A stretch of DNA of 64,000 nucleotides from an uncultured cyanobacterium (GTDB lineage Bacteria; Cyanobacteriota; Cyanobacteriia; Cyanobacteriales; CAWCAG01): assembly GCA_963803805.1 (NCBI GenBank), contig CAWDOD010000010.1:32001-96000 (forward strand), in the 5' to 3' direction. This document shows, in pieces, positions 1-64,000 of this stretch. Position numbers and translations under genes: made by a program. The notes under the pieces were generated by a model. The model did not search any database, had not been told where the DNA came from, and saw only the letters and a program-made list of their open reading frames with translations. The first letter of the stretch is position 1, and each line of letters starts with the position of its first letter.

Positions 1-1047
1 GCGATGAAAAATATTCGCGCCCTTGATTCGATTAGTTTCGCTGATTGGTTCCGCAAACATGGAGGCAATAATGGTAGTTTGAAACGGATGTGGAATCCCA
101 TCGCCTACGCCTTGGGTTTTATTGATACAGAAAATATTTCCGCCCGTTGTATGCTAACCATTTTTCAACTCTTTGCCGCTAAAACGGAAGCTTCTGTATT
201 AAGAATGTTGGAAGGTTCACCCTATGAATATCTCCATAAACCGATTATTGATTATTTAGAAACTAGGGGAACCAAAATTCATACTCGCCGCCGAGTCAGG
301 GAAATTCTCTTTCAAGAAGAGGGAGAAGATACCCAAGTAACTGGTTTGGTGGTAGCTAATGGAGAAACGGAAGAAACTATTATCGCTGATGCCTATGTCT
401 GCGCTTGTGATCTACCGGGCATTCAAAGAATTTTGCCTCCAGAGTGGCGCAAGTGGTCAGAATTCGACAATATTTATCAATTAGAAGCTGTTCCTGTAGC
501 CACGGTACAACTACGCTTCGACGGTTGGGTAACAGAAATGCAAGACTCCCAAAAACGGCAACAGTTAAAAGAAGCCACAGGTATTGATAACCTACTTTAT
601 ACCCCTGATGCAGATTTTTCCTGCTTTGCTGATCTGGCTTTAACTAGTCCGGGTGATTATTACAAACAAGGAGAAGGTTCTTTACTACAATTGGTTTTAA
701 CCCCTGGAGATCCTTTTATTAAAAAGAATAATCAAGAAATTGCCCAACAGGTTTTGGCACAAGTGCAGGAACTTTTCCCTTCAGCTAGGGAATTGAATAT
801 GACTTGGTATAGTGTAGTTAAATTAGCCCAATCTCTCTACCGAGAAGCCCCTGGCATGGATGTTTATCGCCCGGCACAACAAACCCCTATTGATAACTTT
901 TTCTTAGCTGGTAGCTACACTCAACAGGATTATATCGATAGTATGGAAGGAGCAACTCTTTCTGGTAAACAAGCTGCCCAAGCAATATTGCAAAGTCAAA
1001 AGGTAAAAGGCAAAAGTCAAAAGCCCTTAGCAAAAGCTTTATCTTAA
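1..1047 (+). CDS. crtQ: zeta-carotene desaturase (5' end outside window)
   Basis: Motifs [25 protein letters not shown] and [19 protein letters not shown] are typical of cyanobacterial/plant ZDS; followed by an SRPBCC gene as is usual. Confidence 0.92.
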
Positions 1048-1080
1048 AAACAGATACTTTTGCAACCAAGTAATAAAACC

Positions 1081-1115
1081 ATTACTTATTACTTATTACT
1101 TATTACTTATTACTT
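1081..1115. repeat. heptamer tandem repeat (ATTACTT) x5, STRR-like
   Basis: Read directly; explains the spurious 'ITYYLLLITYY' N-terminal extension in the ORF track. Confidence 0.85.
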
Positions 1116-1122
1116 GAAGCAA

Positions 1123-1560
1123 ATGTCCAAGTGGTTAGAACATAGTGTACAAGTCGAAGTTAATGTTCCCATTGAACTAGTATGGGGGCTTTGGTCAGAT
1201 TTAGAACAAATGCCCCGTTGGATGAAGTGGATTGATTCGGTTAACGTCTTAGAAGATAATCCGGAAATTTCTCGCTGGAAACTAGCTAGTGGTGTTTGGG
1301 AATTTACTTGGCTATCTCGTATTTTAAAATTAGTTCCTCAGCAAATTGTGCAATGGGAATCTGTAGATGGCTTGCCAAACCGAGGGGCAGTGCGTTTTTA
1401 TGACCGCAAAGGTAGCAGTATTGTTAAGCTAACTGTCGCTTATCAGGTTCCGAGGATTTTAGAAATTGTTGATAATCTATTTCTTGGACAAATTGTGGAA
1501 TCTTCTCTTCAAGCTGATATGGAAAGATTTAGAGAATATGCAATGCAGGTACAAGAGTAA
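1123..1560 (+). CDS. SRPBCC / polyketide cyclase family protein
   Basis: MSKWLEHSVQVEV...WSDLEQMPRWMKWI...GLPNRGAVRF; ATG at 1123 after the heptamer repeat. Confidence 0.88.
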   Translation: MSKWLEHSVQVEVNVPIELVWGLWSDLEQMPRWMKWIDSVNVLEDNPEISRWKLASGVWEFTWLSRILKLVPQQIVQWESVDGLPNRGAVRFYDRKGSSIVKLTVAYQVPRILEIVDNLFLGQIVESSLQADMERFREYAMQVQE

Positions 1561-1624
1561 GATCAATTCTGTTTGAACAGGTGCGGTTTAATTTTGGGTA
1601 TTGGGGAGAAGGTAAAGTACAAAG

Positions 1625-2173
1625 ATGAGCGATGATTCATTTCCATCAGTAGAAAAAACTTTAGGGGTTTGCTTGGCGATCGCAGGTATAACTTTAACTT
1701 TTGCTGTCGATGGTTCTCTTCCTGAACCGCAACAACCTGATGTAAACTTAAACCAGCAAAATACCACCGCCAGTTTCACTTCTCCCCTGCCACTGCCGGA
1801 GTTAACAGCAAACAACAGGCAGCAACGTTGGCTAGAAATAGACCTTTCCGACCAAAGATTGTTTGCTTGGGAAGGGAAAACTCAAGTTCATGCTGTGATT
1901 GTTTCTACTGGTAAGAGTAGTACTCCTACTCCCACAGGGAAGTTTGCTATTCAGCAAAAACTTCCTCAACAGCGAATGCAGGGGGCTGGGTATAGTCTCC
2001 CCAATGTCCCTCACGTGATGTACTATTCTGGCAACTACGCTATACACGGGGCTTACTGGCACAACAATTTTGGTGTTCCCGTTAGTCATGGTTGCATTAA
2101 TCTCGCCCCAGATCAAGCTAGGTGGTTTTATGACTGGGCTTCTATGGGGACACCTGTGGTAATCCATGAGTAA
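1625..2173 (+). CDS. L,D-transpeptidase (YkuD family)
   Basis: IDLSDQRL, VSTGK..TPTG, AIHGAYWH..FG..SHGCINL catalytic motif. Confidence 0.92.
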   Translation: MSDDSFPSVEKTLGVCLAIAGITLTFAVDGSLPEPQQPDVNLNQQNTTASFTSPLPLPELTANNRQQRWLEIDLSDQRLFAWEGKTQVHAVIVSTGKSSTPTPTGKFAIQQKLPQQRMQGAGYSLPNVPHVMYYSGNYAIHGAYWHNNFGVPVSHGCINLAPDQARWFYDWASMGTPVVIHE

Positions 2174-2415
2174 AGTTCTTCTGGCATGATTGTGGTGATT
2201 AATTAATTTCAAATAATTTCTTTATTAATAAAGGAAATAACAGATTCTTCACCTCCAAATACATTTTTTACAAGGAAGCAAGCTTCAGTAATTACAAATT
2301 TGCAACTTAAGAGGAGTTTCCAAAGTTTAAGATTTTGCAATCAAATTTTGATTGTAGTCCTGAGCAGAAGATTTTTATCTGAAAAAGTGAGTAGTAACTC
2401 ATTAGTAGGATAGAT

Positions 2416-2592
2416 ATGGCGGATAAACTACAAAATTTTAGAAGAAGAAAATTAAGGGAAGAATTAACAAATATAGAGGCTTCACTTGAGCAGGCAAAAA
2501 AAGCTTTTTCCGCAGAGAAAGAATTAGTTACAGCAATTAAAGAAACTAAGGATGAAACATCAAAAATAGCTCAAGGTATAAAATCTGAGTAG
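2416..2592 (+). CDS. small helical protein, 58 aa (below ORF-track cutoff)
   Basis: ATG 2416 with AGGA upstream; MADKLQNFRRRKLREELTNIEASLEQAKKAFSAEKELVTAIKETKDETSKIAQGIKSE; aligns without gaps to the next ORF. Confidence 0.55.
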   Translation: MADKLQNFRRRKLREELTNIEASLEQAKKAFSAEKELVTAIKETKDETSKIAQGIKSE

Positions 2593-2660
2593 ACTATTTT
2601 CTGATAGATAAACGAAGTCCTGAATATTGAATAAAATCAATACACATAAGGACTTCAAAA

Positions 2661-2813
2661 ATGGGATTCCGTAGAAGAGATTTAGAACAAGTACTCGTGG
2701 AAATGAAAAGCAAAGTTCAAGAGCTTGAAGATACTACTAATCAGGATAAAAATTTGCTGTCATACGTTACAGAAATTAGAAAAGCCATAGATAATGTTTT
2801 ATCTCAGCTCTAA
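2661..2813 (+). CDS. small helical protein, 50 aa, likely paralog of 2416-2592
   Basis: AAGGA upstream; MGFRRRDLEQVLVEMKSKVQELEDTTNQDKNLLSYVTEIRKAIDNVLSQL. Confidence 0.55.
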   Translation: MGFRRRDLEQVLVEMKSKVQELEDTTNQDKNLLSYVTEIRKAIDNVLSQL

Positions 2814-3060
2814 ATTGAAATTATAAATTGACCAGCTAGTAGGGTAATAACCCTATGAGCATCTACCTAAAACACGCTTTTATAGATAATAGACCTCTTG
2901 CAAAATACAAAAATCAAGCTCTAATGATATTGGTTTTTAGGAAAATTAGACTTTTGTATGGGATCTATCATGCTAAAAAAGCAAACTTTGGTAAAAATCA
3001 CTATAAAAATACAACGATTAAGAGCTTAATGCCCCTTTACTTTTTTTGAGTAAACAAATA

Positions 3061-4398
3061 TCAACGAGAAAGATAACTAACCAGATAGTCAAGGTATGGT
3101 TCAAATTCTTCTACTACTCCATCAGAAAACCTATTTACACCCCATTGTTTTTTCATAAATTTAAAAGCTTCTATATATACTTTTTGAGGTAAAGCGATGG
3201 GTTTCTCTAATTGTTTATCTATGGGTTCACCGTAAATAAGACTATCACTGAGCCAATCTATATAATTGCTAATTTCTTCTTGAAAAGATTGAATTTCATT
3301 GGGAGTATATTTATAAATAATATCTTTATCTTGAACATCTTCATTGTTTTTGATTAGGGTACACTTGGTAAGTGACTCTACTATCGTATATTTATTCTCC
3401 TTTAGCCATTCTGCAGCTATTCTAGCCATACGATCACGTCGCTCAATTTCTTGTATTTTCAACATAGATTCTTGTATGTCATTCTTAAACTGAACTAATT
3501 CATCCGTATTTTCTAATAAATTAGGCTGCTTGATATCCTGAATTTTTTGATTAATTGTTATATTCAATTCGTCAAATAGCCCTTTTAATTTCTTTGTTTC
3601 CTGAGAAATAATTGGCTTATTAACAACTGAAGGATCGTATTGTACTAAAGTTATAGGGCGACCCCATCCCATACGAATGGGTTCTTGACCAGAACGTTTT
3701 AACTCTTCATTAATGACAGCAAAAGCGCGATCACAAATTATTTTACCGTCACTTCCTGCCTGGCTTTCTTGCAACCCATTTAACAAAGCTTGAGTAAAAA
3801 AGCTATATTTTTCTCCTTCATAGGCAGATTCTTTTGGGCGACAAGCAGCCAGAAGAAAATAGTCTTTGCTACTGGAATTAAAAGTAGTGAGGGTATTAGT
3901 AACTAACTGCGTTTCTAACATAGAACCAGCATGACAACAATCGAGGATGACTACCAAGCTGCTAACTTGAGATTTTTGGATAAGATTGTTAAGTCGACGC
4001 AAAGAAATACCATTTTGCTGACTTAAAATATCTCTATCCTTCTTTTCCACCTCACAATCAGAGGTGGCCAAAAACCCTTCTTGTTCCTCATCTAACTCAT
4101 CGAAAACTGCAATTCCATGACCGCTAAAATAGATCAGTGCTTCACTGTTGGCAGCTTGTTCTGTTAGAAAGTACTTTAATTCATCGGTTAAAGTTTTTCC
4201 TGTAAGCCTCTTAGTTTCTCCAACTTCACAACAACTATGAGTTAGCCATTTAGCTGGCAAACGTTTGACTCCCTGGAAATTACCATGTTTTTCCAGTAAC
4301 TTAGCTATAGCTTCTGCATCAACAGCAGCCTTTTTCAAATTTTCAAGGTAATAACTATCGTATTTGGAAATGCCGACTACTAGAGCATAGCGTTTCAT
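3061..4398 (-). CDS. caspase-like (peptidase C14) protein with C-terminal helical domain
   Basis: YALVVGISKY, IYFSGHG and ILDCCHAG (His/Cys dyad); likely start MKRYALVVG at 4398. Confidence 0.88.
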   Translation of the reverse strand: MKRYALVVGISKYDSYYLENLKKAAVDAEAIAKLLEKHGNFQGVKRLPAKWLTHSCCEVGETKRLTGKTLTDELKYFLTEQAANSEALIYFSGHGIAVFDELDEEQEGFLATSDCEVEKKDRDILSQQNGISLRRLNNLIQKSQVSSLVVILDCCHAGSMLETQLVTNTLTTFNSSSKDYFLLAACRPKESAYEGEKYSFFTQALLNGLQESQAGSDGKIICDRAFAVINEELKRSGQEPIRMGWGRPITLVQYDPSVVNKPIISQETKKLKGLFDELNITINQKIQDIKQPNLLENTDELVQFKNDIQESMLKIQEIERRDRMARIAAEWLKENKYTIVESLTKCTLIKNNEDVQDKDIIYKYTPNEIQSFQEEISNYIDWLSDSLIYGEPIDKQLEKPIALPQKVYIEAFKFMKKQWGVNRFSDGVVEEFEPYLDYLVSYLSR

Positions 4399-4563
4399 AT
4401 TTTTGGAGGGTTTTAAAATTTCTCTGGCCTTATAACACAAGTAAATATTAGGGATAGACCAAAACTAAGCTTGATAACTTGTAAACATCTAAAACAATTT
4501 TAACGATATATACTAATAAGGTACTAGAAAACTAGCAAAAACTTTATATTGCAGGGGTAGTTA

Positions 4564-4929
4564 ATGTCAGAAGTCCAGCGTTTACTTCTCAAAGAGAACG
4601 GTGAAACCTATGAAATTTATATTGAAACTAAAACCAAACCGCAATTTCCTGAATCTGTAGAAGAAATTGAGCCAGTGGTACGTCGTTCTAAGGGTGCTAG
4701 CGAAAAAGCTTTAGTTAAAATGCAGGCTGCAAGAAGAATGATTCGCGGTTACACTCTTTATGCTTTGAGTGCTTTTAGAAATTTTACTGAAGCAGAAGTA
4801 GAACAAGTTACTCTCAAGTTTGGTTTAAAGATTGGTGGCACAGTAGGTATCCCTTACATTACTGAGGGTAAAACTGAAAGTAACTTAGAAATCGAAGTCA
4901 AATGCAAATTTCCTAATTCATCTCAATGA
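4564..4929 (+). CDS. CU044_2847-like / peptidase-co-occurring small protein
   Basis: VEQVTLKFGLKIGG..GIPYITEG..ESNLEIEV pattern; divergent from the caspase. Confidence 0.65.
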   Translation: MSEVQRLLLKENGETYEIYIETKTKPQFPESVEEIEPVVRRSKGASEKALVKMQAARRMIRGYTLYALSAFRNFTEAEVEQVTLKFGLKIGGTVGIPYITEGKTESNLEIEVKCKFPNSSQ

Positions 4930-5116
4930 GATTTGTTTTACCTGGAGATAGAATCATAGACCCTCTACCTTGTCCCTTTGGTAATAAGAAAAAATCCTTT
5001 GAGCTTGTTAGGCTTGAATTCAGAAACCATAAGTCTTGAAATGCTAACTCTAAAACTTGATTTTACCAATAATTCTTTTTAAGAAATCACTGAGATCAGG
5101 AATTTTCTTCAACTTG

Positions 5117-6970
5117 TCACCAATATCTAACACTAGGTCGCTTCGCCATAGTAGGAAACATCCCCTTAAATCCAGATTGACGTTGTTCGGCTGGTTCCTC
5201 GCTTAAGTTCCATAAGCTTTCATAAAAGAAGAAAGAAACTCCTGCAAAGTTCTGTTCTCGAACGGTTTGTACTTGTTCTTGAATATTTTTTAAGGGAATG
5301 GGAATGGGTTTGATGCCAGATAAAATACCAATACCTGTAGGAATATGATTTTTAGCTAGTTGTAAAGTAGGATGGGCTAATTCTTGCTCAAATCTCTCAA
5401 GATCTCGGCGGTAAACTTGTACAATTAATTCTTCAATGTAGCCTTCTCTTTCCCAAGTATGCCAGTCCTGTAAATACTTTTCGTAGGCAAATTCATGAGG
5501 ATTAGGGGAAAGTCCTACTAAGACAGCAGGCTTGGTTTTTTTAACCGCTTGAAATACTTGTTTAAATGAATTGGTGATTTTTCCTGCCCGCCAACGCACC
5601 CATTCGGGATCTTCGTAGTTACTAGGAGGAACTTTGCCGTTGTGTTCTTGCTGATATAATTTAACGCTGAAGGAATCGTAACCAAAGTCTGAGGGGATGC
5701 CAAAATGGTCATCAAATTGAATGCCATCTATGTCATAGTTGCTGACAACCTCTACCACTAAATCTTCGATGAACTCTTGCACTTCCGGATGGAGAGGATT
5801 AAGCCATACCCTTCTGTGAACATTACCCTCTAACCAAATAGTATCCCCATCCCTACGACTAGTTAGCCAGTCGGGATGGCGTTTTGCTAATTCTGAGTCC
5901 GCAGGGGCCATAAAACCAAATTCAAACCAAGGAATGACATCCATGGTAGGGTTATGATCGCGGGCTAGGGAGATAATTTCTTGCAGCATATCTCGGTTTT
6001 GCAATCCTGGTTCAGGGTCGAGTTTTTGGCCAATAACTTTTTGTGCTACGTCGCTAGGGTAAAGGGTGTGTCCCCAATTCCACACCGTTGGGTAAAGGGT
6101 ATTAAAATTCAACTGGCCTAAACTGGCAATACCTTGGGCTAAGCGATCGCGAGAAAAAAGAACATCGCTATCAATATTAGTTAACCACACTCCCCTCAAC
6201 TCCGTCGGTTTTGCTATAGGGTTACTAGCGACATATTGAGTCGGAATAACTTGCTGATAATCCAATGCTTGGCACAAAAAAGCTGCTACTTCCCCCCGAC
6301 TAGCTAATTCTTGGGGTCGAAGTTGACGAACATTAGGATAATTAACTACTAGCTTTTTCTCTGTGGCGGCAGCGATCGCATCCTTCGCATAGGTAGGAAT
6401 TTGGTTAGCATCTGCGAAGGCATTATTCAAAATTCCATCTACTACAGAAGTAGATGGAACTTGGTTTAAACCAGCAACTAAAGCAAGCAAAACCTCTACC
6501 CTAGGAATATTTTTGTCAGGTTGAAATGTCGCATCTGGATAGCCAATCAGAAACCCGGTTTGTACTGCCCGAGTAATGGGAGGAATTGCCCAATAATCAG
6601 GACTAAGATCCCTAAATTCCCGACTGCTACGGATGTTCTCTGCTTTGGGAAAAGCCTTACTAACAATAGCAGCAAACTCTGCCCTAGTTACAGGCAAATT
6701 GGGCTTGAAACTACCATCAGGATAGCCACTGATAATGTTTTGTTGTGCCAACTGTTGAATACAAGACTTGCCCCAATAACCTTGAATATCATTTAAAACG
6801 ACTTGGGAACTAGCAGGAGGTAACTTGATTGTCGTCAGTACTAAACTGAAGACTAAAAGAAAAACTAGCCAAGCTTTACGTCCAAAGTGGTGGCTAAAGA
6901 AAATTAATTTATCTATACAAAAATTAAAAAGTTGAGAAATAGATTGTTTCATCTCTCCTTTATATTTCAT
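5117..6970 (-). CDS. SLH-domain protein with GH10-like (YngK/GHL10) glycoside hydrolase domain
   Basis: SLH repeats (GYPDGSFKPN..TRAE), then ELRGVWLT, PWFEFG, DGIQFDDHF. Confidence 0.88.
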   Translation of the reverse strand: MKYKGEMKQSISQLFNFCIDKLIFFSHHFGRKAWLVFLLVFSLVLTTIKLPPASSQVVLNDIQGYWGKSCIQQLAQQNIISGYPDGSFKPNLPVTRAEFAAIVSKAFPKAENIRSSREFRDLSPDYWAIPPITRAVQTGFLIGYPDATFQPDKNIPRVEVLLALVAGLNQVPSTSVVDGILNNAFADANQIPTYAKDAIAAATEKKLVVNYPNVRQLRPQELASRGEVAAFLCQALDYQQVIPTQYVASNPIAKPTELRGVWLTNIDSDVLFSRDRLAQGIASLGQLNFNTLYPTVWNWGHTLYPSDVAQKVIGQKLDPEPGLQNRDMLQEIISLARDHNPTMDVIPWFEFGFMAPADSELAKRHPDWLTSRRDGDTIWLEGNVHRRVWLNPLHPEVQEFIEDLVVEVVSNYDIDGIQFDDHFGIPSDFGYDSFSVKLYQQEHNGKVPPSNYEDPEWVRWRAGKITNSFKQVFQAVKKTKPAVLVGLSPNPHEFAYEKYLQDWHTWEREGYIEELIVQVYRRDLERFEQELAHPTLQLAKNHIPTGIGILSGIKPIPIPLKNIQEQVQTVREQNFAGVSFFFYESLWNLSEEPAEQRQSGFKGMFPTMAKRPSVRYW

Positions 6971-7322
6971 ACTTTACGCTTCCTTAAATAATTAGAGTCT
7001 GACTCCAGATTCTCGATTTTCAAACCCTGTGGTTGTTTTAAGACTATTTATTCTGTCAGATGTTGCTATATTTAAACCTATTTTGGGGTAACTTAGGGAC
7101 AGAAACGGAATAAGTACGGTAAAGACAAGCTTAGTCAAACCAGGCTACCTAGTAGAAAATACTTATTCATTATGATGGCTTTTTCCGTTATCTTTCTAGG
7201 GAATCAACCTAACTTTAGGCTTAAGTAAACGTTGTGCTTTAAATCACGATCTACCCCTAAAGGCATACCCTGGCTGTGAATTTGCCAGATATTGAGTCAA
7301 GAAACACTCCTAAAAGCAACTA

Positions 7323-7880
7323 ATGGTTACTAATTCTGAACGCTTTTTCCCTCCAGAAAACGGTTTTCATCATTCCCAAACCAGTTTTTCTTCAGAGAAC
7401 GAGCGATCACTCCACCGTTTAAACAGAGCAATTAACCTATCTCAAGGAGAATTTTCCTTGATTTTATGTGTTTGTAACGTACCCGCCTTAAGAAGAAAAA
7501 TAACTAAGCAACTCCAAGCGATTTCACCTTTAAAAGTTAATGAATTAACTTTGCATCCTTCGGTAAACACACTTTTTTCTACAGTTCAAACTAGTTTACA
7601 AAATCAATCTCCCGATGCTTTAGTGATTTTAGGATTGGAATCGGTGGTTAATCTTGATGATTTGCTTAGTTCCACTAATTTAGTGCGAGAGTTATTTGCT
7701 CAGGAATTTGCTTTTCCCCTGGTTTTGTGGGTGAACGACGATACATTAAGAAAACTAACACGTATCTATACCGATTTTAGAAGTTGGGGTGGTAGTTCAA
7801 TTCGCTTTGAAGTTTCCTATACCAAAAAATTTCACAGAAATAGTTGTTGGCCCTTACAATATCAGATTATTACGGCTTAA
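7323..7880 (+). CDS. hypothetical protein resembling the N-terminal module of large cyanobacterial NTPase/WD40 proteins
   Basis: LNRAINLSQGEFSLILCVCN...FPLVLWVND...DFRSW; stands alone here. Confidence 0.55.
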   Translation: MVTNSERFFPPENGFHHSQTSFSSENERSLHRLNRAINLSQGEFSLILCVCNVPALRRKITKQLQAISPLKVNELTLHPSVNTLFSTVQTSLQNQSPDALVILGLESVVNLDDLLSSTNLVRELFAQEFAFPLVLWVNDDTLRKLTRIYTDFRSWGGSSIRFEVSYTKKFHRNSCWPLQYQIITA

Positions 7881-8714
7881 GTTTCTACCAAAGGTGATGC
7901 TGTTTTTGAATTTGCCCAAGGGAAAGACTTGTATTTGAAGTAAAAACCTAGAGATCACAAAGCCCAAAATAACTAAGCTGCCAATACCAATAGTACTAGG
8001 AAGCCAGAAAAGAGCTTCAATATGATTAACCTCACCGGGTTGTAGCTTCCAAACTAAGCTTGAACCATCCTTTTGAGAAGGAATTAAGGCATTTGCCTCT
8101 TGCGCGACGCTACGAGCGCCCCAGGGTGTATTCAGAACAAATTCTAGATTAATTAATGAACCAGGGCTAACCGCTACATTGGTGTTGGAGTTAAGAAAAT
8201 CCAAGGCACGCAAATCCAAATCTAAGCTCAAGCGGTTACGTTGTAATAATAGCCAATTATTTTGCTTGATTTCCATTTGTGATTTGAGTTGTACCAAATC
8301 AAAACTATCTTGAGCCGTAGGTTGGGTATTTTGTTCGGGATTAGGATTAAAAAATTGGTTGAACTTCTTAGCTAAGTCTTGGGCATTATAGAAAGGAATG
8401 GTGGCAACAATTTCCTGCTCAGAGATTTTCTCGGTTTTCCCTTGAAGTTGTTGTGTCCTTTGTTTGATACTGTCTAACCATTGCTGGGCTTCAGACTGGC
8501 TAAAGTTAGCTAATTGATCGCTAAGTTTAATATGTTGAACAATTTCTCCTCTATGCAAGCCAGCAAAATTGACTCCGAGATCATATCGTACGCAACCGGA
8601 TAAAAGTAGGGTGATGACAAAAAACAAGGCGACAAAAAGAGAACGATAGGGTAAGAAATTTGAACTACTGGATTTGGTTTTGATGCTCATAATTTGTAGA
8701 TTAAAATTTCCCAA
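7854..8714 (-). CDS. DUF3153 lipoprotein (probable frameshift near C-terminus)
   Basis: LLLSGCVRYDLGVNF lipobox; WKLQPGEVNHIEA..WLPS.IGIG. Confidence 0.75.
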   Translation of the reverse strand: MGNFNLQIMSIKTKSSSSNFLPYRSLFVALFFVITLLLSGCVRYDLGVNFAGLHRGEIVQHIKLSDQLANFSQSEAQQWLDSIKQRTQQLQGKTEKISEQEIVATIPFYNAQDLAKKFNQFFNPNPEQNTQPTAQDSFDLVQLKSQMEIKQNNWLLLQRNRLSLDLDLRALDFLNSNTNVAVSPGSLINLEFVLNTPWGARSVAQEANALIPSQKDGSSLVWKLQPGEVNHIEALFWLPSTIGIGSLVILGFVISRFLLQIQVFPLGKFKNSITFGRNLSRNNLIL

Positions 8715-8810
8715 ATCTTAGCAAAGAATATCTCTTTGCCGATAGAAGCACAATCTGGACAAAATTTGCTTTAATATTCTTGGGCTTAATTAACCTACAT
8801 AATCTAAAAG

Positions 8811-9569
8811 ATGCCTAATCAACCCAAAAATAATGATGTTGTTCTCGGCAGTGGTTTCCACAAAGATGGGGCAGTTTCAGGAGGGATAGAGGGGTTAAAA
8901 AGACGTTTAAATCATCAAGATTGGCAAGTTAGAACAACTGCTTTATCAGAAGCGCTCGCCCATAGCAATACAGCTTTGGATTTAGTTATTAATGCACTGC
9001 AAGACGATTCTGCGGCAGTGAGACAAGCAGCATTGGTATTACTCCAGCAAAGTAGTGAACAGAAAATAAAGCAAGCAATTCAAACCTATAGAAATTCTTT
9101 TAACCTTATTACTGAAGGTATCGGTTATCAAAAAGTTAAGTTAGGCATGAATCAAAAACAAGTTCTAAGCAACCTCGGTAAACCTGAGAAGATTAGGGGC
9201 TACGAGAAAGGGAAAAGTCTCTATTACTGCTATTATAGCTTGGGTTTAAGTCTACTTTTTATTCAAGATTTAGTAACAAATTTATTCTTCTATAGTGGCA
9301 TTGCTGGGGGAAACATTAGGTGCGATTATCAAAGGTTTTTGGGACAAACAACGAGTTGTATTGACTTAAATTCTAAGTACAAAGAGGTTATTAAAGCTTA
9401 TGGTGAGCTTAAAGAAGAAGAAGAGGAATTACTAGCTTCTATTCCTGGAATTAGAGTCTTTTATCCTTCTAAAGGTATTGGTTTTTATTTTGTTAAGTCA
9501 AGCCAAGAAATAGTTTACATCTGGATTAATGAAGTTTTTACTCCCGATTGGCTCTTGCAGAAAAGGTAA
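8811..9569 (+). CDS. HEAT-repeat-containing hypothetical protein
   Basis: GGIEGLKRRL...ALDLVINALQDD HEAT-like N-terminus; LGMNQKQVLSNLGKP C-terminal domain. Confidence 0.6.
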   Translation: MPNQPKNNDVVLGSGFHKDGAVSGGIEGLKRRLNHQDWQVRTTALSEALAHSNTALDLVINALQDDSAAVRQAALVLLQQSSEQKIKQAIQTYRNSFNLITEGIGYQKVKLGMNQKQVLSNLGKPEKIRGYEKGKSLYYCYYSLGLSLLFIQDLVTNLFFYSGIAGGNIRCDYQRFLGQTTSCIDLNSKYKEVIKAYGELKEEEEELLASIPGIRVFYPSKGIGFYFVKSSQEIVYIWINEVFTPDWLLQKR

Positions 9570-9578
9570 TTTCAATTA

Positions 9579-12500
9579 TCATTTATTATTAATAATTGGT
9601 CTAATAGCTAAGCTAGCTATTTGCCAAGGTACAATTTCTTCTTTTTCTTCTTTCAAAGGTTGTTCTAAACAATCTACATAACCTACATGGGCTTTGCCCA
9701 CCGTAGGTATCGCTACAGATAAATCACTTTGCAAACTTAATTTAGTTGTCTTACCTTGAGACTCATAACAGCGCAATATCCAAGTATTTTTTTCCACTTC
9801 TGCTTGTTTCAATGCCATTAAAATTAAACTTTCTCCTGGTAAATTTAACAATTGATTCATCGGAGGTAAACAAGCTGATTTTCTTTTCGCAGTTGTCTTT
9901 AATAACCAAGGTTGCAAAGGTTGATTTAATTCATAGCCTCGACGTACTACATCTGCTTTTTGCCAACTATTTTGATGGGGATAAATAGCGTAGGTGAAAT
10001 GATGTTTTCCTCTATCTGCTTTGGGATCGGGCCAGTTGGGAGAACGGAGTAAAGAAAGGCGAATTTGATTGTGTTTACTATCATAACCGTATTTACAATC
10101 ATTAAGTAAACTTACGCCATAGTTTTGCGAATCATCAGTTAAATCAGCCCACCTTAAAGCTGCTACTTCCCATTGAGCTTTTTCTGCTTCTGTTTTAGGT
10201 TGGGTGGTACGTTCAATAGCACCACAAGCTATTTCATATGTGGCAGTGTTGCTAGTTAAATTAAGAGGGAAGGCTGCTTTAACTAATACTTGATTTTCTT
10301 GCCAATTAACTATAGTTGCAATTTTTAAAATGGGTGAGTTTATTTGTAAGAAATAATCTTGAATAAATTCTGATTGACCAAATTTTTTAATTACTCGAAC
10401 ACATTGTTGTATTTCCCCTTTTTCCTGCCATTTTATAGAAATTAGTTGAGCAGGAGGTAAAAGATGTTGTTTATAATTAGGGTCAATATTCCAAGCATCC
10501 CAATATTGTCCTTTGTCTTGGAAAAATTGGAGTTGATTCCCTGCACCATTTAGAACTTGATAACCATTACTTTTGTCATAAATTTGTTGGATTTCCCCTG
10601 TTTTAGGGTTTATAATAACTTCTAAACAATCATTTTCTAAAATAAACTCTTCACTGTCTTGAACTTCTATCTTGCCATCTCCCTGACATAGCCAAAAAAG
10701 CTGATAACCAACACCGGGAATATTTTCCCCTAAGAACAACAATTTATTTTGTGAAGATAGCTGTGATTGCAACTCATTACCCGCCAAATCATAAACAGAC
10801 CAATTTCCCTCCGGTACTTCAACAGTAATAACTTCTGAACGTAACCAATTAAGAGAGTTGAAAATTACCAAAGGTTGAGCATCATATTGAGGAGGAGTTG
10901 GTAAACTAATTTGCTTGGCTATTTCTTTTAAAGCTTGTTCTTTGATTTTTACTCCCATTTCTATTACCTGTTGCCAATGGTGATTAGCTTTTGTGAAAAC
11001 CGGAGTTATAGAAGTTCCCGGTAAGATGTCATGAAATTGATTAAATAAAACTTGCTTCCAAGCAGTTTCTAATTCTTGTTGAGGATAGGGAAAATCTGTA
11101 ATTATATTAGCCAAAGAAGACCAAAGTTCAGCTTCATAAAGTAAGTTTTCACATCTACGATTATAGAGTTTTTGGTCAGCGTGGGTAGTATAGCAGCCAC
11201 GATGTAATTCTAAATAAAGTTCATTTTTCCAAATAGGCAAAGAACAATTTTCACTAATCTGCTGGAGATAATCTTTTGCTGTAGTAAACTTTAAGTTAGG
11301 GAAAAAAGGTGACTTTTGCCAACATCTTTGCACCTCTAACATATCTCTACTTGGCCCGCCGCCATGATCTCCGACACCGGGTAGCCAAAAAACATCTTTG
11401 ATGCCTGTTTGTTCCTCCCAATCTACTGCATAATTAGTTTGGGTAATGGGGTTAGTATCCATAACTCCGGTAACATTAGGAGGAGACATTAAAGTTAGTA
11501 ATTGTGTCCCGTCTAATCCTTGCCAGTGAAATAAACCGTAGGGAAATTTAGTACTATCATTCCAATGGAGTTTTTGGGTAACAAAATATTCAATTCCGCA
11601 TTGCTGGCAAATTTGAGGCAATTGCCAAGGAAAACCGAAACTATCAGTTAACCAAGCAATTTTAGTTATGTTTCCAAACTTTTCTTTAGTATATTTTTGA
11701 CCATAAAGTAACTGACGAATCAAAGATTCTCCGTTAGGAAGATTAACATCAGGTTCAACCCACATTCCTCCTAAAACTTCCCACCAGCCAGCTTTTACTG
11801 CCTCATGAATTTCTTTAAAAAGCTGAGGACGATTTTTTTCTAACCATTCATAAAGAACAGGGCTAGTGTGACAAAAAGTTAGTTCCGGGAAATCTGGTTT
11901 TAGTTTCAGTACAGAAGTAAATGTCCGTTGTGCAACCTCCCAAGTCTCCTCAACTTCCCATAACCAAGCTAGATCAAGATGGGCATGGGTTAACATTTGA
12001 ATACAACGTTGCTTTAAATTACTAGCTAAGGGGAGAAGATTTTCACGTAATTTTAATAAAGCTTGCTTAAACTCTGCTTGATTAGTAGCAAGTTGCCAAT
12101 TAATTTGAGATAATTCAGTTGCTAAGTTTGCTAATTTATTTGGCTCAAACTTTTCTAAATATTTCTGCAAAACCAACATTTCTTGAGCTACAAAGCCAGG
12201 ATTTAAGGGAGCTTCGTAAATACATTTTGCACCCATTAAAGCACCAATATCATGGCCAGGACTAACTAAACGAATAGCAACAATTAATTCTTCTTCAGGG
12301 GCTACAGATTCTCTTAATAATACCCGTGCTGAAGAATCAAATAAATCTCCTTCTTGTAATAACTTCCTATCAACATAAATTTGTGCTTCTTGCGCCCACC
12401 AAGTTAAAGCTAGTCGCAAGCTTAAACCGACTAAAGGATAAATATCTAAACTATCAGCAATAGTAATCTTTTGTGCTAACCAAATAACTTGACCACCAGC

Positions 12501-12689
12501 TCCGAAAACTATATATCCTTTTTCATTAAGTTCAACTTTTTCTCCCTGCTTGAGAATAATTAGGGGGAAACTATTACTATCAACATCTATATCATTATGA
12601 AAATAGTACCAATCCCTTTGAACATCCATCTCTGTTTGTTGACTTAACTTGGTAATGGTAGCTGCAATGTTTTGTGAGAATTGGTTCAT
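9579..12689 (-). CDS. alpha-mannosidase (GH38)
   Basis: HAHLDLAWLW, GGMWVEPD, GVGDHGGGP, LYLELHRG, NQFHDILPG. Confidence 0.95.
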   Translation of the reverse strand: MNQFSQNIAATITKLSQQTEMDVQRDWYYFHNDIDVDSNSFPLIILKQGEKVELNEKGYIVFGAGGQVIWLAQKITIADSLDIYPLVGLSLRLALTWWAQEAQIYVDRKLLQEGDLFDSSARVLLRESVAPEEELIVAIRLVSPGHDIGALMGAKCIYEAPLNPGFVAQEMLVLQKYLEKFEPNKLANLATELSQINWQLATNQAEFKQALLKLRENLLPLASNLKQRCIQMLTHAHLDLAWLWEVEETWEVAQRTFTSVLKLKPDFPELTFCHTSPVLYEWLEKNRPQLFKEIHEAVKAGWWEVLGGMWVEPDVNLPNGESLIRQLLYGQKYTKEKFGNITKIAWLTDSFGFPWQLPQICQQCGIEYFVTQKLHWNDSTKFPYGLFHWQGLDGTQLLTLMSPPNVTGVMDTNPITQTNYAVDWEEQTGIKDVFWLPGVGDHGGGPSRDMLEVQRCWQKSPFFPNLKFTTAKDYLQQISENCSLPIWKNELYLELHRGCYTTHADQKLYNRRCENLLYEAELWSSLANIITDFPYPQQELETAWKQVLFNQFHDILPGTSITPVFTKANHHWQQVIEMGVKIKEQALKEIAKQISLPTPPQYDAQPLVIFNSLNWLRSEVITVEVPEGNWSVYDLAGNELQSQLSSQNKLLFLGENIPGVGYQLFWLCQGDGKIEVQDSEEFILENDCLEVIINPKTGEIQQIYDKSNGYQVLNGAGNQLQFFQDKGQYWDAWNIDPNYKQHLLPPAQLISIKWQEKGEIQQCVRVIKKFGQSEFIQDYFLQINSPILKIATIVNWQENQVLVKAAFPLNLTSNTATYEIACGAIERTTQPKTEAEKAQWEVAALRWADLTDDSQNYGVSLLNDCKYGYDSKHNQIRLSLLRSPNWPDPKADRGKHHFTYAIYPHQNSWQKADVVRRGYELNQPLQPWLLKTTAKRKSACLPPMNQLLNLPGESLILMALKQAEVEKNTWILRCYESQGKTTKLSLQSDLSVAIPTVGKAHVGYVDCLEQPLKEEKEEIVPWQIASLAIRPIINNK

Positions 12690-13064
12690 ACTAGATCAAA
12701 TTTATAGAGACTTGCTAAGGCTATTGAGACGAAAAATTACAATTTATGTTATAATTATCTCACTAAGATAAAATTTTCTATTAACTAGTTCTTTTTGCAG
12801 TTGGAGTAGGGCAGGGAGCTTTCCTGATTTGATGGAAGGTAAACATTTAACCTGACCAATTTTTATATCGCCTATTGTCTAGCCCCATAATTGAACAGCA
12901 AACAGCTTATTTTCTCTTTAGGTTTAAGTTATTGAAGCTTTTTGGGTAAGCTAGGTCGTAGAGAAAATCTAACTTTGCTCTGTTTTCTAGCGTTGGCGCA
13001 AGTTTAATTGGGCTTTTAATAAAAACTAAAGTCATCAAGAAAATATTGGTGAGGTCAATATTAT

Positions 13065-13343
13065 ATGTGGAAGAAGATACTCATAGCCTTAATTTGTTTA
13101 GAAATAGTTTTAGTAACTGTCTTAAGAAATACTCCAGTTAACGCTACTATTAGCGATCCGGCTACCTACACTTGGGATTTTCGGAGAGTTGGTAGCGAAC
13201 AAGTAGTGTGCAAGGAAGTAATGATTCATCCAGGTAAAAGATTTGTACCGAAATCTTCCGATAAACAATCTATTAAGGTAGACTCTCAAATTGTCGCAGA
13301 TAGCTATTGTGCTAACTTAACCAAACCCATTGTTGCTAAGTAA
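13065..13343 (+). CDS. small secreted hypothetical protein
   Basis: Signal-peptide-like N-terminus, two Cys in the mature part, GAGG upstream. Confidence 0.6.
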   Translation: MWKKILIALICLEIVLVTVLRNTPVNATISDPATYTWDFRRVGSEQVVCKEVMIHPGKRFVPKSSDKQSIKVDSQIVADSYCANLTKPIVAK

Positions 13344-13347
13344 TTAG

Positions 13348-13407
13348 AAAAGAAGGCTGCTCATGATTTAAGATTTAATTACCTCTTACCCTAAGCAGCC
13401 TTCTTTT
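13348..13407. terminator. 14-bp inverted repeat with T-tail, possible terminator
   Basis: AAAAGAAGGCTGCT ... AGCAGCCTTCTTTT with a ~32-nt loop, right after the stop at 13343. Confidence 0.4.
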
Positions 13408-13418
13408 AATTTATTTCT

Positions 13419-14309
13419 ATGGGAGTTAATAATTCTCCTAAACATTCTTCACTTGAATCAATCATCAACCAAGCTAAGGAAGAACTACTTTCTCCTCAGC
13501 AATTTTATAGCCTTTGTCAAGAGCAAATTAAAGCTAAGCAAAAGCTTTACTTTTTATCTCCCTCTCCTCATGTCCTTGACCTTAATTCAGGAATTAATGA
13601 AGAGAGGTTTTTCCTTTTCTGTGATTACTTAGCTAACTATTTGCGTTCTCCTAATTTAAAACAAAAGCAAATAATTTTCTATTTACAGAAGGTGGTAATT
13701 AGGATTAAGGGGCAAAGCAAATTAGTAACGCGAGTCACTCAAAGTAATTATCTGCCTCACAAAAGCCTATCTTCCCGTTTAAAAATCGTCGTAGAAATAG
13801 TAGGTAAAGGCATGGTTGGAAAAGTTGCCCGCCTTAAGATTAATGATAGCCAAGAAATTGCTTTTAAAGCTTTTTTTGATCCCGATTTTGTTTGGCATCA
13901 TGGCCCTTGGGGAGAAATTCCCATAGGTATATATTTAACTAGCAATCAAGTAACTAAAGATATACCTAAGTTCTATTTTGCAGGACAAACTTGGGCGGTA
14001 TGGGAATGGATTGCCAGAGAAGAAAAACCCCAAAGCAGAATAGGTATAACCTACGAAGAATTTGCTCAACAGCAAAATTTAACCAAGCTTAATGCCTTAA
14101 ATAGAAGTAATTATAATCTCTATAACATTCGCCTAGATTTAGGGGGAATTCAAAAGAGAACTTGGGGTAGATATTGGCAAAACCTGCTTCAAGGAACTAA
14201 TTTTTATCTTCGTAAAGGAAAAAGAGAAGGAATATCTTCTTTGACAATCTATTTCCACCCTAAACATTTACGTTATCTTTTGTGGCGATTAAAAAGAGAA
14301 ATTTGGTGA
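13419..14309 (+). CDS. hypothetical protein with degenerate protein-kinase-like motifs
   Basis: VGKGMVGKV Gly-rich loop, IAFK lysine, RLDLGG. Confidence 0.55.
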   Translation: MGVNNSPKHSSLESIINQAKEELLSPQQFYSLCQEQIKAKQKLYFLSPSPHVLDLNSGINEERFFLFCDYLANYLRSPNLKQKQIIFYLQKVVIRIKGQSKLVTRVTQSNYLPHKSLSSRLKIVVEIVGKGMVGKVARLKINDSQEIAFKAFFDPDFVWHHGPWGEIPIGIYLTSNQVTKDIPKFYFAGQTWAVWEWIAREEKPQSRIGITYEEFAQQQNLTKLNALNRSNYNLYNIRLDLGGIQKRTWGRYWQNLLQGTNFYLRKGKREGISSLTIYFHPKHLRYLLWRLKREIW

Positions 14310-14360
14310 AAAGTCGGAAGCCGAATCGATAGTGAGGGAACTATAGCTAACAGATTAATT

Positions 14361-16037
14361 TTAATTGGTATAACTTCTTGTTTTATAAAAGAAACGCTCT
14401 TTTAGCTTGCCAGAATCAGGGCCAGAAGGCGCTTTAAGAAAGTTCCATTGCCATTTTTGAATTTCATAAGCAACTATGTGATCTTCCGATGGTAGACTGC
14501 GATTATAAGTGGTAGCGCTAATATCAAGATATTTCTTACAAACATTTACTTTAGCCGGATCAAAGCAAAATTTGCGAGTAACTCGTTTATAACGACCATT
14601 TTTCATTGCACCAATCGCCTGTTCTAAATAGGCTTTCGTCGTTTCTCCTGACTGACGATGGGCTAAAACTTTGTAATACTCAATCTCTCCTGTAGTGTTT
14701 GAACCAGAATACATTTGCCAAGCAGTGATGGGATAAAACTCAACTCGATAAACCCAAGTGAGGAGGAGAAAGACGCTTAAGGTGGTTACGAGTAAAGGGT
14801 AGTATAAGTTAGGCAAGAAAGCTCTTTTCGGTAAAGATTCCCTGGTTATTAAAAGGCGATCGCGCTTTAACTTTCGACTAATTGCTTGACGAATTTTGGT
14901 AAAATCGTAGTAGATAAGTTGCAAAATAATTAAATCGAAAAAAGCAATATTTTGTAGTAAAAAGATGCCAGTGTGCATCATCGCCATTAAGGGAGGAAAG
15001 ATGCGTCTTGCTAGTTTGGAAAAGAGAACACTAGCGTAGAAAAGTTCGCCAAATAAACCAGCTATTCCTAATAAAATAAATAGTAATTTGGGGGCAGAAA
15101 TGAGATTCAAACCTAATCCCCAATCCACCCTAGCAGGATTGAGAGCATCTGTGAATACAATCGTTCTCATATTAGTAGCATTCCACCAAAAAAAGCCCCC
15201 TTTAGTAAGTTTGCTCAAAGCCGCAGCGAGATAAACCATAGCCAAAACTACCCAACAAGCATAGCGTGACCAACCATAAATAGGGTCATATTCGTCAGCT
15301 TTTGGTACAGTTTTGCCTTGGCGAATTTTCCAGAATCTATCTACTGATAAACCATCTCCACAGGGGGTAAAAGCCAGGACAAATATTAAGTAAAGAGGAA
15401 CAATTCCTGCATGGCCAAAATGTTCGTATTGACGAATAATTCCTCCAAATATACAGTAAAGAATTCCTCCTAAAGGAAGTACCCATTTTGTCTGCCAGCC
15501 AATAGTTGCCAGAAATAATATTAATACTGTTAGCCACTTGAAAATTTGTAAGGCTGCGTAGCTATCAGTAAAAGCATCAAACCCAATAGGTAAGGCATAA
15601 AAAATCTCCATCGTACCCATGAATACGCGCATCTGGCTAGGAAGTAAAGCACTGCTAGCAATTTCTTCCCAAAGGGCGCTAGCTAAAAGAAATCCACAGG
15701 TAATAATTCTGATTGAACCTAAAGTTTCTGGGGTTGCTTTACCAACAAACTTGGTAAAGAAAGTTTTACTAGTAGTTACTAAGGCAATAAAACCAAAAGC
15801 AAGAAAGAAAATTAGACCTGCTTCGGTTAATGTATCCAAACGCCATAGTAATCGGTCGAGGGGTCTATTTAATCCTAAAATAATGTTACCAACAACAGGT
15901 AAACCTTGATCACTATAAGCTGCCTGAAGAAGAGGACGTATAATCAGTTTAGCTACAGCAATCCAGATAATTCCTGATAAAGCTGCACTAAAGCATAGCC
16001 AGAAACGAAATTGACGCTTTTTAAAATTGATCTTCAT
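14361..16037 (-). CDS. HTTM-domain multi-pass membrane protein
   Basis: Many TM helices; PCGDGLSVD, YLAAALSKL, FYPITAWQMYS. Confidence 0.75.
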   Translation of the reverse strand: MKINFKKRQFRFWLCFSAALSGIIWIAVAKLIIRPLLQAAYSDQGLPVVGNIILGLNRPLDRLLWRLDTLTEAGLIFFLAFGFIALVTTSKTFFTKFVGKATPETLGSIRIITCGFLLASALWEEIASSALLPSQMRVFMGTMEIFYALPIGFDAFTDSYAALQIFKWLTVLILFLATIGWQTKWVLPLGGILYCIFGGIIRQYEHFGHAGIVPLYLIFVLAFTPCGDGLSVDRFWKIRQGKTVPKADEYDPIYGWSRYACWVVLAMVYLAAALSKLTKGGFFWWNATNMRTIVFTDALNPARVDWGLGLNLISAPKLLFILLGIAGLFGELFYASVLFSKLARRIFPPLMAMMHTGIFLLQNIAFFDLIILQLIYYDFTKIRQAISRKLKRDRLLITRESLPKRAFLPNLYYPLLVTTLSVFLLLTWVYRVEFYPITAWQMYSGSNTTGEIEYYKVLAHRQSGETTKAYLEQAIGAMKNGRYKRVTRKFCFDPAKVNVCKKYLDISATTYNRSLPSEDHIVAYEIQKWQWNFLKAPSGPDSGKLKERFFYKTRSYTN

Positions 16038-17654
16038 TCAATTTTCTACTTTTTCTTTGCTATATACTCTTATTTCTGGGTTAATCTTATCTAAGTTAGT
16101 ATCGTGATAAGTTAATTTTTTGTCAGGTTTTAATAAGTTCCAGGTTGGTTGAGATTGATACTTTAGTACCAACTTGTAACCGTATTTTTCTTCTTTTAGA
16201 CTATTAAAGAAATCATATCTAGTTGTTCCAGGTTTAGAACGGCGAATATCAAAAGAACTGGTAGTTATTATATAGTCAGGATTAACTTCTAACAAGTAAT
16301 CATTACTTAGGGAGGGTGATCGCGTATTCATAACCTCATCGTAGATTTCTAATCTTGGTAAATATTCTTGTTGACCAATACTCAAGATTAAATCACTATC
16401 ACTAATATTTTTGCTCAACCATTTTTCTACATAATATCGAGAATCTTGACTCATTAAGATATTAACGGAACTTGAATAAGCTAAAGTATAAGCAAATAAT
16501 ATACTAACGGCAAAAGCCATAAACTTGAAATACTTATAGTTAGGACGCAATAATTTTTTTAGTAAATGAGCGCCAAAAAAAGTTAGAACAATGCAAACAG
16601 GAAGAGTAAAGCGATCTCGGACATAAGCAATGTAACTAATATAAAATAAGTAGTAAGATAAAATCGGCACTAAAGTAGATAATAGTAAATAGTTTTTCTT
16701 TTTTCTTACCAAAGAGTTTATTAACCCTACTAAACAAACTACAAACATTGGTCTACCGAAAGAAAAGCTTGTTAGTTTTAAAGTCTGTCCTAATAATTTT
16801 AAGTTTTCGCTGATTCCCCCTTTAAAAGTTTTAGGGGCATCTCCTGCTTGTTCTGTCAGTAGTTTTACATGAGCTATAAATCCTGACCAGTTAAAAAGGA
16901 TGTTATGTAATAGGAAAAACAGTCCTACTGAAAGCAATAGAGAAAAGATAATTTTTTTGTCGATTAGAGACTGCCATAGCTGAACATTTTTCTGCTTTTG
17001 TTTTTGACTTACATGGTGAATTATGATGATAAATAGAGGAGTCAGGACATAAAAACCATAGGCTTGGTCTTTTGTACAAATAGAAATAACCGCCGCTCCT
17101 GAAAATAATAAATAATCTCTAAGTTTTTGGTATTTCAAAATTCTGAGATAAAATAGCAAAGATAAAACAAACCAAAAAACGTAGGGGATTTCTAAATTTG
17201 TGGTTTTAGAAAAATAGACAAAAGGGCAAATTAAAGCAGTCATTAAAGCTGCCAAGAAAGAAGTCCTTGCTTCATAAATTTCCTTGCCACATAAATATAC
17301 TAAAAAAATAATTCCGATTCCCATAAATACGCTGACAAATCTTTGTAGATAAAAAAGCAGCGTATAGGTTGGTAAGCTATTAATATCTACTAAGTTTAAC
17401 CAATCAAAAAGTAAAATTGGCAAATAAGTAACGGTTAATAAATAATAGTGAAAGGGTGGATATTTATAATGCCAGCCATGAGAAAAATTAGCATCAATAC
17501 CACTCAAAACTTGTTGAGGAATTATTTCATCGATTGCCCAACCATGATAACTTGGTAATCCCCACCAAATTCCCCAGCAATTGAGTATCAAGCTGCAAAG
17601 TAGTAAACTTGAAACTGCCGCATTTATAGTTACTTTTAGCTTAGTTGATTTCAT
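16038..17654 (-). CDS. GT-C / PMT-like (GT39/ArnT-like) glycosyltransferase
   Basis: WAIDE, KYPPFH, ICTKDQ, multiple TM helices. Confidence 0.8.
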   Translation of the reverse strand: MKSTKLKVTINAAVSSLLLCSLILNCWGIWWGLPSYHGWAIDEIIPQQVLSGIDANFSHGWHYKYPPFHYYLLTVTYLPILLFDWLNLVDINSLPTYTLLFYLQRFVSVFMGIGIIFLVYLCGKEIYEARTSFLAALMTALICPFVYFSKTTNLEIPYVFWFVLSLLFYLRILKYQKLRDYLLFSGAAVISICTKDQAYGFYVLTPLFIIIIHHVSQKQKQKNVQLWQSLIDKKIIFSLLLSVGLFFLLHNILFNWSGFIAHVKLLTEQAGDAPKTFKGGISENLKLLGQTLKLTSFSFGRPMFVVCLVGLINSLVRKKKNYLLLSTLVPILSYYLFYISYIAYVRDRFTLPVCIVLTFFGAHLLKKLLRPNYKYFKFMAFAVSILFAYTLAYSSSVNILMSQDSRYYVEKWLSKNISDSDLILSIGQQEYLPRLEIYDEVMNTRSPSLSNDYLLEVNPDYIITTSSFDIRRSKPGTTRYDFFNSLKEEKYGYKLVLKYQSQPTWNLLKPDKKLTYHDTNLDKINPEIRVYSKEKVEN

Positions 17655-17823
17655 TACTTGAAAGCGCTTATGAAGTTATCACCCTACTAGTAAACCAAAT
17701 AAATGAACTAAGAAGAGATAGTGTTTTTAATGCCAAATTCCCCTTCCCCCGTCAATTTAAAATTGACAGGCTACTAAGGAGGATAAATGTTTAATGGCAA
17801 ATGATAAATGATCTGAGTTACCT

Positions 17824-19680
17824 ATGAGAATTTTATTGATTGATAATGATAAAACTTTAATTGATTTACTTCAGAGAATTCTTACAGAACAAAATTATGT
17901 CATTGATGCAGTCACTGATGGAGAGCAAGGCTGGATATACGGTTCAACCTATAGTTATGATCTCATTATCCTGGATTGGTCTTTACCCAAACTAGATGGA
18001 GTGAGTTTGTGTAAGCGTTTTCGCGCTTCTGATTATGATATGCCTATTCTGCTATTAACAGCACGTAATAGTAGTCAAGATAAGGTTCAAGGACTTGATG
18101 CCGGGGCAGATGATTATCTGTGCAAACCTTTTGATACTGAAGAATTGGCAGCACGTATTCGTGCTTTATTGCGTCGCCTCAATTCTGATTTCCTTTCTGT
18201 GTTGAGTTGGGGAAATATCAAACTAGATCCTTGTAGCGGTGAAGTAACCTATAAAGACCAATTATTGTCTTTAACTGCTAAAGAGTATGGATTATTAGAG
18301 TTATTTTTGCGTCACCCTCAAGAAGTTTTAAGCATAGAAGAAATTATTGAAAGCTTGTGGTCATCAACAGAATACCCTGCTGAGGCGACAGTTCGTTCTC
18401 ACCTTAGACGGTTACGCAAGAAACTCAAAAAAGCGGGCTTAACAGAAGATCCTATTGCCACGTTGCAAGGACGAGGATATTGTTTAAAATCTCTATCTAG
18501 GGGGAAGAATATTGAAGAGACGACTTCATCAATACAGCCAGAAAGTCACACAAGTAAGCGATCGCAGCATTTAGCAGCCCTAACCACAGCTTGGGAAAGA
18601 TATCAGTATAAAAGTAACCAACAGTTAGCTAATTTGGACTCAGCTATAAAAGCTTTGCACCAAGGCAAGCTTGAGACAGGCGATCGCCTGAGTGCCATGG
18701 CAACGGCTCATAGTTTAGCCGGGAATTTAGGACTATTTGGTTTTGAGGGAAGTTCCCAATTGGCTAAAAAAATAGAACAACTATTACAAACTGATCTGCG
18801 TAAAGATTCTCAACAAATCATACAGTTACAAACTATCTTCGATACTTTACGTCAGGAACTAGTTACTGAAGATCATCTTTCAGAGCAAATATCTTGCCAA
18901 CTAGAAGCAAATTCTCCTTTATTATTGATCATTGATGATGATACAAAATTTACTGAACGTTTAGGTCAAGAAGCTACTAGTTTTAGTATCCAAACTGCCA
19001 TTGTTCCGACAACAGAACTAGCTAAAAATTATCTAGAAGGAGAACTTCCTAGTGTAGTTCTTTTGAAAATTGCTTTTGAAGAATCAACATCTCATTCTAT
19101 ATTGCGAGAGGAGCGTCTATCTTTAATTGCTGAATTTAAGTTAATAGAACCATCAATACCGGTAATTGTGCTTGCTGATTGCGATCGCCTGCAAGATCGT
19201 TTACAAGTAGTGCGACATGGAGGTTCCTTTTTTCTAAAACAGCCTATGACTCCTAGGCAAATCATCTCTTTTTGCCAGAGAGTTTTGGAGCGTTCTTACC
19301 AAAATAAAAAAGTAATGATTGTCGATGACGACATAGAATTACTCCGAGTTTTACCTTCTATGTTACAACCTTGGGGTTTCAAGTTAACTACCTTAGATGA
19401 TCCGAGGCAATTCTGGGATGTGATTCAATCGGTACTTCCTGATGTCTTAGTACTAGATATAGAAATGCCTCATTTTAGTGGCATCGAATTGTGTAAAATG
19501 CTGCGAACTTATTCTTATTGGCGTAAGATACCCATTTTATTTCTTACCGTCCATACAGATAGATCGATGCAGGATCTGGTTTTTGCTAGCGGTGCTGATG
19601 ACTTTATTAATAAACCTATTGTTGGTAAAAAACTAGCAGAACGTATTATTAATCGTCTTGAGAGAATATTTGAGAGGTAA
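17824..19680 (+). CDS. multi-domain response regulator (REC-wHTH-HPt-REC-REC)
   Basis: OmpR-like N-terminus, AHSLAGNLG HPt, two C-terminal REC domains. Confidence 0.9.
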   Translation: MRILLIDNDKTLIDLLQRILTEQNYVIDAVTDGEQGWIYGSTYSYDLIILDWSLPKLDGVSLCKRFRASDYDMPILLLTARNSSQDKVQGLDAGADDYLCKPFDTEELAARIRALLRRLNSDFLSVLSWGNIKLDPCSGEVTYKDQLLSLTAKEYGLLELFLRHPQEVLSIEEIIESLWSSTEYPAEATVRSHLRRLRKKLKKAGLTEDPIATLQGRGYCLKSLSRGKNIEETTSSIQPESHTSKRSQHLAALTTAWERYQYKSNQQLANLDSAIKALHQGKLETGDRLSAMATAHSLAGNLGLFGFEGSSQLAKKIEQLLQTDLRKDSQQIIQLQTIFDTLRQELVTEDHLSEQISCQLEANSPLLLIIDDDTKFTERLGQEATSFSIQTAIVPTTELAKNYLEGELPSVVLLKIAFEESTSHSILREERLSLIAEFKLIEPSIPVIVLADCDRLQDRLQVVRHGGSFFLKQPMTPRQIISFCQRVLERSYQNKKVMIVDDDIELLRVLPSMLQPWGFKLTTLDDPRQFWDVIQSVLPDVLVLDIEMPHFSGIELCKMLRTYSYWRKIPILFLTVHTDRSMQDLVFASGADDFINKPIVGKKLAERIINRLERIFER

Positions 19681-19756
19681 TATCATTGCTCATTTTGGCA
19701 AAAAAAAATGGATAAGTTAGTATCGTGTTTGACTAACATAAATCCTCTTCTAAAAA

Positions 19757-20881
19757 ATGGCTAAAAACTCATATCCTCCTTTTAGCATCATTGTAGAAAC
19801 AGAAAATCTTCTTACCGCAAGTGTAGAAGAGTTTAGAGTCGCACTCTCTTCATTGATAAATCAAGATATTCCTTTGACATCAGCAAAAGAGGTAATTCTT
19901 CTGTGCGGTAACAATGTTTCTGATGAAATAAGCAAAGAAATCACCACTACCAATCCCTGGATTAAAACTGTTCAAATCCCTGATTCTTTAGGTTATTACG
20001 AAGTAAAATCCTATGGCTCTCAAATAGCTACAGGAGATATTCTTGTTTATGCTGATTTAGATTGTCAGTATGACCCTTGTTGGTTAAGGTCTTTACTAGA
20101 ATCTTTTACAACCAATGAGGGTATTGATATTGTTGCCGGGGAAACAGTTATTGCTGTTAAAAACCCCTATTCTATGGCCTTGGCGGTTAACTATATGCTG
20201 CATCGCCAAAAAACGCAGCAGCAACTACATTCTAGCTCTTACCCGATATATTACATCAATAACGTTGCTTTTAAGCGAGAAGTCTTATTAAAGTATCCCA
20301 TTCCCGAAAGACTTCCCATTTTTAGAGGTAGTTGCAGTATTCACGCCAGGATTTTAAAGCAAAATGGCCATACTATCTGGAAACAACCTTTAGCCAAAGC
20401 AATACACGCTACACCTAATAGTTTGACGAATTATTTATGGCGTTTCCTTTTAATGGGCCATGATAACTACTGGTTAGATATTTTGTATGATCAAATCAAG
20501 AAACAAAAACTTCAGCTATCTGCTACTTCATCTACATCAAAAGTAGATGCCACTCCAAAATCTGACAACTCAGATAAAAAATTTAAGCCCAAACCTTTAC
20601 ATTTTAGAGTGGCTAACAAACTTAACTATATCCTCAGCCAAACAAAAATTTACCTCCAAGATGCTCCCCATACAAGCATTTATCTTCCCTTAGCACTGCC
20701 GATCATCTTTCTGTCGCAATTGCTCATGTTATTGGGAAGATTGATTACTAAATATAACTCTCACTATCTGCTTAAGACTTATTTAGATAAATTTGAGCCA
20801 GCTTATAGTAAAACACTCAAATTCGACTCTTTGCCCGAAGATGCTAAACATTTCCAACTCAAAGAAGTGATTTGTAAATAA
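19757..20881 (+). CDS. glycosyltransferase family 2
   Basis: ATGDILVYADLDC DxD motif. Confidence 0.8.
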   Translation: MAKNSYPPFSIIVETENLLTASVEEFRVALSSLINQDIPLTSAKEVILLCGNNVSDEISKEITTTNPWIKTVQIPDSLGYYEVKSYGSQIATGDILVYADLDCQYDPCWLRSLLESFTTNEGIDIVAGETVIAVKNPYSMALAVNYMLHRQKTQQQLHSSSYPIYYINNVAFKREVLLKYPIPERLPIFRGSCSIHARILKQNGHTIWKQPLAKAIHATPNSLTNYLWRFLLMGHDNYWLDILYDQIKKQKLQLSATSSTSKVDATPKSDNSDKKFKPKPLHFRVANKLNYILSQTKIYLQDAPHTSIYLPLALPIIFLSQLLMLLGRLITKYNSHYLLKTYLDKFEPAYSKTLKFDSLPEDAKHFQLKEVICK

Positions 20882-20887
20882 AGTTTT

Positions 20888-22135
20888 ATGAAAGCCAAAA
20901 TACTCGTTTCAAAAGTTTTACCGGCTTGTTATAAAGGGGATCTTGCCATAGCAAAAAGTATGCTAGCCACTATCTCACGTACTCGCCCTAATTGGGAACT
21001 ATCAATTCTTTGTAGAAGACCGCTCAAAGATGCTAAGGAATTTTCTCCTTATGGAAAAGTCTATGGAGAACTTTTCCCTCCCAGAGGTTCTCTTCTTGGT
21101 AGAGTGATTTTTGTACGAGTATTGCGTTATTTGCTCTGGTTAACCTTGAAAATTCCCTGCCTCGATTCCCAAGCCCAGGAATATGTCAATTTATGTAAGG
21201 AAGCAAATGTTCTGGTTTTTTGTGGCGGAGGATCTCCTGGAGGATATGGAGTCACTAACTTGTTCCTTCACGCAGCGATACCAATCCTGATCGCAAAACG
21301 CCTTAATAAACCTGTTTTTCTTTCTGCACTCACTATCGAACTGCCAAAACGCAAGTTAGATAGATGGCTTACTCGTTTTATCCTTAAACAAGTTGATCTC
21401 ATTTCTTTACGGGAGATGCTATCAATAGAAACCCTAAAAAAGCTGGGAGTTCAAACTAAACGAGTTGTGACAGCAGACTGGGCATTTCTATTAGAAAATA
21501 CTTCATCAGAATCTGCATCGACTCTATTAAAAAATTTAGGTGTCCCTGACAATGACTCTTTACTAATCGGTATGAATTTGAGAGATCAAGGATCTGGAGA
21601 TTCTGATGGTCAAAATCGTGTTGGCTCAGCTTATGGGGCAACTTTAATAAAGGGAATCAAAGAAATTCTAGAACAGACCAAGGCAGTAATTGTTATTGTC
21701 TCTATGAATGTTCCCTCAGATTTCAAGTTCGCAAATCTAATTTATAACCAATTGCCATCTCCTTTAAAAACCAGAGTTTTTGTTGCAGAGGATTCATACT
21801 CACCTGAGCAAATTAAGGAGATTATCTCTAATATGGATATTTTTATTGGTACGAGACTTCATCCTACTATTTTTGCTCTATCTTCTCAAGTTCCTAGTAT
21901 GGCGATACATCATCTGATTAAAGTTAAAGGGCTAATGAAGCTTTTTGAATTAGAAAGATATTTTCTTGAAGTAGATAATATAGCAGCAGAGAAATTAAAT
22001 AACAAAGTTCAAGAACTAATAGTGCAAAAAGAGAATATTAGCCAAAAAATCGCTCGTAAACTTCCTGGTATAGAAAACGCAGCTTATAAAAATATTGAAT
22101 TGATTGAATCTTTGCTGAATAGAAACTATAATTAA
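20888..22135 (+). CDS. polysaccharide pyruvyl transferase family
   Basis: KGDLAI, CGGG, ISLRE..S, IGTRLHPTIFA. Confidence 0.85.
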   Translation: MKAKILVSKVLPACYKGDLAIAKSMLATISRTRPNWELSILCRRPLKDAKEFSPYGKVYGELFPPRGSLLGRVIFVRVLRYLLWLTLKIPCLDSQAQEYVNLCKEANVLVFCGGGSPGGYGVTNLFLHAAIPILIAKRLNKPVFLSALTIELPKRKLDRWLTRFILKQVDLISLREMLSIETLKKLGVQTKRVVTADWAFLLENTSSESASTLLKNLGVPDNDSLLIGMNLRDQGSGDSDGQNRVGSAYGATLIKGIKEILEQTKAVIVIVSMNVPSDFKFANLIYNQLPSPLKTRVFVAEDSYSPEQIKEIISNMDIFIGTRLHPTIFALSSQVPSMAIHHLIKVKGLMKLFELERYFLEVDNIAAEKLNNKVQELIVQKENISQKIARKLPGIENAAYKNIELIESLLNRNYN

Positions 22136-22213
22136 TTACTTGATCGTGTTTATTGTTAAATAATAATATTTTTCTCAAAAATCTATAAGCAATCAATTAG
22201 TAACCTACTTAAG

Positions 22214-23164
22214 CTATCTCCATAAGCGATTTCTCCAAATGTAAAAAGGGCTAATTAAAATACTTAGTAATAGCACTGTTTCACAAGCGGCAACTGTATC
22301 AGTTTTAAGCTTAGTCCAATTGCTAGCAATATGTAAGATAAGCTTTCGCAAATCATTCCCTAAATAAGCAAAAAAGGCTAATGGTCTTTGCCATCGCTTA
22401 AGCCTGAGCATTCTGATATAATGCCTAGTTAATCCTGAATTGCGGCTTAGGGAGATTAAATAACTGCGTTCCATCCTCCAAGCAGGAATATGGTGATATA
22501 CGTGCATCTCAGGGTTATACCAAATCTCCCAGCCAGCGTTCTGGATGTAGGACAATATTTCTAAATCTTCCCCTTTGGTTGAAAGAGATTTTTCATTAGG
22601 CCCTAAAAGTACTAATTTATCAGGTACAGTTTCTGTCCAAGCTTGTTTAGCGATAACAATACTAGCTCCTGGAGGAAGAACTTTTTGTTTATGTTGGTTA
22701 TAACAAAAAGGTTTTTTTCCTCTTTCAATTATAGCTAAATAAACAGCTATCTTTTGGAAATCATGAGGTGTTTCGGTTTCAAATTCCCCATGAACTTGAC
22801 CACCATAAGCCCCTGCTTGAGGATGCTGTTTACCAAAGGAATAAGCTTGAAATACCCAATCAGAAGCGGGTAAGTTGTCATCATCGAGGAAACCAATTAA
22901 GGAACCTTGGGCTTCTTTAATAGCCCTTTGCCTAGCAATTGATGCCCCTTGTTGAGGTTCAAAATAATATTTAAGAGGATAGGAATAGTGCCAATTGGAT
23001 TGGTATTGAGCAACAACTTTAGCTGTACCATCGTTACTGTTATTATCAACAACCACAATTTCCCAGTTTATTGCTTCTGTATTAACCTGGGAGCGTAGTT
23101 TATCTAAAAGATCAGGTAATAGATGTTCCCCATTATAGGTACGGATAGCAACTGTAAAATCCAT
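22214..23164 (-). CDS. hpsE: hormogonium polysaccharide glycosyltransferase HpsE-like (GT2)
   Basis: MDFTVAIRTYNG, FLDDDNLPASDWV..AYSFGKQHPQAGAYGGQ. Confidence 0.8.
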   Translation of the reverse strand: MDFTVAIRTYNGEHLLPDLLDKLRSQVNTEAINWEIVVVDNNSNDGTAKVVAQYQSNWHYSYPLKYYFEPQQGASIARQRAIKEAQGSLIGFLDDDNLPASDWVFQAYSFGKQHPQAGAYGGQVHGEFETETPHDFQKIAVYLAIIERGKKPFCYNQHKQKVLPPGASIVIAKQAWTETVPDKLVLLGPNEKSLSTKGEDLEILSYIQNAGWEIWYNPEMHVYHHIPAWRMERSYLISLSRNSGLTRHYIRMLRLKRWQRPLAFFAYLGNDLRKLILHIASNWTKLKTDTVAACETVLLLSILISPFYIWRNRLWR

Positions 23165-23431
23165 TATGACTTAGCCCTAATAATTGCTTGATTTGGATAA
23201 TACTAACTTTCCCGTATTGTAATCAAATGTTGATATCCCAAACCACTTTTGTAAAGTTTTACTTTTATTAAAGAAACTTTATTACAATCACAAATAGGGG
23301 ACTTTCCAGTAAATTTGCTGTCACTTTAGGGAAAAAATAACCAGAGGGATATTCAAGCTATTCTAAGTGATTTCTTACAACTTTAAACTGTCTAAATATT
23401 CTACAATAAACATTTAATTAGTAATTAAGAA

Positions 23432-24760
23432 TTATTTGCCATTTACATAATAGTCCCTAGTTCCTTTCGCGTCCAAAGCCTCTCCTAGGCGATTTAAAGC
23501 ATGGATATAAGCAGCAGTACGCATGGAAACATTTAACTGTTGAGAAATTGACCAGGTTTTCTGGGTTTCTACGATGATCTTTTCTTGTAAACGCTCTTGA
23601 ACTTCTGCTAAATGCCAATACAAACCACTACGATTTTGTACCCACTCAAAATAACTAACTGTTACCCCTCCAGCGTTAACTAAAATATCAGGAAAAACTT
23701 TGATTTGTTTACTTTCTAAAATAGCGTCAGCACCAGAGGTTATGGGGCCATTGGCAACTTCAAAAATGAATTTAGCTTGAATATCAGCAGCATTTGCTTC
23801 TGTGATTTGCTTTTCTAAAGCCGCAGGAACTAAAACATCAACATCTAAAGTTAATAAATCTGCGTTGCTAATTACTTGATGTTCAACAATATTACAAACA
23901 CTATCTTGGCAGTAAACTGCTTTAATCCCACGACGCTCATTTTTGTAAGTGCGAATACTAGGAATATCTAATCCTCCAACTGCATAAATTCCCCCTTGAG
24001 AGTCACTTACAGCCACAACTTTGTAGCCAGCATGAAATAGTAATTCTGCTAGTTTTCCTCCCACCTTGCCGAAGCCTTGTACAGCAATAGTCGTTTCTTG
24101 AGGCTTTTGCTCAAACTTGGGCAAAATAGTGTTAATCACCTCAAAAGCTCCCATAGCTGTAGCCACATCCCTACCTTGGCTTCCTCCCATAGTTAAAGGT
24201 TTCCCTGTTACTACCGCAGGGCTAATTTTGCGCCGGATGATACTATATTGATCCATCATCCAACCCATAATTGTGGCATTAGTATAAACATCGGGGGCGA
24301 GGATATCTACATCAGGACCAATAAAATCAGCGATCGCATCAATATAACCCCGACTTAAGCGTTCTAATTCTGATTTGGATAACTCTTTGGGGTTAAGAGT
24401 AATACCACCTTTGCCTCCTCCAAAAGGCAAATTAAGTAAAGCGCATTTGAAAGTCATCCAAAAAGCTAAAGATTGTACTTCATCAAGGGAAACTCCGGGA
24501 TGATAGCGCACTCCCCCTTTAGCAGGCCCTCTGGTATCATCGTAGCGTACTCGATATCCTGAGAAAACTTGCAAAGAACCATCATCCATCCTAACAGGAA
24601 TAGATACTCTCAAACTAGCCTTGGGGTGCTTCAAGCGTTGGATAGCATCTTCAGAAATCGCCACATACTTTAAAGCTTTTTCTAATCTTTTGCTAGCATC
24701 GGCAAAAAGAGTGTCTGATTTTTTTTCTTCCCAAGGAATAACGGTTTTAGTCATAAACAA
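23432..24760 (-). CDS. gdhA: glutamate dehydrogenase (Glu/Leu/Phe/Val DH)
   Basis: GPAKGGVRYHP, PFGGGKGG, NAGGVTVSYFEWVQN. Confidence 0.92.
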   Translation of the reverse strand: MFMTKTVIPWEEKKSDTLFADASKRLEKALKYVAISEDAIQRLKHPKASLRVSIPVRMDDGSLQVFSGYRVRYDDTRGPAKGGVRYHPGVSLDEVQSLAFWMTFKCALLNLPFGGGKGGITLNPKELSKSELERLSRGYIDAIADFIGPDVDILAPDVYTNATIMGWMMDQYSIIRRKISPAVVTGKPLTMGGSQGRDVATAMGAFEVINTILPKFEQKPQETTIAVQGFGKVGGKLAELLFHAGYKVVAVSDSQGGIYAVGGLDIPSIRTYKNERRGIKAVYCQDSVCNIVEHQVISNADLLTLDVDVLVPAALEKQITEANAADIQAKFIFEVANGPITSGADAILESKQIKVFPDILVNAGGVTVSYFEWVQNRSGLYWHLAEVQERLQEKIIVETQKTWSISQQLNVSMRTAAYIHALNRLGEALDAKGTRDYYVNGK

Positions 24761-24887
24761 CAGTAATTTTTTCTGATTTATCCTTTAGTTATCTAATTGT
24801 CCCAGACAAAGAATATAAAAGGTTTCTATACTGGAAAAAGGTTGTATTTATTATTATTTCTTTGAATTTTTTTCGAGCGCAACCTTT

Positions 24888-25439
24888 ATGATTGTCGCTT
24901 TATTAGCTGCCCTTTCTGCTTCTGCCGCCGCAGGTATGCGTATTGCTTTACCTTTGTTAGTAATCGGCTTGCTACAAACTGATAGTTTGTGGGCTAATAT
25001 CCCTTTATTGTGGCGAGTTCCTCCCCCAGTTCTCTTGTCAATACTTACTAGTTGGTCAATTTTTGAACTTTTCGGTTCTAAAGGATTACTAGGACAAAGG
25101 GTTCTTCAGGTATTAGGATTATGCTTTAGTCCTTTAGTTGGGGCTTTATTAAGTGTTGCGGTAATCAAAACCACAGGAATTGTTATTGAACAACTCTGGT
25201 TAATTGGTATCATTGGGGGCTTACTAGCTTTGGTACTACAATTAGTACAAATAGGTTGGTTTTTTCGCTTGCGAGGTTTACCTATTTGGTTGGTTTTGTT
25301 AGAAGATGCCCTTTGTATCTGCTTGATATTCTTCGCTTTCAATGCACCCCAACAAGGTGGTTTAATTGCGATGTTACTGCTTTGGTTAGCTACCCGTAGT
25401 TCTAAGGAATGGCATCAGTGGTATAAAGGGAATAATTAA
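24888..25439 (+). CDS. DUF4126-like membrane protein
   Basis: SAAAGMRIALPLL, four or more TM helices. Confidence 0.75.
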   Translation: MIVALLAALSASAAAGMRIALPLLVIGLLQTDSLWANIPLLWRVPPPVLLSILTSWSIFELFGSKGLLGQRVLQVLGLCFSPLVGALLSVAVIKTTGIVIEQLWLIGIIGGLLALVLQLVQIGWFFRLRGLPIWLVLLEDALCICLIFFAFNAPQQGGLIAMLLLWLATRSSKEWHQWYKGNN

Positions 25440-25446
25440 TAATCAA

Positions 25447-25475
25447 TGTACGGCTTGCCGTTGCCGTTAGGCATC
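25447..25475. repeat. dispersed short intergenic repeat, copy 1
   Basis: TGTACGGCTTGCCGTTGCCGTTAGGCATC; 27/29 identical to 40456-40484. Confidence 0.75.
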
Positions 25476-25520
25476 ATTGCTAATGGCTAATAGCTAGTTG
25501 CTAATTATTTTATTTCCCCA

Positions 25521-26609
25521 TCAAAGATCAACAGGTATCTCTACAGGTTGATAGGGCATTTTAAAAAATCCCCTGACTGCTTTTTCTTTTTGGCTAGAAG
25601 TTCGCTTTTGCTGGCAGCGTAAACCCATAATAGTTTTTAATCTGGGGGAATCTCCAGGAACTCTGGTTTTCCCGATCACAATTCTTTCAGCAGCGATGAA
25701 AACATCATCTTGATTGGGATAATTGGGGTCATAAATATAGAGTTTAATATCATTACCTGATTCTTCATACCTGTAAGCGAGAACTTGGTGATTTTCCCAA
25801 ATTTGAATACTACTTCCTCCCACATAAACTAAACCGATAACCACTAAATTACCGTCATCTAAATCCGCACTGATTTCCTCAAACTGATCGTAAGTACGTT
25901 TTTGTGTACCAAAAACTGTATCTTCCGGTAGTACCATCCACTGAGCAAATTTAGCAACATGGGTTCCAAATGCACCAAAAGAATCTGTCTGTCGGCGATA
26001 AAGATATTTATAAAAAGGAGTTCCCTTTGCCGGAGGTTCTTTTAGTTCCGGTATCGGTTTTTGTGCTAAGAAAAAGTCGCAAGTAGCAGCAGACATTCCC
26101 CCACATAAACCGTAGGTGGATTGAATATCAGTTAAGTTGGGTAGTTTGGGGACAGAAAATGGTAAAGGGTAGCCGGGGAAGCGATTGAGGAAGTTAAAGC
26201 CATGTTGGGAAGGAATAAAAGTGACATCAGGAGTGAAAATTTCTGGTAAACGGAATTCCCGAACAAAGGGAATCATCGCTGCGGTGTGGCGTTTGGTTCT
26301 TCCCTTGTAGCTGTAGCGAAATTCTAAGTAAGGCAAATAAATATCCTTGAGATCCGGGAGGCGATGGCTACGGCTAGCCCGATTCCAGTTAAAGAGGCTT
26401 TGAGGTAATTTAGTTGTGATAGTTTTATAGTCGAGGTAGCGAGAAGATTCGTAGGTTAAAGTAAATTTACCCTGGGAATCTGATAAACCAGCTTTGATGG
26501 TGAGATTATCGTCTTTGTCCCCTTCATCTTTATCAAAGATGCGAACCTGCACGTTTTCTGCGGTTACGCCATTTTCAAAGAGGATTTTACCAGAGAATGT
26601 TTCTATCAT
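25521..26609 (-). CDS. hypothetical protein, possibly papain-like (C-H-D)
   Basis: GLCGGM, ENHQVLAY and YIYDPN motifs; N-terminal beta domain; likely start MIETFSG at 26609. Confidence 0.65.
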   Translation of the reverse strand: MIETFSGKILFENGVTAENVQVRIFDKDEGDKDDNLTIKAGLSDSQGKFTLTYESSRYLDYKTITTKLPQSLFNWNRASRSHRLPDLKDIYLPYLEFRYSYKGRTKRHTAAMIPFVREFRLPEIFTPDVTFIPSQHGFNFLNRFPGYPLPFSVPKLPNLTDIQSTYGLCGGMSAATCDFFLAQKPIPELKEPPAKGTPFYKYLYRRQTDSFGAFGTHVAKFAQWMVLPEDTVFGTQKRTYDQFEEISADLDDGNLVVIGLVYVGGSSIQIWENHQVLAYRYEESGNDIKLYIYDPNYPNQDDVFIAAERIVIGKTRVPGDSPRLKTIMGLRCQQKRTSSQKEKAVRGFFKMPYQPVEIPVDL

Positions 26610-27408
26610 GGGGAAGAGCGGCAGTTGGATCAAGTAATAAGTAATAACTTTGACGTAAATGACGATTACTTTTATTTTTCTCAAATAATAAGAGGAAGAT
26701 TAGAATTCAAGTGTCCTCCTAGAACTAGTGAGGATTTTTGAAGTTTTTATTTGTAAGCTAAAAGCAATTTAACTTTATTAATAGACTAGCTAAGTTGCTT
26801 AATTAATTGAGTTGAAATGCTGAACTACAATATTTTTCTGCTGGAGATCATAACTGGTTTTTCATGAAAATGCCATCTTGTCAATAGGGTATTTTGTTAC
26901 AGCTAAAAAAGAAGTTTTTGTCTTATAGTTGTAGCGTCATATTTTTTTCTTCCTAAGCTTTTCAAGTTAGAGGAAAGCTCGATATATAGCTATTTTGCTT
27001 TATTGGAGTTATTTTAAGCACATGAACAGCAATATTACTATTTTTAGTTATTGCTTTTTAATCCTATTACAAAAAGAAGCCCTCTCAATGTCTTATAAAA
27101 TCGTTCTTGATATAACTTCACAAATACACTGGAAATTTGCTTAGGTTTAAATAATTAAAAGCTTAACTAGCAAAAAGACAAGCTTTACTTATGAATTTGA
27201 ATTAACCTAAGTCTGGAACGCATCCGCTTTTTTCTTTCTTGACATGATATTATGTATATGGTGGAAAAGGTGCGCCCTAAAAAAAGACTTTCAAAACTCT
27301 TTTTACTCTTCAGTGACTTTATCAGTAAAAAATCAAGGTCAAGGCTTTCTTGCGATTACTTATTGTTGTTCAAACGTGTAACAGCTTAATGTAGATTCAA
27401 ATCGTGCC

Positions 27409-27801
27409 TTAAAGTTGCTCAATTAACTTAGCAACTCGCTCTTTAATTTCATCCCTGACACGGTGAAACGTTGCCATCGGTTGTCCGTCAGGATCATCTA
27501 ATTCCCAATCTGCAAACACTTCCTGCCTTACCCACTCAGGGGGTAAACCCGTTCCACAGCCACACATAGAAATGACCGCATCGTAATCTTTGGCATTAAA
27601 ATCTTTTAAAGAGTCAGAGGTTTGCTTACTAATATCAATACCGACTTCTGACATGACTTTAATAGCAGTAGGATGTACCCGACTAGCTTCTAACCCAGAA
27701 GAAGTAACCTCAATTTTTCCTTCTCCTAATGTTTTCGCAAAACCTTCTGCCATTTGGGAACGGCAGGAGTTTCTTTTGCAAACAAACATAACTTTTTTCA
27801 T
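27409..27801 (-). CDS. arsC: arsenate reductase (LMW-PTP type)
   Basis: CKRNSCRSQMAEG P-loop, CGCG, DDPDG. Confidence 0.93.
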   Translation of the reverse strand: MKKVMFVCKRNSCRSQMAEGFAKTLGEGKIEVTSSGLEASRVHPTAIKVMSEVGIDISKQTSDSLKDFNAKDYDAVISMCGCGTGLPPEWVRQEVFADWELDDPDGQPMATFHRVRDEIKERVAKLIEQL

Positions 27802-27823
27802 GGTTTTTATTTAGCCAAATCAA

Positions 27824-28978
27824 CTATCTATAAGGACTAGCACAACGAGGATCAAGCAAGGTTGCTTTTTCAGGATGTCTGGGAAACCAATTAGCGGTAC
27901 GTTTACAAAATTCTACCAACATCAACATTACTGGTACTTCAATCAACACCCCTACTACTGTTGCTAAAGCTGCACCTGAGTTTAGTCCGAATAGAATGAC
28001 TGCGGTGGCGATCGCAACTTCAAAGTGGTTACTTGCACCAATTAAGGCAGCGGGGGCTGCATCTTCGTAATCTAAACCTAACTTCAAGGCTGCAACGTAG
28101 GTGATGAAGAAGATAAAGTTAGTTTGTAAAAATAAGGGAACAGCAATTAATAAGATGTGTAGGGGGTTACTGACTATTAATTCTCCTTTAAAAGCAAACA
28201 GCAGCACTAAGGTAAGAAGTAAAGCTGCGATCGCAACGGGAGAAAGATAGTGGAGAAACTTTTCCTCAAACCAGCGTCTTCCTTTATATTTAAAAATCCA
28301 GTAACGGCTAAAAACCCCGGCTATTAAAGGCAAACCGACATAAATTAACACTGAAAGGGCAATAGTTTCCCAAGGTACAGTGAGGTTATTGGCTGATAGT
28401 AACCATTTGCCCAATGGTGCATAGAGAAATAACATCGCCAAGGAGTTAACTGCCACCATCACCAAAGTATGTCCTTGGTTACTGTAAGATAGGTAGCCCC
28501 ACATCAGTACCATTGCTGTACAAGGAGCAATTCCCAGTAAAATTGCCCCAGCAATATAAGAGTTAGCTAAGGTGACTTCAACACCCCGTACCAATTCTGT
28601 TGCCGACAACCAAGGCTTAAACAGCCCACCAAGGAAAAACCGGGCAAATACCACCATGGTAAAGGGCTTGATTAGCCAGTTTATTACTAAGGTTAATAAT
28701 ACCGGTTTGGGGGTTCGTGCTGCTTTGGCTGCTTGGCTAAAGTCGATTTTCACCATGATGGGATACATCATGAAAAACAGACAGATGGCAATAGGCAACG
28801 AAACGTTATAAATGCTCATCCCATCGAGAGATTGAGCAACCCCAGGAAAGATTTTTCCCAGGACAATACCAATCACAATGCACAGAGCAACCCAGAGAGT
28901 AAGGTACTTTTCAAAAAAGCTAAGTTGACTACCAGCTTTGACAGCTTTGGCATTAATTTGCGGACTTTCTGAATTCAT
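27824..28978 (-). CDS. acr3: ACR3-family arsenite efflux transporter
   Basis: [38 protein letters not shown]. Confidence 0.95.
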
Positions 28979-29016
28979 CTTTCACTCTCAAGCTTGTGGG
29001 AGTGATTTGATTATAT

Positions 29017-29050
29017 ATCAAGTTTATTTGATATAACAACTTTGTTTGAT
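29017..29050. promoter_or_regulatory. tandem ArsR-type operator boxes
   Basis: ATCAA-N6-TTGAT (29017-29032) plus degenerate AACAA-N6-TTGAT (29035-29050) just upstream of acr3, like the Synechocystis ars operator. Confidence 0.65.
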
Positions 29051-29325
29051 ATAGCTATGCCAAATCGTTTGCTTCTAATCCAAAATCCTACTCCTAAAAA
29101 AGCCGTGGTGCTGGAGTTTTAGGAAATAGTCACCCCTTTAATAATCAATCAACGAAAATGATATAAGTTGCTTTATTAATATGTTTAGCTGTAGCTTTGT
29201 ACCTTTATTACGTCAATACATTTATACTAAATCAAAGAGCTGGCAAGGATAAAAATAGTTGGCTCTATACAGATGGTGTGCAGTAAAATTAATAAACACC
29301 ATATATAGCGTGTTGCTCCTTTTTT

Positions 29326-32004
29326 ATGTCTTTTGTTGGTTTACATATCCATAGTGACTATAGCCTTTTAGATGGCGCTTCCCAGCTTAATCCTTTGGTA
29401 GAAAGGGCTGTTGAGTTAGAAATGCCAGCGATCGCCCTGACAGATCACGGGGTTATGTATGGTGCGGTGGAATTAATTAAAGTATGCCGTAATAAGGGCA
29501 TCAAGCCAATAATTGGCAACGAAATGTATGTGATTAATGGCGAACTTGATGATAAGCGCAAGTTAAAAAAGTATCACCAAGTTGTTTTGGCAAAGAACAA
29601 ACAAGGTTATCAAAATTTAGTCAAACTAACCACAATTTCTCATTTACAAGGGTTTCGTGGTAATAAGTTATTTGGTAGACCTTGTATTAACAAAGAACTT
29701 TTAGAACAGTATCATGAAGGCTTAATTGTTACCAGTGCTTGTTTAGGGGGAGAAGTTCCCCAAGCAATATTAAGGCGAGATATCAAATTAGCTCGTAAGA
29801 CGGCTAAATGGTACAAGAAAGTTTTTGGGGAAGATTATTATTTAGAAATACAAGATCATGGTTCCCAAGAAGACCGGATTGTTAATGTTGAAATTATTAA
29901 AATTGCCCGTGAGTTAGATATTAAAATTATTGCAACTAACGACTCTCATTTTATTTCTTGTAATGATGTAGAAGCACATGACGCTTTATTGTGTATTCAA
30001 ACTAATAAATTAATCACCGAAGATAAGCGTTTACGTTATAGCGGGACGGAATATTTAAAATCAGCAGAAGAAATGGCTTTGTTGTTTCAAGATCATCTCC
30101 CTTCTGAGATAATTGAAGAGGCGATCGCTACTACTTTGGAAGTAGCCGAAAAGATTCGTCCTTACAAAATATTAGGAGAACCTCGCATTCCCGATTACCC
30201 TGTACCTTTAGAGCATACAGCAGATAGTTATTTAGAAAAGGTTACTTGGGAAGGTTTAAAAGAAAGATTAAAATGTCGCTCTTACTCAGAAATTGATTCT
30301 ACCTACAAAGAAAGGCTGGAATATGAGTTGAAAATGATGCAACGTATGGGCTTTTCCACTTATTTCTTGGTAGTTTGGGATTATATAAAATACGCTAGAG
30401 ATAATCATATTCCTGTCGGTCCTGGAAGAGGTTCAGCCGCCGGATCTTTAGTTGCTTATGCGTTAAAAATAACCAATATTGATCCAGTTCACCACGGCTT
30501 ATTATTTGAACGTTTCCTAAATCCTGAACGGAAATCAATGCCAGATATTGATACAGATTTTTGTATTGAAAGGCGAGATCAAGTTATTGAATATGTGACC
30601 CAAAAGTATGGCAAAGATAAGGTTGCCCAAATTATTACTTTTAACCGTATGACTTCCAAAGCGGTTTTAAAAGATGTGGCTAGGGTTTTGGCTATTCCCT
30701 ACGCAGAATCAGATCGTATGGCGAAATTAATTCCGGTAACAAGGGGAAAACCGGCGAAGTTAAAAGTAATGATTTCTGAAGATACTCCTGCACCAGAATT
30801 TAAAGAAAAATACGAACAAGATCCGCAAACTCGCCGTTGGTTAGATATGGCCATGCGTATTGAAGGTACGAACAAAACCTATGGTGTTCATGCTGCGGGA
30901 GTCGTAATTTCTTCTCAACCTTTAGATGAAGTTGTACCCTTACAAAAAAATAATGACGGGGCGGTAATCACTCAATATTTTATGGAAGATATTGAGTCTA
31001 TGGGTTTATTAAAAATGGACTTTTTAGGGTTAAAAAATTTAACCTTAATTCAAAGAAGCGCTGACTTAATCAAGGAGAATAGAGGGGATGAATTAAATTT
31101 AGATCAGCTACCTTTAGAAGAAAGAAAAGCTCTACAGATTTTAGAAAAAGGGACAATTAAAAAGCTACCTGATGATATTCAGAAAACCCATAAATTGTTA
31201 GAAAGAGGAGAATTAGAAGGTATTTTCCAACTCGAATCAGAAGGTATGCGCCAAATCGTTAGGGATTTGCGACCTTCTGGCATTGAAGATATTTCTTCTA
31301 TTTTGGCACTTTATCGACCAGGACCTTTAGATGCTGGTCTAATTCCCAAATTTATTAATCGCAAACATGGTCGTGAAAAAGTTGAATATCAACATCCTTT
31401 ATTAGAGCCAATTCTCAAAGAAACCTACGGAACTTTATGCTTCCAAGAACAAATCATGAAGATGGCTCAAGACCTAGCAGGGTACTCTTTAGGTCAAGCT
31501 GATTTATTACGCCGTGCTATGGGCAAAAAGAAGATTTCTGAGATGAAAAAACATCAGGAAATGTTTATAGATGGGGCCAGCAAAAATGGAGTTAAGCGTG
31601 TCATTGCCGAAGATTTATTTGGCCAAATGATTAAGTTTGCCGAATATTGTTTAAGCTACGAAACTAAGGTTTTAACAGTAGAATATGGCGCTATTGCTAT
31701 TGGAGAAATTGTTAAAGAAGGATTAGTTTGCCATGTTTATAGTGTCGATGAAAATGGCTTTATTTATACTCAACCAATTGCTCAATGGCACGATCGCGGA
31801 GAACAAGAAGTCTTTGAATATCTTTTAGAAGATGGCAATAAAATTAAAGCCACCCCAGACCATAAATTTATGATCCAGGATGGGACAATGCTACCTATTG
31901 AAGAGATATTTAGACAAGGATTAGATTTAAAGCAAGTTAATGGTCTTGGGGCTAAGCAAAGGGGAAATACAAAAGAAGATGCCGTTTTAGCCGAGAAAAA
32001 TTAA
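29326..32004 (+). CDS. dnaE: DNA polymerase III alpha, N-terminal half with split intein Int-N
   Basis: PHP domain [28 protein letters not shown]; ends [11 protein letters not shown]... Confidence 0.97.
31648..32004 (+). other. DnaE split intein, N-part
   Basis: [14 protein letters not shown]...[15 protein letters not shown]...ATPDHKFM, matching Ssp/Npu DnaE Int-N; the C-part is not in this window. Confidence 0.95.
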
Positions 32005-32018
32005 TAGTCGTAGATGGT

Positions 32019-32282
32019 ATGGCTTATAACGGTACGGTGCGTTCCGAAGATGGCGATACGATAGACTACCTTAAGATTACTGACATTGGCAATAGTTTTT
32101 TGATGACTGGTAAATCCACCCTGTCTTGGAATGGCGATTTGCCAAAGGGTTCTCGGCTAGCTTATCAAATTAAGGTAGGGTTAATGACCATGGCTGAACC
32201 TGTACCTGAACCTACTTCTCTACTTTCTCTGGGTTTGCTGGGTAGTTTTGTCGCCTATACTCGTCGTAAGAAACAAGGCTAG
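32019..32282 (+). pseudogene. C-terminal fragment of a PEP-CTERM protein
   Basis: VPEPTSLLSLGLLG..RRKK sorting signal; no signal peptide; starts 14 nt after the dnaE stop. Confidence 0.6.
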
Positions 32283-32498
32283 TACTAAAAAGATTATTAC
32301 TGTGATAATGGGGCTAGGTTAGGTTGGTTATATTGATTGGCAAAATCTACAGGTATAAATTGCTCAGCAAGACAGAGATATTGAAGTTTTGAATCATCCT
32401 CGGTTTGTTTTAGATTTAACTGAAGTTTAGAAATAACTTCTACTTTTGGCAGTTAACCAGATAAAATAAAAGTTACCTTCACCCACTTCCTGAAGCAA

Positions 32499-34076
32499 AT
32501 GTCCTCTGCATCCTTTGGCCCCTATAAAAGCCGATTATTCAATTTCATTAATCGGCAATCTTTACGTTGGGGCGATCGCATTGGGCGTGGTTTACGTAAC
32601 CTTCAGGTGGCAGCGACTTGGGGAGGACAGATTTTACTTTACCCTATTTACCTCTTGGTGCAAAGCACAAGGGCAGCAGGACACAAATTTAGCCAAGCTG
32701 TTCAGGAAGCAGAATTACCTCAACCGGAAACTACCGCACAAAATATAACTCCTTCGACACCAATTCTCAACTTACTGCAAGAAATTAAGCCTCTTTTAAA
32801 TTCGTCCGGTAAAATTGTTAGGCAATCTCCTCAAACTATAGAAAAAAAACAAACAACTCTTACTAAAACTAAAATAACCATTCAAGGGGTAGCAACTCTA
32901 TTAGGCGATCGCAACCTAGTATTGGTTAGTAATAGTAATGAAATAATAGATATCCTCACCCCCCAGCAGCAACAAAAACTTCAGCAGCGCATCGCTTGGG
33001 AAATTGCTAACTATCGCCGCCATCTAAGGTTATTACAAAGTGCCAGCCAAAAAGGATATGCACCAATTCAACCGAGGGAAAAACCTCAAATTTTTGCCCC
33101 AATCAGGTTATTTTGGCATCTAATGCACTGGGTACAAATCAGCCCTGTAGCAACAGCAATTAACCTTTTTCAAGAAGCTGTTTTTGTGAAGCACGCCGTG
33201 CCTTCCTTAACTCCTGCCTCCTCCCTAGCTAATCTTTTTAGCCAAATTATACTACCTCCAGAAAGCTTAATTAATCTCGACCTTGTTGTCGCTAATATAG
33301 AAAGTAACGGGTTAGTTCCGGTGGCAAAAGTAGTTTCTGGGATAACAGAAAGTTGGGGAGGAAAATTACAGAATTTTAAAGCGGGCTTAACTAATTACTC
33401 TCCAAACTCTCAGAAAGAATTGGGGCAAATCAAAGCCTTAATTATGGCAGCGATACAATACTTCTTTAGGGGGAAAACTTCTGCTCAAAAACTGCCAGAG
33501 CCATCTATTTCCAGCAAGCAATTACCAAAAAAATCCTTCTTTTCCTTACCCACAAAACTTAAGAATCTTTGGCAGCGACAATTGAATTTTTGGCAACAAA
33601 GTGCCTTAGTTAAATTCTCTCCTTTCCAACCTACTACTCAAGAAAAAATACAGTTAGAACCAGATCCTTGGTTAAGCTGGAGTGATTTGTATGGTAACAC
33701 TTTAGATGCAGAAATCACTGAAGATGAACCTCTAGTTTCCCCACCTCGATTAACAGGTTGGGATCGCCAACCTCGAACTACAAAAAATTCTCTCTTAACT
33801 TCGGTAAAAAAACATCTTTCTTCTAAGGATGCAGACTTAGCTAAACCGAAACCAACAACCCAAACCATCACCACTTTCACCCCGGCGATCGCTACAGTAA
33901 CTGCAAATCAAGAACAGCTAGATCCAGCTTTTGATTGGATAGAAACCGAAGGAGTTCATCTTGGCTATGTCAAACATCCTTTAGAAGTGATCCTCTGTTT
34001 CCTTGATCAAGCTATAGCTTGGTTAGAGGAGATGGTAATCAAGATTTGGCAATGGCTTTTTCAGGGGAATTCCTGA
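32499..34076 (+). CDS. conserved cyanobacterial hypothetical protein
   Basis: GPYKSRLFNF...DPWLSWSDLYG...GYVKHPLE; long ORF with HIP1 sites. Confidence 0.7.
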   Translation: MSSASFGPYKSRLFNFINRQSLRWGDRIGRGLRNLQVAATWGGQILLYPIYLLVQSTRAAGHKFSQAVQEAELPQPETTAQNITPSTPILNLLQEIKPLLNSSGKIVRQSPQTIEKKQTTLTKTKITIQGVATLLGDRNLVLVSNSNEIIDILTPQQQQKLQQRIAWEIANYRRHLRLLQSASQKGYAPIQPREKPQIFAPIRLFWHLMHWVQISPVATAINLFQEAVFVKHAVPSLTPASSLANLFSQIILPPESLINLDLVVANIESNGLVPVAKVVSGITESWGGKLQNFKAGLTNYSPNSQKELGQIKALIMAAIQYFFRGKTSAQKLPEPSISSKQLPKKSFFSLPTKLKNLWQRQLNFWQQSALVKFSPFQPTTQEKIQLEPDPWLSWSDLYGNTLDAEITEDEPLVSPPRLTGWDRQPRTTKNSLLTSVKKHLSSKDADLAKPKPTTQTITTFTPAIATVTANQEQLDPAFDWIETEGVHLGYVKHPLEVILCFLDQAIAWLEEMVIKIWQWLFQGNS

Positions 34077-34174
34077 AATTTTACTTAGGGGTCAAAAAAA
34101 ATCCTAGTTTGCATAGTTTTTCAAACTTAGAAACGAAACATCTATAGTCAACAACGCTAACAAGAAGTTTTTGT

Positions 34175-35014
34175 ATGAAAAATATCAGTAGTTTGTCCGG
34201 CATCGTCATTGCTTCTTTTCTAAGCACTTCCCCTAGTGCAGTTGCTGCGGATTTGAGTATTGGTACATTTTTAGAACCGATCGCGGATATTCAGTCTCAG
34301 ATGGTATCAGGTTTCAAAACTTCTGGAGACTTTGGTTGGAATTACCAATATGACTGGCAATTTATTGATCAAATGATGAAAATCAGTTTGGATATTGACC
34401 TTGTTGGCGATGATCCAGGGGATTTAGTTAGCGTCTGGGAAGCAGGTATTGAAAATATCTGGAGCAATAAATATGACATTATAGATGGTAACTTCACTTA
34501 CCCTCTCCTATTTGACGTAAATTTTGTTGATAGCAATGCTGATCAAGTTGTGACAATTCATGCTGGGGCTGGTCACACCAACATGACAAACTGGTTTCTC
34601 GATGAATCAGCAGGCTGGGGAAACGAATACCACGATGAGATTGCAGCCCATGAATTTGGGCATATGTTGGGATTATATGATGAGTACGAAGGTGGTGCTG
34701 TCAACCCAGATATTGACCAGAATATTTTTACAGACAGCCTCATGGCAGATCTAAAACCTACTCAACCGCGTCACTATGCGGATATCTTGCAACTTCTTAT
34801 CAATGAAACTAGTAGGGACTTGTCCCTTGCTGTGGCAAGTTTACCCGTACCTTCTATTATAGATGAGCCTATTCCAGTCACCGATTTTGGTCACACTGAA
34901 GCCCCTCTAGCAGAAACCGTACCTGAACCCAATATCACTCTAGCTTTAGGGTTACTCAGTTTGCTTATGTTTAGCCTTAGCCGCAAAAAAAAGAGTAAGG
35001 GTGTTAATTTTTAA
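34175..35014 (+). CDS. PEP-CTERM surface protein with zinc-metallopeptidase motif
   Basis: Signal peptide, AAHEFGHMLGLYDEY (HEXXH), VPEP + TM + RKKK. Confidence 0.8.
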   Translation: MKNISSLSGIVIASFLSTSPSAVAADLSIGTFLEPIADIQSQMVSGFKTSGDFGWNYQYDWQFIDQMMKISLDIDLVGDDPGDLVSVWEAGIENIWSNKYDIIDGNFTYPLLFDVNFVDSNADQVVTIHAGAGHTNMTNWFLDESAGWGNEYHDEIAAHEFGHMLGLYDEYEGGAVNPDIDQNIFTDSLMADLKPTQPRHYADILQLLINETSRDLSLAVASLPVPSIIDEPIPVTDFGHTEAPLAETVPEPNITLALGLLSLLMFSLSRKKKSKGVNF

Positions 35015-35021
35015 TTTTTAA

Positions 35022-35951
35022 TTAACGCTGCTCCCTACCCTCACAAAAACCTCTGGTACTTGGTATAACCAACTCCTGCCAAGCCAACTTAGCTGCCCCT
35101 GCCATCCCTGCATCATTCCCTAACTCTGCCCTAACAAGTTGCAAATCCCCACGGGAACTAGCCATAACTCGCCGTTCAATCTCTTCTAAAGCCGCAGGAA
35201 AGAAAAACTCGGCACTAGCACTCACACCACCGCCAATTACTACAGCTTCTGGGGTTAAAATGTAAATGGAACTGGTTAAACCTGCTCCTAAAAGCTTGCC
35301 ATAGTTGCGCCAAAAAGCCAACGCTTCTGTATTTCCTGCTTTCGCCCTTGCCCCCAACACCGCAGGTTCTTGCCCCATTTGTCGTCGAATTGCAGCCACA
35401 GAAACATATTGTTCTAAAGAACCATTGTTACCACTATTGCAAGGTGGGCCATCAGGATTTAAAGTAATTAGACCTAACTCCCCTGCTGTACCTAATCGCC
35501 CCGTAAACAGCTTACCATCCAAAACCACCGCACCACCTACCCCCGTACCCAAGGTTAAGAGGATGAGGTTTTTAAATTTTTTACCCGCCCCTAACCAAGC
35601 TTCCCCTAACCCTGCACAGTTAGCATCATTAGCGAGAATTGCTGGTAAACCAGTTTTTTCTTTTAACCAATATCCTAAAGGAATATCCCGCCAACCTACC
35701 AAGTTAATAGCTATCTTAGCAACTTTCCCCCCTGCATCCGCAGGGCCAGGAGTACCAACACCAATGGCCACAGCTTGCTGATTAACATTAAGTTCCTGTA
35801 TTGCAGCCACCATAGCTTCTAACACGGCTTCCGGAGTAGAGGGTTGGGGAGTAGGAATATTTAAAGATTGCAAGCAAATCCCATCTTCTTGAAACCGCCC
35901 TAATTTAATAGCGGTTCCCCCTAAGTCAATACCAATAACTTCTTTTTGCAC
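35022..35951 (-). CDS. ROK-family sugar kinase (glucokinase)
   Basis: GIDLGGT, NDANCAGLGE, LGTGVGG, CNSGNNGSLE. Confidence 0.92.
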   Translation of the reverse strand: MQKEVIGIDLGGTAIKLGRFQEDGICLQSLNIPTPQPSTPEAVLEAMVAAIQELNVNQQAVAIGVGTPGPADAGGKVAKIAINLVGWRDIPLGYWLKEKTGLPAILANDANCAGLGEAWLGAGKKFKNLILLTLGTGVGGAVVLDGKLFTGRLGTAGELGLITLNPDGPPCNSGNNGSLEQYVSVAAIRRQMGQEPAVLGARAKAGNTEALAFWRNYGKLLGAGLTSSIYILTPEAVVIGGGVSASAEFFFPAALEEIERRVMASSRGDLQLVRAELGNDAGMAGAAKLAWQELVIPSTRGFCEGREQR

Positions 35952-36091
35952 AACGAATTCCTAAACTAGCTTAATATCTAGTAAAGCTTGCGATCGCAGG
36001 TTATGGCCAAAACCTCCAATAAATTAAACGCTAAAGTATAAAAAAACTGACAGTATAGAACTCAGGTAAGATGAAATCGAATTAATGATTA

Positions 36092-37720
36092 GTGAAGGGG
36101 ATGCACAAAAAATACTTTGCCTTAGCAGTGGCGATCGCCGCAACAATCATTTTAATGGAGGGGATAATTTCCCCTGTTCAGTCTCAGTTACCCAGGTTAG
36201 AGGAACTGAATCTGATTCCTCACCAAATATTTAAACCTGATATAGAAGATCCTATAATCCCTGCTTGCATTCGCCTTGATGGTAGCTGTTTATTTAAGGT
36301 TGCAGCCCCGAAATCAGAAATAGGAGAACGGGTTGCTGATATTGAACAGAGGTTGCGGGATGTTCGCCAAATCTATTTAAGTACCGAAGAAACTAACTTA
36401 GAAATTCGCCCTGTAGAAGCGGGAAAGTTAGAGGATATCTATGCTTTAGGGGAGGAAGATGAGGATATTCGCCTGCTGACAATTACTATTCCTGATGCAG
36501 AAATCCAGGGAGTTGATGTGGCAACTAGGTCAAAGCAGGTAGTTGAGGATCTTGAATTAGGTTTAAAAGAAGCCCAACGAGAAAGGGAAAGAAGCTATTT
36601 AACTCGCCAAGGGAGCATTGCTGGGGGCATCTTTTTTGTCATGATTACCCTTAGCTGGTTGATCTCCCGTTGGCAAAGCTACTTAAAACGTTCTAAAGAC
36701 AAGCTTAAATCTTCTGCCCAAACCCAAGGGCAACCAATTTCAACTCAACTTACCAATAAACAGGAGTGGAACTTTAAAGAAATTCAAGTACGCCTTTTGG
36801 AGTTAGGGGAGTTTTTTTTGTTGGGGGGAGGGGCATTATACATTTTGGGTTTGTTCCCCTACACTCGAACAATCCAAGTTGCCCTCCTCGCAGCTTTGAA
36901 AATCCCTTTCCGCATTGGTTTAGTGATTTTAGGTACTTACTTAACCATTCGCCTTGTTTACGTCTTGATTGGTAAATTTGCTACGGCGATCGCCGAAAAT
37001 TCTTTATTAGTCCCGGAATCTACTTCTCGTTTACAACTGAGAATCTCCACCATTTCTCGTGTAACCAAAGGTATCGCCACCATTGCCTGTCTTGGTGCGG
37101 GGGTAATCGTCGCCTTAGCTTGGTTAGGGGTGGATATCGCACCATTATTAGCGGGGGCTGGCATTATTGGTGTTGCCCTTTCCTTCGCTTCCCAAAACCT
37201 GATTAAAGATGCCCTCAATGGCTTTTTTATTATCCTCGAAGATCAATTTGCTGTGGGAGATGTAATCACAGTCGGAGATGTGGGGGGATTAGTGGAAAAT
37301 ATGAACCTGCGTATCACTCAATTGCGGGATGCTGAAGGTAGATTAATTACTGTTCCCAATAGTGAAATTAAAATCGTTGCCAATCACTCTAATGGTTGGT
37401 CTAGGGCTGATGTTAGCCTGCCCATTTCCTATCGTACCGACGTTGATAAAGCCATTGCCATAGTTAACAAAGTAGCCCAAGACATGGATGCAGACGAAGT
37501 TTGGCAAGAACAGATTTTAGAACCCCCCCAAGTTTTAGGAATTGATGGTTTTGGCGATCGCGGGGTAATTCTTCGCATTTGGTTGAAAACTCAAACCCTA
37601 AAACAATGGGATGTTGCCAGAGAATATCGCCGTCGCTTAAAAATAGCCCTTGACAAAGCTGGTATTTCTATTCCTGTACCTCAACAAGAGATTCTTTTAA
37701 CTGGCTTGTCCGATGATTGA
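36092..37720 (+). CDS. MscS-family mechanosensitive channel
   Basis: AGAGIIGVALSFASQNLIKD..NGFFIILEDQFAVGD. Confidence 0.92.
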   Translation: MKGMHKKYFALAVAIAATIILMEGIISPVQSQLPRLEELNLIPHQIFKPDIEDPIIPACIRLDGSCLFKVAAPKSEIGERVADIEQRLRDVRQIYLSTEETNLEIRPVEAGKLEDIYALGEEDEDIRLLTITIPDAEIQGVDVATRSKQVVEDLELGLKEAQRERERSYLTRQGSIAGGIFFVMITLSWLISRWQSYLKRSKDKLKSSAQTQGQPISTQLTNKQEWNFKEIQVRLLELGEFFLLGGGALYILGLFPYTRTIQVALLAALKIPFRIGLVILGTYLTIRLVYVLIGKFATAIAENSLLVPESTSRLQLRISTISRVTKGIATIACLGAGVIVALAWLGVDIAPLLAGAGIIGVALSFASQNLIKDALNGFFIILEDQFAVGDVITVGDVGGLVENMNLRITQLRDAEGRLITVPNSEIKIVANHSNGWSRADVSLPISYRTDVDKAIAIVNKVAQDMDADEVWQEQILEPPQVLGIDGFGDRGVILRIWLKTQTLKQWDVAREYRRRLKIALDKAGISIPVPQQEILLTGLSDD

Positions 37721-37794
37721 GGATTTTATCCCCTCAATACCTGGCAACATCATTTCATTATTATCCAAACTCCAATGTAGTTGGATTGATAGGA

Positions 37795-37866
37795 ATCGGT
37801 GCGTTACGGCAGAATTGAAATTATGATTTAACCCCATTCTAATGATAACCGCCTAACGAACCCTAC
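37795..37866. repeat. REP/MITE-like imperfect inverted repeat between convergent genes
   Basis: GGTGCGTTACGGC ... GCCTAACGAACCCTAC arms. Confidence 0.45.
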
Positions 37867-37974
37867 TAGACTGACCCACCTAAAATATTGCTTTAGAAAA
37901 ACAGCATAACTCTTCTTGTTCATGTTTCTAAACAACAATCTATTGTACTGCTTGGGTCAGTCTACTACTTAAGG

Positions 37975-39375
37975 TTAGGGCTTATTTCCTGGAGTACGTC
38001 CTCCTTCGTCATTACTACCTCCACGAGGACTGGAATTACCTGGATCACAGCCTTCTGAACCATTACCTATACCTTGGTTGCAGTTAGGTTTCTTGGATTT
38101 TTGATCGTCGTCGTCATCCATATCTATCTCATCATCATCATCCATGCCCATATCATCATCCATATCCATATCGCCACAGTTATTGCAGGGCTTCACAGTA
38201 CCCCCTTCATCAACAACAATGACATAAGGAGAGGAAATGAGACTATATTCTTCAGTTTTGGTACTAACCAATGCCTGGTAGAGTAAAGCACAAACTTCAG
38301 CCCTGGTAGCTACTTGGTTAAGGTTGAGAACATTAACATTAGGGTAGTTGACAATCAAGCCATTCACCGTTGCAGCAGCGATCGCACTACGATATTGCGT
38401 AGGAATGGTATTGGCATCGCTGTAGAAAGAGAGGATGGTTTCAGTAGCTTGGTTATAAGAATAACCCAAGCCTTGAGTTAAAGCCACCAAAATATCCAAG
38501 CGAGTCATTTGTTGGTTTGGGTTAAATTGATTGCCAGAAGCACTCATAAAGCCCATTTCATAAGCTTCTGTAATAGCGCTATAACCCCAAAAGCTCTGAG
38601 AAAGATCCCTGAAACTACTAAATTTCTTGACTTTGTTCTTTTTAAAGGCTTTATTAACCATAGCTGCAAACTGAGCGCGAGTGACAGCTTGCTGTGGCTT
38701 GAATTTCCCATCAGGGAAGCCTTTAACAATGCCTTTGCTAGCTAAGCGAGCAATAAACTGCTGTGACCAATAGCTAGAAGAAACATCAGTAAAACTAGTT
38801 TGAACTCCCTGACTAACTTGGGTTGTCTGGCTACTTCTAGTTGTCCTTGTTTCGATGACTGTTTCTGTCGTGTTACGTCGAGTTCCGACATTCGTGACAT
38901 TGCTTTCGGCTACAGATTGAGTAGTTACTTGATCAAACCTAACCCCAGAACCTGTTTTATCGGTACGATAGATATAAACATTCTCCTCTTCATCAGCTAA
39001 TACCACCAACCAACCGGGGGTTATAGCTTGGAGGCAGCTTTCTGCTGGGCCTCCTAAACCAAGACAACTATCCGACCATTCTTGTTGCAGGGCTTGCACA
39101 ACCTTCAACTGAGAACTATCAACCCCTAATTTTTGTGCTGCAGCATCTACAACAGCTTTGTTAATTATATCTGGTAAATCTACCATCATTTCATGGCTAT
39201 GTTCACCTTCACCAGTTTTGTGGGCTAGTTCAGTGCTACTGTTACTTTCTTGCTGTTTCCCTTGTAAAGATAAATCCGTAGCATTAATGGGTAGAGAAGT
39301 TGCAGTCGTGCTAAAAGTTCCTACGACTACTGCCATTATTGCTTTGCCTAAAATAGCCTTATGTTTTTGTCCCAA
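37975..39375 (-). CDS. SLH-domain exported protein with acidic Met/Asp-rich tail
   Basis: WSDSCLGL..ESCLQAITPGW domain, three SLH repeats, DMDMDDDMGMDDDD tract. Confidence 0.8.
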   Translation of the reverse strand: MGQKHKAILGKAIMAVVVGTFSTTATSLPINATDLSLQGKQQESNSSTELAHKTGEGEHSHEMMVDLPDIINKAVVDAAAQKLGVDSSQLKVVQALQQEWSDSCLGLGGPAESCLQAITPGWLVVLADEEENVYIYRTDKTGSGVRFDQVTTQSVAESNVTNVGTRRNTTETVIETRTTRSSQTTQVSQGVQTSFTDVSSSYWSQQFIARLASKGIVKGFPDGKFKPQQAVTRAQFAAMVNKAFKKNKVKKFSSFRDLSQSFWGYSAITEAYEMGFMSASGNQFNPNQQMTRLDILVALTQGLGYSYNQATETILSFYSDANTIPTQYRSAIAAATVNGLIVNYPNVNVLNLNQVATRAEVCALLYQALVSTKTEEYSLISSPYVIVVDEGGTVKPCNNCGDMDMDDDMGMDDDDEIDMDDDDDQKSKKPNCNQGIGNGSEGCDPGNSSPRGGSNDEGGRTPGNKP

Positions 39376-39543
39376 TTGTCACACCTAAAAAAACCTTGAA
39401 CCCTAGCAAAGACGTTCCCAGTTTGATGGTGTTCCTGGAATCCTATTTGCTCAGATTAAGATAAGGAAAAATTACCCTGACTGGTTAAACGGGAGCCTTC
39501 TTTTTATATTAAAATAAATTTAATTAACAAAACTTTACTACAT

Positions 39544-40440
39544 TTGGCTGTGACAGCAGAGCAACTTCTTAAATACGACTACTTAGAACAACTAAATTGG
39601 CACTGGCAAGGTCATAAAATAACTTACACTGTCCAGGGGGCAGGAAAGCCCTTGCTGTTAATTCATGGCTTCGGTGCTTCATTGGGGCATTGGCGTAAAA
39701 ATATCCCTGTCCTAGCCGCCGCAGGCTATCAAGTATTTGCTCTTGATTTGCTAGGATTTGGTGGTTCTGCTAAACCAGCTTTAAACTACACTGTAGAGTT
39801 GTGGCAGCAGCAGATTAAAGACTTTTGGCAAGCCCATATTCAGGAACCGACGGTATTTGTTGGTAACTCTATTGGTGGCTTGCTAGCTTTGATGACTTTA
39901 GCAGAAACACCTGAAATTGCGGCTGGGGGCATTTTAATTAATTGTGCTGGTGGGTTAAACCACCGCCCCAGTGAACTCAATCCTGTTTTAGGCTTAGTTA
40001 TGGGAAGCTTTACTAAACTAGTTGCTTCTCCTCGGCTTGGGCCTTTCATTTTCAACCGTATTCGCCAGAAACAACGTATCCGCAATACTCTTTACAAAGT
40101 TTATCGAGATAGAAAAGCGGTTACTGATGAATTAGTTGATCTGCTTTACAATCCTTCTTGCGACGAAGGGGCGCAACAGGTGTTTGCTTCAGTATTAACA
40201 GCCCCTCCAGGACCAACACCTCAAGAGTTGCTACCGAAGGTTACAAGTCCTCTGCTGATTCTTTGGGGGGAAGCAGATCCCTGGACACCGATTGCTGGGG
40301 CAAGGATTTATCAACAATTAAGTGATAATAAAGATCAGGTAGAATTTCAGTCTATACCTAATGCGGGTCATTGTCCCCATGATGAAAACCCCAAGCAAGT
40401 TAATGAGTTGATTTTAAACTGGCTGTGCAATGATCAATAA
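39544..40440 (+). CDS. alpha/beta hydrolase
   Basis: LLIHGFGAS, GNSIGG, GHCPHDE. Confidence 0.9.
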   Translation: MAVTAEQLLKYDYLEQLNWHWQGHKITYTVQGAGKPLLLIHGFGASLGHWRKNIPVLAAAGYQVFALDLLGFGGSAKPALNYTVELWQQQIKDFWQAHIQEPTVFVGNSIGGLLALMTLAETPEIAAGGILINCAGGLNHRPSELNPVLGLVMGSFTKLVASPRLGPFIFNRIRQKQRIRNTLYKVYRDRKAVTDELVDLLYNPSCDEGAQQVFASVLTAPPGPTPQELLPKVTSPLLILWGEADPWTPIAGARIYQQLSDNKDQVEFQSIPNAGHCPHDENPKQVNELILNWLCNDQ

Positions 40441-40455
40441 GGATAGACCCTACAT

Positions 40456-40484
40456 TGTACGGCTTGTTGTTGCCGTTAGGCATC
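40456..40484. repeat. dispersed short intergenic repeat, copy 2
   Basis: TGTACGGCTTGTTGTTGCCGTTAGGCATC, matches 25447-25475. Confidence 0.75.
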
Positions 40485-40490
40485 TAATTA

Positions 40491-40670
40491 TCAATTATCA
40501 ATTTCTCTCTCCCTCTCTCCCCAGATAAGAACCTGAAAGATGGAGACAATACCCCAAATAATTGCGCCAATTAACATAATAAACATTAAAGGAGCAAGAC
40601 CAGCAAAAGGGGCCAGAATTAATAATAACAAAAGTCCGATGATAATTAGTTTGGTTAGTAAGTTCTTCAT
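40491..40670 (-). CDS. small membrane protein, 59 aa (not in ORF track)
   Basis: MKNLLTKLIIIGLLLLLILAPFAGLAPLMFIMLIGAIIWGIVSIFQVLIWGEREREIDN; hydrophobic hairpin. Confidence 0.6.
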   Translation of the reverse strand: MKNLLTKLIIIGLLLLLILAPFAGLAPLMFIMLIGAIIWGIVSIFQVLIWGEREREIDN

Positions 40671-40709
40671 AGTATTAAGTAAATAAGTATCTTAAATTAA
40701 ATTAACTAA

Positions 40710-42305
40710 ATGGCGATCGCGATTGATTTTGGTACTAGTAATACGGTTATTGCCCGTTGGAATGAGGCAACTCAGGAAGCAGAAATTTTGAGCTTGCCGG
40801 AGATATCTCAGCAATTGGTCAATAATCCGCCTTTAATTCCTAGTTTAGTTTATGTAGAAAATGCTAGCCAGGAACAAGTGATTGTTGGACAACAGGTGCG
40901 GGATCGCGGTTTGGATTTGCTCAACAATTCCCGCTTTTTTCGTAGTTTTAAGCGGGGTATTGGTACGAAGGTGCAAGGTTTTCTGCCAGAGTTGGATGGG
41001 GAAGCGGTTACTTTTGAAGAGATTGGTAAGTTATTTCTTACTCAGTTAATCGTTAACCTTGACCAAGAGGACAAACCAGAATCATTAGTTTTAACTGTTC
41101 CGGTTGATAGTTTTGAAGCCTACCGTCATTGGTTAGGAAATATTTGTCAATCTTTGGGTGTTGAACAGGTGCAAATGTTGGATGAACCAACAGCCGCAGC
41201 TTTGGGGTACGGAACAGCAGAAGAGAATTTGTTGTTGGTGATAGATTTTGGTGGGGGAACCATAGATTTATCTTTGGTACAACTGGATTTAAAACCGGGG
41301 CAAAGTCCTGCTTCTAGGGGGTTTATCCTTAAATGGGGTGCAAATTTGTTTGGGGAGAGTTCGGGGCAAAGACCAAAAACAGCCCGTGTCTTGGCTAAGG
41401 CAGGTCAAAATCTGGGGGGTTGCGATCTCGACAACTGGTTGGTAGATTATTTTGTACAGGAACAGGGCTTAAGCAAGTCTCCTTTAACAACTCGTTTAGC
41501 AGAACGTTTGAAGATTAAACTTTCTTCTCAAACTGAGGCGAGTGAAGTTTATTTTAATGACGAAACCTTAGAAAGTTATGAGTTAGCTTTGGATCGGGAG
41601 CAATTTGAAACTATCCTCAAAGAAAGAGGCTTTTTCCAACAATTAGACGAACTCATGACTCAGGTTTTGCAACAGGGAAAGCGAGAAGGAATTACCTCTG
41701 CTGATTTTGATACTGTGCTTTTAGTGGGAGGAACAACCCAAATCCCGGCGGTACAAACCTGGTTACAAAAGTACTTTGAACCAGAAAAAATCAAAGGGGA
41801 TCACCCCTTCACTGCCATAGCTGCGGGGGCTTTGCAAGTAGTTGAGGGGATTGAAGTTAAGGATTTTCTTTATCACAGTTACGGCATTCGCTACTGGAAT
41901 CGTAAAGAAAATCGCCATAGCTGGCATACCTTAGTAAAATCAGGGCAGCCTTATCCCATGAACAAAGCCATAGAACTTGTTTTAAGTGCTTCTGTTGCTA
42001 ATCAACCTAGCATTGAATTAATTATCGGGGAATTGGGGGCAGACACGGGAGGAACGGAGGTTTATTTTGATGGCGATCGCTTAGTTACTCGTAGCATTGA
42101 GACAGGAGAAACTACCGTTCAACCTCTTAACGATCAAGAAGGGGCAAGGACGGTTGCTAAATTAGAACCTTTAGGAAATCCTGGCAGCGATCGCGTTAGG
42201 TTACAGTTCTATGTAGATAAAGAAAGGTTTTTGCGCCTCACCGTAGAAGATTTACTTACTAACGAAACTCTATTAATAGATCAGGCTGTTGTGCAGTTAA
42301 GTTAG
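40710..42305 (+). CDS. Hsp70-family protein (DnaK-like, non-canonical)
   Basis: IAIDFGTSNT, DEPTAAALGY, IDFGGGT, LVGGTTQIP. Confidence 0.9.
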   Translation: MAIAIDFGTSNTVIARWNEATQEAEILSLPEISQQLVNNPPLIPSLVYVENASQEQVIVGQQVRDRGLDLLNNSRFFRSFKRGIGTKVQGFLPELDGEAVTFEEIGKLFLTQLIVNLDQEDKPESLVLTVPVDSFEAYRHWLGNICQSLGVEQVQMLDEPTAAALGYGTAEENLLLVIDFGGGTIDLSLVQLDLKPGQSPASRGFILKWGANLFGESSGQRPKTARVLAKAGQNLGGCDLDNWLVDYFVQEQGLSKSPLTTRLAERLKIKLSSQTEASEVYFNDETLESYELALDREQFETILKERGFFQQLDELMTQVLQQGKREGITSADFDTVLLVGGTTQIPAVQTWLQKYFEPEKIKGDHPFTAIAAGALQVVEGIEVKDFLYHSYGIRYWNRKENRHSWHTLVKSGQPYPMNKAIELVLSASVANQPSIELIIGELGADTGGTEVYFDGDRLVTRSIETGETTVQPLNDQEGARTVAKLEPLGNPGSDRVRLQFYVDKERFLRLTVEDLLTNETLLIDQAVVQLS

Positions 42306-42423
42306 CAGTTTTCAATGATTCAGTTTTAACAAACAAGCTAACACTTTAGAGGGATTTTTTCATGTTTCTTCGGAACTGTTTATGCTTCGGCTTTTGTAGA
42401 GGATAATCTGCGATCGCCAAGCT

Positions 42424-43998
42424 TTAAGTATTTTTCTGTTTACAAGGAATCTCTACAATAAACTCTGTCCCTTCTCCCACAGAGGAAACACATTTTAAAA
42501 AGCCGCTATGCCTTTCAGTAACTACCTGAAAACTAATAGACATAGCTAAACCTGTTCCTTTGCCTACAGGTTTGGTGGTAAAGAAAGGATCGAAAACTTT
42601 TTGCTGTACTTCCAGTGGCATTCCTGTCCCATTATCAACAATACGAATAACAACTCGATCTGGTTCACCATTCTGGTCAAGAATCCCTCTAGTATAAATC
42701 TGAATGGTCGGGACTTTTTCCTTCATTTCTCCTTGATCTATCGCTTTTTCTAAAGCATCAATAGCATTATTAAGAATATTCATAAAAACTTGGTTAAGCT
42801 GTCCGGCGTAGCACTCCACCAAAGGCAAATTATCATATTCTTTAATAACTTGAATCACAGGATACCCAGCTTGAACCTTAAAACGATTTTGCAAAATCAT
42901 TAAGGTACTATCAAGACCAGAATGAATATCTACTTGCTTGAGATTAGATTCGTCAAGACGAGAAAAGTTACGTAAAGAAAGAATAATATCTCGAATGCGA
43001 GTAGCTCCCATGTGCATAGATTGTAAGAGCTTAGATAGATCTTCTTCAATAAAACTCAAATCAATTTCTTCTATTTTTGAGTCAATTTTTTCATTATATT
43101 GAGGATATTCTTTTTGGTATAAATGAAGGAGTGCTAATATATCTTTAGTATACTCACTAGCATAAATAAGATTACCAAAAATAAAGTTAACTGGATTATT
43201 AATTTCGTGGGCAATCCCAGCAACTAACTGCCCTAAACTAGACATTTTCTCAGTTTGAATTAAATGAGATTGAGCATTACTTAGTTTACTAATTGTTTCC
43301 TGCAATTCATGGGCTTTACTATCAACCTGTTTATAAAGCTGACACTGTTTAATCGCAATAGAAGCTTGACTAACCAAATTTGCTAAACCGAGAATAAAAT
43401 CCCCTTCTGGCTCTACACGGGAATGGTATTGAGCATTATTAATAGTATTTCCTACTAACAATAATATTTTGGGTTGCCGTTGTTCTATACCTAAAGGAAA
43501 AAGAACGTATTCTTCCATACCGAAAGTAGAACAAAGTTTCTGTAAATTAGGACTATGATAATAGTCTGGAGCGCACATTAAATATTCAGCAAGGGAAAAT
43601 AAAGAGAAGATACCGGATTTTCCTAAATCAAACTGGGATTTTTCGATCTGTTGTGCTTCTTGCTCTTCATAATAACCATCCCAGATTATGGGAGTAAAAC
43701 AATCTTGCTTCTGAGCGTAACTAAGAATCAAACAGCGCTCAAAGTTAAGCTCATAAAGAACGAAATGAGGAATTAGACTAAGAATTTCTTCAATATCAAA
43801 GGTATTATTAAACTGTTTGCCAATTTCATAAAGTTCTCTATAGATACTAATCTGGCTATCTAATTTGTTTCGAGAAGCATGAAGTTCGCTTTCAGTTTTA
43901 ACTAATTGCTTAACTTGGGCAGATAAACGCTGATTTTGTTCGCTTAACTGCTGCAAGTTATTTTCTAGCTGGATTGACTGTCTACTTGAATCTTGCAT
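42424..43998 (-). CDS. sensor histidine kinase (GAF-like + HisKA + HATPase)
   Basis: [33 protein letters not shown]. Confidence 0.92.
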
Positions 43999-44103
43999 AG
44001 GTATGGGAGCAATAGACTATTTAACTTTTCAAGCTTCGTAAATTCCCGACCAAAAACTATCTTAGTAGACTAATACCAAACTTAAAGTATAACCAAAGTT
44101 ATT

Positions 44104-45288
44104 TTAATAGATTACTCCCAACACCAAAGTGTAATTATGAAAGCAGTTATGATTTCCCACTGGAGCAATTTCGCCATTGGTATAAAATCCTAACCAAGGA
44201 ATATTCATTCCAATATTTTTTTGTAGCCGGTTTAAAAGTTGAGTTTTCTCTTCTCCACGAAAGATGCTCCCCCTACCAAAACAATCAAAATGAAAAACCA
44301 ATTTAGCTTGGCGATCGCCTAATTGATTCTTAATTTGTTCCGTCATTATATCAAGACCGCTGATAATTTTAGTCCGATCTCGCAAAGTCATCCAAATACT
44401 TGTCCCTTCTGCTATCTCTGTTTGTAAACTAACCGAACCCGCAGCATCATCTTTGCTAGGAAGAAAACGGATTAAATACTCGTCATAATCTTGCATATAT
44501 CCTGGCGCTTTAAGTCCTAAACAAAGATTACCTACGGCTTCGCTCCAATTTTCAATTTCTTCTTCATTAAGATATTCTTTCAATACTTCTAAAACTGGCT
44601 GATCATCGATTTCATAAATAACATTTCCTTCACAGCGAGTTACCTTGCGCTCACTACCAATAGGTTCACAACCATGGTTAACAGCCCAAGCTAGATTAAC
44701 TCCGCCAGAAATTAAAGTCGCTACCACTCCATCAGAAACTACCCGGTCGTTATAATATTGGTAAGTATTTTTCCTATTTAAGTTGTAACCAGAAGCACCG
44801 CCGAGAAGAGGTAAAAAGACATCCAAATTAAGCTTGGCTTCCAAACCCGCTACAAAACGGTCAAAATTAATGCTTATGCCATCAGCGAACAAAAATGCTC
44901 CTAAGCTATCTGAAGTGATTTGAGGTTTAATTGCTTGGGCGATCGCTTCCCCAACCTGATGAGGATTTTCTTTTAAGCCGACTTGTAAATAATTGCTGAA
45001 GCGAAGCTGATCAGAACTAATTACCATAACTGCCACAGCGAAGTTGGAATTATCGACCCAATCCCTACCAATTATGCCCCAAGCCGAACAACCACTAAGG
45101 GGAGCATAGCCTGTTTTTTCCCTAACTACATCTACTAGCTTTTGTTGGTTGTAACCTGTGGAGGCGAACATAAATACGAAATCAGGCTTTTCTATACCAG
45201 TTTCTTGAAGTGCTTGCTCAACAGCCTCTTGTCCAGCTACTGTGACATTACGATGGTAGCTAGTTCCCACGCCTGCTTTAATATTCAT
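44104..45288 (-). CDS. FIST-domain (NosP-like) signal protein
   Basis: GCS..GII, LGGASG, HGCEPIG, DCFGRG, GFYTNGEI; directly upstream of the kinase. Confidence 0.88.
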   Translation of the reverse strand: MNIKAGVGTSYHRNVTVAGQEAVEQALQETGIEKPDFVFMFASTGYNQQKLVDVVREKTGYAPLSGCSAWGIIGRDWVDNSNFAVAVMVISSDQLRFSNYLQVGLKENPHQVGEAIAQAIKPQITSDSLGAFLFADGISINFDRFVAGLEAKLNLDVFLPLLGGASGYNLNRKNTYQYYNDRVVSDGVVATLISGGVNLAWAVNHGCEPIGSERKVTRCEGNVIYEIDDQPVLEVLKEYLNEEEIENWSEAVGNLCLGLKAPGYMQDYDEYLIRFLPSKDDAAGSVSLQTEIAEGTSIWMTLRDRTKIISGLDIMTEQIKNQLGDRQAKLVFHFDCFGRGSIFRGEEKTQLLNRLQKNIGMNIPWLGFYTNGEIAPVGNHNCFHNYTLVLGVIY

Positions 45289-45572
45289 AAATCCCTTGGT
45301 TAAGATACTGATGTTCCCAGAGTTCCTTTTTAGAGTCCTAACTTCTTTAACTCTTTTTCTGGGTATAAATCCGGAAAATCATCTTAAATCCCAACTAGCC
45401 TAGGCAAAAGGTTAGGACAAGGGAGAAAAATTAATTTTATCTTCCGATAGCTGCGTTAATTGTTCTTGAGAAACTTTTATACTATCCAATTAATGACTCT
45501 CCAACTGATAAACTTAGATAGTGCTTCTTTGTTAATAGCTATTAGCTATTAGTATCTTTTAATTTTTGCTAA

Positions 45573-47114
45573 ATGAATCCTAATACTATTGCTTCTCGTT
45601 ATCAAAAATCTCCTGATTCCCAACAATTTGATGCTGTTATTATTGGCTCTGGTATTGGTGCATTGGTAACTGCCACTCAACTTGCTGCCAAAGGAGCCAA
45701 AGTTTTAGTTTTAGAAAGATATATAATCCCTGGAGGCAGTGCCGGGTATTTTGAGCGAGAAGGCTATCGCTTTGATGTGGGAGCATCAATGATTTTTGGT
45801 TTTGGGACAGAAGGAACAACTAACTTATTAACTCGCGCTTTAGAAGCTGTTAACGTTAGCTTAGAAACCATTCCTGATTCTGTACAAATTCATTACCATT
45901 TACCTGATAACCTAGAATTAAAAGTTCATAAAGATTATGAAAAATTTTTAACTGAACTAATTAGTAAATTTCCTCAAGAAGAAGTAGGTATTCGCCGTTT
46001 TTACGATGAATGTTGGCGAGTATTTAATTGTCTAAATACTATGGACTTACTCTCCTTAGAAGAACTAGGTTATTTAACCAGGGTATTCTTGCAACATCCT
46101 TTAGCTTGTTTAGGATTAGTTAAATACTTACCTCAAAATGCCGGAGATATTGCCCGTCGCTACATCAGCGATCCTCAATTGCTAAAATTCATTGATATGG
46201 AGTGTTACTGTTGGTCAGTGGTTCCAGCAGATAAAACCCCCATGATTAATGCCGGAATGGTCTTTTCCGACCGCCATTATGGAGGCATTAACTACCCGAA
46301 AGGAGGGGTGGGACAAATAGCCCAAAAATTAGTAGAAGGGTTAGAAAAAGCTGGAGGGAAAATCCTTTATAAAGCGAGAGTAAATGAGATTATTTTAGAA
46401 AATGGTCAAGCAGTAGGAGTAAAGTTAGCTACCGGGGAGGAATATCGCGCTCGAAGAATCATTTCTAATGCTACTCGTTGGGATACTTTTGATAAACTAT
46501 TACCTCCTCAAGTAATGCCAAAGAAAGAAAAAAGCTGGCAAAAACGTTACCAAAAATCCCCTAGTTTTTTAAGTTTACATTTAGGAGTTAAAGCAGAATT
46601 GCTTCCCCCTAGTACAGAATGTCATCACATTTTCTTAGAAGATTGGCAACAAATGGAAGCTTCTCAAGGAACTATTTTCGTCTCTATTCCTACCTTACTA
46701 GACCCAGATTTAGCTCCAAGGGGACATCATATCATCCATACTTTTACCCCTAGTTTTATAGAAGATTGGCAGGGATTAACCACTAAAGAATACCGTGATA
46801 AAAAAGAAACAGCAGCAGATAAATTAATCTCTCGATTAGAAAAAATCTTTCCTGGTATCATAGCCGCAATAGACTACCAAGAAGTCGGCACTCCCCGTAC
46901 CCACAGGCGTTTCCTGGGTCGAGAAGATGGGACTTATGGTCCTATTCCCAGAAGTAAATTACCAGGTTTACTGGGAATGCCCTTTAATCGTACTTCCATA
47001 CCGGGTTTGTATTGCGTTGGGGATAGTACTTTTCCAGGGCAGGGTTTAAATGCTGTAGCCTTTTCTGGCTTTGCTTGCGCCCATCGGGTAGCGGTTGATT
47101 TGGGGTTAAGCTAG
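45573..47114 (+). CDS. crtH: carotenoid isomerase
   Basis: [36 protein letters not shown]. Confidence 0.95.
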
Positions 47115-47357
47115 TTGCTAGTCGCTAATTGCTTTGGTGAGGATATTTTACTCATGGGAATACTTCAAATACATAGACGAAAACACCGCTACACCAATCA
47201 TAAGTTGGTGTAACGGTGGGCTTGCCAATTTACTTTTGAGAAGTAGTATGATAGCAAACTCTGCTGCGCTACTCCCTACTCCCTACAGTAGACACGACAA
47301 CCATAAGCGCGTATCCTACCCTAACAAATAATCTGGGCAACTAACCCGGTTTAGTAA

Positions 47358-48812
<1,455 letters not shown>

Positions 48813-48882
48813 TTATCAATTGATAATTGACAATTGTCAAAAAATTCGGGTTTAAGAGGCAGATGTCGCCGAGTTATTAAAA

Positions 48883-48953
48883 GCCGCGCAAGTTAAGAAA
48901 GCTTGTTTTCTGGGAAAGAGAAAGTATGTATGCTCTCTAGATTAGGGCGCAGC
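48883..48953 (-). ncRNA. Y-RNA-like unit E: conserved stem only, no tRNA body
   Basis: 5' GCUGCGC-CCUAAUCU-AGAGAGC-AUACAUAC ... AAGCUUUCU-UAACUU-GCGCGGC 3'. Confidence 0.7.
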
Positions 48954-49076
48954 AACAGCTACCGTTGTCAAGTCAATCATTCATTGGTGTTCCGCAAAGT
49001 AGGTTGCAGGGAAGCCTTTTTGTAACTCAAAAGGCAAAAGAATAATAACTACTCCCCACTCCCCACTTCCTCCTTC

Positions 49077-49463
49077 TTACTTCAAAACAACTGTTGCACC
49101 AACTGCTTCTAACTGAATTTTGGTTGCTTCAGCTATTTGAAGATCCACTGACTGATTAATAGTTGTAGGAATAGAATCAACCATCTGTTTTGATTCTCGC
49201 AAGCTTGTCCCTATTAGGCTTCGTAATGCTTTAATGATGGCAATCTTATTTTCAGTAGGGACTTGCTCTAAAACTACATCAAATTCCATTGGCTTTTCAG
49301 AATGCTCCCCGGTTAGGTTAATTGGATCAAGGCTATAGGCAAAGGTGACTTGAGAAAACATATCTACATTGAAAACTGCTTCAATTTGCTTCACCAATGC
49401 CTGTGTTTCTTGAGAAGTTAGAGTTTGCAGTTGTTCAAGTATTTGTGAAGTTACTGTAGACAT
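49077..49463 (-). CDS. ribosomal protein L7/L12 paralog (orphan, outside rplJ-rplL)
   Basis: ILEQLQTLT..E...LVKQIEAVFNV N-domain; FDVVLEQVP..NKIAIIKALR...SLRESKQMVD...LEAVGATVVLK C-domain; GGAGG RBS. Confidence 0.85.
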   Translation of the reverse strand: MSTVTSQILEQLQTLTSQETQALVKQIEAVFNVDMFSQVTFAYSLDPINLTGEHSEKPMEFDVVLEQVPTENKIAIIKALRSLIGTSLRESKQMVDSIPTTINQSVDLQIAEATKIQLEAVGATVVLK

Positions 49464-49489
49464 AAATATTCCCTCCTATAGAGGTGATG

Positions 49490-49646
49490 ATTTCCATACA
49501 AGTTAAGAAAGCTGTGTGTCACAATTTCTATCGCGTTTAACCACTCCGCCACAACTCCAATTGGGGTTGGTGGGAGTCGAACCCACGTATCTTTACAGAT
49601 AACAGATTCCTTAGTGTGTAAGCTTTTTAGATTGGGGTACGGAAAT
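49490..49646 (-). ncRNA. Y-RNA-like unit D: conserved stem plus permuted class II (Leu/Ser-like) tRNA body
   Basis: UCUGU - variable arm UAUCU-GUAA-AGAUA - T arm GUGGG-UUCGACU-CCCAC - CAACCCC-AAUU-GGAGUUG - D arm GCGGAGUGGUUAAACGC - AUAGA. Confidence 0.8.
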
Positions 49647-49665
49647 ATTTTGGCGTGAAAATTAA

Positions 49666-49810
49666 ACCGCGTAAGTCAGTAAAGCTAGTTCAGATACATT
49701 CCACTGCTCTACTAACTGAGCTACATCCCCTTGACAACGGAGATGGTAGGAGTTGCACCTACGACCGATGGATCAACATAGTATGTAAGCTTTGCAAGTT
49801 GGGACGCGGT
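49666..49810 (-). ncRNA. Y-RNA-like unit C: conserved stem plus tRNA body opened at the anticodon loop
   Basis: UCCAU-CGGUC-GUAGG-UGCAACU-CCUAC-CAUCUCC-loop-GGGGAUG-UA-GCUC-AGUUAGUA-GAGC-A-GUGGA. Confidence 0.82.
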
Positions 49811-49833
49811 AGGAATTTAAGGAAAAAGTGACC

Positions 49834-49950
49834 TCGCGCAAGTTAAAAAAGCTGTTAAGTATACACAGGAATCGCACCTGCAACATCTTGATTATGAGTC
49901 AAGCGCTCTACTATTGAGCTAGTATGTAAGCTTCTTAAATTGGGGCGCGA
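49834..49950 (-). ncRNA. Y-RNA-like unit B: conserved stem plus normal-order tRNA body with CAU anticodon
   Basis: CAUAC-UA-GCUC-AAUAGUA-GAGC-G-CUUGA-CUCAUAA-UCAAG-AUGUU-GCAGG-UGCGAUU-CCUGU-GUAU; short acceptor stem merges into the conserved stem; no CCA. Confidence 0.8.
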
Positions 49951-49987
49951 AGTGCTGAACTTTATAGGAGCAAGAATTTAAAGGTGA

Positions 49988-50194
49988 TCCCGCGTAAGTT
50001 AATCAAGCTGTTAATATACTGACGCTCTACCACTGAGCTATATCCCCCATATTTTACGGAGTTAGGTGGCTAGGGAGAAATTAATTTCTATCTCCCCATT
50101 TCCCTATTTCTAGGGGGGATAACAGGACTCGAACCTGTGACCTTCCGTTCCACAAACGAAAAAGTATGTAAGCTTAATAAGTTAGGACGCGGGA
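49988..50194 (-). ncRNA. Y-RNA-like unit A: conserved stem plus permuted His-like tRNA body (GUG loop kept)
   Basis: UUCGU-UUGUGGA-ACGGA-AGGUC-ACAGG-UUCGAGU-CCUGU-UAUCCCCC-(~60-nt insert)-GGGGGAUA-UA-GCUC-AGUGGUA-GAGC. Confidence 0.82.
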
Positions 50195-50208
50195 ATTAAA
50201 ACTTTTAA

Positions 50209-50457
<249 letters not shown>

Positions 50458-50473
50458 TTATTTCGTTGTCTTT

Positions 50474-50503
50474 ATACTACACAAATGCTACAAGTCTTGT
50501 CAA
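50474..50503 (-). promoter_or_regulatory. sigma70-type promoter of the Ro-like operon
   Basis: Minus strand TTGACA (50503-50498) - 18 nt - TAGTAT (50479-50474). Confidence 0.6.
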
Positions 50504-50532
50504 GGGTTGAGGAAAAATTTATTTGGTTTAAA

Positions 50533-50552
50533 ATTAGTACATTTGTGCTAAT
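50533..50552. promoter_or_regulatory. palindrome resembling a cyanobacterial LexA box
   Basis: ATTAGTACATTTGTGCTAAT, containing AGTAC-N4-GTGCT (one mismatch to RGTAC-N4-GTWC). Confidence 0.5.
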
Positions 50553-50583
50553 CTAACGATGTCAAGTTACGATCTTTGGTAAT

Positions 50584-51855
50584 TTGTCTGTTAATCTTTC
50601 CAGTATCCAGTTTCCCGGAGTTCACTGCTGCCGCCCCGTAGCAGTGGACTTATTTGCTGGTGCTGGAGGATTTTCTTTAGGCATTGAACAAGCAGGATTT
50701 GATGTAGTGATCGCAGTGGAAAAAGATCCTGTTCATGGGGCTGTACACCAGTTTAATTTTCCCTACAGTAAGGTATTATGTGCTGATCTAGGGACTCTTT
50801 CTGGCCAGGAGATTGAAAAGAACCTTAACCAAGAAATTGACCTGATCGTAGGCGGCCCGCCTTGTCAAGGGTTTTCAGTTATGGGTAAACGAAATCTTGA
50901 TGATGAGCGCAATAACTTAATTTTTCACTTTTGTCGCTTAGTTAAGGAACTACAACCCCGTTACTTCATTATGGAGAATGTTCCTGGTTTGACTCAAAAA
51001 AAGTATGCGGCAATTTTAATGAGGCTTAAAGAAGAGTTTAAATTAGCAGGTTATCAACTTACCGAACCCCTACAAATCCTCAACGCCGCAGCCTATGGAG
51101 TTCCTCAACAACGCCAGCGATTATTTTTATTAGGGACAAGAAAAGGGGAAAAGATTTTAACTTATCCCGATTTAGAACTAACTCCCTACCCAGTTACCGT
51201 AAGAGAGGCGATCGCAGATTTGCCAAACCTAGATGATTTTTGGGAATTGCAAAAGAGTGATGAAGTGGATTTATCACCAGAACGATTAGAACTTTGGGAA
51301 AATACAGCTAGCGATTATATCAAAACCTTACGAGGTTTAATTGATGATCCCCACAATTTTGCTTACCAACGTATCTGGAACCGAACCCAATTAACAAGTT
51401 CCAGGCAAACCCAACATACTACAACTTCTATCAATCGCTTTTGCCAAACGCTCCCAGGAAAAAGGGAAAGAATCAGTCATCTACAAAGATTAGTTTGGGA
51501 TAAACCCTGTCATACTTTACGGGCAGGAACAGGGGGAGAACGAGGTAGTTACACTTCTGCCCGTCCCCTCCATCCCCAATACCATCGGGTAATCTCGGTA
51601 CGAGAAGCCGCCCGGTTACATTCTTTTCCGGACTGGTTCCGTCTTCACACCACAAAATGGCATGGTTTCCGCCAAGTGGGAAATGCCGTTCCCCCTTTAC
51701 TAGGAAGAGTTTTGGGAAATCAAGTTACAGAGGCTTTGGGGATTAAAGCAGAAGTACCTCAACAAATTCTTGAATTAGGAGATGTGGCATTACTCCATTT
51801 AACTCATTCTCAAGCCGATCACTTTTTGAGGAGAGGGGAAGGGGGAAGGAAATAA
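50584..51855 (+). CDS. dcm: DNA (cytosine-5) methyltransferase, orphan
   Basis: DLFAGAGG, GGPPCQGFS, MENVPG, QRQR, QVGNAVPP; no restriction endonuclease adjacent. Confidence 0.92.
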   Translation: MSVNLSSIQFPGVHCCRPVAVDLFAGAGGFSLGIEQAGFDVVIAVEKDPVHGAVHQFNFPYSKVLCADLGTLSGQEIEKNLNQEIDLIVGGPPCQGFSVMGKRNLDDERNNLIFHFCRLVKELQPRYFIMENVPGLTQKKYAAILMRLKEEFKLAGYQLTEPLQILNAAAYGVPQQRQRLFLLGTRKGEKILTYPDLELTPYPVTVREAIADLPNLDDFWELQKSDEVDLSPERLELWENTASDYIKTLRGLIDDPHNFAYQRIWNRTQLTSSRQTQHTTTSINRFCQTLPGKRERISHLQRLVWDKPCHTLRAGTGGERGSYTSARPLHPQYHRVISVREAARLHSFPDWFRLHTTKWHGFRQVGNAVPPLLGRVLGNQVTEALGIKAEVPQQILELGDVALLHLTHSQADHFLRRGEGGRK

Positions 51856-51923
51856 GTAATAAGTAATAAAGTTTTTAATAAGCTGTAGTTCTTACCTATT
51901 ACCTACTCCCTACTCCCTTATTC

Positions 51924-53012
51924 TCAAACAGTAACTGTCGCTTCTATTCCTAACTTATTCATCAAACGTCCAATATCAAAGTGTTCCTCCATCAAATTTT
52001 GGATACACTCAATTTTGATTGGTTCTTGAAAACGTACTTGACCAAAAGCTCAATCAGCTATTTCTACTGCGGTTAAGGTATCTTGATCCACTGACAAGAT
52101 TGGCACTTCCAAATCTTCAGCGCGAGAAAGAACAAAGTCTTGAGGCATAACGTTCCCCGTCAAAATCAAACAATTAGTAGAAGTTTCTAGGGCTGCTAAT
52201 TGGAGATCACTGCGATCGCCTCCAGTAATAACAACCATATTTCTTCGTTTGCGGAAATACTCTAGAGCTGAATTAACATTCATAGCACCAATAGTCAAAC
52301 TTTCCACCATCAAATCTAAACGATCTTCTCGACAAAGAACTTTCGCATCTAATTGTTGTTTCAATTCTCGGACGCTGACACTACGCAACAAGCTACTTCT
52401 AGGCAAAAGTCCTAAAACAGAAATACCTTGTTCTTCTAAAAATGGCTGAACTAAGGTTTGAGTCTTTTCTAACTCCTCTAGGGGAATGTCATTAATCAAA
52501 ACCCCTAACAAGGAGTTACCTAAGTGCCTTTTAGCTGCTATGAGACTATCTACCAAGTTCTGCTCTTGAAAACGAACTACTAATAAGATACAAGCATCTA
52601 CACTTTGGGCAATTTGCAGTAAGGATAAATTAAATAAGTTTCCTTCCTGTAAATTGCCCGGCCCTTCTAAAACAATTGCATCAGCATCTAATTCCTCAAC
52701 ATACTGTTTCAAAGAAGCTGTATAATCTGTTGAACCCTCACCGGCCAAGCGCTTTTCAATAGTATTGGCATCTTGACACAAAAGGGGCGAGCGTATTTGG
52801 GCCTCTGGCAAATTAAGGGCCTCAACCATAAACCGCACATCTTCTTCTACAAAATCTGTGTAGTCTTTACTTAAATAAGTCCCCAATGGTTTGCCGTAGG
52901 CTATGCCAACTCCTTTTGATTTAAGTTGCTTGGCCATACCGACAATTGTTGCTGACTTACCGCTGTAAGCTTCTATTGAACCGATCAATAAGCACTTGGC
53001 TGATTTTGCCAC
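51924..53012 (-). pseudogene. phosphotransacetylase-family (AAA_26 + DRTGG) gene with in-frame TGA at 52050-52052
   Basis: GKSATIVG, IGAMN, ITGGDRSDLQLAALE; the frame continues after the TGA for 41 codons (AFGQVRFQEPIKIECIQ...) to a stop at 51924. Confidence 0.75.
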
Positions 53013-53121
53013 GCTTTTAGCTCCTTTTTATCAGCAGTTTTTTATACATAAATTTATTCCCAGCCTATAGCTTAATCTGTTATTTCAGATTTAGACACCG
53101 TTGGGAAAAGGTTTGTATAAA

Positions 53122-53499
53122 TTACGATTCTTCAATACGTAGAAGTTTACGATAGAAAGCTCGAGAAAAGTCAACTGTCCGAGAACTTTTGAAAGTCATG
53201 ATCACTTCTAGTAAGTAATCTACTAGCTGGGAGTTAGCTATAGTTACTTCATAACTCAGTTCTGCATTACCATCAAATTGCAGGCGACAACGAGTCATTT
53301 CAGAAGGCAGCTTAGAAACAAACCAACTGGCTACAAAAGGTATACTTTCGCCACCTTCAATACGGCGTTCTCCTTCAAAGGAGCCTTGTTTATAAAGGCT
53401 GATAGCGAAAGGCAGGAGATTACGCTTGTTCCCTTGGTAATAAGGAGAATAAATACGAACGTCTGCTTTTTCAGCAGGTTTCAACTTTTCAATAGACAT
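53122..53499 (-). CDS. ebsA: EbsA (type IV pilus/secretion-associated protein)
   Basis: V.IY.PYYQG.KR..LP.AISLY..G..EGER.IEGGESIPF; upstream of the pta-like gene as is typical. Confidence 0.8.
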   Translation of the reverse strand: MSIEKLKPAEKADVRIYSPYYQGNKRNLLPFAISLYKQGSFEGERRIEGGESIPFVASWFVSKLPSEMTRCRLQFDGNAELSYEVTIANSQLVDYLLEVIMTFKSSRTVDFSRAFYRKLLRIEES

Positions 53500-53718
53500 A
53501 AGTGAAATTCTTCAATTTCCCTCAACATTGGCCCTGAAGTTTACACCCTAACATTCAATTTCCCTAATGGGCAATAACCATTTGTGATAACTTATATCAT
53601 TGATGATTAGATCATCAAACATTTATCACTGATTATTAGTCTCAGTCTTCCTTGGGTTTAAGCTAGATATAGCGAGGCTCACGAGCAGGTAAATCTTAAA
53701 TACCTGAAGTCTATCAGT

Positions 53719-56700
53719 ATGATACAAATTCCTCAATCAACCATACTCTATCAAGTAGGAGGAAGCCTGCCTGTTGATGCTCCTACTTATGTGAAAAGGA
53801 AAGCTGATACAGAACTTTATGATGCTTTGAAAGCAGGGGAATTTTGTTATGTTTTGAACTCTCGCCAGAAGGGTAAATCTAGCTTGCGTGTGCAAACAAT
53901 GCAACGCCTAGAAGCAGAAGGAGTTGCTTGTGCGGCTATTGATTTGACTCGTATTGGTAGCCAAAATATTACCCCAGAACAATGGTATTTAGGAATTGTT
54001 AAAAACCTAGCCACCGCTTTAAACCTTTCTTTGGCCAAGCGCCCTAAGTTGGGACATTGGTGGCGAGATCGCTCTGATTTTTCTCCTTTACAACGCTTTA
54101 GCAATTTCTTAGAAGAAGTTCTTTTAGTCGAAGTTAAGCAAAAGGTAGTGATTTTTATTGATGAAATTGATAGTACCATCAGCCTTAACTTTTCTGCCGA
54201 TGATTTCTTTGCTTTGATCCGTGCTTGTTATAACCAAAGGGTTGATAACCCGGAATATAAACGCTTAACTTTTACCCTTTTAGGAGTTGCTACCCCCGCA
54301 GATTTAATTACTGATAAAAGTCGCACTCCTTTTAATATTGGTCGGGCTATAGAATTAGATGGTTTTGCTATGCCAGAAGCTATGACTTTGGCAAGAGGCT
54401 TGACAGCATATACAACCAATCCCCAATTGGTAATGAAAGAAATTTTGGCTTGGACGGGGGGGCAGCCTTTTTTAAGTCAGAAACTTTGTCAGTTAGTTTT
54501 TGAATCCAATGAATTTATTCCTGAAAACCAGGAAGCAGAATGGATTGAGGCTTTGGTTAAAAATCGCGTTATTAACCATTGGGAGGCACAGGATGAACCG
54601 GAACACTTGCAAACCATTCGCGACCGAATCCTCAAGCAAGAAGGGGGGGCCGCGCGGATGTTGGGGCTGTATCAGCAGATCCTCCAAAAAGGAGAAATCC
54701 TTTCTGAGGATAGTTCCGAACAGATGAATTTACGCCTATCTGGTTTAGTAGTGGAAAAGGGGGGAAAGTTACAAGTCAATAACCCCATTTATAAATACGT
54801 TTTTAATCAAAGTTGGGTAGATAAAGAATTAGCTACCTTGCGTCCCTATAGTGAGACTTTGAATTCTTGGTTTACTTCTGGTTGTCAGGATGAGTCTAGG
54901 TTATTGCGGGGCAAGGCTTTACAGGATGCCCTCACTTGGGCAGGGGGCAAAAGTCTTAGTAACCAAGATTATGAATTTTTGGGGGCTAGCCAACAATTAG
55001 CTAAGCAGCAAGTTCAAACTGATTTAGAAGCACAAATTGCGGCTAATCGTATTTTAGCTGGGGCAGAGAAGAAGGCGAAACAGAGAATACGCAGGGGTTT
55101 GATGGTTTTGGGGATTATTTCTGTTGCCTCTGTTTCTATAGTGATTTGGGGCAAAACTGCAATTATAAAAGGACAAACAGCCCTGAAACTAGAACAAAAA
55201 GGGATCAATGCCCTCCAGGAATTTGAAAACGAAGAGTTAGAAGCTTTGCGATCAGCGATCAAAGCAGGGGAAGAATTAGAAGAATTAGTGGGAGAAGAAA
55301 CTCCCTTGGAAGAATATCCGGCGATCGCACCAGTGTGGGTATTACAAAGAATTTTGGCAGAAATTCATGAACGCAACCAATTGTTAGGTCATCAAAGTTT
55401 TGTTTACGATGTAGATTACAGTAGGGGCGAGGGGCCTCTCGCCCCTGACAACAGCAAAATTGCTACCATCTCTGCTGATGGTACAGTTAGAGTTTGGCAT
55501 TCATCAGGGCGGGGGTTAAGTCAGTTTTCGATTAAGGTAGATGAAGCAGAGAACATGACTATGAATCTCAGTTTTAGTCCTGATGGTAAGAAATTGGTTA
55601 CTGCTTCAGAAAATGGTACAGCAAGATTATGGGATTTGTTTGGACAAGAATTGGCTAAATTTGTGGGACATCAAGGGCAAGTTTGGAATGTTAGTTTTAG
55701 CCCTGATGGTAAGAAGGTTGCTACTGCTAGCAAGGATGGTACGGCGCGTTTATGGGATTTATCTGGGCGAGAAATCACTAAATTTGTTGGCCATACCAAT
55801 GATGTTTGGTGCGTTGAATTTAGCCCTGATGGTAATTATTTAGCCACCGCCGGGGAAGATGGTACAGCACGGTTATGGGATTTATCTGGGCGAGAAATCA
55901 CTAAATTTGTCGGTCATGAGGAACAAATTTTTAGTCTCAGTTTTAGTCCTGATGGTCAAACTATCGCCACTACAGGGCTGGATGGTACGGTGCGGTTGTG
56001 GAATTTGTCGGGGCAACAGCTAGCCCTATGGCAGGGTAGCAGAGACTGGCTTTTTGCTATTGAATTTAGCCCCGATGGTAAATATTTAGCGGCAGCAGGG
56101 GCTGATAGTAAAGTTCGTATTTGGGATACTTCTGGACAACTTTTAGGGGAATTATGGGGCCATACTAACTGGATTTATGGCTTAAGTTTTAGTCCTGATG
56201 GCAAAAACTTAGTTACAGCAGGGCAAGATGGTACAGCCCGAATTTGGGATCTTAACAACACTTTTTTCCCTTCTGCTTACCAAGAAAAAGCTGAGTGGCA
56301 AGGAGGAGAAAATGAGTTGTGGACAGTAAGTTTTAACCCGGTAGTGGCGAGGGGCAGATCGCCCTTACTGGCATCAGCAGGAGAAGGAAATACTGCCAAG
56401 ATTTGGAACCTTTCGGGGGAAATGCTAGCAGAGTTAAAAGGCCATCCTAGTTGGATTTATAGCTCAAGTTTCACCCCCAATGGTCAAGGGATCGCCACAG
56501 GGGGAAAAGATGGGACGGTACGCCTTTGGGACTTATCAGGAAAGCAATTAGCTAAGTTTAGGATCGGCCGCTATAAAATCTATAATGTTGGCTTTAGTCC
56601 TGATGGTAAGTATTTAGCGGCGGCAGGGGAAGCTAGTACCGTTTACCTCTGGAATCTTGCTACTAAGGCGCAGATTAAACTTGAAGCCCATGAAGGGATA

Positions 56701-57267
56701 GTTAATTGGGTCAGTTTTAGCCCCGATGGAAAAACTATAGCTACAGCAGGACAAGATGGTACGGTACACCTTTGGAGTTTGTCAGGAGAGGAGTTGCGGC
56801 GATTTGGGGATGGTAAGAATGAAATTTCTAGTGTTAGTTTTAGTCCCAATGGCAAACGCTTGGTTACAACAACAGTAGACAATAAGGTGAAGTTGTGGAA
56901 ATCTTCTGGACAAAAAATAAATGAATTTAATACCCACCAAGGTGGAGTTTTAAGTGCTAATTTTAGTCCGGATGGGCAATTAGTTGCGATCGCAGGGCAA
57001 GATGGTACGGTACAACTGAGATTGGTTTCTGGGATTATTGGACAACAAATTGCTGAATTTAAAGGCCATGTTGGCAGAGTTTACAGCACTAGTTTTAGTC
57101 CGGATGGTAAGTATTTAGCTACAGTGGGGAAAGATGGTATGGTTCGCTTGTGGCGTGTAGAAAATTTAGATGAAATGCTGAAGCGTGGTTGCCAGTGGTT
57201 GAAAGATTACCAAGCTAACCATTCTAATCAAGAAGAGATTTGCTTACCGCAAGGAAGTAATAAGTAA
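53719..57267 (+). CDS. AAA_35 NTPase + TM + WD40-repeat protein
   Basis: [33 protein letters not shown]; about 14 WD40 repeats (FSPDG...DGTARLWDL). Confidence 0.92.
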
Positions 57268-57299
57268 TAAATTTAGAGAAATTATCCGGGGAAATACTT

Positions 57300-57530
57300 G
57301 ATTTTGCGGCGCAGGGTAGGTCACAAAACAGCTATTGGTTGGAAAATGCCTGAAAGTATCTCAGAGAGGGCTTTTCAGCTATTTTGGTTTTTGAGAGCAA
57401 AGCGCACCTTACACAGCAAGGGTTCCAGCGTTTTGGGGGTGTTTCCTGGAGGTGGTTATGATAGATTTATAGAGCTACAGCGCAAATGTACCTTGAAAGT
57501 CAAATATATCAATGGTTCCAAACTACCGCA
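57300..57530 (+). promoter_or_regulatory. putative CRISPR leader
   Basis: ~230-nt non-coding stretch directly preceding the full repeat. Confidence 0.5.
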
Positions 57531-57626
57531 GTTGCAACTTCTAATAATCCCTATTAGGGATTGAAACGCCAAACTGCGATCGCATCCCTTTGAGGGACAG
57601 CAGGTTGCAACTTTTAATAATCTCTA
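57531..57626 (+). CRISPR. orphan CRISPR mini-array: one 37-bp repeat, one 36-bp spacer, one truncated repeat
   Basis: GTTGCAACTTCTAATAATCCCTATTAGGGATTGAAAC (internal AATCCCTA/TAGGGATT hairpin, ATTGAAAC end); spacer 57568-57603; partial repeat GTTGCAACTTTTAATAATCTCTA at 57604. Confidence 0.8.
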
Positions 57627-57666
57627 AGCTGCTAAGCTGTTACGCATTTAAAAGACATATTGTTGA

Positions 57667-58678
57667 ACGTGAGTTCGACGGAGGAAAAAGAGAGAAAAGA
57701 AAAGCATCAGAGGTATGCTGAAAATGAATCTTAATCAGAATCTGATGCTATGTCCAATATTGTATCTCGTCTCGATATCACCCAAATATTCTGTCAGGTA
57801 GATGACTTTTATCAAAGGTTTGAGAGGCATTGGCAACAACAGCCAATGTTAACAGCAACTTGTGGAGAGCGTCTATGTCGCTCCCGCCTAAGCCTAAGCG
57901 AAGTGATGACCATTGTCATTGCCTTTCATGGTTCGGGATTTCGCACTTTTAAAGAATTTTACACTCTACAAGTCTTGCCTTACTGGAAGAAAGCTTTTCC
58001 CAACTTGGTCAGTTACACTCGATTCGTAGAGCTAATGCCGTGGAGCTTAATGCTTCTTTGCTGTTTTCTACATACTCTTCGAGGAGAAATTACCGGCATC
58101 AGCTTTATTGATTCTACCCCCATTGAGGTCTGCCACCCGAATCGCTCCAAAAGCCACCGTGTTTTTGAAGGTTTGGTAGGTTGGGGCAAAAATGCTATGG
58201 GATGGCATTATGGCTTCAAGCTACATCTAATTATTAATGACAAAGGTGAGCTGCTTGCTTTCAAACTTACAGAGGGTAATACTGATGACCGTAACCCTGT
58301 GCCAGATATGGCTGATGGCTTGATTGGTAAGTTATTTGGCGACCGAGGTTATATTTCTCAGGATTTGTTTGAGAAACTCTATGAACAAAGACTACAACTG
58401 ATTACACACCGCAAGAAAAATATGAAGCCGAAGTTAATGCGTCTTCAGGATAAGATTCTCCTACGTAAGCGTTCTCTGATTGAGACTGTTAATGACCAGC
58501 TCAAGAATATCTGTCAGATTCAGCATTCAAGACACCGTAGCGTTTGGAATTTTTTGGTTAATCTCTTAGCTGGTCTAATCGCTTATACTTTCTTGCCCAA
58601 AAAGCCTTCCCTTGACCTTGACCCCAAAGGCCTAGCTGAACTTCCTTCTGCTGTTTTTTAACTTCATCGAACTCACGT
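57667..58678 (+). mobile_element. IS982-family insertion sequence (1012 bp)
   Basis: Terminal IRs ACGTGAGTTCGA / TCGAACTCACGT; 6-bp direct repeat TGTTGA at 57661-57666 and 58679-58684. Confidence 0.92.
57750..58661 (+). CDS. IS982 transposase
   Basis: FIDSTPI, GWHYGFKLHL, LFGDRGYIS, KRSLIETVNDQLK. Confidence 0.93.
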   Translation: MSNIVSRLDITQIFCQVDDFYQRFERHWQQQPMLTATCGERLCRSRLSLSEVMTIVIAFHGSGFRTFKEFYTLQVLPYWKKAFPNLVSYTRFVELMPWSLMLLCCFLHTLRGEITGISFIDSTPIEVCHPNRSKSHRVFEGLVGWGKNAMGWHYGFKLHLIINDKGELLAFKLTEGNTDDRNPVPDMADGLIGKLFGDRGYISQDLFEKLYEQRLQLITHRKKNMKPKLMRLQDKILLRKRSLIETVNDQLKNICQIQHSRHRSVWNFLVNLLAGLIAYTFLPKKPSLDLDPKGLAELPSAVF

Positions 58679-58726
58679 TGTTGAGTTAGCTAAAATAAGC
58701 TGGAGTTGCTACCTATTCCCTATTCC

Positions 58727-59647
58727 CTAAATTAACAAACAGCTTTCTATAGTCTTAACCACTGATTCAGCTAAAGTATGCAAATCATAACCTCCTTCTA
58801 AACCGAAGAGAATATTATTAGTAATTCCCAAGCAATAGTGAGTCAATAATTGATAATCTTGGGGTCGTAAAGAAATACTTGCTAACGGATCAGCGTGGTT
58901 AGCATCGTAACCAGCACTAATTATTAATAAATCTGGTCGAAAATCCCTTAAAAAAGGTATAACTTCATTCTCAAAAACAGGACTATACTCTTCTATGGTG
59001 CTTCCTGGCTTCATAGGTAAATTGAGTACATTATTATACTTTCCTTTTTCCACTCTTTTCCCTGTACCAGGGTAACAAGGAAATTGATGTAGAGAACAGT
59101 AAATAATTTGTGGATTACTTTCTACAATTGCTTGAGTACCATTGCCATGGTGTACATCCCAATCTAGAATAGCGACGCGATTACAATGCTTTTCTTCTAA
59201 GGCATAATAAGCGGCGATCGCAGCGTTAGAAAACAAACAAAATCCCATGCCTATATTCTTTTCTGCATGATGTCCAGGAGGGCGAGTAAGTGCAAAAGCA
59301 GGGCTATGATTATTGATAACTGAATCTACTCCATCTAACCAAGCACTAACAGCAAGTAAGGCAACCTCATAGCTACGAGGAGAGACAATTGTATCAGCAT
59401 CTAATCTTCCTCCCCCTTCTTTAGCAATTTCTTGAAGCAAGTTAATATATTGAGGATCATGTATCTTTTTGATTGTTGGTAAAATATCTCTATTAGTTAC
59501 AGAAGTAGGAATTTGCCAAGCAATTTTATCTGCCCAATCAACCTGTTTTAAAGCCTCAACAATAGCGTTTAAACGCTGAGGGCTTTCTGGGTGCAATCTA
59601 CCGGTTTTATGTTCAAGGAATTGGTCAGAATAAATAATCGGAAACAT
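58727..59647 (-). CDS. histone deacetylase family protein
   Basis: HPESPQRL, RPPGHHA, DWDVHHGNGTQ, SAGYDA, LEGGY. Confidence 0.94.
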   Translation of the reverse strand: MFPIIYSDQFLEHKTGRLHPESPQRLNAIVEALKQVDWADKIAWQIPTSVTNRDILPTIKKIHDPQYINLLQEIAKEGGGRLDADTIVSPRSYEVALLAVSAWLDGVDSVINNHSPAFALTRPPGHHAEKNIGMGFCLFSNAAIAAYYALEEKHCNRVAILDWDVHHGNGTQAIVESNPQIIYCSLHQFPCYPGTGKRVEKGKYNNVLNLPMKPGSTIEEYSPVFENEVIPFLRDFRPDLLIISAGYDANHADPLASISLRPQDYQLLTHYCLGITNNILFGLEGGYDLHTLAESVVKTIESCLLI

Positions 59648-59692
59648 TTGCTCTAAAATTATTATTTAGCTATACAAGTTGTTCAATGATAA

Positions 59693-60580
59693 ATGGAAAA
59701 TCAAATGCTGTTTTCAGAATTTGAACAAATTATCATCACCACTAGCCAAGCGAAAATAAACTTACGTAAAGGCGGAAAAGGCCCTCCTTTATTGTTACTC
59801 CACGGCTATCCTCAAACCCATTTTATGTGGCATAAAATAGCTCCTCTTTTAGCAGAAGATTTTACTGTTATAGCTACAGATTTACGTGGCTACGGCAATA
59901 GCTCAAAACCGAAAGGTTGCTCGGATCATCGTAATTATTCTAAACGAGCCTTAGCCCAAGACCAAATTGAGGTGATGACCCAATTGGGTTACGATCAATT
60001 CTACCTGGTAGCCCATGATCGCGGGGCAAGGGTAGCCCATCGTTTGACCTTAGATTATCCCCAGTCAGTGCAGAAATTAGCCCTTTGCGATATTGCCCCT
60101 ACCTACGAAATGTATACTACCACAGACCAAGAATTTGCTACAGCCTATTATCATTGGTTTTTCTTGATTCAACCCTATGACTTACCCGAAAGATTAATTG
60201 CAGCCAACCCAGAATATTATCTCAATGTTTGTTTGCAAAACTGGAGCAAAAATTTCGCTGCTTTCACTCCCCAAGCTTTAGGAGAATATCAACGCTGTTT
60301 TCAAGACTACGCCACCATTCATAGTAGTTGCGAAGACTACCGCGCCTCCGCTACCATCGATCTACATCACGATGAAGAGGATCTAGATAGTAAAATAACT
60401 TGTCCTCTGCTTGTTTTGTGGGGCGGACTGGGCTTTATTGGCAGTAAATATGATGTTTTAGGTATGTGGCAAAAAAGAGCCTTAAAAGTAGTAGGAAAAG
60501 CATTGAATTGTGGTCACTTCTTACCAGAAGAAGCCCCCCAAGAAACCTATTTTGCTTTGCAAGAATTTCTTTTGAATTAG
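59693..60580 (+). CDS. alpha/beta hydrolase, fluoroacetate dehalogenase-like
   Basis: LLHGYPQTH, AHDRGARVAHR, YYHWFF, GHFLPEE. Confidence 0.88.
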   Translation: MENQMLFSEFEQIIITTSQAKINLRKGGKGPPLLLLHGYPQTHFMWHKIAPLLAEDFTVIATDLRGYGNSSKPKGCSDHRNYSKRALAQDQIEVMTQLGYDQFYLVAHDRGARVAHRLTLDYPQSVQKLALCDIAPTYEMYTTTDQEFATAYYHWFFLIQPYDLPERLIAANPEYYLNVCLQNWSKNFAAFTPQALGEYQRCFQDYATIHSSCEDYRASATIDLHHDEEDLDSKITCPLLVLWGGLGFIGSKYDVLGMWQKRALKVVGKALNCGHFLPEEAPQETYFALQEFLLN

Positions 60581-60726
60581 CCACTGAAAATAATGTTAAG
60601 TTTGTTCAAAGAACTTGCAATCTAGATTCATTGTTTTTTAGGATGATGATTATAGATATTACTTCTTAGCTCAACTATCTCTAAAATTTATTCTTAGTTA
60701 TTTATTCTCCATTACCATTATTTAAA

Positions 60727-61173
60727 ATGAGTAGGTTGCTCTACGAGAAATCCTTGCCATATCGAGGTCATCTTATCATACCCTTTGTTTTCGCTCGTGC
60801 AAATCGAGAGAATATCTATTCCTATGCTTTACTTTCTGAACAAGGATACAAAGGTGAATTTCATAAACTGGAGAATCCTGCTAAACTCTATTCTAGCAAC
60901 ATAGCCCAAATCATTGATATTGCTAAAAAACATTTACACGAAGCCATAGAACAAAGCAGCGACTTTGATTATTTTCAAAACCGCTATACTTACCAAAATA
61001 ATTTAATTATCATTCACCAACAAGCAGGTAAATGTTTTTATGACCATTATCCCCCCCAGGAGATTAGAAATGTTGCTGCCCCCAAAATTTTCTTTACTCC
61101 TCATGAATGCCTAACTTGGGTTAAACAAGGACTAGATAAGAAAAATAAAAAAGCAGGAAAAGTTAGTCATTAA
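60727..61173 (+). CDS. conserved cyanobacterial hypothetical protein
   Basis: LYEKS..YRGHLIIPF...YSYALLSEQG; FYDHYPP. Confidence 0.65.
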   Translation: MSRLLYEKSLPYRGHLIIPFVFARANRENIYSYALLSEQGYKGEFHKLENPAKLYSSNIAQIIDIAKKHLHEAIEQSSDFDYFQNRYTYQNNLIIIHQQAGKCFYDHYPPQEIRNVAAPKIFFTPHECLTWVKQGLDKKNKKAGKVSH

Positions 61174-61201
61174 TCATTAACCTCCCCTACTGCCCCTTCT
61201 C

Positions 61202-64000
61202 CTAAACCATCGTCGCCGAAGCTTGCTGAGGCTGGGGTTGGAACTGGAAGAGAGAATAAACGACATTGCGACGAATATCTGTCATTGTTTCTAAGAACAT
61301 TTCATAGCCTTCCTGCTTATACTCGATTAGAGGATCTTTTTGTCCATAACCTCTTAAACCAATGGATTCCCGTAAAGCATCCATCGCTTGTAAGTGTTCT
61401 CGCCAGAGAGTATCAATTTGTTGCAAGATAAAGAAACGTTCGGCTTCCCGCATTAATCCAGGCTTGATTTTTTCTACCTGTGCCTCTTTAATATCGTAAG
61501 CTTTGCGAACTTCTTCTTGCAAAAATGTCTTAATTGCCCCCACAGGCATATCTTCAAGATCCTCTGGTTTCAAATCTTCTAAAAGGTAAATAAATTCCTG
61601 TGCCTTAGAAACAATCTTGTCAAGTTCCCATTCTTCTGAGGGTAATTCAGGATTAATAAAAACATCCACAATATCACTCATGGTTTGTTCAGCGTAGGAA
61701 ATCACTTGTTCTTTTAAATCTAATCCTTCCAAAACCCGACGACGTTCGGCATAAATAGCCCGGCGTTGATTATTCATTACCTCGTCGTACTCAAATACTT
61801 GCTTCCTGGTGTCGTAGTAGAAAGTTTCTACCTTCTTTTGCGCCCCTTCTAAAGAGCGGGTTAGCATTTTTGATTCAATAGGCATATCCTCTTCCACTCG
61901 GAAAGCATTCATCAAACCTGCCACGCGATCGCCTCCAAAAATGCGGAGGAGGTTATCTCCAAGGCTAAGGAAAAATTTAGTTGAACCGGGATCACCTTGC
62001 CTACCTGCCCTGCCCCTTAACTGGTTATCGATACGGCGAGATTCGTGACGTTCTGTACCAATAACATGAAGTCCACCCCGTTGGACAACTTCATTATGTT
62101 CTTGGGCAGTAAACCCTTCATATTCTTTGTTAATGGCCTTATATACTTGCCGCAGCTTAATTAAAACTGGATCTTCAAGGGGGGCATTTTCCGCTGCTAC
62201 CGCTATTTTTTCTTCTACTTCCAACTCCGGCAAACTTTGTAAACCATACTTTTCAACAGCGAAATCCACCGCTTCTTTAAGCATGGTTTCAATTTCAGCA
62301 GAAAGTTGAGTAGGGTAAATTTGTGGGGATACACGCCAACTCTTTGTCTTACTCGGTTGTCCAAAACCTTGGGAGCGACTGCGAGATTGTTTAGCTGCTG
62401 CTGGCATAGCTACCAGGGCATTATCATCTTCCGGTTGAACAATCTTGGGCATCAAATATTCCCGAATTTTCAACCTCGCCATATAATCGGCATTACCCCC
62501 CAGGATAATATCTGTACCTCGTCCTGCCATATTGGTGGCGATGGTTACGCCCCCTTTTCGTCCAGCTTGGGCAATAATTTCTGATTCTCGTTCTACGTTC
62601 TCTGGCCTAGCGTTAAGAAGGTTGTGAGGAATGTTTTTTTCTTGTAATAACTTTGAGAGTACCTCAGATTTTTCTACACTAGTAGTTCCCACCAAAACTG
62701 GCCGACCCAATTCGTGCATTTCCGCACATTCAGTCGCCACAGAATCCCATTTAGCAGGTTCAGTTTTATAAACCACATCGGCTAAATCTTGCCTTTGGGT
62801 AGGTAGGTTAGTAGGCATGATGGTGACTTGGAGGTTGTAAACCTTCTCAAATTCCGCTTCTTCTGTTTTGGCAGTTCCTGTCATCCCAGCTAATTTAGGA
62901 TAAAGCAGGAAGAAATTTTGATAGGTAATAGTTGCTAGAGTTTGGGTTTCATTTTGAATCTCCACCCCTTCTTTTGCTTCAATAGCTTGGTGTAAACCAT
63001 CACTCCAACGTCTGCCAGCTAAAACCCGACCAGTAAATTCATCAACAATAACTACCTCATCATTACGGACAATGTAGTTAACATCGGCGGTGAAAAGTTC
63101 TTTGGCTTTAATAGCATTAAAAATATAATGGGCCCAAGGATTTTCAGGATCGTAGAGGTCATTAACTCCTAAAAGCCTTTCTGCGGAGGCGAAACCTTCA
63201 TCAGTCATTAAAACGTTACGGGCTTTCTCATCAACTTCATAATCTCCCGGCCCATCTTCTTCTTCTTGCTTAACTAATTGGGCTGCTATTTGGGCAGCCC
63301 CTAAATATTTTTCTGTAGGGCGTTCTACTTGCCCAGAAATAATTAATGGTGTGCGTGCTTCATCAATTAGAATGGAATCCACTTCATCAATGATGCAATA
63401 GTTAAAAGGACACTGCACTACATCAACCATAGATGTAGCCATATTATCCCGTAGGTAATCAAAACCCAACTCACTGTTAGTAGCGTAGGTGACATCGCAA
63501 GCATAGTTCTTTTTACGTTCGCTAGGACTCATTCCTGATTGAATTAAGCCCACACTCAAACCTAAAAAGCGGTGAACTTGTCCCATCCACTCCGCATCCC
63601 GACGGGCCAAATAATCGTTAACCGTAACAATATGTACCCCTCTACCGGTTAAACCGTTTAAATAAGCAGGCAGAGTAGCTACTAGGGTTTTTCCTTCCCC
63701 AGTCCTCATCTCCGCAATTTGACCTTTATGGAGGAAAATACCCCCCAACAACTGCACGTCATAGTGACGCATTCCCAAAACACGAACCGCCGCTTCTCTA
63801 ACTACAGCAAAAGCTTCTGGCAAGATCTCATCAAGAATTTCTTCCCTTTCCTGATCGCTATTAGCTTCGCTGATTTTTTGTTGAAATTCCTTGGTTTTTC
63901 CCTTCAATTCTTCATCAGAAAGGGCTTTAATATCTTCTTCGAGGAGATTAATATCAGTTACTAAATACTGATATTTCTTTAATTTGCGTGCGTTAGGATC
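61202..64000 (-). CDS. secA: preprotein translocase SecA (5' end outside window)
   Basis: [47 protein letters not shown]; frame open to the window edge ([10 protein letters not shown]...). Confidence 0.97.

Follow-up and report, generated by a model that had tools for sequence, protein, structure and literature searches.

The 64,000-nucleotide stretch of DNA analysed here (the window), from an uncultured cyanobacterium, encodes five RNA units (A to E) that share a conserved stem, which we call the handle, together with a protein of the Ro60 fold (Table 1), a hitherto unrecognised relative of this RNA quality-control factor. We consider it likely that this is a Ro60-like ribonucleoprotein locus and that the five units are its non-coding RNAs of the Y-RNA type, and the array and the protein together point to a cyanobacterial version of the Ro60/Y-RNA particle. 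This reading builds on the architectures of the RNAs, the covariation of their base pairs, the fold of the protein and the conserved linkage of the genes. An earlier note on the same DNA had located units A-D, and its coordinates agreed with ours within 1-2 nt, all on the minus strand.

Table 1 Features of the locus and their positions in the window.
Feature	Position	Strand	Description
Promoter-like site	50474..50503	minus	TTGACA-18-TAGTAT, upstream of orf66
orf66	50209..50409	minus	Gene for a conserved 66-aa protein; opens the module, upstream of the array
Unit A	49988-50194	minus	Handle and permuted tRNA-like body that retains a complete anticodon-type hairpin
Unit B	49832-49952	minus	Handle running into a normal-order tRNA-like cloverleaf
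Unit C	49665-49811	minus	Handle and YrlA-type permuted body
Unit D	49492-49644	minus	Handle and YrlA-type permuted body of class-II type
L7/L12 paralog	49077..49463	minus	Divergent second gene for ribosomal protein L7/L12, located within the module
Unit E	48882-48954	minus	Fifth handle, with a 16-nt loop as its only cargo, in the leader of the Ro60-like gene
Ro60-fold protein gene	47358-48800	minus	480 aa; helical ring and vWA domain with a complete MIDAS motif

The distance from unit E to the Ro60-fold gene downstream of it is 81 nt. Judged from its sequence, the promoter-like site is a possible single promoter of the whole module, although such sites were not above chance in the region (5 found, 4.6 expected). 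The genome has a size of 5.3 Mb and is 97% complete.

Conserved handle

The handle of units A-D is made of two helices around a conserved internal loop (5′ CCYAAY / 3′ RACUU). The 5′ and 3′ ends pair to form the basal helix, which is followed by the internal loop and by an 8-bp middle helix around AAGCU. The strict 5′ motif matched five times and the strict 3′ motif four times in the whole 5.3-Mb genome, in both cases only within the locus, and the handle pattern with its spacing off by one base was found three times in the window against 0.02 expected. A loose handle parser gave 13 false matches in the 5.3-Mb genome, which corresponds to an expectation of about 0.2 in the 70 kb of parsed loci. 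Part of the apparent conservation of the handle is imposed by the parser. The middle helix, which is not imposed, was 83-98% paired at four variable positions in the 93 parsed units, and the top mutual-information pairs of these units fell on it. It was 96% paired in 31 B-type units, where one pair split into GC (13) and AU (10), and both of its strands change together in the units of a phage described below. In A-type units the alignment of the distal handle was poor, with 46% pairing.

Known bacterial and phage Y RNAs carry GNCGAAN0-1G or CGAA in the 5′ strand of their terminal stem, as described in the available text of PMC4201824 and PMC12135203. The conserved CCYAAY sits at this very place: (G/A)YCCYAAY was found in the 5′ strand of the terminal stem in five of five units. 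None of the five has CGAA, the canonical motif for Ro60 binding. A terminal helix of its own closes each unit, as in a free Y RNA.

Handle-only units like unit E were present in the leader of the Ro60-like gene in at least eight loci, including that of the window. The flanks of unit E can either lengthen its stem or pair with the ribosome-binding site, and RNAalifold predicted the handle plus an 8-bp CUGCCUCC/GGAGGUAG helix for seven such leaders.

tRNA-like bodies

In unit B, the D arm (49905-49919), the anticodon arm with CAU (49887-49903) and the T arm (49865-49881) are in normal order and the handle extends the acceptor stem, as the earlier note had proposed. In agreement with this, ARAGORN called a tRNA-Met(cat) at 49857-49928, and Rfam tRNA matched at 49861-49925 with 50.7 bits, covering model positions 4-67 only; the B-type units as a group, unit B included, scored 45.9-56.4 bits where scanned. 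In an alignment of 31 B-type units, 94.8% of the cells were paired and 21 of the 36 pairs had changes on both sides, counts that are biased upwards by the selection of the basal helix and the tRNA arms via the parser and ARAGORN; none of 500 shuffles came as high. The weak, handle-derived acceptor of the B-type units has only four constant pairs (AUAC/GUAU). The positions that follow are paired in 18 and 22 of the 31 units, respectively, and are unpaired in the B unit of the window. Unit B has a cloverleaf that tRNA finders recognise and lacks the 7-bp acceptor of a genuine tRNA, whose ends are free for RNase P, CCA addition and aminoacylation; its own acceptor strands continue into the handle. 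Its best non-self match among the tRNAs of the genome was 46 of 61. No YrlA match was found for unit B in the Rfam scan of the window, and its normal arm order and its anticodon loop set it apart from the effector of YrlA.

Units C and D are circularly permuted. Unit C is composed of a T arm (49746-49762), a closed acceptor hairpin (49724-49745) and a D arm (49706-49721), and its handle occupies the position of the anticodon loop. Unit D contains an extra, variable-arm hairpin (49588-49601), a T arm (49570-49586), a closed 7-bp acceptor with a tetraloop (49552-49569) and a class-II-type D arm (49533-49549), in line with the class II body and long variable arm that had been attributed to it. 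The basal stem of unit D is CCGUAC/GUAUGG in place of CCGCG/CGCGG, and its D-arm half matched best the tRNA-Ser and tRNA-Leu of the genome (23 of 28). Neither unit has an anticodon loop. Unit C matched Rfam YrlA end to end (32.1 bits, E 8e-5), under the gathering score of 69, and unit D scored 15.3 bits (E 5.7). Compensatory changes were seen in 19 of the 32 pairs that RNAalifold predicted for nine C-type units and in 14 of 33 pairs in a D-type alignment of four sequences. A cmscan 'tRNA' at 49562-49730 was rejected as a gene, as it spans two units, combining the D-arm half of C with the T-arm half of D.

In unit A, the handle strands (5′, 50164-50194; 3′, 49988-50020) enclose, from 5′ to 3′, an anticodon-type hairpin (50144-50160), a 5-nt variable loop, a T arm (50122-50138), the acceptor and a D arm (50024-50038). 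The acceptor (50041-50121) pairs 50114-50121 with 50041-50048 and is closed by a 65-nt loop, which we take to be an insertion because the loop in the A unit of a same-genus relative has only 9 nt. Rfam gave two partial local tRNA matches (18.8 and 17.2 bits). No YrlA match was found for unit A in the Rfam scan of the window; the whole-genome scan returned a partial match in this region (28.7 bits). Among 15 A-type units from 12 genomes, the anticodon hairpin, the T arm, the closed acceptor and the D arm were 100% paired, with compensatory changes. Unit A is permuted with its anticodon hairpin kept complete, as the earlier note had described it, and does not correspond to the YrlA effector, a permuted tRNA without an anticodon loop.

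The note had suggested re-linearising the permuted bodies. Joins scripted from slices of the window and trimmed variously were scored with ARAGORN, and the bodies of A, C and D were called tRNA in 146-193 of 256 joins (193 for A, 146 each for C and D), against none of 5120 shuffles each. The commonest call for unit A was His(gtg), in 52 joins, with the retained hairpin serving as the anticodon arm. Together with the arm maps and the compensatory pairs, these calls support the permutation of C and D with a closed acceptor and the handle in place of the anticodon loop. Folding of single sequences was less telling: the minimum-free-energy z-scores were weak (B, -2.06; C, -3.05; D, -0.87 for 150 of its nucleotides; A, -1.13 for a 150-nt part), and the predicted folds did not reproduce every arm of the cloverleaf. 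Covariation supports every arm in the A, B, C and D classes.

The 93 units parsed from 22 loci comprised 37 with a normal-order ARAGORN call, one of them a parser artefact, and 24 that were called only when permuted. The modular handle of the earlier note, one stem with tRNA-derived bodies joined at three positions, holds, and a comparison of cargo across strains revealed a modularity wider than it had noted, since relatives add 23S-matching cargo, cargo-less loops and other bodies. Repeated capture in this genome, which the note had also proposed, finds no such support, because the three wirings are conserved paralogous classes across many genera. On the sequence evidence, these are old, conserved classes rather than recent captures. 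No body in the window is a close copy of a tRNA encoded in the same genome.

Ro60-fold protein

The AF2 model of the 480-aa protein had a pLDDT of 93.2. Foldseek ranks 1-10 and 12 were all Ro60/TROVE chains (TMq 0.65-0.69, E 1e-11 to 5e-9), with matches that span the full length, and in searches of the PDB the family profile detected human Ro60 (6.6e-18) and the Ro60 of phage phiLo (5.8e-14). The protein has the architecture of Ro60, a helical-repeat ring and, after it, a vWA domain bearing a MIDAS motif, of which D303, S305, S307 and D389 are invariant and T365 nearly so. Pfam TROVE (PF05731) did not match it even at E <= 10, and it is therefore a distant relative of Ro60; its RNA-binding surface may differ from that of known Ro60. 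No TROVE match was found anywhere in the 97%-complete genome. PF25045, the Ro60 vWA domain, was matched by 13 of 55 family members. The family amounts to 947 clusters at 50% identity that Pfam TROVE does not see. In at least three relatives (G006, G039 and G047) a canonical TROVE gene co-exists with the divergent Ro60-like gene.

Linked genes and related loci

In 19 of 20 relatives' loci, the array is immediately preceded by orf66 (67-94% identity). Its product had a beta-grasp-like AF2 model (pLDDT 90.7) with weak fold matches (Foldseek E >= 0.26; VIA Z <= 5.2 to MoaD, PB1 and ubiquitin-like chains). No match to it was found in Pfam or NCBIfam, and an Atlas search returned no named family, just cyanobacterial and phage clusters. 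The L7/L12 paralog matched Pfam Ribosomal_L12 (68.1 bits) and TIGR00855 (88.2 bits); another rplL of the genome, on contig C4, scores better (107.6 against 69.6 bits). The paralog is found at the same position in 6 of the 20 relatives' loci. The Ro60-like gene is linked in 18 of the 20, and in 17 it and orf66 flank one to seven handle units on one strand. The number and order of units vary among relatives while the genes stay.

In some relatives the handle carries cargo in which a stretch of 19-33 nt matches 23S rRNA with 87-100% identity, a likeness that rests on BLAST against the 23S genes of the genome itself. When eight relatives' loci were scanned by E-value with Rfam, only tRNA, sub-threshold YrlA (31-39.7 bits) and two weak others were detected, with no LSU match for this cargo. 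The module also occurs in a 595-kb uncultured phage, where an orf66 homolog (31% identity, E 2e-13) precedes an array of five handle units that includes one normal-order tRNA mimic, and the Ro60-like gene is 46.6% identical. A related-locus search with the single Ro60-like protein retrieved no viral contig. Literature searches found no description of the cyanobacterial family; some of these RNAs might be among the cyanobacterial YrlA candidates in the supplement of PMC4201824.

Possible function and alternative explanations

In known Y RNAs, a bulged CGAA stem attaches the RNA to the outer face of the Ro60 ring. The handle may be its counterpart, a protein-binding module, and the 480-aa Ro60-fold protein encoded downstream is its probable partner and would bind it. 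The variable bodies would serve as effector modules, that is, as non-decoding tRNA mimics that meet the handle at the acceptor end (B), at the anticodon stem (C and D) or at the hinge between D arm and anticodon arm (A), so that each RNP may display a different tRNA face. As in known Ro60/Y RNA systems, the bodies may gate the ring and tether it to other factors. Such factors would most likely be tRNA- or ribosome-binding proteins, given that anticodon-like loops and an L7/L12 paralog are present in the locus and that relatives have 23S-matching cargo. We also infer processing and autoregulation: the RNAs are probably cut from one operon transcript that runs from orf66 to the Ro60-like gene, and unit E in the leader probably lets the Ro60-like protein control its own translation.

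Several observations could also suit other explanations. The units might be unusual tRNA genes, normal or permuted, in which the handle is a processing signal whose removal yields working tRNAs, for the permuted ones by way of a circular intermediate like that of the permuted tRNA genes of algae. Algal permuted tRNAs mature by means of a bulge-helix-bulge motif and a splicing endonuclease. Unit B is indeed called a tRNA by both ARAGORN and Rfam, re-linearised unit A gives a complete tRNA-His(gtg)-like cloverleaf, and the anticodon loops of A-type units keep Y32 and U33 (12/12 units) and a purine at position 37 (11/12). Moreover, the YrlA of M. smegmatis is cut by RNase P and CCA-tailed, according to the available text of PMC4201824. 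However, C and D are without any anticodon loop and the B-type units share one weak, handle-derived acceptor whatever their anticodon, which argues that the units are not decoding tRNAs. Furthermore, the 'anticodons' vary freely among related units (20 different ARAGORN calls in 37), the genome already has a tRNA set (46 ARAGORN calls, 20 amino-acid names), the handle also bears non-tRNA cargo or none, and the linked gene has a Ro60 fold and is not a splicing enzyme. We therefore regard a role as working tRNAs as most improbable.

Rather than free RNAs, the units could be cis-acting leader or intercistronic elements of one operon mRNA, whose mimicry of tRNA or rRNA would serve to control or stabilise the genes that flank them (orf66, the L7/L12 paralog and the Ro60-like gene). 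Regulation through such mimics is common in ribosomal-protein operons, all parts of the locus are on one strand behind one upstream promoter-like site, no terminator-like site was found after units A-C, and unit E in the Ro60-like leader adjoins the conserved helix over the ribosome-binding site. Nevertheless, this explanation appears quite unlikely, given that up to seven units stand in tandem with no intervening gene, that their number and order vary between relatives in which the genes are constant, that each is closed by its own terminal helix and that 14 of 20 relatives' loci have arrays but no L7/L12 paralog. It is very unlikely, in our view, that the likeness to Ro60/Y RNA is architectural only, with the handle binding another factor (e.g. 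orf66 or the L7/L12 paralog) and the Ro60-fold protein acting on other RNAs. Such an arrangement would fit the lack of the canonical CGAA motif, the linkage of orf66, as tight as that of the Ro60-like gene (19/20 loci), and the orf66 homolog ahead of the phage array; but known Ro60 genes characteristically adjoin Y RNA genes (PMC4201824 and PMC12135203, in their available text), and the handle-only unit recurs in the leader of the Ro60-like gene itself.

If the units are Y-RNA-type RNAs, a further, rather doubtful possibility is that a Ro60-family particle displays look-alikes of the translation machinery as bait or sensor for agents that attack tRNAs or ribosomes (phage or toxin nucleases), or steers the ring onto damaged ribosomes. 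The panel on display would then consist of tRNA mimics with varied anticodon loops in three connectivities, plus a copy of a 23S segment in relatives, and the spare L7/L12 and the beta-grasp protein of the same locus would belong in the picture. The presence of the module in a 595-kb phage would place it in phage-host conflict.

What bacterial Y RNAs bind through their tRNA-like domain has been a standing question since 2014, as far as the available text of PMC4201824 and 10.1101/312249 goes. The locus amounts to a natural experiment in which one protein-binding stem would present tRNA mimics via the acceptor end, the anticodon stem or the hinge, and it supplies defined RNAs for pull-downs and structures. 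Its anticodon-like loops and spare L7/L12, with the 23S mimic in relatives, point to the ribosome and tRNA-binding factors as candidate targets. Ro60 relatives are also more widespread than domain searches report. Since a family of 947 clusters escapes Pfam TROVE, 'orphan' YrlA-like RNAs elsewhere may have unrecognised partners.

Comparison with known systems

In permuted tRNA genes of algae (see PMC3978253), the 3′ half likewise precedes the 5′ half and a loop joins the acceptor ends. Those genes mature to working tRNAs, whereas C and D lack an anticodon loop and are flanked by a conserved handle of a putative protein-binding type. Thermus phage phiLo encodes a divergent Ro60 with the Y-like RNA genes Yrl1 and Yrl2 adjacent upstream, an arrangement similar to that in the window, and its Ro60 (9kop, 9l5y) is among the solved structures closest to the window's protein. 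The phiLo RNAs differ in carrying a CGAA bulge, and no tRNA-like domain is described for them in the available part of PMC12135203.

The connectivity of unit B has a precedent in Yrn1 of Deinococcus radiodurans, in which T- and D-like arms have the opposite orientation to those of YrlA with a stem-loop between them in the position of an anticodon arm. According to the available text of PMC4201824, Yrn1 has an 'anticodon loop' of 6 nt, lacks a variable arm and shows no clear D arm, whereas unit B and the 30 relatives aligned with it have a full cloverleaf with a 7-nt loop.

The closest counterpart is YrlA with Rsr/Ro60 (Rfam RF02553; PMC4201824 and 10.1101/312249, in their available text). There too, small RNAs adjoin a gene of the Ro60 fold, one locus encodes several different Y RNAs, a terminal stem with a conserved 5′-strand motif in an internal loop is formed by the 5′ and 3′ ends, and the effector is a permuted tRNA (T arm, closed acceptor stem-loop, D arm) as in units C and D, which confirms the canonical YrlA wiring that the earlier note had recognised in them. 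YrlA is further characterised by being bound by Ro60 in cells and modified by TruB and DusA. The motif is CCYAAY here and GNCGAAN0-1G in YrlA, so the CGAA module is absent; the Rfam scores (15-32 bits in the window, up to 39.7 in relatives) remain below the cut-off of 69; and the Ro60 neighbour is present in a divergent form outside Pfam TROVE. Compared with YrlA-type loci, the locus adds the wirings of B and A, arrays of up to seven units, the 23S-matching cargo, a cargo-less leader unit and the linked genes for orf66 and the L7/L12 paralog.

Handle shared by the RNA units

Four units lie in tandem on the minus strand (49492-50194), and each carries a variable body, or cargo, on a handle, the two-helix terminal stem common to the units, whose internal loop reads CCYAAY on the 5′ side and RACUU on the 3′ side. 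Units start with about 31 nt, (basal strand)-YCCYAAY-N5-RAGCWUAC-AYAC, and end with about 26 nt, AGCUU-N4-RACUU-R-(basal strand). The basal helix is CCGUAC/GUAUGG in unit D versus CCGCG/CGCGG in the other units, a compensatory change. Within the 5.3-Mb genome, the strict 5′ and 3′ handle motifs had five and four matches, respectively, all of them inside the array locus.

For a wider survey, 93 units were parsed from 22 relatives' loci. The basal helix and portions of the motifs were set by the parser, whereas the middle helix (columns 16-23 of the 5′ strand against columns 11-4 of the 3′ strand) was left free; it held the top mutual-information pairs, and its four variable positions were 83-98% paired. 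When 31 B-type units (the class named after unit B; other classes are named likewise) were aligned with MAFFT and the structure was written by hand, 94.8% of cells were paired, with both-side changes in 21 of 36 pairs and none of 500 shuffles as high; sliding the 3′ partners left 29-53% of cells paired. ARAGORN had already selected this set for its tRNA arms, and the parser for its basal helix, so that the set is biased and the middle helix is its only unbiased test. In both the C-type and D-type classes RNAalifold, which needs no structure as input, returned the handle along with the T arm, D arm and closed acceptor, with compensatory pairs at 19/32 (nine units) and 14/33 (four units). Single-sequence MFE folds were weak (z from -0.87 to -3.05).

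Features of the array locus, its neighbours and related loci
Feature	Coordinates	Strand	Remark
Unit A	49988-50194	-	acceptor loop 50049-50113
Unit B	49832-49952	-	T arm 49865-49881
Unit C	49665-49811	-	T arm 49746-49762
Unit D	49492-49644	-	
Unit E	48882-48954	-	fifth handle copy
Rejected tRNA match	49562-49730	-	Rfam, 38.9 bits
orf66	50209-50409	-	66 aa
L7/L12 paralog	49077-49463	-	inside array
Leader of Ro60-like gene	48790-48975	-	contains unit E
Ro60-like gene	47358-48800	-	480 aa
C-5 cytosine DNA methylase	50584-51855	+	neighbour on other strand
AAA-like/WD40-repeat protein	53719-57267	+	1182 aa; neighbour on other strand
CRISPR-DR5 repeat	57531-57567	+	53.2 bits
23S-matching handle units	L007:1902-2086, L009:1238-1421, L012:585-771, L015:1123-1309, L018:2494-2677, L020:1195-1379, L025:2302-2496, L026:2113-2297		relatives' loci
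A-type units with T-loop insertion	L012:789-958, L026:1926-2093		relatives' loci
Phage module (L057)	LR756511.1:280741-292228		
Phage handle units	L057:2779-2861, L057:3610-4278		five units

tRNA-like bodies

The earlier note held that one handle is grafted onto tRNA bodies at three positions: in normal order in unit B, permuted as in YrlA in units C and D, and permuted with a complete anticodon hairpin in unit A. Unit B agrees with its assignment, being called tRNA-Met(cat) by ARAGORN and matching the Rfam tRNA model with 50.7 bits, over model positions 4-67 only since the handle itself is the acceptor stem. For the permuted bodies we carried out the re-linearisation that the note had proposed as a refuting test, in which each body was opened at the acceptor loop and its ends were joined anew by script, with 256 variants of trimming. 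ARAGORN gave a tRNA call to 193/256 constructs for A and 146/256 each for C and D, against 0/5120 shuffles per unit. These calls, together with the arms recovered by RNAalifold, bear out the YrlA wiring of C and D. Against the Rfam YrlA model (cut-off 69), unit C aligned end to end with 32.1 bits (E = 8e-5) and unit D scored 15.3 bits.

The best non-self match of unit B was 46/61, and the D-arm half of unit D was nearest to the tRNA-Ser and tRNA-Leu of the genome (23/28), which fits a class-II ancestry for unit D. Judged by sequence, the window bodies have not been copied recently from resident tRNAs. One further Rfam tRNA match was rejected as an artefact that fuses parts of two units, the acceptor/D-arm half of C and the T-arm/acceptor half of D. 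The T loops of units B and C have G instead of U at the second position (UGCGAUU and UGCAACU), and their D loops have UAGUA instead of UGGUA; a C-type unit from a different genus shows both changes too (alignments A2 and A6), and they may represent covariation of the G18-U55 elbow contact.

Unit A gave two partial Rfam tRNA matches, one running from the anticodon arm through the variable loop to the T arm (18.8 bits) and the other taking in the D arm and the 5′ strand of the acceptor (17.2 bits). Its retained hairpin can also fit the long variable arm of a class-II body, a solution that ARAGORN permits when the unit is read as a circle with introns allowed. However, the hairpin is followed by a variable loop of 4-5 nt (AGGUC in the window) and then the T stem, and the hairpin loop of 12 A-type units is always 7 nt long; it opens with a pyrimidine followed by U in 12/12 and has a purine at position 6 in 11/12, i.e. 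the Y32-U33-NNN-R37 pattern. The short variable loop before the T stem and this loop pattern therefore favour the anticodon arm, and the commonest ARAGORN call for re-linearised A takes the hairpin for the anticodon arm of a tRNA-His(gtg). Across 15 A-type units from 12 genomes, pairing was 100% in each of the hairpin, the closed acceptor and the T and D arms, with both-side changes in 4/5 hairpin pairs and 6/7 closed-acceptor pairs, values reached by 0/500 shuffles. The permuted unit A with its anticodon hairpin is upheld as the favoured reading. The distal handle helix aligned poorly in this set (46% paired), which we tentatively attribute to an alignment effect of a variable 3′ segment. The literature searched held no described precedent for the wiring of unit A.

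Unit A has an acceptor loop of 65 nt with hairpins of its own, whereas the loop of its counterpart in a same-genus relative has 9 nt; the window is therefore regarded as having an insertion that is specific to the strain and lies at a site that tolerates it. In two A-type units of relatives, about 22 extra nt interrupt the T loop and should disrupt the elbow of an ordinary tRNA.

Cargo classes among relatives

ARAGORN called 37 of the 93 units in normal order (one a parser artefact); these calls named 20 different anticodons, most commonly Met(cat) (7) and Leu(tag) (6). Another 24 were called only when circularised with the handle taken as "intron", i.e. permuted. The 32 units without a call comprised five without cargo, eight with a body of 127-138 nt and 19 with other bodies. 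Within the 127-138-nt bodies, a stretch of 19-33 nt matches 23S rRNA from the genome itself with 87-100% identity; it corresponds to roughly nucleotides 1843-1875 of the gene (2835 nt), presumably the helix 69-71 region of domain IV. The window's own array has no such cargo. Since the same cargo classes recur over the 93 units, the three wirings are old, conserved classes. The varied cargo on one handle is in keeping with the modular cassette of the earlier note, whereas the age of the wirings and the distance of the bodies from resident tRNAs lend no support to its repeated capture within this genome.

Ro60-like gene and its leader

Pfam gave only a marginal vWA match to the 480-aa gene, and NCBIfam and PDB gave none by sequence. 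A profile of 55 relatives of its protein matched human Ro60 (6.6e-18), Xenopus Ro60 (2.7e-14) and the Ro60 of Thermus phage phiLo (5.8e-14, residues 24-394). The AlphaFold model (pLDDT 93.2) matched Ro60 chains over its whole length, with Ro60/TROVE chains at Foldseek ranks 1-10 and 12 (TMq 0.65-0.69), and the MIDAS residues are conserved. The family comprises 947 clusters at 50% identity, was found in 33 of the 301 genomes sampled from the phylum and is separate from canonical TROVE. A genome scan found no Pfam-TROVE gene in the window's genome. Such genes occur in 14/61 relatives, at least three of which (G006, G039 and G047) also have an array locus; there the TROVE genes are open frames of 535-561 aa elsewhere in the genome, and two Ro60 families therefore co-exist.

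Unit E, missed by the earlier note, has only a 16-nt loop between its handle strands. Its handle can be extended by the flanks, upstream GGUAGCUGUUGC pairing with downstream GGCGACAUCUGCC (11/12 pairs by eye). Alternatively, the segment CUGCCUCC can pair with the ribosome-binding site GGAGGUAG, the overlapping CUGCCUC being free to pair with that site instead; this helix was predicted in seven leaders with little covariation. The arrangement suggests possible autoregulation through a putative protein-operated translational switch.

Locus organisation and a phage copy

Among 20 relatives' loci fetched with wider flanks, orf66 precedes the array in 19 and the Ro60-like gene follows it in 18; both flank 1-7 units on one strand in 17. 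The L7/L12 paralog lies inside, as in the window, in six. In the window it is a divergent second copy (69.6 bits versus 107.6 for rplL on another contig). The conserved orf66 product, ending in RPEAVYG, belongs to no family, and its small, beta-grasp-like model had only weak fold matches. No link to the array was seen for the plus-strand neighbours.

The same module, opened by an orf66 homolog, occurs in the 595-kb uncultured phage LR756511.1, with a Ro60-like gene (46.6% identity) and handle units whose basal helix is GUCC/GGAC; one middle helix is altered on both strands, and one handle carries a normal-order tRNA mimic (Rfam tRNA, 69.3 bits). Three ordinary tRNA-like genes lie immediately upstream of the phage module.

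Comparison with Ro60/Y RNA systems

Literature text searches, with the supplementary list of cyanobacterial YrlA candidates in PMC4201824 outside the comparison, found no published description of the RNA array or the Ro60-like family. In PMC4201824, 10.1101/312249 and PMC12135203, Ro60/Y RNA systems are described as having a terminal stem with a conserved internal-loop motif in its 5′ strand, a variable effector module, genes beside a Ro60-fold gene and several RNAs per locus. The array has the same architecture, with all four elements. The units are probably partner RNAs of the Ro60-like protein; the handle would bind the Ro60-like ring, and the bodies would recruit or mimic tRNA- and ribosome-related partners, any specific downstream function being much less certain. 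The units score below the Rfam YrlA cut-off and lack the CGAA motif, and are therefore set apart from YrlA rather than filed as members. The wiring of units C and D is nevertheless that of YrlA, and unit B has the connectivity of Deinococcus radiodurans Yrn1, as described in PMC4201824, but differs in its full cloverleaf.
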